A stretch of DNA of 64,000 nucleotides from Ophelia neglecta (taxonomy: Eukaryota): positions 27,218,001 to 27,282,000 of the forward strand of contig OZ260667.1 in NCBI GenBank assembly GCA_965285935.1, in the 5' to 3' direction. The first letter of the stretch is position 1. Each line of letters starts with the position of its first letter. The notes beneath the pieces were generated by a model. The model had not been told where the DNA came from. It saw nothing but the letters and a program-made list of their open reading frames with translations, and ran no database searches. The position numbers were made by a program, and so were the translations under genes. Below are positions 1-64,000 of the stretch, in pieces.

Positions 1-2045
1 ATGAAAGCTATGAAAAGAGCATACAAGTATCTAGAAGTAGACAAAACAATTCGAAGTCCACAAGCACTCAACAATAATAATCCACAGGCTTTACATAGGT
101 ATCTACATGACTGAACAAATACCTGCCTAAATTTAATATAAAACATGCTTATCTGAACACTTATTACAGGTGCAAAACTCCTATGTTATTTCCTTATCAA
201 GTCCTCCTGTGTAAAAAAAGGTGCACACATATGATAAATAGCATTCAGACTTTGAACTATTTCATCTATGCTGACATGTATTAACTTGTTGCATTGTTTT
301 TCGTTTGTACAACGGAAATTAAGTTTCTCATACATAGTCCAGACTCCCTATTCAATGTGAATATATAATTTTCTTATTTTGCAACAAGCTTCATATCCAT
401 TAATATTCTGTATATTGAAAGTACCAATTAATAATCAGAATAAGTCCAGAATAATCAACTTGCTTGATCAATTAGAAGCATTTTGAAGTAAAAAAGACAG
501 ATAGAACAGCTGTAAACTTGAAAAGTGTCTAACACTACAAATTTTGTTGCATGATATTTTCACAAGAATGCATGGACAAAAATAAAATTTGCGCTCCTTT
601 TATTTTCATGATTATTGAAAAAAACCTCAATAACCTAGGACTGCACGAAATGTTTGTGCCATTTTATTTGTATTTTTTTTTTACAAATTCCTGTTACCCA
701 GTATCTTGGAAAATGGAGAAAATAAGGCACCCTTGGAAAGTTCATGTTTTTCAGTTCCTATATTCAACAGTAGTTTTGTGCTGTTAAGCATTTGTATCAG
801 CAGAAGATATATAAAAAAAGTGAACAATTATAGTGTTAATCAATTGAAGAAATTATAAGTTATACAATAATAAATAAAAGTGTCGTGTGCTTGCACGCTA
901 AAATGGTGCTCTAATCTACAGTTTAAGATTCAAGCTCACCACAAACACATGATTGTTTTACTTCAATAAGTGTTAAGGTTTACATTCCTACCTAACTCAT
1001 AACTCTCCAGTAGGTCTTCGTTATCTGGCTGACCATAGCTGCCCTCTGAAAAAAACGATTCCCTGCTATAAAGTAGACTTGTAGATATGTATGTACAGAT
1101 ATGATCCTATTTATATAAGCTCATCACAATAACAAAGTGAAAGTACATTCACCAGTCTAGAGCTTCAGCTTCAAGAGGTGAACTGTACTAGTTTGTATTT
1201 ATAGTTGATGTCAACATTATAAGCATTGAGATATAAATTGTAAAGCACATTACTCAAACATTAAAATGGTTTGTATTATTACATAACCAAGCCACAAACT
1301 TACAAACACACATATTACAATGGTTTCACTTTCACCTAATTATGAAAGAAATAACTACCCTGGTAACTATTATTATTTCTGGCAGACATAACACAATGTT
1401 CAGCACTGCTGGGAATTTGTGAATCAATTGTGGAATGCAAAAATTCCTACCTACTTAACCCCTTATCTGTATTTTATAAACTTGCCGTCAACACTACCAT
1501 GTCTGTATGTGTATCTATACCCATGGACGATTACAAGAAAGGGATTTAGACTTACCACTGAATGTAGCTTTTGGAGCAACCTTAGGTTTGTTGGGATCAG
1601 GTGGTGGGTAAGCTTTCTGGACTGAGTAAACCAAGGGCTGCCTCTTCTGAAATATAGACATGACACAATGTCCTCAACAATCTCAAAGTACTTAATTATT
1701 GAGATAAGTTATTGGAGCCCCTGAAAAACCTGGAAATATTGGAAAGCCAGGCTCGAGTTTCTGGAGGATTTGTCCATTTAAAAACACCTGGGGGACTGAA
1801 GTCAATATATTCATAGTTTAAATAAAACTCTGGGAGTTTATGGTTCTCATCTATTTTTTTTTCTCTTCTATCGAATTGCTTGATTTGAGTTAAGAAAAGT
1901 GTCGGAAAGTGGAATTATGTAACATATTTTAAAAATTGTTTCCATATTTTTTGATTACTTCTTTCTTGCAGAAGCACCCCTTCTTAGAAATAAAATGGAC
2001 TAACCCTATAATTGTGCAATGAAAGTACCATGATTGGTTAATGTG

Positions 2046-2246
2046 TACTGTAAAACCCTCATATTTTGCGAGTCCCTTAGATGGCCAATTTCATGGGTAG
2101 GCCAGAACCATGGAATTAGAAAGCTTGCAAATATTAGTGAGTACCTATTTTTTTTATCAAAAAACACAAACACTACAGGGCAACGGAATGATTTGTGTGC
2201 CAAAACTGCTAACATAAAATCTGACAAGATTTAAGGATTTACAGTA
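2046..2246. mobile_element. MITE with TACTGTAAA...TTTACAGTA termini
   Basis: Terminal inverted repeats; related copies at 44496-44704 and ~57893-58084. Confidence 0.65.
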
Positions 2247-2557
2247 TTCAGGGGCAAATATTTACCTTTGGAGTAAAGCAAGAATATAAGCATGAGTTAC
2301 CTTTTCTGTGTAGTCACGATTGGGTGATCTTTGAGAACAAGTGGGAACAGACATAAAATTGTGATAAGTTACACAATGGAAAGAGTGTAAAATGATTTAC
2401 ATGAACTGTTTATCCAATATAAGGATAAAGGATAGCATAATAAATGGAAGTAAATAGCTTAAAAAAGTGTGGCGAGCAATCCTCATTGTAACAGCATATA
2501 TAGTAGTATACATTTTGAGGTACAATGTAGAATTGTGGCAGATCCAGAGTGGACTTA

Positions 2558-2735
2558 CAGTGGAGCCTGTGAAATAAGACCACCCGAAGGACTGGAAAAT
2601 AATGGTCTGATTATAGAGGTGGCCTGTTTACACAGGTTATTTTACATTTTAAGCCTACATTATGGCCTTCATAATAGAGGTCTGAATTGACAGGTGGTCT
2701 GAATATAGAGGTGGTCTTCATGGCAGGTTTCACTG
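2558..2735. mobile_element. Tc1/mariner-pogo-like MITE (CAGTG...CACTG, TA flanks)
   Basis: TA|CAGTGGAGCCTG...CAGGTTTCACTG|TA; internal AGGTGGTC repeats shared with other copies. Confidence 0.75.
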
Positions 2736-5700
2736 TATATCTAACTATAGAATTGTTGTTCAATCATAGATTGTGTATAGCATATAAAACATTAGAAACT
2801 CATTTCTTTCAAATTTCAAAATGAGAGATGGACAGAAATAATCAGAAAACATTCATATATTTGATCTAATTTAATGTCATAATATTTTATAATACATCTG
2901 ACATGAGTATTATGGCGAAAGCATATTAAAGTATGTAAAAGATGAGCTCTTAACTAAATGTACAAATAAAGAACTAATGAGTGATGAAATACAAAATATA
3001 GCACACTTTACTTGTCAATTTTAGTACCAAAATCTGACTTTCAATAAAAGTTTTGTTTTGCATATAATCAATAGGGGACCACCATCCACCTACACACCAG
3101 GCGCTTCCTGACCCAAGGCAGGGGGGGGGGGGGGGGGGCACCAACCCAGGGTCTACTAACCCACAGAGGGAACAAATCTGCTGGGAAACTGATCCAACAA
3201 TAAACATTTTACCCTGATTGCAGCCACTACAACCCAAGCTTGATTGGGCAGCTGCTATACAGTACATATGAATTATATCTAGCTGGCACACTGTTTGTCA
3301 ACTGGTTTATGGCTGATCATGAGCAGAGCAGCTGTTTAAAAACACTGCTCAGAACAAACCATTTTTTATCGGGACTCATGCCCTGCTCAAATTAACAGGT
3401 ATGTGTCTAAATCTTTTGCCAAGCCTGATACATTTTTCTTCACACAGTTCAGTACACTAAAGCAGGGTAGGATTAGGTGTTTGGGGTTTAGTAGGTACGT
3501 AATCTGATTTAGATAGTTATACATTTGGTAGTTATACAAACAAAGTAGTATGACAAACACATGAAGCAAGTCATTGGACACCCTGAGAAGTTCTCTAAGA
3601 ACACATTGTTATTTTGCTGCACTGGTCACATTATTTGTAAAGTCCACTACGATGCTTAACAATGTAGAGACTTTATAGTCCAGGTAAGGGCTTCTAGGCA
3701 ACAAGACGGTCAACATGCACTGGATCTGACAGTGTAAGCCACAAGAGGGCACCTCAATGTTTGGTTGTTCAGTGCGAGTAGATAAGAGCCACATATACAT
3801 ATAAATTCATATATACATATAAATATATATAAACATGCACTGGACTTCTTTTTAGTTTACACGAAAGTAAACTAACTGCCAAATTGAAAAAAACTGCTTT
3901 GCCAGAAGTTCAACTTCCCAATATGGAAAACATGATATTTTAAGTTCTTAGCTTAAAGCACAGTGATGATCTGTCATTAAAAGTATTGATATCCATATTT
4001 TGATATTCAATACAAAATCCGCAAAGGAACTCAATCAGTGAGATCGAGGTCTTGCAGACCTCAACAGATATGTTTAAACCAACAGACAGGTTTTACTAGG
4101 AGTACACTCTGGAGCTACCACTGAATATACCAGCAGTGGTGATAACCTGCATGGCCTCTTTTAGGCAATAACTCCATTTCTTAATTTACATAGTTATGCA
4201 AATAATAGTATATTAGGCTTTTATTTGATTGATTCAGGTATGCACATAAATTATTTAATGTGCACATATGGAAATTAAAACCCTGATATCATCAAAACTG
4301 CCATTTTTTCAATTCATATCTGATTTTCTCTATAATTATTTTGTAAAATATTCCCTTTGAAGCAAATGAAAAATGTACAAGTGTTTCCTCTCTAGTTATT
4401 CTAACGTTATAAGGATTATAGTAACTGTAGATTAATTAACCTGGATTTGTAGAAAAAATAACATCAAGAAGGATTTAAAATTAAATATCATACATATAGC
4501 TCGTAATTACTTATGCAAGAATAAAAAAAACAGCCTGAGGGGTTAGAATCTATGTATAGCCCTAGTTCACTTCCAGTCAGTTTTAAATAGAAGTGTAAGT
4601 TATACCTGAAATTATTTGTCTGGATTTCAAAGAATGAAAATCATCACAGTTGATCACTGATTATCACTTGTCATGTTTTTACTCATCTAAATACATGTAT
4701 GTGAACCTTTACAACCACCATGATGTGTCATATAATTTATGCATCTTTTTTGGAGACCAACAATTTGTTTTTATGAATTGAATTAATAACATATACCATA
4801 ATATGGTAGTTGGCATTGGGCCAGCTAAAAAGATCAGGAAAAGAAGCAAAAAACATTGCATATATCTTAATATGCTGGCTGTCCATTGGAAGATCACACT
4901 TGAAAGAATATATCACAGACATTCAATGAAAGTTGTCCAATGATGTGCAAGGGATGGTGATTATCATAACAAACATGTGGTTCATTTAAATATCATCTCA
5001 AATAGCACAATAAGCATAAATAAGAACACAGTATGGTATCATAAATATTCATTTTTTTGCCAGACTGAATGAATTTGTTCTCTTTAGAAAATCGGCATGA
5101 TCATGTCAACCTCTCTCCATGATTAGGCTTATAGGCATAACAAATTACAATGATATCTAGTACGCAAATGATATTTTGCTCAAATTTCTGAGCTGTACTT
5201 GTATTAATGTTGATTCAATGTTGATTTTAATTTTAATAAATTACAATCAATGTCAATAATGATTAAGAAGAGCATATAGCAAATTAATAAAATAATAATC
5301 ATCCACAAAGTACATATGATTCTGTACGCTCATGGGTAAGACATGGGCAATAAAAAGCTGTGGCACTACAGCAAAGATCTACACAACTGAGAGAAAACAT
5401 TCTTGTTATAAGTCCAGCTAGTATGTCTTTCAACCATATGCCCATCCTTTTACTTCCCCTTCTCCGCTGGCTAGAACAAATATATGCCTATTTTGGTTTA
5501 AAAAAATCCCCAAACAGTATTTTTCATATATAATACACTAGCATAATGGAGATTCTCTACATATATGCGTGTCAATTTTTGGTTATTGGTTCTTTGAATA
5601 TCTGACTGTGGTAAGTAGCTTTAAATATTGCTGTACATGTACTTGGATTCTGTACTATACCAGTCTTTAGACTAAGCAAGAATATCATTTCTCTGCTAAA

Positions 5701-5793
5701 AAATATGTGCAATGTAATATGTACATTCTATATATATATATACAGACAGTGGCTATCTTGAATATATTAAAATGGTGTTAAATGTTTCCTGAG

Positions 5794-8700
5794 TCATACA
5801 TAGGTTTGCCTGGGGGGAGCGCTTGGCTCAACTCTGGTTGACTTGGCAACATAATCATTATAGGTAGGGGGTGGCCCCGGGTCACCCTGGGCAAAGGCAG
5901 CTCTGCGGTCAGGGGCCAAGGCCCGGGCCACATACTGACTGTTGTCATCCGGCTGTCTATACATGGCTTGTTCTCGCCCACGAACATGTTTAGCTCGGCG
6001 AATTGTCAGCGATTTACGATCTAAATCTGACAGCAATTCCTTGTTCTGTAAAACAAACAAACACATTTATTGTGGCTTATAGGCAAGTGACATAAAAACA
6101 GCTAGGCAGAGATAACAAAAATACATAAACTTTTGTTTTTTTTCACTGTTAATTTTTCCAATTTGATTTTGAAAAAAAATTGACGAAGGGAAGGGGGAGC
6201 AACTTTCTTTTAATGCTATATGCCACGGACAGCTGGGCAGCTGATTATTTCTGACCCTAACAATATGTTAAAAGGCATTGAACAATCCAGGGCCTGTAGC
6301 CTACAACAGGACAGAACAAACCCATATTACCAGTAACACGTCCTCTGCTATAGACACAGGATACAAGTATGACATCCTGATCAGTTGCACAAATCAACTA
6401 ATTCAGGTGGGAAAGACTTAATGTATTTAACTAAGAAAATAAAGATACAGTGAAACCTGTTTAGTGGACCACCAAACCAACTGGGGACTATTGGCTGATT
6501 ATAAAGGTGGTCTGTTTAGACAGGTTATTTTTATATTGATAGCATTCAGTAAGGTCTTCCTACTGGTGATCTCAATTGGGCAGGTGGTCCTAATAGAGAG
6601 GTGGTCTTTAAGGCAGGTTTCACTCTATTTCACAAATTGAAAAGCCTGAAAAATTTGTCCTTGAAGTGGAAAAACATTTAATGATTTCTACAGTTGCAAT
6701 TTTCTATCTTTCTGGAAGAAAATGCAATCGAAGAAATAAAATAGAAAACAAAAATAACACATTTTGAAAAATTGTTTTTGGTTACTGACTTTAGTTTTTA
6801 CTGTGGCCAGAGGTTTTTTCTCCAACTGCTATAAAATATATGTAATTGCTCAGCAAGTAGTACATATGTCATAACTTAAGTGATTCCCTTTACTTTTAGG
6901 ATGGCAGTTTTAAATAATAAATTAAATACCAAATCACAGATAACTCGCCGAGAAATCTAAAAAGGTTATGGCTGGGCATTCCTCTAGTTCTTAGCTGCAC
7001 TTGACATACAAGCACACTTTAACTGCAGTGATATCAATAAAAGTTGAACACTCAAAGGGTTATTTAATAAATAAATGTGTTGTGGCAGAACATATGTTAT
7101 ACTTACATCACTTGCATGCCATTGGAGACGTTCTTCTTCCTCCTTTCTCCTCTTACGATCCTAGAATATTAAAACAAGCAGGTCATAGACTTTTACATGT
7201 ATTTTTCTGTGATGCTGTTTAATAGTCCATTAAGGTCCAGTCTTATCATTATGTAAGACTTTCCTTCCAATATTTCAGTGGGGAGGGGGGGATATGGGTT
7301 GTTTGTGGCATTTAAATTCCACTAAAGGGCCAAAGCAACTTAAAACATATCGCATTAGCCTAGAGACTCGTATCCATATTTGGGACTGGAGTCTTAATCT
7401 TCAATACTATCTAATATCACTTTTTCTTTACAACATCAATAAATGTGTTCAACTAAATACTTTTCAGCTGAATATATTGCGCACCTTAATTATGTAATTC
7501 AATCAAAGTCTTATAAGTGACTAATACTTACCAGGCAACTAATAATACAGCTGAGTGGTATCCACAGAACTATAGAGAACACTAATACAGTCCCAACTAT
7601 ATTGGCTCGCATAAACTCCACTGTTGTAAAAAAAAAAAAAACGTATTTAATATTGAAAACAAAGATGATCAGACTTTTTTTCCATAGCTCCATAGTATTG
7701 CCCCAAATAGTACATACTTCATTCTTTGCATATATTTTTAGCTTAACTTAATTTTTAATGTATTATGGGCATTAATGTTAGTGGCAGAGTTTGGTGATAT
7801 TAGGTAGTTACCAAAGTTGCTGGTAGTGATGGTTTCAATGATGTCCCAGATTCTCTCCACAAGATTCTCAACCTGTTTCCTACATGTACCCTGGAGACAG
7901 AAACACCACCTGAAGGCTTAACTAAATACACTTGTATATGATATGTAAACAGCTAGCTAAGTCTAGAGGCTTTAAACATAAATTCAAGGTGAAATTACCA
8001 TAATGGCTAAATAATATATTAAAATAATGTGTACTCATCTTAAGTCAAAATAAACTAATATTTGAAATACAAAAAAATTGTACTTTGGTAATGTCATATA
8101 ATTTCTGCTTTTAGGATGTTAATAGGTTTGGGGCCAGGCAGATAATTAGGTAGTTTCATAATACAAATAAAACTACAATGATGTGACACACATAAATGAA
8201 ATCCTGTTCTGTGCAAGGCCATTATCTCTTTCTCCCCAAAGGCAAATAAGTCAAGTATTTGTTCATTTTCAGGATATTTCCTTTATTTGACAAGGCCTCC
8301 CCCATACTGAGTCAATAACCCAAATAAAACTGAGTTTTGATAACATTTTGATAAACTGTAATTGTCTGTTAGATTAAATGTGCAAATTTTACAAACAATC
8401 TAATTGGTGGCAAAATAAAAAACAGTGGATTATCAGTAATTAAGCACATAGCACTGCTTTAATTGTACAAATGGTATCGCCATTAGGATCAGCCCACAGT
8501 GGATTATCAGTATTTAAGCACATAGCACTGCTTTAATTGTACAAATGGTATCGCCATTAGGATCAGCCCACACACCAATTGGCGGGAAGTTTATTGGCTG
8601 ATGTGGGTATTGGCAAATAATCAATCAGTGCACACAAACATAAATTTAATGCCTGGCAATAATCCCTAGTTTTACTGTAGTGCACAGGGGTAAGCACCGA

Positions 8701-11700
8701 TGCTTTTAGAGCCTAGCTCTCAGATACCTGAGAGGGGCTAGTGGTATTCCTGATCCACCTGGATTGTCCCCTTTTAACCTAGGCTGTGATTTAAAGTCTC
8801 AATTGTCTGGGACTCGCGATTGACATTTGTTATACTTCGGGATCAAAGGCTCTCATTTCCTGTTGGATGTGAATGTTCTGATTTATTTTTTGTGACTAGG
8901 GATTCACTATTTCTATTTGTCTGGATACAAAAAATAGTTTAATCTTTGTCACATGAACAATTCAGATTTTTAATATAAGTGATTCTGGATTTTCCCATTT
9001 TTTAAACCGTGAACAGGGAGTAAGTACCCCTCTATTAAAGCTCCCCTCTTACACAGTATGTCATGTGTATCAGGATCTATATATACTACAACTTTACATA
9101 TACACATGTCCTACATACATGTATAAATATGTCTGTGTTCAAAGGTTGTAAATCTGCATGTTACTTTATAGCAAGATAGGCATACCAGAGATCTGCCCCA
9201 TATCAGTGCATAGACTTGTACTGAATTACAAGTTATAATGAAAATCTCAATGAAGCTGGGATGGTATTTTTTCTTTCTGGAGTAAATTGGTTGGCAACAA
9301 TAAAATGAATTGCCATGTCTAAGCTATTTGCTGGATGTAGAAGTACAATGTTTACACATGTATTCCTAATCTGTGAAATGAACAACCTGAAAAATACTAC
9401 TGTTTGCAAAAACTTCAATTGAATCCCATGGGAACTTTGACCATTTCAATATTAAATAGACATTTATAAGCAATTCTATTTTAGGGTCATTGCTTGCACA
9501 TCATTCTCTAGATAAAAAGCTTATCTTTGGTTTTCTTACATCAAGGCAATCGCCAATGGCACAGGGCACTCCGTTGGGTAGGAAGAGGAAGGTTTCTCCT
9601 GGCAAGGTCATAACCTCCGCTGTACAGTTACTATTTGGATCCCAAGGGTCTCGGCAGCAACGGTGGCAAGAGTGCGCCACTGAAAACCACAGCAAAAATC
9701 ATAAAGTGTTAGAATCTTAATTGACCCCTTAGCTTTCTCAGATAAAAAGCTGTATAGAAATAGACAATATCTATCCCAATAACATTAATATTAAACATGC
9801 AGTGATAAAATTATCATATTCTTTATATTTAAACATATTTGGTATATAGCCACAATTGTTTTTAAAATTAAATGAATGCAGGGACAAGATGGCCTTACCC
9901 TCATCACAGATACATGAGACCAGGCCTCGGCTCTCACAAAATTGTACACATGTCCCATCCTGGCATTTACCACTGAAAGAAAGAGCACAGAATTGTGAAA
10001 AAGATACCCACATTTTCTAAAGGCAGCAAGCTTAGCATTTTTCAAACAGTAACATGATAAAATCCAGCCCATAGTTTATAACATGCATATTTGCACTACC
10101 CAACACCTTAAATGCTAATATAGTTTCAATACGTAGTATCAAAACACATTTTAGTTCTTTGCACTTCTGTTTAGTTTTTGGTAAAATCATACATACCCTC
10201 CAATACATTCAGTGTTATTATCCTTCACATCTGGTTTGGGACAAATCTCACTGAATCCACTAAACTCAGTCAAGGACTATCAAATTTCAAATTACAATTT
10301 GCCACAAATAAATGAACAATTTTTCATATGAATTTAAAATATGAAAGACTTGTTGGAAAATATTAGAGATCCTAGATTTAAACATCACCTCAATTCAAAC
10401 ATGATATTTTTCTTATGTATGCGTGGGGTGTTTATGTCCTAAAGGATACGTGCACTTGGCAGAACCCTCACAGGAGTAGTTCTGTGCAACATGACACTCT
10501 ATGTCACTCGAGGCATAATCACAGTTCTTGCAGCAGACGCTGTTAACATCACTATTAGGAGAAAAGGTTAAAAAAATAAAACATGATGAAAATACAACTT
10601 CTCTGAATTATGAATAAAGAAAAATCATAAGAGATAACATTATCAGAATTATTGACTAACTGGCATGTATATATGACTAAGCAGGTATTTTTAGCTAATT
10701 TAGGTTCCAATTTAAGGTGAATTGTAAAGGAATTATCTATGAGATAGTTGTTATCCAGTTGTGACAATTTGATATGATTTCCTGCATGCGAGGGTATTCT
10801 TTAATAATACATTCTGGGCAGTGCTGATCTCACCTGCATATTTTTCCGGGTCTCAGCATACAGTGCTGGTTACAGCAGGGGTCATTGTCCTTGCTGACCT
10901 CTGGACCTGGGTCACACTCCTCCTTGCCCTCCACGCGCATGTTACCACAGAAACCATCACTCGGAACTGGGGGGATAGAAGTTAACAAATACTATATACA
11001 CAACAATGTCAACCAGGACACAGCTGGACTCCTATATATTAATTTTATGTGTTATCAAATTGCTTAGAGATAAAAATAATATCTTAACCTTATGGTATTA
11101 GGCAATTTTCTCAGCAGCTTATATCTAAGTTGCCCACACCCATTGTTGAAAGAAAGCAGATTTTCTAATGCATAAATGTTAAACAGCTCAGCAAGACACG
11201 ATGTGTTTATATGAAAATTTGGTCAATTACACAGGTGATTAGGACACAAAGCCTGGAATACTGATGTGACACTGTTTAAAAAAGCATTGCCATCATAACC
11301 ATCAAATTGTAGCATCAATTGGCATAACACTCTGTAGTGCTGAATTTACACATTTCTAGTTGAGTTGTCCCTCTGTGATGTATTGCCTACAGACTATATC
11401 TCTAACCTACTGGAATGAGATAAAGACTAGTCACCTCTGAAGCAGACGTCGTGCTTCGCCTCAAGTACAGCACTGATTCCTCGTTTGCTGCATGGTGAGA
11501 ATACCTAGAATACAGAAAACCACAAAATCTCCTGTTTACAACAATTGTATGGGTCTGACGATGTCACAGCAGGGGGTATGGAAATTGCATATCAAAGGTT
11601 ATGATTATGTCATAACAGGGGCCACAGTGATAAAAATTAAATGGTATATTAGAAAAGTGCAATGTCAAATGCTACCTGACCAAACACTTATTTTTTAAGA

Positions 11701-14700
11701 GCAATACCTTTCTTCACATGTGCAGAATAGGTATACAACACAAAAATTAGTCTCCAAGAAGTATTGTGGGACATTGGGAATTCTAAGACCCTTGAGTGTA
11801 TATCAGGGTGTAGATCTATTACATCTGCTTTACTGATTGAACATTTACTTATTTCCTGTATTAAATTAATATTAAACTTGAATACATGTTCACGTCTTGA
11901 TCGTGACCTGATTTATTAAGTTAATTCAAAACATGTTATTTCAAAATCCATGTCCACTGCTGACCTTATTATTTTGGTCATAGCCTGACACACTATAGGT
12001 GTACATGATGAACTTTCCTCCATGAAACGACGAAGGACTGCACTCATTTGTGTCAGGGTCATGTTCACTGCCCCAGTTGTGGCCTACAAATGTCATAAAA
12101 TGCATTCATTGTAAATTTTCTACTAGGATTATCTACCTATTGGTTCTTAGGTGATAGTTATTTAATATTTGGGTTCACTGATGTGCCAATTTTGATTTTG
12201 CAGTTTTCAATACAATCATTTTCATAAATATATTTGCAGAAAGTTGAAAAATGATCTTCAATTTTATTTTTTATTTTACTAACAGATGGTGGAGTTTTCC
12301 TCAAAAGGTCTGTGAACCTATACATCAAATACCTATCGCCTTAAATACAAGTGTCAAATTATTTATGGAAAAATGGTTTGATGATAACAGTATTTAAAGT
12401 GAGCCAGTAAAACTGTTGAAAACTATCTGGATCTCCATTGCAATAGCGATGCCTAAGACTGTTATTTTTGTGGGAAAAAAGCTAGAGAACTACAATGCCA
12501 TTGTAAAGCATTTGGGAATCTGTACTCCAGTGAGCTGTTGCAATTTATACAGGTAAATTATAATTTCATAGATGAGTAATGGGCTAGAGTGAGAAGAAAA
12601 TTGTCAGGACAATAAGACCTTTTACTTTTATTAGTAATTTAATAAATGAAGTCTATGACATCATCATGTCTACAACTTTATCTTATTCATGTCTATGACT
12701 TAATCATGTCTATGATTTAATCATATCTATCATGTTTAAGACTTGATCATGTCTATGGAATTAATCATATATCAATCGCTTTATCATGTCTATGAATCTA
12801 TTGATTATGTCTACAACTTGGATATAATTGATTATATCTCACCAAATTCATGTGTAGTGACAAGGTCTGCCTCAGAGGTGAGCAGTCTACGATTGTAGCG
12901 ATTCAGGGAGCTGCTCCAGCCAGTGTTCAAATACAACTCCTTGCCGCTTTTATAGTAAACTGAAATGTCGAGAAGGTATAGCTACTGATATAAAGGTGCA
13001 TGAACTCTTAACGGCTTACAATATAAAAAATAAATACAAATGCTACCATGAGCTTTCTACACTATTTTAGCACCACATTAGGAGTTAAATATAAGCAATA
13101 AACTTGACTTTACTGCTAGCAAACTGGAAAATTGTAGATCATATATATTCCTGACTTAAAATATAAACTTGGCATGAAGTGTAATACTAATAAGTGAAGC
13201 CTACAAATCTAAATACAAGTGCTTGGTAGGATGTACAGGTTTATGGCTTTTAGCACATTGTATATCCAGCATCTAACAAAGCAGAAAACTGAAGGTTAAA
13301 TCAAATTATGTTAAGAAATTATCAATAATGTTACCAAATCATTTTCTATGATAATTCCAAAGCATCTATTTATCTTTGCTACATGTTCCTTTCTCCACTC
13401 AAATTACTGGTGGAGGTATATTACTTAATGGACACCCGAAATTATAGATAATTAAAATGTAGAAAGGATATGATATGAGATGATGTCATGATTTGAGTGT
13501 TTTAGATGAAATGTGTTGACAATGAATTGACAAACCACATAAAAAACACAGAAGCATGAAGGTTCAAGCCAAGAAGCAGATCGTTTGATATCAGGATTTT
13601 AAGTTTATCTACTTCAAAAGTTCAACTTATGTAAAGTGGAATCATAATCAGCCATTTCATGACGAAACATTATAAGCATCAAATTATTAAAATATGATTC
13701 AAACGCATTTCTACATAATGTTTGCAAAAAAAATGAAACAGGTGTCACTATACAAAACAGTGGTCTCATTTTCTGGATAACAAATAGGTCTGCTACAGAA
13801 TCAATGAATGAAGGCAATGAACTGTGGACTGACTTGAAGCTTTCTACTTAGTAAGAAACAGCCAATTAGTGTGACAAGCCATAGAGGAAGTGTGTATAAA
13901 TTAGTAGCTTGTGAATTAACATACGGAACAAGGTTAAATACATGTGGCTAGAAGTGGTCCATTACAATCAGTGAACTGAATGTCATGGGCATCAGAAATA
14001 ACATCCAAGGCTCATTCTACAACAAAGATGGCCTAATGTGCTGCCATAGCTAGAACACAGATCTGTGCCCACCATGTTAATAAGAGAAGCAAACCTTAGC
14101 CAAAGCGATTACAAAGCAGTACATACCAATCCTGGAGCTCTGTTCTCCAAAGGGCTCTAGTTTTGACAATATTCTGATGCAACATGCTTTTTTTTCTTGA
14201 AATGACTGGATGCTTCAGACACTAAAATCTATGTAGGCTTCATTCAGGGGAAAAACCAATAGATTCTCTAACATGTGCTGAGCAGACTCTTACCCCTCTC
14301 TTGAGCTCCCTTTATAGAGTGCTGACACACATTTCATTCCACAGACATGGCTACTAATCTTAGATCGGTGGGTTGGAAATTTTACTAGCAGCAAATTGTC
14401 AGTAGAGCTATGCGAATCAGACGTTTGTTTAAGACAGGAAAAGGTTAGACTGGAACATTAAAGCATTAATTTGTGAAATCAATTTACATATATGGTCTAA
14501 TGGGTTAGAGGCCTAACTGTGTGCATTAATATTGATTATTATAATTTAATTTATCTTGAAGATGTGCAAACAATTTATATTTTGTAATGTTGTAGAGTGT
14601 TCTCAAGAAAGTTTTTTACCCTGTGACAGCTACACAGTATGCCTTGACTCCAGCCAATTAAACTGCTCAGGCACTAAGTCTGTTGGTCTAAAAAACCTTA

Positions 14701-17700
14701 AGAACTAAAAGTGAGGGTGATGTTGAAAATAGTGTATACAAAATACTATAGGAGGTAACTAGGGGAAAAAATGAAGCAAGAATTAGGTACTGATTTCTTC
14801 TTTAAACTTATAGCCAAGGTTTTCTTTTTGCTCCAAACATATACAGCCTTTGCTGTTCACAAAAACTAGGTACATTTTACTGATGGTGAGGACACAGATG
14901 ACAGGAGCCAATACATAGTACAAGGCAGTCTATTATACCAATGTGCTGCTTTAGAAGCTAACATTCCCAACCAATCTTATTTCTAAACATAATACCCCTG
15001 AATAATATTAATGAACCAGCCAAGCAGATGTCACATATTATTTAAGCAAACATACTAGCTATTGCAGCTATATGGCAAATATAATACAAAGAAAATATAT
15101 TCTTTTTTGTATGGGTTGCTATGGTATCTGAATATATTCAGACTTCCCCTATAAGTTAATCTATCTTTATTTATTGTTGCTTATTTATGCCTCACATCTG
15201 GAATACTGTTTGTGGCAATGCACAAGCTTTGAGGGTTAACAAGTTCATAACTAACAGTAGAGTAAGATGTGAAGTACACAGGGTCTTGAGCACTTATTTG
15301 TACAAATTTCCCAGGCCTGAAAACATTATGTATATAAAATAGTTTTCATGCTTCAGTTGTTGCCCAGTTGCAACCATATCTAAAAACTTAATAATAGAAG
15401 GTCGTTTTCAGAAGACTGAGCCAAAAGCACATCCACTCATTTTTGAAAAAAAATGCCAGGCAAGATAACACTCCACAAATCACTGCTAACATTCCCTAAA
15501 TATAGCACTTCTTAATATCCCTTGCACAGACAGACTTTCTAATTGTATAAAGAGGATTTTGTTATTTGTTCAGAATTCTTACAATAGGTAACTGACATGC
15601 ACTTAGAACTTCAAAATAGTCTACAAGCTAACACTACATTTAAAACTTTGGCATAAGATTTGTGAAAAGATGGTAGGTTCCAAAAATGAACAGAAGAAAT
15701 TTAAAGGCATGAGTATATAAAATACATATGAAAACATCACAAAGCATGATTGTTGAATTTTTTTAGAGGATATGATAATTGGTCATTAACAGGTTATTAA
15801 TCAATATCAATTTGTGTTTTATAACGAAGAGGACTTTATGATAAACAACTGTACCTTCAGGTTTTTCATTGAGATTAATGGACAAGATACACTAAAATTT
15901 GTGTTAAAATTTCTACTGAGTGATAGAAATGTCGGTGAACCAGCAGTTGATGAGTGTGAAGTAAGAAAGCAGGGAAAGTTTTAGTTTGTAGCATCAGCCC
16001 CCTAAAAGTTCATCTTGTTGTTTAGTCAGTTAGGTAGCATTACATTTGCTGCAGATTTATTTTTACATTTGAGTGTGAGATGGTTGTGGGACACATGACA
16101 GTCACATGATGGTCTCATGACTTGATGGATAATCACCTGGAGAACAGATGCCGCCAGGATTGAAGCGGAACGAGGAAGCGAGGTAGGAGAGGCCGAGTGT
16201 CCCTGATTTGAAGGTCAAAGCCGTGAACAGGTGGGACATACAGAAGTGAGCATGGGTGCCATTCTGGGCAAATACCTGAAAGTAAACTGTGTCGTAAAAC
16301 TAAACCAAAGCTAACAGTATTTACAGGCACATATACACTGAACTGCAAGCCAAAGGCTAAATGTCAGTGTCCAACTTAACTCTCTTATTCTCTTATGGTG
16401 TGGGCTATAGCTGATTAGGTTTGGGATAAGAACAATGGTACCTTTATATATCTTCATATGATCTCTTCATATGAGAAACAGGTTTATATTTTAGACTGGC
16501 CTCATCCATGTTTTACAAGACAGTAATATTGTTTATTGTTCTGAATATTTAAGTTTCAGGTAGGATCTGTGGGAGGTGGATTACACACTAAATATCACTT
16601 AAATAATTGTTTCTCTGAAAAGCATCTATTTTAACAGTTGAACTAACATGTTCATTTAATCGCTAAGACTGTCCATTTGATAGGATGATATACTGAGGAC
16701 ATTTAGGGTCATCATTTCTCCTGACTGTACTGGGAAACTCCAAGAAATAAAGGGTTCGTCCAGGGTGCAAAAGAATATAATGCATAATTAACCCTAAATT
16801 TTTACGCCAATTTTCTTTGATTCTGATAAGAAGACCACAAATCACCAGAAGTTATGTAATTTGTCTCACTCTTTTTCTCCCAAAGAGCATTCTCACATAC
16901 CAAATCTTAATACATATATTGGCAAACATTTGTCCCTATTTACTCACTATGATGAACTGTATCAGGGTTCATCCAAGTTTCCCTTATGATAATCTGCCCC
17001 TATTCTTTTCTAAGTGACCTATTTTTTCTCACTACAACATGAAAATGTGTCAGTATGTCTTTCACTCAACAACCTATGAAGTAACTCCATTTTGCAGTGG
17101 CTGTAAAATTGGCAGCCTTGTGAATAGATTTTGGCTATGCAAATCATAATCATAAAAGCAGCTGACTTATAAAGAATACACACTGTTATCATAACACTAT
17201 TAGTATAACATAGCCCTCTTCAATATACTTATCTGGCCTTGAATGCACTAGGAAAATTATTCCTGTATTCATAATTTGACAGGAAGTTATTAAAAAATTA
17301 AATTATAAATGGAAGGAGTAGGATTACTGCCAAATATTGAATCAAGTTAGTAGTCAGACACTGAACCTTTGGTACGGTCTCTCACATGAATAGGTTCTGT
17401 GGGAAAAGTGGTCAAGAAGTTCTTTTTGCCTTCAACATGTTTCTTATGGTACAATTACAATATTTGGCTTTTCATTAAACTTGTTTAAATGTACCAGCTC
17501 CCAGCCATTACCTCTTGACCAGTTTTCACACAGAAGCTGGGCCGAGAGGGACACAGAGACATGCAGGGGATTAGTTGCCATGGTAACATCTCCCACAATT
17601 CACCTGGGGAGCAGACACCTCCCACTGAGTACTTTCGCGGTGAGGCGATGTAGGCCAGGCCCAACACACCGCCGTCAAATGGCTGGTGGGTGAAGAGATG

Positions 17701-20700
17701 GGCCAGACAGAATGAACGGAAGGTCTTGTCTGCACTAAATAGCTGAAAGGAGATGCTTCATGATGAACATGGTACATAAACAAGTGTGTTATTATTAAAA
17801 TACAAGGGCAACATTTACACCCTGAGAGCTCTGTTATTTGAGTCAACCTATGAGTTGGTAAATTAAAGAGGACCTTGATACAGTAAAGCAGAGTTCCTTT
17901 GTTTTATTAGGTTTCCAGTTAAGTGATATGGGAAAATTTCCCTTGCTTTTCAATTTTTGAATTATTTCAGAAGCAGATGTGTGGAAATGTAAGGTATACA
18001 AATGTTCACTTTTTTTTATTTTAACAAAAGCAGAAATCATTAAATGGTGAAAATTATATGCTCATAAAAAAGGTGCTTCTAACTGTGCTTGATAGGTGAA
18101 GAAATATCCCAGCGGAAAAATTATGGTACTTGAATGCTTCAGGCTAACACTGTAATGTTTTAAGAATTCAAGTAACTAGCATAAGAGGATGTGATACAGC
18201 TAATCTCTTTTTGAACTGACTTCTCAATAATAAAATGGAATAGACCTTAAGTGATAACATTTGACATACTGATAGTTATTATAGTTGTGAAAAGCAACAC
18301 TTAATTGTTTGCCAAATAAGAATAATAAAGAATAATAACATGGTTTGCTTACTTCTAGTAATTTTTTTGTTTGCCACAAATCTTTTTTTTCGTTATAATG
18401 TGGTTCATACTTTGGATCATCACGTGGGAGAACAGGAGTGGGAGCCTCATGGACTCTTATCTAAATAGGAAGAATAAAAAAGGTTTCATCAATAGATATC
18501 ATCAAACTCAGTATTACCAAACCATAAGATGTAAAGAATGGTACACAGTGCACAAGATATTAAGTTATGGAAGGAGGATCTTGACAGATGACCCTGACAG
18601 ACTTCCTTGTGTTTTCTTCAGTTTGGGATGTCCCTTCATTATAGCACACCTTATGAGCATACTGGTGCCGTGTGACATATAACATCCACCAAAGAGTGGC
18701 CGAGTGCTTAGGGTGTCCGCCTCGCGAGTTGTAGATCGGGGTTCGAATCCCGATCGCGTCAAACCCAAGACGTTAAAATAGGCACTGATAGCTCCCCTGC
18801 CAAGTGCCCCATATTTCAGGGGTAGTATCAAAACTGGTCAACCCGGTGTCAGTATAATGTGACTGGGTGGGGTTCCCTGACTGGTGTCTATGGCAGCTAC
18901 TCCAGTGAGGCAGCACTATAAAGAGGGCATTGGGCCTACTGCCACAAGTAAACACAGTGGCAATATGACCCTATAAGTGTTGAAAGCCACGTAAAACCCC
19001 AATCAACAACAACAACAACATATAACATCCTCATACTATAGAGGAAGCCTTCATGAGGGACCATCATATAAGTGGTCTTATAAGAAGGGTGTTCTCTCAT
19101 CTTGTTTTATACATTGCAGGTATAGTAAACTGTTTTGCAAAAGGAGCTATTTTGTTTTTATTTTTTTAGTGTCCTTCAGCAGTTGTTCCACTGTATTAGC
19201 TTAAGTTCCTTGTGTGGCACTGAGTTTTTTCAGTGTGCACTTCTTGTGAATGTCAGTTCAAATATGTAACTACATAATCGCAATACATAATTATCTGATT
19301 AGATATGAAATATCTGATTATTACACAATTATTCAAATTCACTACATTATGGATCAATGACCAACCTCTTTGATTTCAAATCCCATCCCCTTGAATCCTT
19401 TTCCAAAGTCAGTTGCTCTGTATATGCCGTCTACTCTGTCAATTAACCCAATCTGAAATAAATTATCATATATTTACTGAACAAATATTATATCTCAAAA
19501 CAAATATCATATGTACTTTATATTTAACCCCTCAAGAGCCACCCACCAGTGGAATTAGTTAACTTATCCAGTAGCAATCATGAAATTGTCTAGGCTAGTT
19601 TAATACATGCGTTTAAATTTAAAAACAAACAGGGTATGTTGTTGCACCTCATTTTCGGTACACAGTTATGATCATTTGGGCATGGACAGACTTTACATGG
19701 TTTAAGTTGTATTGATTATCATGCGACATTGTTTATTGGGATTGTACATGTTTACAAACTCCTGACTAGGTTAACACTTTCACGATTTAAATACTGTTGC
19801 ATTATACACAGTGACACAATGTAGCCTGCCAAGAAAACAAATTTCTTTACAAATATGATAACCTACCAGGTAGCTAGTAGTCTGTGACAGACTGCTTTGA
19901 CCCATGGTTTCAAAGAATCGATAATCTGACACAAGTAGTAAGGGACAAGTAGTACGTGTGGGTGTAAAGAAAGAGCGCGACTGTCTCTTCACCCTGGCAT
20001 GCGACTCTAAAAAAAAAAACATGGATTTTATCAACACCATGATATTAATGGTATTAATGGCATAATTTTTTTATTCAAAAATGAAACTAGAGCATTGTTC
20101 AGATACTACATATTTTCAGGTTTTTCTGTTTTAAACTAGGATGATCAGTCATATTAGCTTACCAGTTGACTATTTAAGCCAAACATAAATTTTTTAAGTC
20201 CTCCTTTAATTTTTAGTCAGTTTAACAGAGATATACTTATGAATAGGAACTGAAATTATTTAGAAGAATGTTGATAGTGAAATTATGGTTAAGAGGACCA
20301 TGGCTGTCATTGAGAAAGCGGTGTTTAAAATGCCTACCATTAGCATCGGTCACATTGCCCATGGAAGGAGTAGTTGGAGGAATGGAATAATCTAACTCTG
20401 GATTCACAAAACCACAGTATTTATCCCTGAAAAGAAACAAAAAATGAGGGGAATACTGCACAATAAAATATTAATTAACAACAAATGTTTAGACTTGAAA
20501 TCTATCGGGCTATATGTCTGGTTCTTACCTAATTACAATCTATGTTAAATTCTCATTTTAAAATAACTTTTTTAAACAAAAGAAATGAGTATTAAGCATA
20601 CCCCATGTCTTTGTCTAGTATGAGATCTGATTCTTTATAAGCTATCATGGAATTGTTTTGCACATTATCCAAGTGTCGCCAGGCAGGCTGCAAAAGAACA

Positions 20701-23700
20701 AATGCCTCAATTTATAAGAAGGTAATGTTACTATGACACAAACCAGATGCAATATTTGAATGTTTTATGTTTCATAATCAGTTCACTATTTCACCATTTA
20801 TGACAAATTATGTATTTGATTCAGAAATATTTAAGACTGATATTTTAGACTAGAGTGGTTGTACCTCAATCATGTAAACTTCATGTTTGGTTTTAATTCT
20901 AGCAGTCATGCTGTTCTTTTCATCCCAAAAAGCACTGACCGTAGAAGACCATGGCTCTTCTGTAAATATATAAGAACTCTTCTTTTACATTGAAATCATA
21001 TTTACAATAAGAACTATTCCATATCAAAATGTTCCTGGGGGGCAGGCGAGAAGAGAAACTTAGATGTGCAGAAAGAGGGGAGGGGGGTAATTGTATGGAA
21101 AGGGGGGGGGGGGTAATGGAACATTCTGTATGATGGTGGGAGGCGGGTTCAAGAAACTTAAATGAGGGGGGGGGGGGGGTTAAATCAAAGTCTTCAGGCC
21201 TTTCCCCTCAAATTGGAATAGCCCCCCCCCCCCAAAAAAAAAGGGTGGTTTATATATCATTGTCACAGAAGAGGGTTTGATGAGCTCCTCTAAGAATCTA
21301 ATTCATTTAATATTATTCACCAGTTAATCTATGAAACCACACTAAGCAGAGCACAAGTATTGAAATATATATAAATATATAAACATAATTTAATGATTCA
21401 AGAATTGTTGACAAATATGTGAGGAATAATTGGACAAAAAAAAACATCTAAATCAAGTGAGATGAATGACAATTACCTTTATTATAACCTGAGAAAAACT
21501 GTTTTGTTTCTACATTAATATCCCTCTGTTTGTTGTTTTTGTCAATGGCATAGGCCTTGAACCCTGGTGAGAAGAGTCCAACTCGCTTGGTCAACTTCAA
21601 GTCAAACTTTCTAAAATTACAGCCAACATGTTATTAGTTACAAGTATATAGTGTTTTGTGTTAAATGCTTTCAGTAAGTCCTAAAACCTACAATGAGACC
21701 TGTGAATTAAGATCACCAAAGGGACTGCAAAATACTGGCCTGATTTCAGAGGTGGTCTGTTAAGACACTAAAGACAGGTTATTCAACATTGAAAGTATAC
21801 AGCACAGGCCTCATATTAGTTGACAGGTGGTTTGATGATTTAGAGGTGGTCTTTAAGGCAGCTTTCACTGTATTTTCAACAATAGTACTGGACTTTCAAG
21901 AAGGCTGATTTTTGTTAATTATGAATTTGGTCCACAATACTTTACACACAATGTGACACACATGAGCGATAAGTAAAGCAATAGGGATCACCGGCTGACC
22001 TCAGTCAGCGAACGTGGACATCATATAACTGGCTTTTTAAGGTATACAAATAAAATGTAATTCTATCTTTAAATGTTAGTCATGAAAAAGTATTAGATAT
22101 TAATAACCGGCTGGCCTAATAGACGTTGATGTGCATGCAGAACTTTAAGAAAAATGTTCATACTTTCCAAGAGATTCAAACTGCACATCTCTCTCCACGA
22201 TGTCTTCCCCATCAGACAGACTTCTCTTGGTTATTCTGTGATTAACTTGTTCATCGTGTAGAACTTCAAAGTGATGTAAACTTCCATCCAGCTCAGCTTA
22301 AATAACACAGAAGATTTATACTTGTATAATCTGAGTAAAATTATCTGAATATTTTGTCCTTTAATAATTCAAAATTTTAGACAAGAAATAAAAGATATTC
22401 GGTCAGCATCAATGCTGTAAAAAGTATATTTCTGCCAACAATTTAGTACCAAATATTTAGCTTTTCAAGAATGGCTCAGTTTATTTGAAATGATAGTTTA
22501 TCTGCAAAGAATGTATTTTCAATAATAGAAATGCAAACCATAATTCCAACCAATAGTTTTCATGCTTTATTAAGGCCAACATGTAATAATTAACACATAA
22601 CAACCCAACTAACACACTAGGCCGAATACAACCACCATAAGCAGTTAACAATATAAACCTTCCACATTGATAGAACAGAAGCATTTTTCAGCCTTTTTCA
22701 ACCTTTAACATATACATTGTATGAACCCAGTAAACATTATTTGACAACTTAAACTTAATTGATATTTGATTTATTGAGTAAGATTGAACCTCCTCAATTT
22801 TACAAGTCACCCCATTAGGAAAAGAAATAAAAATTCATTGGGCCTGTCAGGAAATTTAAATTGCACTATTTTAAGGCCGGATCACACTGCCCTAAAGTCG
22901 CATTAACGCATGAATCATTCACAAATTTCCATCTCCTCAATAGTTCTGACGTGGAGCATCTGTAGTTGTCCGTCAATGTTTGCCAGATCGGTGCTTTATG
23001 CGATTCCAGGTTTTGAACAGCTTAAAAGTCAGCATCGCATCAGAGTTTACTGAGTATTGCGCTGTTGAACGTTATTGTTGCGAAATATGCGTGGAATATC
23101 AGTGATCGTTCGCAAAACTGTTGCATTCATCGATGACTTTCTACTGATGATTAGCAGACATATGACGCATGTTTAGTGCTTGTAACACCAACGTATCACT
23201 GATCAAAAAAAATTATACGCTGTTCAGTAGTGATAGTGCGCACATTATGCATGGTTTTCAGTGGAGCTTACGTAACACACAACCACGTATTGGGCCTGTT
23301 TGGGGCCTCTGCATGCCTAAACGCTGATGTGTGTGGTTTGTTAGTGATTTGTGTGTAATCTTTCCGTAGTTCTACCACAATTTATCGGTGATATTTCATT
23401 GAGTACATCAGCAAAAAAATTGTCAAATTCTCGACGGACAGGCACGCACAACCAATTTTTTACGCGACTTTTCGTCAGTGTGATCCGGCCTTAAACTCAG
23501 GCCTCTTATACTTGTACACCGGGTGTATTTAAAAGGTGCAACCACGGGTAACCACGGCAAATCAAGGGCAACCACGGCAAAACCTGCACAACACCTGCAC
23601 ATCACACGCCATGATCAGATGTAAACACAGAAGAACAGGTACGGAGGTAAGCTTGGATTTTTGCTTCTAAATGGTCAGCAAGTTATTCAAAAATAACTTT

Positions 23701-23932
23701 AGCTACAATCCTGAAGCATTTCGCCCTAATACCTTGCTGTTTTGGGTTAATATCCAGTGGTTTTGCCGTGGTTGCCCCTGATTTGCCGTGGTTGCCCCTT
23801 TTTAATACACCGTTGTACACCTTATACACACTACAGATATGTTATTGTACACACACACTTACCGAAGGAATTTTTTTGGACGGACGCTACGATCACAAGA
23901 GTAATCAAGGCATTTTTTATGGTCAAAGACAT
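5794..23932 (-). CDS. ADAM17: ADAM17/TACE-like disintegrin and metalloproteinase, complete multi-exon CDS (~790 aa)
   Basis: Exons in transcription order: 23863-23932 (signal peptide [18 protein letters not shown]), 22164-22296, 21477-21610, 20865-20959, 20602-20687, 20338-20426 (Cys-switch KYCGFV), 19867-20006 (furin site RVKR), 19366-19452, 18353-18460, [17604-17742 OR 16137-16275], 12843-12959 plus 11965-12083 (zinc motif [12 protein letters not shown], Met-turn FIMY), 11435-11504, 10834-10966 (disintegrin [14 protein letters not shown]), 10450-10551, 10197-10259, 9899-9972, 9540-9679, 7812-7890, 7532-7620 ([20 protein letters not shown]), 7107-7160, 5794-6045. All phases match; total 2373 nt. 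[16 protein letters not shown] and NIVG.VLVFS...WIP are ADAM17-type motifs. Confidence 0.96.
6448..6625. mobile_element. Tc1/mariner-pogo-like MITE, same family as 2558-2735
   Basis: TA|CAGTGAAACCTG...CAGGTTTCACTC|TA, ~178 bp, internal similarity to the other copies. Confidence 0.75.
8423..8570. repeat. 74-bp direct tandem duplication
   Basis: Two copies (8423-8496, 8497-8570) differing at one base. Confidence 0.95.
10260..10449 (-). other. U12-type (minor spliceosome) GT-AG intron in ADAM17
   Basis: 5' splice site GTATCCTTT (10449-10441). Branch sequence TCCTTGAC (10276-10269) lies about 10 nt from the terminal AG, with no polypyrimidine tract. Confidence 0.92.
12651..12820. repeat. Degenerate ~17-bp tandem repeat (CATGTCTATGACTTAAT-like)
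   Basis: Repeated catgtcta/atgtcta cores in the intron that splits the [12 protein letters not shown] motif. Confidence 0.7.
16137..16275 (-). CDS. ADAM17: ADAM17 alternative exon 10b ([46 protein letters not shown])
   Basis: 139 nt, phase 0 to 1, tttcag acceptor, CAG|gtgatt donor; open frame, both cysteines and GTLGL retained; paralogous to 10a. Confidence 0.88.
17574..17587. promoter_or_regulatory. RFX X-box motif GTTGCCATGGTAAC
   Basis: Exact match to the canonical 14-bp X-box; function untested. Confidence 0.45.
17604..17742 (-). CDS. ADAM17: ADAM17 alternative exon 10a ([46 protein letters not shown])
   Basis: 139 nt, phase 0 to 1, tttcag acceptor, CAG|gtgaat donor; matches the ADAM17 CLAHLFT..F..G.LGLAY segment. 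Confidence 0.95.
18688..19017 (+). mobile_element. Full-length tRNA-derived SINE, Meta/MESC-core type
   Basis: A-box GTGGCCGAGTG, B-box GGTTCGAATCC, core CCCGGTGTCAGTATAATGTGACTGGGTGG...CAGTGAGGCAGCACTATAAA, (CAA)n tail, and a 13-bp TSD ACATATAACATCC (18675-18687 / 19018-19030). Confidence 0.9.
21014..21221. mobile_element. G-run-rich MITE-like element
   Basis: Short TIR CTATTCCA...TGGAATAG enclosing several poly-G tracts. Confidence 0.45.
21691..21870. mobile_element. Tc1/mariner-pogo-like MITE, same family as 2558-2735
   Basis: TA|CAATGAGACCTG...CAGCTTTCACTG|TA with AGAGGTGGTC repeats. Confidence 0.7.
22875..23490. mobile_element. Non-autonomous DNA transposon flanked by TTAA (superfamily uncertain: Kolobok, piggyBac or Harbinger-like)
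   Basis: TTAA|GGCCGGATCACACTG...CAGTGTGATCCGGCC|TTAA: a perfect 15-bp TIR extending imperfectly to ~30 bp. Confidence 0.85.
23513..23819. mobile_element. MITE with ~65-bp TIRs containing CAACCACGGCAAA subrepeats (possibly Mutator-like)
   Basis: Inverted repeats 23513-23584 and 23759-23819; flanking direct repeat CTTATAC on both sides. Confidence 0.75.
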
Positions 23933-26330
23933 AATGAATACATCAAACTCGCAGTTTGTCGCAAAATACTACATGTTTAGCCAGTATTATCAATATAAGA
24001 GTTGAATACGTTTGCTAATTTCCGTGTTTCGCCTGTTTACAAGGAAGTGTATACAGGGGTACATACCGATTGGCGGAAAACGCGGAATTTCGCGGAAATC
24101 GCGGAAATCGCGGAAATCCATTTTCTGACCCTAAAAAGGGTTTTCAAAGTGCAAAATAACTTTAACTTTCCTTTAAATATGTATCTGCTGCATAATAAAC
24201 TTGAATTTAACCTATCTGTCTTCTCGGCAAAATTATTCCGTGAAATATTATTTTTGGTAGTCTCCATTCAGACTTACCACTGGCCGCTTATGCAATGGAC
24301 AATATTGGCGTGTATTCTAGCGGTCTTTAGGCTGTATGTATGTGTGTAATTACTCCTCAGCTATTACGTTTGTAACTAATGTTTTCTTTGGCATATATAT
24401 CCCACATTTTAATTACTCTGTTTCTTCCGTTTTCACGCTGAATTACTATTTCCTTCCCTTATTAATAGGAAATTTAATTAATTTGCCGAAATTTCATTGA
24501 CAACTGCTGTCACTGTCAATTGTCTCTTAAAACCACGGTGACAGCAGCTGTCAATAGCCGGGTCAACTTTCTTTCACTGTGCTTATCATTAACCAGTTTA
24601 ACCAACTTTAATAAATAATTGTCACCTTCACCTTTAAGGCTTCGTTTACCAAATATTTCAAGACATGAACATCTGAAACTGATTTTCATACATTTTTCAC
24701 AAAGGTGCTTTTTATCAAATAGGTTTTCATAAGTTTTGTTTGCCAAATATTTCGTCGTGGTTTTCGTTATTAGAATATTTTTTTTCTCTTTGAGAATTGC
24801 GATGACAGATTTTTTTAAGGTGATTCCAAATTCAACATTATCAAGCATCTTGAATATTATTGTACCTTGCATTGGTCAGTGACTCAAATTAAAGCTGTTA
24901 AATTGTTTAATTACTAATCCTCGTGGACAATGATTGGTTTAAGGTGTTTGTTTCGACACTTTTGTCGGGTCCTAAATACTAACTGAGCAATTGAGTCCAA
25001 ATGTGTGAAAATCTTGTTTTTTTTGATGCACCATCTGGACACTGATCAAAGTATAAACAAAGAAGTAAAACTCTTTGTGCTATATAAATATTGACTTAGT
25101 TTTAAATGTTGTCCTGTTGTTTTTGTGTTGTGTAATCTGCTAGTAGGAGTACTTATACAATATAAAATCTGTAAATTGTTCTTTGCTGTAAAAGCCATCA
25201 CATACTTGCTATGATGAATTGCATCTCTTTTAAATGTGTCAATTATTGCACATCGAATTCAGTATAAACCACTACATATGAACTGGTGAATGGAAGCCCC
25301 CCTTCTTTAAATTTTTAACTCTTTTTAACTAACATTCTCTGCAAATATATATATACAGTGAAACCTGTGCTTGTGGAAATCATCTGGAGGATAAGACACA
25401 CACGAACAATAATAGAGAAATATTTAGAAATATTTATTTGACCAAGTAAACAACAAGAATACTAAATGAAATAAATCATATCATAATTAAGGTTATTGGG
25501 AAGAGATTTTTAGGTCGCTAGCATGAGAACCACCAACCGCGCCAGTCTAGATGACCGTTTGCATGGCCTTTTGCATAATGTATGGGGCCCTGGTCAGCTG
25601 TACAGGTTTAAGTGATGTTCCAGACTGCGAAAATGTCTGACAAGAAAGTATGTTTTTTAGCCGTTTTTGAAGTGATTATGGTAAAAAAAAATTACCAAAG
25701 TGTTCTTAAAGGTGAAATTACTTGATAAAAACAATTTGCGAGGTGGAAAACTATAATACATTGGCAACAAGGAACCTTAACTAGAGTAATAGATGTTTCC
25801 AAATTTCCGCAAATTGCGAGTTGACAGCCCGATTACAATACTTGTTGCTGTACATACAAGCATTACATAGCTTTTTTTAGAACAAAAACACTGGTTACAA
25901 TTATATATACACATATTTATTGACATGTAGCATTAAATTGGCCAAATGTGATCAGAAATGTGATATATAAGCATTTCCGCGATTTCCGCGAAATTCTGCG
26001 TTTTCCGCCAATCGGTACGTACCGAAGGGTATATATAGGTCAATGGCAGATGCGCAGCTAAGAGATTGGAATGACAAAATCAACTCGGAAAGGCTGCAAT
26101 TCTAATATTCATCGCCATATTGTATGCATCACGAAGAATTAATTATTTATTGCACACGATAAAAAAACCGAAAAAAAAAGACACCAATTTGCTGCTGAAC
26201 ACCGGAAACATTGAGTTCCACAAGGGAAGTGGTTCGTCTGAGCGTCACAATCACCATAGAAAACGCCGAATATTCTAGAAATATAAGCCATACGTTTAGT
26301 TGTTCAAGTTTCAAACAAAGCCAGTGAGTT
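23933..26330. promoter_or_regulatory. Divergent (bidirectional) ADAM17/SPAG1 promoter region interrupted by a TIR element
   Basis: The genes are head-to-head. CpG-containing segments with ETS-like GGAAGT/CCGGAA motifs lie at ~24020-24050 and ~26200-26232. TSS positions are inferred, not observed. Confidence 0.55.
24054..26028. mobile_element. ~2-kb non-autonomous TIR element (hAT-like)
   Basis: ~50-bp inverted termini GGTACATACCGATTGGCGGAAAACGCGGAATTTCGCGGAAATCGCGGAAAT and its near-perfect complement at 25973-26023. Left end CAGGGG; flanking GTATA (or degenerate 8-bp AGTGTATA/GGTATATA). No transposase recognised. Confidence 0.8.
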
Positions 26331-27567
26331 TTTTTTTATATTCATTGCTATCTTCATAGTCCTTGAAAATTCATTTCTTACAAAAACTGTTTGGGTTTTA
26401 AGACACATGCCAGAACTTGTGGAGAACATGTGGAATAGAACTGTCAAATGAATCTGACAACTGTCAGAACTGTCAACAGAGTCAGCATACTTGTATCTCA
26501 CTAGTATAACTTTTTAAACTTTTCATCATCCGACCATTGTTACCTTTGGATTCTACCCGATACAGCAGATACCACAGCAAAACAAATCCAGTTTTATGTC
26601 ACAATCAAGTTTATAGGCAATTTATAGGTGTACATGATCAGATGTCATTGATAACTTAAAAAAAGGTCAGTATTGAAAAAAAAATATTAGAGAGTGGTTA
26701 TAGGGGATTCAATTTGTTTCATAGCTATGGGTGAATTGGTATGGTGGTTAATCATTTAACATTTTTTTGTTTGACCATCACCAAAATCAGTTAAAAGATA
26801 AACATTGACAGGAGGCCCTTAAAACTGAACCAAGTTGCATTTAAAAGCAACCCACAATGAATCCTCCTGCTTGCTCAACTGCCCTAGTATATGCTGGTCA
26901 ACTGTGCCAGTGGCTATATCACTGAAATTCAAGGCATGGCGTTATTGTTATTAATATCCAAATCAAAGCCTAAGAAACATCTTTATGAAAGTGTTCTCAA
27001 GGGATGCAGCAGCGGGAATGTCTGCCTGTCATTGGGGACACTCTCCTTAGGGCAGATTGCATTCAAAGTACATGGTTCTACACCAGATAATAAAGATAAG
27101 ATGGATTTTTTGCAACACTGCGAAAACAAGACAAAAAAAGGAAGAATCTTTTTATACTATCTATTTTGTGAAAAATTCATGTCCTATAAGCTTCTGTTTT
27201 AGAGTACCTTACCGGAACCTTACAGTACTTATTATTAACATAATTTAACATAATATATGGGGGAAAGAAATAAGCATGGGCCTGTAGGCTAGGGACCTTT
27301 TGTTATAGCGGTGGGCCTATAAAAATTCTACCCTCCAGGCCTGTTCTTGTTTTGGCAGAACATTTTCAGGGCCTGTTGAAATTCAACAGGCCCTGCTGAT
27401 TTTAAAAGTAACTGGACCTGTGGGTCAGTAGAACTTTTTTTTCTTTGCCTGATATATGTATAAAAACATTAAAAGGCCAGAAGTGTGATCTTGACTTATT
27501 GTGCTGAAAGCTATAAAACCCATTATTATGCTTCTTTTCCAGTATTGTGTGAAGAGTTTATTAGAAG

Positions 27568-30500
27568 ATGGACACATATAAGCATGAGAGAACTAAGTTT
27601 GACATCCCACTCTCCCACCTGGAGTATGAATATATAGAAAAGTGTAAGGATGTCAAGGAGCTGGAAAAGATTGTCAAAGTCCTAAGGCAAGTGCAGCTTA
27701 CAACTTAAATACTTATTGCTAAGAAAAAAAAGAGTTGATGTGCTGGAACCAAGTTTAAATGTCATTATTTCCATTTGCAAATTATTATTTATTGCTTACA
27801 TTATGGGGCTGGATGTGTTTAATAATATAAATGAAGTAATTTTTGGTTAAATAATAGTTTTTATGGTACATGTAGATATTAGATTTTCATCACGATACGA
27901 TTTGCCCCTTATGACTGATGTCTTTGCTATCAATTAAAACCTCTTTTATTCTATTTTGTTTCAAAGCAAATTAATGAATTAATATAGGTAACGTTAATTG
28001 ATAGTGGCATACAGTAAAGGCTGCTCCCTCCAGGGAAAGTGTTTATACTAAGCCTGAAGGAGAAATATTCCCAGACCATTTTTTTAGTTTTATTTCCCAT
28101 CAGCCACGAGACTCCCTACAATTGCCATTGCATTAAGTAACTCAACTGATGGTGGGACCTATTACCCTGGGTCAGGCCGCATTTGGAGATCTTCGCCAAC
28201 AATGGGCTTCTTTTTTGCAAGAGTTAGAGGTAACGATCCAGCACAGCTGTCAGAAGGGGAGAGATAATGTGTTAAAAGAGAAGGTATTTTAGTTGGCCCA
28301 GGGTGGGTTTTGGGGACTTGGACAATTGACCTAGTGCCCAAATTGTCCTTGATATAAAAAATGACTGTAAAGATGTTCCTCATTACCTGGTACAATACAC
28401 ATCAAGTGTGTTTATAACTGTTAGTAACTCAGTCATGACTTTTCCATCTATTTTTCAAGGTAACATTGAGAATGCCCCCAAATGAGCGAATCATGTTGTG
28501 TGTTGACCCTGGTAGGATGTAATGTAGAATACCATTAATGGGGATAAACATATACAGTTCTGTACACTACCCTATACAGTGGAGCCCCTGGCGAAAGACC
28601 ACCCAAAATTAGCCAAAACAGCTTTTTTTGCTTAATGGTCTGCTATATCTGCCATGTATTGCAACCCCTGATGAGAGACCACCCCTCTTATAAGACCACT
28701 TATTTGGTTGTCTCTCATAAGGGGTTCCACTGTATGTCATGAAAACTATGCACTGCTCAGAGTGTAACCAATCAGTAGTAATTTGCAAGTACTTAAGTAA
28801 ATACAGCACTAATGAGGTTCAATGTTGCAAATCAGTAGTAATGTACAGCTACTTTCTTAGGAATACAGTACTACTGAGGTATGATTGCCTCAAACTACTA
28901 ATTAGGATGTTACACAATGTACTGTGTGTGTAATACCACAATATTATCATAGAAGTAGATAGGGCTTGAATGGTCAAAGGATTGTAAGATCTTTGAGTAC
29001 AGTGTCAGTACACAGTGATGAAAATTATCATTTACTAGTTGCCAATGGCTAATAAGTTTTCAGTTGGGTCAATATTGTCAGATTACCAGTTGACTGACTA
29101 ACAGCTGATTCCAATGCTCTACAACTCTTATATATATTGTTTTTTATTTTTAAAACAATCACCAATACCTGTCCTATTGGCTAACCTGAGGAGCATTTTT
29201 TTTTTCAATTTAGCATATGTTTACTTGACAGCCAGCAAAGCAAAGAAAAAACTCCACTCTGTTATGGATTTATTTTTGCACTTAGTCAACATTTGGAGGA
29301 CCAACATGTCATTTCAAGCTCTAGCAAGCTTCTCCAGTGTATCATTGTATATTTAGTACATTGACTGCTTATTGGTCTAGAACTTTGTGCAAGAGTTAAT
29401 AACAGTCATGGATAAGTCCTCCCCCCCTGCCATTGTGGAAGAATTAAGTCTAAAACTGTCAATGTGATTGACTTGAAAGCTACAGGAAATACAACCATTG
29501 AAGCAGTGTGAGGGATTTTTAATGATTTTTTTTTCCGAGAAAAAGTGACTATTTTGCATACAAAAAGATTCTTATTGACATGAAGCACATAGAAAAGGAA
29601 AGACAATTGGTATGGTTTTACAGCGCAATTTATAATGAAATGCCAGGGTCACTTTATCTCCCATAAAGGACTAGTCATATCTCCTGAAGGAGACTGCAGG
29701 GGTCAACACTTGCTTGACGTCCCGGGGCACCTCAAATCTGCTTGCGGGCACAAAGGTTTTAGTTACTTGCCAGGCAACCTGCTTAAATTCCCAAAATTGC
29801 TGATTGTTGGATATCTTGTTACTTGTATATTTTATATGTACAAATATTTTTAAAACAGTAAGCCTATGGTGCGTGCAACTAGTGTCCTGGTGCTACTTGC
29901 CCTCAGGGCAAGTGCTAAGAAAAGATAGTGTGGACCCCTGGACTGGTCACTATATCCCATAGCAGACTGATCATAGTCTCCTGTAGGAATTATCTGTTTT
30001 TCGTTGTTGGTTTTTTGCCTGTCTTTTCCACACTTAACTGCTTGTATACCTGGACCCTAAGCCATGCTTTAGCTAGACCTTCCAGACCTGAACTCATCAA
30101 CTCCAATTATATCCAGAACATGTGCTTTAGGATTACCCATATCATGTCAGAATCCTTTGCAAGACATATTAGACAATTGCCCCCCCCCCTCCCCCCCCAC
30201 CATCTATATCAGGACAGACACTGCCAATTATTGATTTCTGTGGTGAGAGTGTGGCCCCACCTATCAGTCTGTGGTAGGTTTATATCTTTAATGATGCCTT
30301 CAGTCAGCCATCCTCAGTCAGGGCATCCCTGTACATGATAGCTTCACAGTACAGACATCTATCAGTAGCCGGCATGTGTAAATGTCTTTGATATAATTGG
30401 ATTAGTATGGATATTTAACTGTTACATGTGTTTCAAAGCCATGATGATTCATGCAGTGGAGCTTGTGTGTGCCACTGACTATGGTTTACATCCCCTTCGC

Positions 30501-33500
30501 TGTGAAATCCATGTTTAGACTGCCTGCCTTGTATGTTAATGACATCAGACTCGTTAGTGGGTATTCAGAGGCAGACAGCAGTTGGTATTTTTATGGAAAA
30601 ATCATTATTCACTGGCTAAAACCACACCAATTTCAACCACAATCTGTTAATCACAAGTTGTTAAATTGTGGCTGCTACAGCATCTGATTCTAGATGTGGC
30701 CTGGTACTAGTGATGTAAAAATGGTTGAGATCAACTATACTTAGTATCATCCATGGATTCAATGTGCATGGCATAGGACAAACAAAACCACTGAAATCAA
30801 AACTACCCAGTCAGATATACACTAGCTGGTATATTCAGTGTGCAACAGTGTTGACAATGTACAGTTTGTTATACAGTGAATTATACACATTTTTGTATGT
30901 ACAGGGGATGCTGGGAGTGGTGTTCCTGGTGGTGAAGTTAGTACGACATGTGTTTGTACATTACAGGGCCGGCCATGAGGGACGATTCCCGGACCTTGAA
31001 AGGAAGGCAGAGGAAAAGCTGGCCGAACTCAGTCCTAACAGGTACAGTCTTAAAAAACATTGGACATAACAGTGATTGCCTTTAAAAAGAATTATTGCTT
31101 GAAATATCATGGATACTTAACAGTTTTTTTCAAATTTCAATACTGTTGTTTTGTTTTAAATAATCTGATAATGAAAATGACAGCTTTGAATGATTAATAT
31201 GTGTGTGTGTGCACGCTCCTGCATGCGTGCGGGGGTTTCCTCCTGCATAGACACCTAAAGATATACATTTTCTCTGTATTTAGTAACCAGAGGAAGTATA
31301 AATCCAATTTAAACATGGAATAAGGAGTAGTGCAATGTTTTTTATCCACCTTTTGCCTTAATGTATCTGAAACATTCTTTTAATTAGCCGGGTTTTGAGG
31401 AAGGAGGAGCCACTTTCCACCATGTTTGATCTAGACAAGGATGAGCGACAACAAGTAGCCGAGGACTTAGATGTAAGTTCACATAATAAAATAATAATAA
31501 TAGTATTGAGAGGGAATGAAATAATAACCACTGATTTTTTTCTTACCCAAGCCTGGAATTTTAGAACAATTTATATAGCTGTATTAAGTATGCCTTAAGT
31601 ATTACCTCAAGCTAATATCCCTATCCTGGTAATAACATCAGATACAGATTATCTAAGAATGCCTTGTTTTCCGTATGAGGCCTGACCCGAGCCTTAATTC
31701 CCATGACATGGTGGCCTGTAGGCTGTTAAAGAGCCAAGTTACAAATGCAATTGAATTTATGATTAATTTTGTTGTAATGTAAATAGATCTAGTAAACTGT
31801 GTTTTAAATGACGGGAAAAAAATGGGTGTCCGTAAAATAGGCTCAGTCTCTTTTAAAGATTTTTGTGTAGGTACACTGGGTCATGCCCACCACTCTCCTT
31901 AATCAAATGGTTAGTTTCAAAGGCTGCTTTAGGCCCACGGATCTCCATTTCCAGATATATAAAGCCCAAACTAAGTTGCTAACCTTGAAAATCTGCCAAT
32001 ACTCAAACAAAAAGAAGAGCAAGTCATTCACATATTAATTAATAATTTTTATGTATGTTAAGGTAAAGATATGATGCATTTTAAAAAGTGAACCTGAAAT
32101 TCACTGCTGGTCATTTCACCAACACTTTAAGCTATATGTTCGCTAGGTCTTCCGGAGGACTTAAACTACTTTTTTTCCTATCATTAGTAGTACTTACAAT
32201 TGTTGTACTTGTTAGGAGTGGATGACGAGTATGAAGCACAGCGAGGAGAGCCTGCGGCCGGGAGGGGACGGAGAGTTTGATGACCCCTCTCTACCTCCAG
32301 TCAGAGGAACATCGGCGTCTATCCCTGTCAGCATGGTAAGAAACACTACTCAAGTCTCCACTTACTCAGGACTATTCTATAGTTCAAAACTATATCAGCA
32401 TTTTATTATCAACAAATACAAGTGAGGAACAGCTAGTGCTAATTAATGCAGAACTGTGATGTGAAGTGACAGCCACTGTCGGTCCTGTGTGTTCCAGGCA
32501 TGTTTTTATCCTCCTTTGTTTTTCCCCAGAAATCAGAAAATAAAGAAAATCATCCCAAGAGAGTTAAACCCAGAGACTACAGGGAGTGGGATAAGTAGGT
32601 TATCTCAGCAAGTTTGCCAAACTTTTCCTTAATTTTTAACTTCACAGATTAATTTCCTGGTTTCAAATATATACAATAATTTCATTTATATCGAAGGTGA
32701 TCATCTGAAAGCAATTTGAAAAAGGCTTCTCTCAATGTTGGTATTGTCCAATGCAGAATGCTAAAACTTCTAATTTATCTTGCCACATCTTATGTGTTTA
32801 TTTCTTATGATTTTCTTTTGTGTTAATAAGATTATGTATTTTTCTCCAGAGTTGATGTGGAAGCTGAGCTGGCCAAAGTAGATGGTGCAGAGGCAAAAAA
32901 GAAGGAAACAAAAAATGTGCTCAAAAATCCCAATGCCCCCTCCATTCCAGAGAAAGTGGATTCACTAGGTTAGCCAAAACCCTTATATTGCCATGTATTT
33001 TCTTTGTATGCTGTTCTAAATAGATTTCAAATAACTATCTCTGGTTTGATTTCTTTTTTCTGTAAGGTTTATGTGTTTAGCTCTGCACCTGGGAAGCTTA
33101 TTGTGTTTATGACTCTCTCTGTGTCTGCCTTCCGTTACCTCCTACCAGACCATTACCTCCAGATAGAACCATTCTTGTTGGTGCTGCCTGCTGCTACTGA
33201 CTAATCTATCAGTTGAAAATAATCTAATTGTCATAATCTGACTCTGAGCCCCTTGAAGTGGACCCTCCTGTCTATGGTTTGCCTAAGATTATGATCTACA
33301 ACCGGTTCTTCAAAGACAGTGTGAAAAACAGTGAAGTGGGCAGGGTCACTGAGAATGGTTCTATACATCTATTGTCCACCTCATTTCGTGTCTGCCTCTC
33401 CAGGTCTGAGTGAGGAGGAGAGGTGTGTGAAGGCGGAGAGGGAGAAGGACAAGGGCAATGAGGCCTTCCGCTCAGGGGACTACGAGGAAGCTCTTCTCTA

Positions 33501-36500
33501 CTACACCCGCAGCATCAACCTCATTCCAACAGTGGCAGCACAGAACAACAGAGCTCAAACTTGTAAGTACTCCACCTACAGGTGAATTCCCAGTGTCAAA
33601 GATACCTTAAACTAGTAGCATGTGCATATGATAGTTGATTTTTCCAAAAATTCCTGGTCAACCACTTGTTCTGCCGTCACTTCGATTAAGCCACATTAAT
33701 TGACCTTCTCAGCTTGAAATGTTCATACTGAAAAACTTGTCAACTTTTCAAACTTATCTAGATTTTAACATCTAGCATAAGAGACTGCTATTAATAAAGT
33801 GAATAATACTGTATGTCACAGTGGAACTAGGCTAAGAATGTCACTATTTTGTGATTATTCTGAGTGGATCAGTTTAGTTATAGAAGCATATAACTTGAGC
33901 CCTTCCTTTTGTGAAGTGCATTGTTTTATAAGGCAGTGTCAAGTCATGGACTATTTCTCTCTTTTCAGATTTAAAACTTAAAAAATGGGACAGTGCATTA
34001 TCTGACTGTAATACAGTGTTAAAACAGGATCCAAAGAACCTAAAAGGTGAGAAAATGCAATGAAATACAAATACAATTGTACTACAGTGAAACCTGACAA
34101 TTAGGGACAGCCAAGCGACTGGGAAATCTATCCTCTTTACTCAGTTGTCCTTATTTCACAGGTTACTTTACATGTTAAGTATTAAAACTGTACTTAAAAC
34201 AATGTCCTTAATAGTCAGTGTGTCCCTAATTGTCAGGTGTCCTTTAGGCCAGGTTTTACTGTATATTGTAAATGGCCAACAAGGTAATATAATAAGTCGT
34301 CATTTATCCAATTCTTTCGTCCTTTTTGTTGTGTTCACTAATCATGTTATTTGTATAGTGAATTTGAATGGAGTGTACTTCTCTATGTATTAAAATTAAA
34401 AAAAACATGAGCTAGCCATTACCAATATGTGATAGGATACAAGGCTGTTCTCCAACCAAACTTTAGAAATCTGATGGACTGTTAACTCAATAGCTATACT
34501 CAGTACAAGTATCTTGAAGGTCACTGTTAGCTATTGAGTTATCATAAAGTCTACTGGAGGGTATTTGTTTGTTTAAAGTCAGCTAGAAAAAGGGGCTGTC
34601 TGTCAAATCTGTTAAACTTAGTTTTTATTGCCGATTGTCAGTGCTTTTTTCAGAGTTTGTTATGATAAAAAAATGTTTTGTCACAATGTTAGGGATGAAA
34701 AGTTGTAACGTCGTCCTTGGTTTTAGCGCTATAATTGAATTTATTGCTCAATTTGGACTAAAACTTTCAAGTCCAATGACAGGATTTTTTATTGTTGCAA
34801 GCAAGAAGTTATGAGGTTATCTTCTAGATTTGTATACATACTGAAAAGACTATTATGTTTCCAAAATATGAATGGTTAATGCAAAAGGGAAGGATAAGTA
34901 AAGTATCTAGTTTTTTTCTTGCAACTAAGAAGATTAAATTTTCTACCCAAAATGATTCTTATTCCAACAACTTGTGACCAAGGCAGCTGCCGTCTTTTCC
35001 CATCAGAACTAAAAACCCCAGGGCACAGAATATTATTAATATGTCTGCTATAGCAATGGGCTTTCTATTTCTTTGAAGTCTGCTGCCACAATGGGCTGTC
35101 TCTTTATTTTGCTATAACAAAGGGCTTTCTATTTCCAGCTATTTTAAGGCGAGGAGTGTCCTACCAGGGTATGCGAGAGTACATCAAGGCAGCCCAGGAT
35201 ATCAAATACGTCCTTGACATTGATCCAAACAATAAACGAGCCCAAGAAATTCTCAAGGATATCGAAACAGGGCTTGCAGAACAAAAAGTCAAAGGCCGCA
35301 GAATTGTAATTGAGGAATCCGAGTCAGAGTCTGATTCTGACAATTTAGACAATGTGCAGCTTGCTGATGAAGGAAGTTCTAAGCCTGTCCCGAATGGTAA
35401 TAGGATTCACGACAACGAGGAGGATTTGCAACGGAAAGTGCGAGAGTTGACTAAAGGTAGCGGGAAAGACTCTGACCCTAAAATAGTACTATTAGATGAC
35501 GACACGGACACTGATACTGGTGCTGAAACAACTGCTGATGGCCAAAAGTCTGAGAGTGTGATGGAATTATCGCAACCATCTAACAGCAAATCTGTGATAT
35601 CTGATCAACAGGATAGTGTTTCTAAACCTGAATTAATTCAAAGTGGACTTACAACAGCTGAACCTACTGTATCTAAAGAGAATACCAAAACAGTAGAGCC
35701 TGAACCAGTTCATCCAGCAAAGTCACAGCCAGAAGAGCCCACGCTCCCCCCAGTGCAGGCTTTGCCACTGCCCTCTGATGTTACCACAATGAAGGACTCT
35801 GGAACAGAACTGTTCCGTAATGGACAGTATGCTGAGGCTATTACCATGTATACCAAGGCCATTGATAAACTACCTGGTAAGTAAGGACATTAGGTTTATA
35901 TACATCTAAACCTGAGTAACCCGAATCCTCTGTTAGGTGATAAGTCCCCCTGATCTGGACAAAATACAAATTGCCATTGTGTGGTAAATTTGGGACTACA
36001 TGTATATTAATTGTTTTTTCTAAATATGTTGCCTTTTATGTGGTATAAGAATGTCTAAAAATGGTGTTCTATTATCATGATTATGAACACCTTGTTCCTC
36101 TGATGTAATTTGATGTACACTGGATGCCTCTGTCAGATGTGATAGTATGTGTGTCTGTTTCCAGGCTTGCCGGGGCATTTTGCCAACCAGGCTGTGCTGT
36201 ACAGTAATCGTGCTGCTTGCCACAGTAAGACCGGAAACTGTGAAGCTTGTATCAAGGACTGTAACCAAGCCCTCGAGCTGTCTCCCACTGCCATCAAGCC
36301 CAGGATGAGACGGGCCCAGGCCTACGAAACCATGGAAAAGTTAGTGCCTCACGCTACATGAGCTCTATCTATAGGAATTTTGTAAATTGTTTATGTCTTG
36401 GTCATTGTCTATAATCTAAGTGTGCTATTTGAATTTAATATCAGTGATAGATATATCTGAAACCATCTTATTAATTTTACTATCCCAAAACTTATCACAA

Positions 36501-39500
36501 AAACTCATTATGATACTGGATGTTTTTTCCTTTTCTATTAGCAAGCACTGTAAACCCATGAATATTTGCTTTTCATGTTGTATGCAACTTTTGCCGGTGG
36601 CCTAAATCACATAGTCTATTATCTGCAGAATTTTAAGGTCGTCATTCAGTTTTGTGCATTGTAACACAAGAGTGCACATATCAAGTTCCCTCAGTGTTTG
36701 CAATCTAAGAATAAGGAAATTTTTTTGGCCATGAATATAAATGGGTTTACATTATTCATCATCCATATCAATTCATGTAACATTATGTTTGATTTTGCTT
36801 AAAAGATGAGGAACAAAAGTAAATGTTGTTGGTAAATAAAAAGCCATACGTAAATGGTTTGGATTAGGGAAGGCTAGAGTTCAGTGCATGAAACATAAAC
36901 CTGAACACTGTCGAGTAAATTGTGCGTCTGGCAAGATTCCATATTCACTCGTATTGACTTAGAACTCAGAAAGCTTCTCTTACCATTCCTATGTTCAAAA
37001 TGTTAATTGAAATATTTAAAAAACAGTTTTTTTTTTGTGTTTCCAGGTACAGAAAAGCTTATGTAGAATACAGACAGATATTACGAATGGACCATTCAGT
37101 AGAGATGGCCAACCAAGGAGCTAACAGGTAACAGTCAAGCAGTGACATTAATACTCGGTCTGGGTGGTCCATGGCCAGAGTGTTCATCAAAAAGTGGATG
37201 TTGGAATTAATATCTTACATTCCCTCCCTATAATTGAAATTTTGCCTTTGTGTAATTTGTGCAGACTTTGATAATGCAAATGTGAATGCTTCATCAATTT
37301 GAAATATATAAGATCAATCAACTTAGGATGAAAAGTCTGCATCCAGGGTGTATTTTTAAATGAGCATTGCTGTTTGTCCATGTAAGGTGTGGTAAACTCC
37401 TCCAGCAGCAGGACGGGGCTCAGTGGAGAGACAAGCTTCCCGAGATGCCTGGCCTGGTAACCATGCCCCAGTTTACACATCAGGCCGGAGCTGTTACTTA
37501 CCCTGAGAAACCTGCCATCAAGGACGCAGATAAAACAGAAGCCAAGTCTACGCCGTCTGAAAAGAAAAAGGGGCAAGCTGAAGTTAAGAGTCCGAAAGCC
37601 CAAAAGAAGAAGCCCCCTCCAGATCATATTGCCCCTGATCCTCAGGCAGCCCTGGAAGAAATGTTTGCTAAGTTCAAAGCAGAAGGAAATGACATGGTGA
37701 AAAAAGTAAGTTTGGTATTATGAACCAAAAATAGTTATTTATTATTATGTCTCTGTCTATTTAGGTGATGCTTTAAATATTTACAAAAAAAAGCTTTCTT
37801 GTTGCAAGAAATATTTACTGAAATATTATTTACTTATACGATTATCTGTATTGTACAATTGCCTATCCATTGTTTCCCAGGCAAAGTTTAATACTAATCT
37901 ATGTTCAATATTTCAAAGAAACGTTAGAAATCAACTGGCCGTTGAAGAAATCTGTTATGATCACTTGATTTACAACACTTTTGATATAGATTTGAAATTC
38001 CTTTTCTTATTGGTTGAGAGCTTCAAAAATCAGATTAGGGGGAGGGGGGTTATTGTAATTAAGTCTTGCTCAGTTTAAGTTGAAGGCTCCTGTCAGAGAA
38101 TATAGTTAATGTGGCTACTAGTTACTGACTGGTTTTTTTTTGTAGGGTCACTATGAGGCTGCCGTGATGGCTTATTCAAAATGTGCTGACTGCTGTCCTG
38201 AGGAGGTGGCTAGCTATACCAATAGGGCTCTCTGTTACCTCAAACTAAACAAGGTAGGCAACTCTTCACTCAAAATAAGCAATGTATGGGGTCCACTAGG
38301 TAATCAGGGCTCCGCTTCCTCAAAATTAACAAGGTGGTCACCTCCTATCTCAAAATGAACAAGGCAGGAACATCCTTCCTCCAAAAAAAACAAGGTAGGC
38401 AATTATTACCTCCAACTAAACAAGGTAGGCAAACTCGTACCTTAAAATAAACAAGGTAGGAACCTCCTACCGCAAAAAAACAAGGTAGGCAACTATTACC
38501 TCAAACTAAACAAGGTAGGCAACTATTACCTCAAGCTAAACAAGGTAGGCAACTATTACCTCAAACTAAACAAGGTAGAGGTTCATTGTCACTTACGGTG
38601 TATGTATGTGGTAATGTAGTGTTCCTCAAGCAGTAATTTATATGGTGTTTGGTTAAGAAGTAAGCCAAAATAAAGACCAAGCTTTATGAGTTGATGGCAT
38701 AGAGGAAAAAAAAGAAGCCAGGCAACAAAGCACATTTTATGAAATTTCTGTCCAAAAAGGAAGTGAAAATGGCAAAAATATCCTGGAAACAATTGATAAA
38801 ACAGATTAATTGATACTATGGCAATTTATATAAATTCCTTTTTTTCCCAACATTTCCTGGGTTGAGGGAAGTTTATAATGAATGGCAATAACTTAGTCTC
38901 TAATCTGTGTTGACTTGGTTTACAGCCTGCCAATGTAATAGATGACTGTGACACGGCTATCTCGCTGGACTCTGAAAACGTCAAGGCCCTGTTTAGGAGA
39001 GCCCAGGCTCATAAGGTAGGATAGCATAGCAATTGACCTATCAGGTATAAGATTAGAACCGGACACTTGTCTTTATAATGATTGACATTTTTCATATATT
39101 ATATGGGTACCTACTTCCACAGGCTGTTTAATAATTAAATGGTGCCATAACTGTTGACACATCTAAAGTTCATATGGTTCTGATAACTGATAAAACCTAG
39201 TGACTTAACAAAGGTATCAATGTATTAATTATTCAATTTGTTCATAATTCTTTTGCCTATAATCTTTAAATGTTTTTTCCACAGGCATAATAAGCTACAT
39301 TGCTTTCACCATACCCATAGGATGTTGTATCATTTATGAATGTGATGTTGAGTAATTTACAATTGAATATTTGGTTGTTAGATGATAAGGAATTATGATG
39401 AGAGTATTCATGACCTGAAGAGATTGCTGTCTTTAGATCGCAATAACACTGCTGCCAAAAAGGAGTTTGAAATTGTCCTTCGACTTAAGCAACAGGTAAG

Positions 39501-42500
39501 GGGAAAAATTATTTAGTGATGTAATTATATCATGAAAATTGCTTCTCATTTTTTGGTAACAGATTTTCTCTTGTAAAATGTGTTGACATAGTTTCAAATG
39601 GATAAATGAAAAATAATACATATTGCCAACTTTATTTGCAGCCACCAAATTTCAAATTCATTTGCATGGTTCTGCAAGAAATAATTTTAAGGATGAAAAC
39701 TATTTTTATGTTTACATTGTTTGATGATAAATTTTAATAAATTATTGTTGAAGATCTTTTGTATATGTTCTGATTTATTTATCTTTATAAATACCATGTA
39801 TGAAGGCTTTTTCTGTAGAAACTGGATGATAGTTATTCTAACAATTCTTTCAGGAAATGCTTGAGAAAAAACAGAAAGAAGCTAGCAAAAAGCAGCCATT
39901 AAATCCAAAACCAGCTGAAAAATCAAGCAGAAGAATGAAAATAGAGGAAGTGGAGAGTTCTGACGAGGAGCAGGACAAGAAACCATCAAAACCAGTCACA
40001 GAACAAAAAGCTGCTAAAAGTGCTGACAGCCCTAGTAAAAGTAGGTATTATATCTGCACTAGGTAATACCAGTGTAGGGCCTAACATAACTATTGAAAAA
40101 ACTGGCCTGTTATTTATTTCTGAGCCTAACTGACATATGACATGTAAATGAATCAGAAATTCACTTGCCCAACATGAATTTTTACTCTCACTGGGCAGAT
40201 GGGTTGTGGCTTAGGTCAGACCCTGCAGTGTATCTCCTTGAATAACTGCTTGTACATGAGGGCAGCTTGATTCAAGGAATGTATGTGCCTGTTCTTCTGA
40301 AAAAAAAGATATATAACATGTCATGGTTGAGCAATAGGACGTCAATTAGTTACCAGTAGCCAGCACTGGTGGGTATTCTATTTAGAAATGGGGATGGGTC
40401 GAACACATTGTGGACCCACCTACCCCCCACAATTCAATTTTCTTGACTCACTTTAAGCATGCATACTTGGTATTTCATCCCCCCCTTTCCCCACATTAAA
40501 ATTTTGCTTGCTATTTTTCTCATTAATTTTAAATAGAATGGGCCAAATATTATTTTTTCCTAATATGATTATATACTATGTCCGAATGTTTTAAGTTTCA
40601 ATGGAAATATAAATATGATTTAACCTAAAATATAGAGACGGATGAAGTGAAGGCGCCTGAGCAGTCATCACAACCTTCTAAAAAGTCGAAAAAAAAGAAA
40701 TCCAAAGGCAACAAACAAGAGCCAGCAGAGGGCGCCAGCGCGTCCAGCTTCAACATGACAACCAACAAAGCCAAATTGTCTGGAACGAAGATTAAAGAGA
40801 CAGCTATGGATGCTGGCAAAAAAGAGGCTCCACGGCTTAACAAGGCTACCCCCTATGAGTTCATGGCGGCGTGGATCGCACTCAAAGCCAAGGACGATCC
40901 TGCCCCCTACGTTCAACTTCTGGAACAAGTGAAACCTGAAGAGTTGCCAACAGGTAGGATTGCAGGGAGGTTGTTAAAGTATCTACTTGCATAGTTTGAA
41001 ATCTATCAAAATAGTTATCATCAGTTCAGAGAAACAAGGTATAGATATATTCTGTCACCTTCAATAAATGAATACCAGCAGTATTTGTTTTGTTTTTTTG
41101 CTAACTACATGTATAATGCCTTTTTCCTCTTTGTGCCCATGCACCAACCATTATTGGTATATGATTATGTCATTGGAACTCTTGTCGTTATTGTGTCTGC
41201 ATTACTGTTATTATTACTTTATTCATTTGTTAGTTTTAAGGTTAATGTAAATCCCTAAACATGGTGTTATAAACCCAAAAGCAGTTTTAAAACTGCAATT
41301 TTTTTTTACAAATATAAATGTGTTTCTAGTACTTCAGATAAGACTTAGCTGATGACACGCATAGGCCATATGATTCCTAGCACATTGTTTTATTTCAAAT
41401 GTATATTTGCTGGCCGTTTTTGGTTGTTTTACTATATACATGTATTTGGAGATATTACCTGTTCATATCTGATATTAAGAACCGCTTCTCAGCTATGAAT
41501 AATGTTTAATCATAGAGTTGTATTCATAAGCCAGGGGCAGCTGGAGCTCATTAATAAAGCTTTTTATCACACACATGCCCTGCTAGTGCTGTTTAATGCT
41601 AGTCTTAGATAATAATTAATCCTTTCATCCATTGGAACATAATGCGTGTCCAAAAAATACTTGTCTCTTGTCTTTTTTCCATTCAGTTTACTTTGAAATT
41701 TGTTTTTAAATTAGAATGTCTGTTTAATCGAGAGTTTACGTTTTTTGCAGTGATCAGTAACAAGCTGGAAGGTGACATGCTGCCAATGATTTCCAAATGT
41801 GTTGATCTCATGGTCGAGAAAGGTAAATGAAAAAGGTTTTCTCGGTCTTAAAGTGTATTGCACCCAGGTCATCCTTTTTAGCTAACTTTTAGTAAAGGCA
41901 GCTTTCTCTTAACCTTTATCATAAGATAAATGAACTATTTACTCTTACTCTAACTAAAATAAGCAATTGCACCTAAATGGAAAAATAAAAACTGGTTATT
42001 AACATAATTTATGTAAACTTTAATGAGTAATTCTTTGGAAAGTGTCAGTTTTCCGATGCCATTCTCAGTGTCTCCTTCAGATTGTGTTACCATTCCTGTG
42101 TCTGTTTTAGGAGAGTTAGACAAAGGGTTTTCCTACCTCCAGCATCTGACCAGAGTTCCTAGGTTCCAGATGGTATCTATGTTCTTGTCTGATGGCGATA
42201 AAAAAGGTAAAAAAATAAATTACCAGTCAGAACAGCAACAGCTGCCAGTAGTTAGTCCACTGGCTTACCATTCCTTGGTTAACATCATGATTATATTAAA
42301 CAACTACCATTGTTCTTTGATTGAATAACCCAATTTTAATTAAGTGTAATTGTAAATGGTCAAATTTGATCAAAAATGATCAAAATTGTTTTCGTCATGT
42401 TGAAAACGTATAAGCTGGGGTTGGTTTGTTGGGAGAGTTTCAAGTGGGGCTCCTGTGTTTGAAATTAACACAACACCATTTAAGGAAAATCTTGATATTA

Positions 42501-42649
42501 AAGTCAATCTATAATTTATATCACTAATATGACTATATCTGGATTTTTGTTCTATTTCAGAAATTCTGAAGGTATTTGATAAGCTACATGCCAAAGGAAC
42601 CATCTGTCAGAATGCATTGAAAAAGCTCAAAAAAGAATATGGATTGTGA
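27568..42649 (+). CDS. SPAG1: Sperm-associated antigen 1 (TPR co-chaperone with RPAP3-C-like domain; dynein assembly factor), complete multi-exon CDS (~1068 aa)
   Basis: Exons: 27568-27686 (FDIPLSHLEYEYIEKCKDVKELEKIVKVLR), 30967-31041, 31388-31472, 32216-32335 (LPPVRG), 32530-32594 (PRDYREWDK), 32850-32968, 33404-33562, 33969-34046, 35139-35876, 36165-36339, 37047-37127, 37387-37705, 38146-38253, 38926-39015, 39382-39495, 39854-40040, 40636-40953, 41751-41822, 42111-42206, 42561-42649. Phases are consistent; total 3207 nt. Three TPR clusters (EKDKGNEAF, KDSGTELF, KAEGNDMV), a C-terminal RPAP3-C-like domain (TPYEF...VPRFQMVSMFLS...KKEYGL) and a SPAG1-type N-terminus. Confidence 0.95.
28577..28732. 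mobile_element. Tc1/mariner-pogo-like MITE
   Basis: TA|CAGTGGAGCCCCT...AGGGGTTCCACTG|TA. Confidence 0.75.
29697..29940. mobile_element. hAT-like MITE (CAGGGG...CCCCTG)
   Basis: TIRs, 5-bp flanking duplication GACTG; a second, inverted copy lies at 57441-57689. Confidence 0.8.
34085..34261. mobile_element. Tc1/mariner-pogo-like MITE
   Basis: TA|CAGTGAAACCTG...CAGGTTTTACTG|TA. Confidence 0.75.
35046..35138 (+). repeat. Three ~30-35-bp units ending in a SPAG1 splice acceptor
   Basis: TGCTATA.CAA.GGGCTTTCTATTTC-like unit x3; the last ends in the CAG acceptor. Confidence 0.7.
38236..38580 (+). repeat. ~30-bp minisatellite built from a SPAG1 exon end plus splice donor (~11 units)
   Basis: Consensus TACCTCAAACTAAACAAG|GTAGGCAACTAT; the first unit is the real exon/intron junction. 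Confidence 0.93.
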
Positions 42650-43699
42650 CCTGCCTTGTGCTAATTTGCAGTGGTTTTTTTATATTTTTTTGTTCAATAT
42701 CACTGTTGTATAATATAGAATTTTTGTTGTGTTTTGTTGATTTGAATTGAATCCAGAATTTGCCCAAACCTCCAAACTGTATTGGCTGAGATTCTGTATT
42801 ATTATGTACTGTATAAATGCATATAAAACAAGTTCATTAGTGTATTAAATCACATCAAAATTCAAATGTCCCATTAGTCTGAACCAACTGTGAAACCTAA
42901 TTATTACCATGTGGTATAACAGGCACTCCTCTTTGTTTCAATTTTTAAAACTCCCTCTGATCATCTGTTTATAAATGGCTTTAAATATCAGCATACAGGA
43001 AGGGGATAGCTAGGTTACTGTAACAGTGAAAATGTTCATGCAGGTTTAAGTGTGGAATTTTGCAAAAACGGAGAAATTAAAAACACAGAGTGGAATTTAT
43101 TTTGCAAAAGTGCAAATTATTCCTGCGTATACTTTTGACCATTATAGTGGCTTTCGCATATTTAAATACAGGGCAATGGTTCTTGTCTTGTGTTTTTATT
43201 TGATTCATTCAGCCTTCATCAGGAACATTGAGCCATAAGGTGTGTTAGAGTCAAATGTGAGATGGGCAACATTTGATACATCAACATTTTTTATACATGC
43301 CCTTTATTAATTCAATATCATCAACATACACTTAAATTATTGTGTCACCTGTAAAGCAGTGTGTGGAGACCGCTTTGTCGGTGTCTGTGATGTCTTTGTT
43401 AGACTATATGATGACATATATGGGCACAAGGTTAGGGCAAGTTTAATAAGTAGCCAGATCGCCCTAGTAACACTGGAGTTATGATTTTTTGATTGTTGAA
43501 AATTAACAACAATTGTGATATTTGGTCTTCAGCTTGACAGATGACTCATCCCCTCAGGAAATCTAGTGTCCTTAAATATTGACCTTAAAAACTTATCATT
43601 TATCAAGAGATCCAACCCCGGGGGGGGGGGGGGGGGGGGGAGAGAGGGGTAGGGGGCTCTTAAAAACTGCACATATGTTAGTGCAGCTGAAGACAACAA

Positions 43700-43920
43700 A
43701 AACATACCCTTGAGTAGGAAAATCTAATAAAAAGTGCACCTTTGCCTAGGGAAAAATACATACCCTTTGCTAGGGACATCTGATAAAAATGTACCCTTGG
43801 CTAGGGCTGAAAACATAAACATGGCTTGGGAATTCTAATATAAAACATACCATTTGCTAGGGAAATATGATAAAAAACATAAAGTTGCCAGGAAAATCTG
43901 ACAAAAAACTACCCTTAATT
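43700..43920. repeat. Degenerate ~30-bp tandem repeat (AAAACATACCCTTTGCTAGGGAAATCTGAT-like), probably TE-internal
   Basis: Recurrent taccctt(t/g)gctaggg units downstream of a CCCCG(G)n tract at ~43616-43640. Confidence 0.6.
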
Positions 43921-44495
43921 AAGAACATTAGCCAAAAAAATGACTAAATGCTAATGGCCCACCGTAGAACATCTGACTTAAAAAGTGCCCACCCTCTCCC
44001 AGTGGTCTACTACACTCCAAACAATGACAAGAACCATAACCCATTTACCCAAGTTGGTTATCGCACATGTTTTTGCAGACACAGATCTTGCATATCACAT
44101 GCCAAAGTGGTCATGATGATCAGAAAAAGTGTTTATTCAGTAAAAAGATGTTTTCTTAAACTTGTTAACTGTATGGGGAAAAATAAGATTGATGTGTTTT
44201 CATTGTTCAAGTAACATTTCTTCTGTGAAATGTGTACATGGCTGCCCTCGCCATTCTTGTCACTATCCCATAAGCAACTGAGGAGTGAGACCTCCATTGC
44301 AGTTTGTGCAGAAAATCATTCCCAAAAGTACAATTATTGGCAACTGTGATCTTCATCATGTTGGCTTCCTCGGTCATCAAACTTGTGGGAATCTGTCTAA
44401 ACAGTGAATCATTCATCTCAATAACATATCAGTCAGCTATCAGTCAGGTTTGCATTTATAAGGGAGCCTAACCAGCTTGATATAAACCATACATT

Positions 44496-44704
44496 TACTG
44501 TAAAGCCTTTATATTTTGCGGCCCGTAATATGTGCGGTTTTATTACACAGCTTCTTTCGCTGCCTTTAAATTTGCATTTCAGAGTTTCGTACAATAGTTT
44601 TTCACAGGCCCTTAATTTTCACAAGCCTTTCACTTTTGTTATTTTGACCCTGCTAGCATAATTTGACAAATAGAGGGCTCTAGAAAATTTAAGGTTTGAA
44701 AGTA
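44496..44704. mobile_element. MITE, TACTGTAAA family
   Basis: TACTGTAAAGCCTT...AAGGTTTGAAAGTA termini, similar to 2046-2246. Confidence 0.55.
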
Positions 44705-46626
44705 TATGCCTAAGTCCGGCAAACTCTCTACTGTTGAACATGAAATTGTCACAGTATAAACAAATTTCACAGAAGTGGCTGTATGAAGTTTTTGCTAAAC
44801 GTTATGAATGGGAACACTGAAAAGAGCCACTGGATGCTAATAGTGCATGAAATTTTCTCTACACATCTTTTTGGAAAAGATTGTCCTTGTGAAAATTGAA
44901 GAAATAAAATGCACACAGAAATTTCATGTTTTCTGTACTTATTAGCAAAGATCTGATTGTGCAATTTGATCAAAGCCTCACTATTTAAAAAACCGATTGA
45001 CTTAATTGTCTTTATAAGTTATATTTCGGTAGTTTCATAGTCAGTTGGATATGTATGAAATTGACATACTCTTACCGATATCATCATTATTCAATCTAAT
45101 TAAATACACACTTGAGACAGTTTTGGTATTACTAGTATTTTAACCCCTGTGAACAAGTTCTGTTGTTCAATATACAGGTAGCTTGTTGGCAAATAAAAAT
45201 AACCCACCCCATACCATCAATAAGCTCTGCAGAGCAATTAGCGCAAGAAAAGGTTATGCCTGGACCACCATATACCTTCCTCTTAATTCCCCAATGATGT
45301 TTACATATAAAACAGTAAAACACTTTAATTTCGCCCGCCTTGATTTGCACTTTGGGAACACCTGTGCATTTTGAGGTAGGTTAACACTGTGGCCTTAGTT
45401 ATTTTGGCAAGCCTTTTAATTTCCTAGTTTTGTCTATACTCTAGAAATACCTGAAATAACAGGTTGAGGAAATACAAGGCTTTTTTATCTATATAATAAT
45501 GTATAAATAGCATTGGATGTTCCATAGGTGCAACAATAAGTACGGTGTGCCACATGGGAATTGGAAAAACAAGAATTATTATCAGATTCTCAATAGCTTA
45601 TTAAAGTGTAATAATTCAAATATTATAAAATTAACTGCATGGGATGGTGTGAATTCTCATCATTTCAAGTTGGATGTGTCCAAGTCTTGTTTCCATGAGT
45701 TATTAGTCATAAAATGAGCATGAACTAGTACACTTTATCCTGTCATAAAACAACTGGGGCATGATGTAATTTCAACTGCCTGTGATTTTGCATACACAAT
45801 GTGATAATTTTCTCAAAAAGCCATCTATTTGTGCAAAATTAGATGAAATTTAACAAAAAAACCTAATTTGATTGTAACCAGTGCATGGCAACCCCTTCTA
45901 TGGTAACAATTTTGTTGTCATGGTTTTGTACTGGTTCTGTTAGAAATATTTGCATGTCATGGTTGTGTGATATTTTACACAGGACTGTTAGGTTTATACA
46001 AATTCAAATTTATGGTAATAATAAAATATTTAACCTCTCTTTTGGGCATTTATTTTTATTCTTTATAATAAATGCCTGTGGTAATCTTTTAAATGGGTTT
46101 ATTCTACTCTATGCCAGTATAAAAGTAAATGTTTGGCTTAAAATAATGGAAAGCCTGTTAAAATTAAATATATTGGAAAAGAAGAAAAATTATGCTACTG
46201 AGATACCAGATACTATGTATTGAGACATTGTTGATTTCTATTCCATGCATAATTGATTTTAATTAAAAATCATCTTTAGGTTTTCAGAAAACTACTGACT
46301 ATGTTTTCAGGAACACTACTGACTTAATAATGAGGAAACTGGGTACTGCTTCTCTCATTAAAAGTTAATAGCTCTAGATAAAAAAAAAATCTCAGCTTTC
46401 ATTTGTTTCCCGTAAAAGATCATTTGATTAGAGAACACTAGCGTACAATTCTTAAATGAGCATTTATCATTCTTGTGGAAGACCACAGACAGTGAATATT
46501 TTGATGCTAAGCCGTGTGTGATAGTAGTAAAATTAGTCGCGTCAATGCTCTAGAGTGATCTCTGACCTCGCTGTGAGAGTTAGTTCAGATTATCCGAGCT
46601 AGTGTAGTACACAGGCTAGGATCAAA

Positions 46627-49600
46627 ATGTCGTTCACTTCAAAACTCTTTGTGTATGATGGATCGAAGCTATTGGAGCCCATCACTAACATACTTGGACT
46701 TCCCATTGATCAGGTAAAAACCTTTCATTTAAAGATTTCTTTTTGACGGCCTGGGAACAACATTTTCTCAAACTGACATAGCTATGCATAGCTTGGCACA
46801 GTGGTGTTTATATACCCTTTCGAATGTACTAAGAGCATGTACTTGACGACTTGATCATAAATAGCCAGAGCGTAGGGGCTATGACCTCGAAGTGCACACT
46901 AAGTCATGCCGGAATTACATCATCTTCATAAGGAGAGTTTGTATTATTCAACTCACTTTAAACATAGCATGCGGAAAGTCTTTCAAAATATGTCTACTTT
47001 GTATATATAGAGCGTTTGTCCATTTATGACAGAGGGGGTGTGTCGTCATAAAGAAGTGATTAAGGGTGAACAGGTGAACTGGTGGTATTTAACAGATTCC
47101 TGGGAATATGACAAGACAGTAAACAACTCTCAAAACCTTGCTCCAGTGTTGGGGGAAAATCTTATGACCCCCCCCCCCTCCGATGTGAGACGGTGCCAAT
47201 TCTGTCTTCTCTCCTGTCATAGATTTTCTGCCCCCCTCCCCCTCCATCTCCATCAAGTAAAGTTAATAGTGCCACGCAAAAAGGTCAATTATTATTTGTG
47301 CACTCTTAATATTAATAATTTGAAACAAAAACTGCAGGGGTGTTCTGTTTGGTTTATAGACTAAGGGGTTAGGGGTTGATTTGTATTCTGAATGTAGGTC
47401 CCAGCTGCAGGCCTATTAACTTGGGACAGGTCTTTGAACATCGGCAAGCTTATGAACAGGAGGCAGGCCTATGTACATGTACGTGGAGCAGGCCTGTGAA
47501 CATTGCGGCTGGGGCAGGCCTATCAACCTTGATGTGCATTGTTTCAAATACCAGGTATTTCATCTTGTGATGAATTTCCATATGAAGGCCCAAACTACCT
47601 GAATATGCCTCTGGTGACTGTTTTTTTGCCTCCTTTGCTGAGGTATAGAAACCTCCATCCTAGCTACCAATACCCATTTACATTTAGCCATGCCACTGAT
47701 GAAGTTTTACTTGTATTTAACATTAAACTTATTGTGCAATGAAGTGAATACAAAACTTACTTGCAAACTAATAAATAAAAAACACCATAGACAGGGCTTT
47801 TTTTCAAATGAGGGGGAAGGGGCCCATAGCCCATCAGGAGGGGAAAATTGACATGTAGATTATTACCAATGGGGAATATTACAGAAAATTCAAATTAACT
47901 TAAATTTCAAGCCCCTTTTAAAGAGCATTTTTCTCTGGAGGGGATTTTTTTATTCAGAGCTGGGGAAAAATTAAGCTTAGTTTGCGAGGGGAAGACGCCC
48001 ATGAACGGTGTCAGTTTCTTAACGAAAAAAAACCCCTGATAGAGTTAATATTGACCTTTTTGCAAGAAAAATAATTAATCACATAGTGACATAGACTACT
48101 TTTGCCAAAGTGACATAATGATGCTAGTTTGATGTACGAAAGTGATTGCACCTAATATAAACTACCAGTAGTAATTAGTTATAAGTAATCTTTTAGCCAT
48201 GGGATAAACAGTGCTCAATGAATTGGGCTAAATAAAATCTAAACTTTAGCTGATTCAATTAGAAACAAAAGCAGGAAGGGCAGTTTTAATAATAAAATAG
48301 AGAAATTGACTAATGTGAGATTTATTTGGCTAAATTGATAACTATAGTTTATATACTGGTAATCCCCAAAAGGCTAAACGCTTGAACTCTAAGGGGTAGC
48401 CAGTTTTGGCATTATTTATGTCATGTGGTGAGTACAGAATCATGTATTTCTATTCTGTTCAGTCACAGGCCCAGTTGCTATATGGATCAGGAATGTTAGC
48501 CAGAAATTTGGTTTCTGCCAAACACCAGACTGAACACAACAGGATGTTATGTATCACAGTGTGTATGTAGTTCTTGCAATTGTTGGCTATTGGCCAATCT
48601 CTTTATTCTCACCTGTTCTTACTTCCAGTATTATTGACAAATTTAATTGGTTTGACATTCGTCTAAATTCTGCTGCAAATCAGTAGGATAACTAGGACTG
48701 GTATTACGCTGACATATATACTGAAAAAATTTAAACATTCACGTATTAACTCGTATGAGATTTCTATTTTATATCATTTGTTTTACCTACAGCTTTTTTT
48801 CCTTAACAGATATTTTGTTAATGGCCATAAAGTATATAGTCAAATGTTGAAATAACAAAATAGAATAGATTGTGGTTATTGGTCATACTTTAAAACTAAC
48901 TTTACCGGGGTATTACTTAGTGTTGGGAATTGGTTACAAAGTCAGAACTGATAATTTGTTACTAACAACCAGACGTTGATGGTTATTATTGGTTAGTACA
49001 CAGCTTTTAAAAGTGATATTAAAGTGCATGTTCACATGCTTTAAAAATTTATTTATCAATAAAGAAATGAAAAAACCATTAATCTAAATTAATTTAAATT
49101 TTTTGGTAGCAACTAGCAAGAAATTTTGTAACTTGGGCCCTTTAAATAAATTTAAATCCAAAGTTTGCCAATTAGTCGTATTTCGCATTGGTTTTTCATA
49201 CTTATCAGGCAAGTATATCAATAAGTTGTGATGGTTGAAGTAAGCACCCAATCATTGATATCATTTGTGATTGTCCCATCACTAATATTAATACAAGAAA
49301 TCATTGCCAGTAAAACATGTGCAGTTTAGAGGCAGAACGATTCTTAAATGAAGATTACACTACAGACAATGGTAGTGTCACAGCATGGTATTTTGTCCTG
49401 TACATGTACAGTTGTCCCACAGTCCACGGTCTATCCACAATGTGACATTTATATATCCATGCACTACTTCAGGTTTATTGTAATAGTGCCATTTCATTAA
49501 GCTATAATGATATTGTAAGCCTAATATTTCCCTTCCAGGTATTAATTTAACCCGAAAGAAACAATCAGAGAGATACTCATTAGGAATTATGCTATAATTT

Positions 49601-52600
49601 CATATATCTGTCCATAGATACTAATCATTGTACATGAACTATGACATCATTACCTTATAGGCTTATACCATGGTATCCATTTTTCCATTTAAACAATTTA
49701 AGTGACTTTACTGCACCAAGAATGCACCTGAACTCGCAGACAGAAAAAGAAATTTAAATTGTCACTCTAAAACAACAAACTGTTTTGTTAAACATTCCTC
49801 CAAGATATTTTCCGTATTTATTTCACAAATGTTTTGTATGTGTTTAAACCATGATGTTGAAAATTGAAGTATTTTTTACCACATTTCAGTAAGCTAAGTA
49901 CAGTACACATTAATATTATGGCTTCGTGGTCCTCATATTAGACTCTCTTTGCTTTACAAATGAACCATTACCGGTATTATATTTTGCTGTATGATGCTAT
50001 ATGACATCCATACAATCATTATTGTGTTATAATATAATTCTGGCATGAATTAACAATTTTAACATAAATAGATTATGTCCCTCACAGGCCATGGGTCTTA
50101 AAAAACCTGGACCAGACTCCATAGCCCACAAGTACAATCTGTGACCATGGGACCTTAATCATAATTATAAGCTATTAGTACATGCATAATATTATTAATG
50201 GGTCAGAAAATTGTCCTTGTTACTCAGCTGTTAATGGTATTCAGTTTATCCTGATGTATACTGAGTACACCTGTACAGGTATTATAATCTGTTGTAATCC
50301 CTATTACAATATGAGCAATATTGATACAGGTACACGGTGCATTAGATTTGTCAGCAAAACCTGGTGTTTGTTGGACCATATTTTACCGCCTGGTTATGTA
50401 TACTACACATAAGTCTGTACAGTAAATACGCTTTCTTTCATGTCCTATTCTGGTCTGATTATAGGGTGAAGCGTTTGGGGCCAAATCATATTGATGCCCA
50501 TTGATTTAAACCTAGTTTTATGCTGAATTTAGTAGACCCCACAGCAAGGCAAAACATTTTGGGCCAGTGTTGGAAATAAGCTGGAAAATATCATCAGTCC
50601 ATTTCAGAAAGTTACCAGTCCTTGTAAAAAGTCTGCAGTGCCAAATTTGATTATGTTTTCTCACAATGAAAGTGGTAACTGACTAGATTAATGATAAATT
50701 ATATTAACAGTAACCTTTGATGCTAATGTGATTGGCTTGAATCAATTTTAATATGCTTATTTCTTGTAAGGAAATTCGAACAACAATTGAAAACTTATAC
50801 AAAGTTATATTCAAAGTTATATTCTACATGTTTGGCATTAGGCCTTGAGCCTGTAATCATTCGTAAAAAGCCATTTCAACTCAGATATCCGCGATGATAT
50901 ATATGTCCATTTATGCTTATTCCGACCATAATCTAGCCTTGGCTTTTCATATGCTTTTCATCTCCAGAGTCTTAATTACCTCGGAAAATCTTTGATATTG
51001 TGAGTTGTTTGCAGACAGATTTGGCCATATTGTTTGCACAAGATTTAATACACTGATGTACATGTAATTCTGGGCTATTTCCAATGTAAGGGTGTTAACT
51101 GGTTAACCACTAAACACGGAAACCACAATCAGCGGATTGGCCTGGACTGTATACTGGTACATACATGTACATACCATGTGTAAACTGTATCAGCCGTGAC
51201 TGTTCAGATTGCTCTGTGTTTTATGTCGCGAAAAGTGCGACAAGCCAACACACCAGCAGCTAGTGTTCACTTTTGTATCAGAACAAAAAATTATGGCAAA
51301 CCCTTAGGGACTGGCTAATTTGAAAAGTTTCACGTCCATCTCAGTTTCAGCCTGTCACAGAAACTGGGACGGGCACTTATTTCCAATACTACATATAAGC
51401 CCTTTGTTTTTGTAATCTTTTTATTTTAAACAGCTTGCAAAGCAAAATTATCGAATATGTGTCTTGTACAGCATATTGTCCAGCATACTACATTCTACAA
51501 ACCTTTTCAAAATGCAACACTTGGAAGCTAGTACAAAATACAGTGGTCCCTGCGATGTAGGGCCCCTCCGATGAAGGGCCACCTGCAATGGCAGGACAGT
51601 TTTAAAATTCCCATGTCCCATCTTTTCCATGTTTAAGTACCTCCGATGGAAGGCCACCTGCAATGTAGGGCCACTTTTCCTTGGATTTAGGGGCGGCCCT
51701 ACATCGCAGGGACCACTGTATAGTGAATATAAGGGCAAATTTTGTAAATATACAAAGCTTTCGATGCACTATACATGTATTCTAATTTCAAGCCTTTTTC
51801 ATCAAAAAGTCTTGTATTGATGAATTTAAAATAGTTTGATATCTCAAAATGGATACGTTGTCTGTAATATTGGATACCTATGTGCTGCCCTAAATATAAT
51901 GCAATTCAATTATTATTAAAAAAGACATGCTTACATGTGTGTGGTCTAAGTTTTCAATTACTGACTTTACTGACTTTAATGCTATACATACATGTATATC
52001 AAGAACAGTAAGGCCACTTGACATTTTAGTCATGGAATTATCAGGAATAATGACCAAGAATTATCTATGTTTCTGCTTACTGTTATAAAAACCACCATCT
52101 GTCCCTAATCATCTATACAGGTATAACCATTGAATGGGGCTAGAATGGAAATAAATCCTGCACACACTAAAGATAATAATATTGATATGAATGGGTCTGG
52201 AGAGTGGAGACACTTCCAGGTGATAATTGTAGACACACACACACAACGGTGCATGCCCATTTATTCTAATATTTTCCAACATTGATACTTATGGAATCAT
52301 GAGCCTGCGAGACAAATGATTTTTCTAGAATCATGTCAGCCAGCAAAATACTGTACATGTACACCATTGTGGACTAAACTATTGTCAACTTATTTTTTCA
52401 GGCAGTTTCTTCTGCCTGTATTTTCCCTTAAACATAATACATTAAGGGAAGAAATCAAACTGAAGTCCATGTGAAACAAAACATGGCCACATTGGAGGTA
52501 CATCTGTAGAAATAATCATAGAAATAGAATGTTCCTAGGTGTCGGGCATTTGAAATATGTGTACCTTGAACATATATATGTGAATTGAGGCATGGTGGCT

Positions 52601-54519
52601 ATACCAGTCATTGATTCTGTTACATTTGAAATGAAGGCATGCCAGTATATTGTTTGGAATGTTCATGGGCAGCTAAAACTTAGTGTGGTAATATCTTAGG
52701 AAGAGTATGCAATAAAAGTTGGTAATGCACTTTGGCAGGTGTATTAATTTATAGATCGCAAACCTTAGATATATTGAAATAACAGCTGGGGCCCATCACA
52801 AGTTCTCAACACAGCTGTAGCTTTCCATGGTATTAACCCTTATTGGCTTTCTTCCTGCATTAATTGTAATCTTAATCATAACCTTATGAACATGTATGCC
52901 CAACATTTTATTTCAGTACAACTAGGATGAAGATGTAATAATATAATGCATAATCATCCCAGAGAATATGTACAATTATTTCACATGCTCTTTAGTTGAG
53001 TATGAAACATTGTGTATCAGAGTGCCTGTTCACACCCCAGCATCATATTACTATAAGTTTATGAGTAACTGCTGTGGCCGCTTTATCTTTATAGCTCTTT
53101 TGCACCAGCTAGAACAATATTTTCTGTTCCAGACCGAACCGTGTCCCTCATAGAAGCTTAAATTCTTTCAGCAAGTGTAGCGCTGCTGTTCCACAATAAG
53201 TTAGTTTCCCTTTTGGTTCTTCTTTATTTTTATTTGCTATAAAACATCACCACTGAATGCCCAAGGTACAGTGTATGCTTTAAATATATGTGTCTTATAG
53301 GTCATTGCCTTGAGAATTATGTCCTCATAAAATGCCATGTGGCAGTGGGTATAGCTTGTACAGCAGGGCCCCTAGGCCTGCAGACAGGTTAATCTCTGCT
53401 CCGTTAAGATTGCTGTTTCGGAGCAGACAGACCCTGCATTGCCAACTGCAAGAAAAACTAGCTGTAACTAAGCACCGTCAGATGCCTTGACTAATGATGC
53501 CAGGGCCAAATCTAGGAACAATCGCAGTTGGCAGCAAATATGTCTTGTTGATTAATCGCCCTTTGCTGGAGAGTTTTTACATGTTTTTTGTACAGGGTCA
53601 AGGTGACTTAATGACTGGAAATGTTTGATAAAGCTAAGGGCTCTCTCTTTGACACCTGTTTGTCACTTTTGTGAAATTTATTCTGAAGTTATAGCCAGCC
53701 TAAGAGACTTGCAGCGTAAAGTTTAGTCCAGTATGTAACATAATGCCTTGGTTTGACTTATGAATTACATTTATCTCTTATATCCTGTACAAGTAAATAG
53801 AGGTTCCAATTGTTGGCACATTAACACCAAATCGTTTAAGTGTCTTGTGCTCTTGTGCTGAATTTCTTGTATTTTTATAGTGTAGTATATATAAACTTTC
53901 TCTTTCATATTGAAGGAGTAGTCCACAACTCAGCCAGTCCAGCCTCTCTGTCCGTAGTACAGTGATATGTCCACAGCTTATGGGCTTCAATCTAAATAAT
54001 ACATGTATTATTAGAAGGATATGGAACATCTTTGGACAGGTTGTGGATCTAGGCAACTCAAATAAACATGTTCTTTGTACAAACTACAGTACGAAGACAA
54101 TTTTCATTCAACTCATCAGCATAGATCAACAATAGGATACCCCCATCCCAAACCACAAGGATCTAAATTATTTAAATAATTTCAATAAGTACTACCCTGG
54201 TAGTATGAAAATATGTAGCAGTCTCAACAAAATACAAAGGCCTCAGTTTTGCCCTTAAATTCAAGATTATTTTGATCTTAACTACAATTCTGGTATTATC
54301 ATTCTTGTATCATGTACATGTACTTGCGACATCATTGTACCGGGTACTCAACACTTACTTTGTATTTTTTCAGGTGAACTTTCTGTTTTGCCAGCTGCTT
54401 GCGGTGACTCTTGGCTGGCCCTATAGACTGTTGTTTGGGCCTCATCAAACCTCCACCAGGGTCAGACACATTTTACAGTTGGCTATCGGGCTGCCTCTTG
54501 CCTACTTCTGTTTTGGCAG
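46627..54519 (+). CDS. MBOAT2: MBOAT1/2-type lysophospholipid acyltransferase, first two coding exons (partial gene)
   Basis: Exon 46627-46713 MSFTSKLFVYDGSKLLEPITNILGLPIDQ|gt and exon 54374-54519 VNFLFCQLLAVTLGWPYRLLFGPHQTSTRVRHILQLAIGLPLAYFCFG|gt. These match the MBOAT1/2 N-terminus (LPIDQ|VNF..CQL.A...RH...FCFG). No later exon was recognised in the window. The symbol stands for an MBOAT1/2 co-orthologue. Confidence 0.88.
47792..48038. mobile_element. hAT-like MITE (CAGGG...CCCTG)
   Basis: TIR CAGGGCTTTTTTT / AAAAAAAACCCCTG; 5-bp flanking duplication ATAGA. Confidence 0.7.
50565..51391. mobile_element. Non-autonomous TIR element (hAT-like), ~830 bp
   Basis: CAGTGTTGGAAATAAG ... CTTATTTCCAATACTA inverted termini; no clear TSD. 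Confidence 0.55.
51541..51718. mobile_element. Young Tc1/mariner-pogo-like MITE
   Basis: Perfect 24-bp TIR CAGTGGTCCCTGCGATGTAGGGCC, TA on both sides, internal direct repeat CCTCCGATG..GGCCACCTGCAATG. Confidence 0.9.
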
Positions 54520-56600
54520 GTTAGTAGAGTTTTGGGCCAGGTGTACGCTATGTATGACATGGGAAAGTGGCTTATTCAAGTTCTTTACATACAGTTAGTT
54601 TTTAGTTTAATATTAAAACTTGACATTAAAATTAGCTTTTTCTAGTGAGCCTTAATATGTGGCTCTCAAGCAATGCAGTTTGCTACCAAACTGAAGTCCC
54701 CCACTTTTGAGGGCACACAGGTTTGATACTGCACTGTGACTCCACAGAGTCTGGAGCCACATACTCAGAGGGCATGCATGATCCACATTACTCTTAAAGT
54801 GTTTGAAGTGTAAAGCTTGATAACTTCTGGTCGTATGGAATCTTATTCAAGATGTGACAAGATACATGGGCAGAGATACGAGGTGAATTATTAGAGGCTC
54901 GCCCATCTCCCAGCCAGCAGGGGTAAGGTCTTAGCTGTGGACCAAGGTCTCTTTAAGTGGATTGAGGGGGGGGGGGGCAACTAGAATGCTCCTTCTCATT
55001 CAATGGTAAGGGGATGTTGGGGAAGGAGGCCCCTCTCCTCACTACTCTCACTGTGAGGGTAGGGGAGGGGATCTAAGGACAATACCGCCTCTTACTTACA
55101 GGGGAGATGGGGAAGGAGGGGGATCTGGGGTCAAGGTGAGATGGAAAAGGAGCTAGACACCATTTCCTTTGGGAGAAAGAGGATGGAAGCAAGCCTCTTT
55201 CCCCCTCATCCCATATGAAACAGATTTTTGGCTCTAACCATAGATCTACATAAACATAACAGGACAACTGCCCTAATGACTTTTTAACGAGCAGGCCTTG
55301 CTGTCCCTGTGGACACAAATTGGCAGGACTCTGAGAGAAAGAAGTAAATCGGCCAAGTTTTTTCACGGGCCTTTCCAAAAAGAAATTATGTTATCTTGCA
55401 AATAATGGTGAGGTGAACTGATCCTCGGAATACAGTCCAAACTAAATGAACGTAATATATGCCCCTCCCCCTCCCTGGGGATAACAGTTGGATTAGCCCC
55501 AAAGTAAAAAGCCCCTTTTCGATTCCTCCTATTTCTTATCACGCCATGATAATCCCTCCAGGCAGCGTACAGTTGAAGTGATTTTCATAAAATGTGGAAA
55601 TGAAAGTGCTTTACTTTTTTACCTTATCTTTTTCATTTCCTGCCTATCTTTCTCCCTCACTGCTGATTTGTTTCAAAGCCTAGAGTAAAGTAAGAAAGAT
55701 ATCGCCCACTCACAGTGATGTAATAAAATTCTTTTAAATATTTTTCTATGGTCATTGGAGTAAATTTTTACATAAATACCACCCTTTTATGGTTATTTTT
55801 TCCCATTAATGTGAGTATGATAAACACATGTATGTGTTTGTGTATTAAATCCATTCATCTGTAATCAATAATACTTAATATTTATCTTGCTTATGTAAGA
55901 CTTAAGCTCCTTAACTGACAAGTAAATATAGTTTTTGTAGAATGCTATCTCTATAATCTCTTGAACTCTATAATCAGCCCTGACAGCAGATAGATGAGGG
56001 ATTGGCCGGTGTGAGACTTAATATTTCAAGAATACACTAGGGGTTATGTTAAATAATATGAAGTAGATATTAGAAAGAAGTTCCTTTTACATTTAACCAC
56101 TTGGACCTAGTTGCCATGAAAGTTATTCCACCTCTGAACCCCAGGAAAAACTCTTCAGTGAATAAACTGTGTGCCAAAATAGGTGAAAACAGATAGAACT
56201 TCAACAAAGTAATGAGTGGCATTACGATGATAATGTATACTTGAAACTTGGTCACTTACATGTCCTAACCAAGCGCATGAATGAAAAAATCAACATTTGA
56301 TTTAATCGTAATCTAAGGTGTTAATATCAGGTCACGTTTATCAGTTAGATGGTTTTTATTTCAAGTTGAATTTGTGAATTTTTTTATTATTTAATAATAT
56401 TGTACATAGCAAAATGAAATCTTCCATTAATCCAACTTATCTTGCATTTAGTTGGGTGAATTTATGATGTTGAATTTTAGTGCAAAAATTGCCAAATAAA
56501 ATATTGCGCCAATCAATTATAGGTGATGGCCCATCTGTTGCGTAAAACAGATGATCCATTATTAAGTTAGTACCGATTGACAACACTAAAAGTAACTTGT

Positions 56601-56702
56601 CCTTAGAACAATGTGATATGTACTCAGACCAATGCAACGTGTACTTAGAACAATGTAATGTGTACTTAGACCAATGTGTATTGTACTTAAAACAATGTGA
56701 CG
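56601..56702. repeat. 21-bp tandem repeat (~5 units, CTTAGAACAATGTGATGTGTA-like)
   Basis: Direct periodicity in the sequence; it explains the repetitive ORFs at 56597-56806 and 56437-56715. Confidence 0.8.
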
Positions 56703-57440
56703 TGTTGAAATTCATTTATGTTAATTCAGCCCTGTTGAATTATATTCTGTTGCATTTCTACATGTACTTAATAATAATGTATGCAATAAAAGGACTGAAA
56801 ATATGATAACTATCTGTAAAAGTACATTTTGAACAATTAAGCTGTAAATGGTTGCTGAAAGGCAGGTGTGTTTCAACAGATGATTCTATTATATGTGAAT
56901 GGTTAGGCTATGAACTGTTACAATTTCCAAATTTCCAAAATTGTATCATTATTTTATCCCAACTAGGGTCTCCTGAAATATGAAGCATGATGCTTGACTA
57001 GTTAATATTTTACTGGCCTAGTTAATGTTGAGCTGATGCAGATGATTTTTAAACATATTTTGGTCTCCGGTCATCCAAGGTGGATGGGTGCTGAAGAAAT
57101 GTGTTGTCTTATATTCTACATGTATCAAATACAGGTATTTCCTGTGGAGTCTGTATTTATCATTATGTATTATTCAGAAACTTGATTATTGATAAACACG
57201 GGCCATGCAGTCAAATGGAATTGGAATCATGTTTTATTTTAACAAGTTTTGAGTACCTGTAATACATGTATAGATTAGAACAAAGGAACAGCTAAAGTCT
57301 TCTTAGCAGACATTGACATCAAAAATAATAAAGATAGACACCATTAATCTACCTGTACTCTGTCTGAGGCAACAGCTGCACTGAATTAATTGAAGTATTG
57401 GTATACAATATTGTAAATTCTAATTTAGGCCACTTTCATC

Positions 57441-57689
57441 CAGGGGTCTACACTAACTTTTCTCAGCACGTGCCCTGAGGGCAAGTAGCACCAGGAAACT
57501 ATTTGCCGCACCATAGGCTTATTGTCCCAAAAATATTTGTACATATAAAATATACAAAATTTCCAAAAATTGGCGATTTGGGGAATTTTAGCAGGTTGCC
57601 CAGCGGGAAGTTAGTAGCTAAAACCTTTGTGCCCGCAAGCAGATTTGAGTTGCCCCATGACGTCGGGCAATAGTTAGTGTAGACTCCTG
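57441..57689. mobile_element. hAT-like MITE, inverted copy of 29697-29940
   Basis: Extensive reverse-complement similarity (e.g. AAAACCTTTGTGCCCGCAAGCAGATTTGAG). Confidence 0.85.
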
Positions 57690-57892
57690 ATGAAATAAAT
57701 AGAAAAATAATGAGAACCTTTAAATATTTGGTTGTAGACACTTTCTAGCAAAAGCACCAAAGGAATGCAGTTCACAACTGTGTGTGGAGTTCTCTTCATG
57801 ATTTAATGAATATTACAGGGACCTAGGTCCGTCTTAACTGGACAGGAAGTATGAAGTATAGAGTTCCATCCCACAAATTGGTAGAAATATGT

Positions 57893-58084
57893 TTTTGTAA
57901 AGCCCTTGATTTCCACAAGCATTTTATTTGGTGAATTTTGCAAGCAGGATCAAACAGCAAAATTAAAGGGCCTGCGAAAATTGAGGTCCTGTGAGAACCT
58001 TTTGCCGGTCGCTCTAAAACGCAAAATTAAATGGTAGCAAAAAAATTGAGCCTTAAAACTGCAAATAATAAGGGCTTTACAGCA
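57893..58084. mobile_element. MITE, TACTGTAAA family
   Basis: TGTAAAGCCCTT...AAGGGCTTTACA inverted termini. Confidence 0.6.
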
Positions 58085-61000
58085 TATTGCAAGCTGTGTT
58101 GGCTGGCAGCCTGTCTGAGATACATGTAAATGTACAGATTGATAGTGTGGGGAATCTTTCAAAAAACCATGATGGATGATGGTTTGCAGATGGGTTCTGA
58201 TGAAGGATGGTAACTAGGGTGATCCTTAGGTTATTTACATACCTAGGAACATGAAACTACGTGTAATCAAATCAGTAACCTAACTGTCATGGATTAATAG
58301 GCTTTTAGTTAACCATGTGAAGCATGTTGAAAACACCTTTGCATAACAGCCACGTGCTTAACTAATAAATGTGCTACTGGCCCTTTGGGTGGGCAGGGAG
58401 TTAATCATTCTAGTGGCCCTAATGGTTTAAATAAAGGAATATTCACTCTACATTCTTATGGATTTGGTCCCAACACACACGACTAGTTTTTTATTTGTCC
58501 AGGCACAAATTTTGACTTTAATGAAATTAAAAGTGGTGGTAAAAATAATGTAATGTACATTCTTTTTGCATCATGTATTATTACATATTTGGTTGATTTT
58601 GTTACTTGTTCACAATTATGATTAATCTCCATTTTGGGAAAGCTGTCTTAGCACTAAGGACTATAAATTATAATGTGCATTTTAATGTATGTCAATTAAG
58701 GACCTTAGAAAACGTGAAAAAAGATTGAATTCTGGCAAAAATTAAGTGCTTTACAGGAATGAAACATTTATGTTAGAATTGGTAGAAGACAAACATATGA
58801 AGTTGACATACTAATAGCTACGAGAGGGTAGTATGTTCATCTCACATTGTCACGTTCACTATGCATAGAAAACTTCATATTCCCTCCCTGCCACAATCAG
58901 TGCCTGCATGCACTGACATCCAAAGCACTGTAGTTAATTAGCCTTCTGTGGATTTCAACTGTTTTACCTGAAAACCTGGCATAACGCACCTATATGGTTT
59001 CACAGCAAGCCCAATATGCCATTTTCTCACCATTAGCATTTCTGAAAGTGCTTATAATAATCGTGTGGTTTAAGAGTGCAATTAGAACATTCCACATTTA
59101 TTGGCTTGGAAAATACCTTATTTTTGTGAATGCCTGATTAAGTTGTATACCTGGTTAGGTTTCTGCAAAGAATTCACATGTTAGGGCCAAAAACAAATCT
59201 ATATCAAATGCTTGTAGTGGGTAATTGATCTCCTGGTAATAGCTATTATATTGGCCTATACAAACAGGGAACAAGACTTGTACATACACATGAATGCTGC
59301 CGGAGTTAGGTGGACACTCGTGGCTTTGGAACCAATAGGGTATTTATAAAAATTCCTTTGGATAAGAGCTTAGAAACCTGCTCCCCCTTTCTGCCCTGGA
59401 GGGGCACCCATCCAATTCTCTCTCTCCAAGCTGTAAACTGACCCTTGATTTAGGAAATGTTTAATCTGTTAGGGATGAAGGAGTACATTGTGCCATTTGA
59501 ATAATCACCATGAATGCTGAGTGATTGGGAGAGGATCCCACTAGAGGGCTGCTTTTAAACAGGGTAAACGGTAGTCTGATATCTCATTGTATTATCGAAC
59601 GTAAAAACGTTAAAAATACAACTATATTATACTGTTTGAAGACGGATCAAATGTACTACATTCAGAGTCATAAAAGGACAAGAAGTATCAAATTTAATCA
59701 TGTTAATCTGTTAATGACTCAAGTTGTTTCACCAAGCACAGCGAATTATATAACTGGGAAAATTCCAATTAAAGCTTGGACGTTAGCCATGATCATGATT
59801 ACTTACCTGAATGGTGTACCAGGTTGACTGGGCAGCCCAGGGCACTGCAGGAAAATGTGACTTCTCAAGTGCCATGAAACAATCTAATAATGTCTACCAG
59901 CCCTGACCCAAACCTCGATAAAACCTTATTGAAATTAGAAGTTGACATAATGATACAATTAGCTAATCTCATTAGGTTGACAGATCACCTATTAGAAAGT
60001 CTGAGGAGTTGGGAGGCATTCCTGGAGATCAGACTTGTTGAAATGAACAGTGCTCATGTACATGAAGATCCTCCTTCATTGGAACTTTAAATACCTGCCA
60101 ACAGCAATAACTGCATTCAGCTGAAGATCTCTTACCGGGTATACTGGAAAATCATTTTTATATGCATAATTTCAGAACTAATTTAGTAAGAAAATGATTT
60201 ACATATTTTTATTTCTTCCTGTAGGCCAATGAGGGACAGATAGGACAGAAGTTAGAAGGTACCAGTTATAATCTTTAGCACAAGAACACCTACTATTTAT
60301 CAGGGGATGCCAGCAAGTAAATTTTGTATAATTAGTCTGTTTGTCAGCTGAGAGTTTTACCCCAGGGTCGTCCCATCTCACAGTACAATATAAAGCTTTG
60401 ACTCTCTAGCCAGGGTTTCCCTCTCCATTTCCTTGCTGTTCTGACATGATAGAGGCATCAGATAGTTTTACAGTAAGATCAGTCAATTCATCAGGGGGAG
60501 GGAGAGTTTATTTTTTCTACATTGGGTGAATGTGCCTTATTTCAGTGGACTTTTGGTAAAAGTAACCTGTGTTATTGGTGGAATTTCCACCACAGCCACA
60601 GTGAGCCACCTCTATTATATACCTGTAATCTCATATCCATCCTGGCATCTTACAACTAGTGTACATGTTATAGTTAATCTATATCCATGAACATGATATA
60701 ACCTGGGCTATCATATTAAATCCCATTTAATTTACTTATTTTTGTTTGTCCCTTCCCCCCCCCCCCCCCACCCCCATTTCCTCCCCTTTGGTTTACCAAA
60801 AAGAATGAGTTCATTGCCTCCTCTGAGCAGTTGAGCTGCCTTGTTTTCCTTCTTAAAATGGGTTTCCCAATATTGATTCATCACCTACGCTCTTTCTTCT
60901 CCCTGTAGCCCAGCCTACAGGGATAGACAAACTCAAGTTTGAGTAAACTGGCTTCCTGTGCTACCATGTTATGCAGAGAACTAAGGGAGAACTAAGGAAG

Positions 61001-61709
61001 AGGATTTCCTGGTTTCTTTGGACATAAATATACTCTTGACATGTTTGATCCCTTCAACAGCTGTGTTAAAGACCCTTCAGATTAAAGGCTTATTGAGCAA
61101 TTAATTCTCAGTGGAAATTTCAGTCACACCATCTATGCCAGTTGCAGGGAAACTATCAAAATATTTATTGTCGTGACTTTATGGATTTAACATGCTGCTA
61201 TCATTGAAATAGCTGTTAACGCTGTAGTTATCGACAAACATGAAAATGCTCATTGAAGCTTGTAATGTGTTCAAGCACATACTTGCAATTAAGACTCTTT
61301 TTCTCCAACTTCATGATTCAGAATGACTAAAAACTTATATCTCATAACTCAAGGCAGCCTGCTACAACAATATCCCATTGTCCTTTAGCTTCTACCTGAC
61401 ACTCTTGTTCCTATAATTTTTTAATGCTGTTTAATTTGTAAATTCTGCTAGGAGAGAAAATAAGAAGTTTTGTAGCTACAAACTGAAATATAAGTTGATA
61501 TATAGGGGTGAATTTTATGCTATGAAATTCACATTGGGAAGGTATTTAAATTATGTACAGTCAATATAAGAAATTGAGCCCACCAAAGGGCCGGGAAATC
61601 ACAGTCTGATTATGGAGGTGGTCATATTAGACAGGTTTTTCTATATGCACATTTTGCTGTATGACCTTCATATTAGTGGTCTGACTTGACAGGGGGGTCT
61701 TAATATACA

Positions 61710-61930
61710 AGCTTAAAGGTGCTTAATATTAAACCTTTATATATAAAACCTCCATAGAAAATTTAAATAAGGTCACATAAAAAAGGATTTTAAAAAACAG
61801 AACAAAAGAAAGTAATGGCACACATTTATTTCCGGCCAATAGCCAATTAAAAGCTTTAGCTAGCCTGAAGAAATGAGTTTTTAGCTTAGATTTAAAGGCT
61901 TCAACTGACTGGATAAAAATATAACGGTAG
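61710..61930 (-). mobile_element. Degenerate CR1/L2-type LINE 3' fragment
   Basis: Translation SVEAFKSKLKTHFF resembles the FKS.LKTHLF C-terminus of CR1/L2 ORF2. It abuts a truncated MITE at 61558-61703. Confidence 0.5.
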
Positions 61931-62096
61931 GCTGCTTTACGAATGGCTCCAGAGCTTAGGTCAATAAATGAAGAAAACTCAATCGCCAACAATGACCAGT
62001 CTCCAACTGGGTTCCTTGAGAAATATGTAGAATAATTAATTAGCAATAAATCATTCATTTATTCATGATTTGTGGTTTCTTTCGTGCACATTTATA

Positions 62097-62670
62097 GCCT
62101 CCCGGAGGGACGACTTGATCATGTCTCGTCTGCGCATCGGCCACTCACATCTTACACACACTCACCTTCTGAGAAGAGAAGACCCACCTTTTTGTGAGGG
62201 CTGCCAATGCCAGATTACCATCCAACACATTCTGTTGGAATGCAGCAAATTCGCCGAGACTAGATGCCGTTTTTATAACGTTAACAGCCTCAAAACATTA
62301 TTTGACAAGATCTGCCCACAGCAGATCCTTGGTTTCTTGAGATCCATAGATCTCTACTACAAAATGTAGATCTTAAACATGGAATCCAATTTTAATGTGC
62401 GAAAGTTTATAGAACTTTCTTTTATCTTTTTATTAAACAAGTAACCTTTTATGTTCCTTTACTAACACTTTTTAGTCAGAAAACATCTGACCCACCCACC
62501 TAGAAGATTTTTATAAAATAGAGCTCAATAACCGCATACTTCTTACTATTATCCCCATGTAAATAAAAAATAGACAGTACAATAAACGATTAACTATACC
62601 CAACTTAAGACACTAAATGACCCACATGGTGTCTATGTGTCGTTAAGCCCCAAAAATCCAAATCCAAATT
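62097..62670 (+). mobile_element. 5'-truncated I-group (I/Nimb-like) LINE
   Basis: ORF2 C-terminus SRLRIGHSHLTH...CEGC..TIQHILLEC (CCHC), 3' UTR ending CGTTAAGCCCCAAAAATCCAAATCCAAA, and a 13-bp TSD GTGCACATTTATA (62084-62096 / 62671-62683). Confidence 0.9.
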
Positions 62671-64000
62671 GTGCACATTTATATGGATAGCCGATGTAGA
62701 TCCTGCCATGTGATACATGTACATTGGTTTATATTCAGTGGCGGTAACAAAGGAAATTGACCTTTACCGATCATCAGAGTCTAATAAATTGCTATATTAT
62801 ACTATAGCATTAATTTGTTATGCTCACCATCATTTGTTTTCTGTCATCCAATGGCCATAAAATTGAGGACAATGATAATTTTGTTCTCAAGCAACAACTC
62901 CACTAGATTAGTTTTTACAAATAAAATTACCCTGTAATTGACATATTACAATTATATAGAAAGACACATTTTATTGCCCTAACAGATGTGTTATGCACAG
63001 TCATATTAACCATTAGATACAGGAATAGTTGATGCATCAGAGTTAATTTGTTATTTTTGCCTTAGCTTGATTGAAATGGAGTAATCATTTAATCAATATT
63101 TTATTTTGTTTTCAAGTATCAAGTAGAACAAGCTTCCATGAAATATTGTCATAAAAGACCGAAGCATACAATTTCAGTTATAGACATTGATGCCCATGGT
63201 ATCGAACATTTACATCTATTGAATGTATGCATGTATAGCCCAATATGGCTCAAAAATTAAAATACAAATCTTGAAAACTTTTTATTTAGGTACCGGTATA
63301 TGAGTTTTATCATTATATATATCATTTAATAAATAAACAGTAATGCCTTTAAATGCATTGTTGTTATAGTAAAAAAGAACTCGTTTCATTTAATGAATCA
63401 TAATGGTCTCTTTTACTAGTTTCAACAGTACTCCTGTTTCATCAGAAACAAATTTATATAGCGATTGCTACATTATAGTCTTAGGATGTTTATTTACTGT
63501 AGAAGTGAGTGAGATATAACATAATTAAAATCGATTGGAGAAGGTTATCACACATGCAAACTATTGTTCTTCTGCCTTATCCATGTTATCATTTACAACA
63601 TGTCTGGGCTGGTCATGTATACATATTGTACAATCATGATTGTAACTTGATTTCTTATTGTTAAATAATATCATATCAATGATAAATACAATTGTTTATT
63701 GGCTGATATTACAATTCAGACATAAGAGTGGCAGATTATACAATATTATTGGGTGATTTTCTTGTCCCTGCCTATCACCCGTTCTGACCCTTTGATTGAG
63801 CAGTTATACACTGAGCTGTTTTTAAACATTTGCTGATTAATGCATGTAGAGATAATCTACTGGTACCTAGCCCACTGCTTAACTGCATTAAGTTCAGGTT
63901 AAAATATGAAATACATTTCTTTGGAATCAATGAAAGCTTTCTGTGAATCGCATATTTTGTAGAATGGGAATGTATTAAATTTTGTGTCCACATACGCTTC

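Follow-up and report, generated by a model that had tools for sequence, protein, structure and literature searches.

A likely pair of mutually exclusive exons encoding the substrate-binding edge of the active-site cleft in an ADAM17-type sheddase gene, most likely from an annelid

Mutually exclusive exons are classically known from FGFR2 (IIIb/IIIc), PKM (exons 9/10) and CACNA1C (exons 8/8a). Shedding of TNF, EGFR ligands and many receptors depends chiefly on ADAM17 (TACE), the basis of whose substrate selectivity is debated; we know of no other sheddase with an exon arrangement like the one described here. Known mutually exclusive exons are adjacent homologues of equal length and phase, ancient, and both under purifying selection (PMC9013439; PMC9741552; PMC5740500), and the two exons that we describe from a 64,000-nucleotide stretch of genomic DNA (the window) resemble them in each of these respects, with the difference that the module exchanged here would be the rim at which a metalloprotease active site binds its substrate. 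Our analysis suggests that these exons, for which we keep the provisional labels 10a and 10b carried over from an earlier note, are in all probability mutually exclusive exons derived from an ancient tandem exon duplication in an ADAM17 (TACE) orthologue, and that the source is a lophotrochozoan, most likely an annelid. The papers searched on ADAM17 together with mutually exclusive exons, and on annelids together with alternative splicing, hold no description of such a switch, the searched papers on vertebrate ADAM17 describe no alternative version of this segment, and ADAM is absent from the human tandem-exon catalogue paper that was checked.

The gene was searched exon by exon and the consequences for the reading frame were taken from translations of single exons. 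The features concerned, in window coordinates, are:

7538..22324 (approximate), minus strand: ADAM17-like gene, delimited by exon-by-exon tblastn with full-length homologues
18353..18460, minus strand: upstream constitutive exon, 108 nt, phase 0 to 0, ending ..KKLLE
17604..17742, minus strand: exon 10a, canonical a-type, 139 nt, phase 0 to 1
16276..17603, minus strand: a-b intron, 1328 nt, separating 10a from 10b
16137..16275, minus strand: exon 10b, divergent b-type, 139 nt, phase 0 to 1
12843..12959, minus strand: downstream constitutive exon, 117 nt, entry phase 1, ending ..ADLVTTHEF (first half of the zinc motif)
11956..12084, minus strand: following coding exon with GHNWGSEHD.. and ..IMYTY, its borders taken from the tblastn match only

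Exons 10a and 10b are adjacent and homologous, have the same orientation and the same flanking constitutive exons, and are the only two copies of this exon in the window (tblastn; cross-hit E ~1e-11, next hit E > 0.2). Frame 0 is open in each, and their borders are closely alike, with tttcag/CTATTT..CCAG/gtgaat for 10a and tttcag/GTATTT..CCAG/gtgatt for 10b, the acceptor and donor of the latter being canonical and accompanied by a pyrimidine tract. They share 21/46 residues and 71/139 bases, and since identity at codon positions 1, 2 and 3 amounts to 21, 31 and 18 of 46, third positions are near saturation and second positions have been kept. The description of two homologous 139-nt exons running from phase 0 to 1, on which the earlier note was built, was thus recovered in its coordinates, borders, identity and open frames. 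Exon 10a encodes the Cys333 equivalent followed by HLFT (strand III), the bulge, VLGLAYI (edge strand IV) and ..SVGGVCSP with the Cys365 equivalent, and 10b retains both Cys, HLFT, the Gly preceding the edge strand, LGL and GG.CSP, and also shows the signature of the b clade.

Both exons align to the same residues of human ADAM17, Cys333-Pro366 (1bkc chain positions 112/113-148), and the earlier assignment of the segment to the bulge and edge strand of ADAM17 agrees with this match, which in the TACE fold corresponds to strand III, bulge and edge strand IV. ADAM17 chains were the first matches (E 8e-11 for 10a; 8e-5 for 10b), with weaker matches to ADAM10 (E 1e-6 and 1e-2, respectively), and matches to the Pfam families Reprolysin_2 and Reprolysin_5 fell short of the threshold, which is no surprise with a query of 46 residues. 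The top match of a representative search, P0001 (1676 residues, 15 stretches), was set aside as a repeat protein with a short ..FSFNPG-like stretch that is not an ADAM. The zinc motif HExxHxxGxxHD and the Met-turn are present across the two exons downstream of the pair (..TTHEF and GHNWGSEHD.., then ..IMYTY), and the upstream exon matches residues 272-303 of the homologue P0119. By exon-by-exon tblastn, the full-length homologues P0119 and P0006 were covered over residues 5-673 across 22324-7538, the matches extending from the prodomain as far as the membrane-proximal and transmembrane region, and P0006 bears the Pfam domains Pep_M12B_propep, Disintegrin and ADAM17_MPD. Both exon versions agree with human and other vertebrate ADAM17 (e.g. 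PDB 1BKC, 3G42, 3CKI) in fold, zinc motif, Cys333, Cys365, HLFT strand and Leu348-Gly349-Leu350 edge strand. The Cys333 and Cys365 equivalents are likewise kept in all homologous exons examined; their disulfide partners we take to be Cys225 and Cys469. Catalytic-exon loci of the ADAM10/17 type number three in this genome.

Because each exon is 139 nt long (1 mod 3), inclusion of both or of neither shifts the frame and leads to a stop, and in both cases the stop sits in the downstream exon 12843..12959. When both are included, 10b is read in a different frame, which is also open, and the next exon then reads L-L-stop; when neither is included, the stop falls at codon 11 of the downstream exon, confirming the claim that only one-of-two splicing keeps the frame. 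Each mature mRNA would therefore hold either 10a or 10b, and the double-inclusion and double-skip mRNAs would yield a shortened protein lacking the zinc site and would presumably be removed by nonsense-mediated decay. The reading frame would in this way account for at least part of the exclusivity. Steric hindrance between the two exons can be dismissed as its cause, the a-b intron being too long for it (1328 nt here and at least 354 nt elsewhere). Dscam relies on a docking site and selector sequences, whereas an inverted-repeat scan of 12900-18400, a procedure that misses short or imperfect pairings, found no docking/selector structures or conserved competing complementarities of this kind at the present pair and returned short chance-level pairs and one local hairpin. 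The a-b intron does contain a single-copy 29-nt inverted repeat (17392-17420/17510-17538), an equivalent of which was not found in the a-b introns of five to six other loci, one of these having a 17-nt pair 348 nt apart.

The tandem a/b pair is also present at nine other loci, in Capitella teleta, Lamellibrachia satsuma and Owenia fusiformis and on contigs L009, L010 and L012-L015. These six contigs are worm-like. In the conserved pairs the exons are bordered by AG/../GT and measure 139, 142, 145 or 148 nt, each length being 1 mod 3 except at L009, where the b exon starts with an extra T that would break the frame if real. In Capitella, a b-only paralogue adjoins the pair-bearing gene. In an exon tree based on 46 columns, the b exons and the Owenia alternative exon form one clade (support 95/89), and when the alternative exon of the brachiopod Lingula anatina is added the group still falls on one side of a branch (79/88), although monophyly of the b exons is then not strongly supported. 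Exon 10a groups with the single-copy exons of arthropods and nemerteans and with Lingula isoform X2, and the arthropod and nemertean genes and proteins examined are a-type only. Exon 10a is the ancestral form and 10b the derived one. The occurrence of the pair in at least three named annelids and six contigs, together with the Lingula isoforms and the b-exon dN/dS values given below, bears out the earlier claim of an old duplication under selection, which is strongly supported by these sequence comparisons.

In ADAM17, ligands are bound by the backbone NH groups of Leu348 and Gly349, and the residues lining the cleft include Thr347, Leu350, Ala351 and Val353 (PMC12491190). Cleft-lining positions with a fixed b-type change are 351 (Ala replaced by Ser), 347 (Val by Thr, Ser or Ile), 353 (Ile by Val or Leu), 357 (Arg lost) and 360-361 (Ser-Val replaced by Asn-Pro). 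Ser351, within LGLSY, is found in all alternative exons and in no a-type exon examined, and the b exons keep the Cys, HLFT, LGLSY and NPGGICS across phyla. A model of the b-type catalytic domain (pLDDT 88.9, and 93-97 over the exon) has strands at LSHLFT and GLS and superposes on TACE with a TM-score of 0.88-0.91 and an rmsd of 1.3 A, so that the predicted b-type fold is compatible with that of TACE. The two products would have the prodomain, zinc helix, disintegrin and membrane-proximal domains in common. What would set them apart is the segment made up of strand III, bulge, edge strand IV and the loop to Cys365, which forms the upper rim of the active-site cleft and pairs with the substrate backbone. 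The b-type residue changes probably alter substrate or inhibitor preference.

Support for the use of both isoforms comes entirely from relatives. RefSeq holds two ADAM 17-like isoforms of Lingula anatina, X1 (XP_013383110.1) and X2 (XP_013383117.1), that are identical except for exactly this exon, one version having the canonical LGLAYIGS and the other LGLSYVAS. The family and the exon position are the same as in the window, but the isoforms belong to another phylum and are known as database models, and the alternative exon of Lingula has six residues more (with a bulge insertion) and is without the Asn-Pro that 10b has before GG. The homologue P0006 is a complete 763-residue ORF on a 2436-nt Logan contig, in which the b exon alone is joined to ..ELLE and VYYK..; the contig is transcript-like, as it is nearly all ORF. 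P0006 could derive from a b-only paralogue like that of Capitella, and it therefore proves that a b-type protein is expressed, rather than switching within one gene. The proposal that one gene makes two sheddases accordingly finds support in relatives, and for the present genome we infer from the sequence that 10b is spliced into mRNA. The statement in the earlier note that no such arrangement had been described for ADAM17 holds for the papers searched, in which the exon switch is new, but not for the databases, since the Lingula isoforms are already in RefSeq.

Exon 10b matches TACE less well than 10a and sits on a longer terminal branch (0.52 vs 0.33), and a recent loss of use would be compatible with the sequence alone, so that 10b might be a decaying pseudo-exon, the relic of a once-used alternative exon. 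We regard this as improbable, as its frame is open and its splice sites are intact, and it retains the 15 residues common to all of the 11 aligned b exons (10b included) as well as the b-specific Ser351 and Asn-Pro360-361. Non-synonymous change relative to the Capitella b exon is also far below neutral expectation (dN/dS ~0.16; under neutrality, so low a number of such changes has P = 6e-4), and in three tubeworm-like genomes dN/dS is 0.09-0.22 for the b exon vs 0.04-0.05 for the a exon, all well below the value near 1 that the earlier note had associated with a pseudo-exon. Constraint of this kind bears equally on the idea that 10b is mainly a regulatory "poison" exon, whose inclusion along with 10a would lead to nonsense-mediated decay and less ADAM17 without any b-type protein. 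The stop that follows double inclusion would suit such a role, as would the open shifted frame of 10b, but a poison exon needs no conserved protein, whereas the b exons preserve their motifs at the low dN/dS just given, and relatives provide both a complete ORF with b alone and RefSeq isoforms of the b type; we therefore consider a mainly regulatory role highly improbable.

The age of the pair is a separate matter. The Owenia alternative exon lies upstream of the a exon, not downstream as in the other annelids, and the history may therefore include more than one duplication. Together with the insertions and long branches of the Lingula and Owenia alternative exons, a third copy specific to the L014 lineage and the single copy in the nemertean Tubulanus, this order would fit independent duplications, in which case the alternative exons of Lingula and Owenia would resemble the annelid b exons by convergence and the pair in the window would postdate the separation of annelids and brachiopods. 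Such convergence appears unlikely given that Ser351 in LGLSY is common to all alternative exons and occurs in no a-type exon examined, and that the best tree puts the alternative exons on one side of a branch, and it would leave the reading of the window unchanged and affect only how old the pair is. With respect to that reading, the conservation of the pair indicates that it is very likely a real splice switch.

A wider reading, to which we would give slightly less than an even chance, is that ADAM17 in annelids and brachiopods has been a splice-switchable sheddase for more than 500 million years, providing from one gene two enzymes that differ in their preference for substrates, prodomain or TIMP, with a few fixed residues of the edge strand and the loop after it (347, 351, 353, 357 and 360-361) as the determinants. 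If this were true, nature would already have mapped specificity determinants of the ADAM17 cleft. Conserved across phyla, the natural isoform pair exchanges only the rim of the substrate-binding cleft, and the type-specific changes, falling on residues that drug-design work calls cleft-lining, offer a compact set of candidate specificity determinants. The pair also illustrates a way in which invertebrates that have no more than two or three ADAM10/17-type genes could widen their range of shedding without duplicating a gene.

When the b-exon region of P0006 was used as a query, two proteins were returned, and a b-exon profile returned 15 short fragments, the word index being too coarse for 46 residues. 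The gene models of Lamellibrachia and Owenia fuse both exons, and the pair described here flags these models as errors.

Sequence comparison indicates that exons 10a and 10b of the minus-strand ADAM17-like gene are a real and ancient pair, under selection and in a functionally sensitive place of the protease. The pair and its constitutive neighbours lie in the window as follows:

18353-18460, minus strand, upstream constitutive exon, ending in phase 0 with the last residues ..KKLLE
17604-17742, minus strand, exon 10a (canonical, a-type), 139 nt, with tttcag on the acceptor side and gtgaat on the donor side, open in the frame of the upstream exon
16137-16275, minus strand, exon 10b (divergent, b-type), 139 nt, with tttcag on the acceptor side and gtgatt on the donor side, open in the frame of the upstream exon
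12843-12959, minus strand, downstream constitutive exon, with 12959 as its first base and entry in phase 1

The exon after these encodes the rest of the zinc site and the Met-turn. A tblastn search of each peptide against the whole window recovered 10a and 10b as the only copies of the segment. The two are identical at 21 of 46 residues and 71 of 139 bases, with 21, 31 and 18 of 46 identities at codon positions 1, 2 and 3, respectively; near-random third positions combined with retained second positions are what is expected of an old duplication that has stayed under constraint at the protein level. Translations of the single exons show that inclusion of both shifts 10b into another, still open frame, after which the downstream exon yields Leu-Leu-stop, and that omission of both leads to a stop at codon 11 of the downstream exon. 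The earlier note, which described two open, homologous 139-nt exons with matching borders and a frame broken by including or skipping both, was accurate on each count.

Exon 10a matches human ADAM17 at E 8e-11 and 10b, over the same residues, at E 8e-5, with ADAM10 the next family for both peptides. The match spans about Ser330 to Pro366 (numbering of the full-length chain 8snl_A) and includes Cys333 and Cys365. In ADAM17, according to a review of its structures and inhibitors, ligands form hydrogen bonds with the backbone NH of Leu348 and Gly349, Thr347 and Leu350 partly define a non-prime hydrophobic site, and Ala351 and Val353 make hydrophobic contacts (PMC12491190). Together, these data indicate that the exon codes for strand III, the bulge, edge strand IV, with which the substrate pairs, and the loop reaching to Cys365, in agreement with the assignment to the bulge and edge strand of the active-site cleft made previously. 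A comparison of ten a exons with ten b exons (human numbering) revealed type-specific residues at position 347 (Val in all a; Thr, Ser or Ile in b), 351 (Ala in all a; Ser in all b), 353 (Ile in a; Val or Leu in b), 357 (invariant Arg in a; no Arg in b) and 360-361 (Ser-Val in a; Asn-Pro in b), while the two types agree in Leu348-Gly349-Leu350, Tyr352, both Cys, HLFT and GG. Three of the type-specific positions (347, 351 and 353) are cleft-lining residues (PMC12491190), from which we infer that the isoforms would differ in the non-prime side and upper rim of the cleft; binding of substrate, prodomain or TIMP may differ accordingly.

When 10b was the query of a full HMMER scan against 1.84 billion representatives, 105 matches were obtained, the majority nearer to 10a; a distinct set is nearer to 10b and has the common signature LGLSY..NPGGICS. 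Tandem pairs, a followed by b with AG|..|GT borders, are present in Capitella teleta (L008), Lamellibrachia satsuma (L007), two tubeworm-like ENA assemblies (L009, L010), a Logan contig (L012), an ENA contig (L013) and two JGI contigs (L014, L015). In Owenia fusiformis (L011) the alternative exon, which is 145 nt long and includes LGLSY, is positioned upstream of the a exon. The whole gene of the nemertean Tubulanus polymorphus contains one such exon, of a-type. Exons at the pair loci measure 139, 142, 145 or 148 nt, lengths of 1 mod 3 that keep the frame logic intact throughout, with the sole exception of the L009 b exon, which begins GCG TTTT AGT (L009:4156-4165) against GCG TTT AGT in its relative L010. 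This frame-breaking T in a T-run is probably a homopolymer assembly error rather than a real frameshift, since the remainder of that b exon is conserved (dN/dS 0.09). One JGI contig (3300005648; L014:488-2190) carries the 139-nt exon three times in tandem (order c, a, b); copy c groups with the a-type exons and looks like a further, lineage-specific duplication of that type. A protein from another sample (P0011) resembles copy c.

Maximum-likelihood analysis of the exon peptides unites the b exons and the Owenia alternative exon in a clade (support 95/89) and places the a exons beside the single-copy ones of arthropods, nemerteans and Lingula. Adding the Lingula alternative exon leaves every alternative exon on the same side of a branch (79/88), with those of Lingula and Owenia paired (89/81); because the alignment has just 46 columns, this is suggestive of, but not conclusive for, a single origin that includes Lingula. 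Among three tubeworm-like genomes dN/dS is 0.09-0.22 for the b exon, so not near 1, and 0.04-0.05 for the a exon. Between 10b and the Capitella b exon dN is 0.32 and dS saturated at ~2 (ratio ~0.16), the non-synonymous share is far under the neutral expectation (P = 6e-4), and all residues invariant over 11 aligned b exons are present in 10b. The proposal of an old duplication under selection is thus upheld by both the conservation of the b exon in relatives and its substitution pattern. Between Lamellibrachia and the two tubeworm-like assemblies (L007, L009, L010), dS was ~0.4 in the b exon and ~1.6 in the a exon, which could reflect extra synonymous-site constraint on b or sampling noise over ~33 synonymous sites.

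The Lingula anatina RefSeq 'ADAM 17-like protease' isoforms X1 and X2 are the same throughout except for exactly this exon, X2 being a-type and X1 and X3 carrying the LGLSYVAS version. The NCBI pipeline is not known to make alternative isoforms without transcript support. A homologous protein, P0006, corresponds to a complete ORF of 763 residues; the Logan contig that carries it is 2436 nt long and transcript-like in being almost entirely ORF. P0006 comprises prodomain, catalytic, disintegrin and ADAM17_MPD domains and contains the b exon without the a exon, joined between ..ELLE and VYYK... Its modelled catalytic domain (mean pLDDT 88.9; exon 93-97; strands at LSHLFT and GLS) superposes on TACE crystal structures with TM 0.88-0.91 and rmsd 1.3 A, which predicts that the b version is compatible with a normal protease fold. 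Exon 10b is a candidate spliced exon in Ophelia neglecta. Mutually exclusive exons arising by tandem duplication are well known (PMC9013439, PMC9741552). Full-text literature searches turned up no account of alternative exons for the ADAM17 catalytic domain, as the earlier note had supposed, but the Lingula isoforms are already in RefSeq as models.

As to how one exon is chosen, steric exclusion is unlikely given an a-b intron of 1328 nt in the window and of at least 354 nt at the other loci. Competing RNA pairings would be another means, and no conserved ones were found among inverted repeats around the pair or in the a-b introns of relatives. The a-b intron does contain a 29-nt inverted repeat (17392-17420/17510-17538; 86% complementary, 89 nt loop), single-copy in the genome, whose hairpin lies 66-212 nt downstream of 10a (-44.7 kcal/mol as RNA, z = -2.9); a search of the a-b introns at six other loci revealed no counterpart. 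A 14-nt pairing (16273-16286/16549-16562, 86% complementary) would cover the 10b acceptor site and is short enough to be chance. The demonstrable safeguard of exclusivity is the reading frame, and transcripts with both or neither exon would be removed by nonsense-mediated decay.

A second ADAM17-like gene lies 3.7 Mb away on the same chromosome, with a homologous exon (G000:C12:23550834-23550968; L003:1498-1638, minus strand) that reads ..CLVHLFTYLAFSDGVLGLGWIA.. and clusters with ELU09130.1 of Capitella (P0074) in a separate, well-supported clade (99/97). Both the nearest exon sequences to the window's pair and the orthologue of a paralogous gene are from Capitella, an affinity that points to an annelid. 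A weaker ADAM10-like exon is found on C5 (L004). In two stretches of Capitella teleta KB296906.1 (L008:12331-12469 and L008:24241-24872) lie adjoining ADAM17-like genes; one (ELU11170.1) has the a/b pair and the other (ELU11171.1) a b-type exon only. The latter has LGGSY instead of LGLSY, a dN/dS of 0.47 against the other Capitella b exon and a protein model without the Glu-Phe of HEFGH, and may be degenerating or mis-modelled. The models KAI0243261.1 (Lamellibrachia satsuma, L007:21835-22978) and CAH1772916.1 (Owenia fusiformis, L011:11620-14587) each merge portions of the a and the alternative exon into a single protein, apparently through misannotation brought about by the exon pair; in Lamellibrachia the gene is, in addition, divided into two models.
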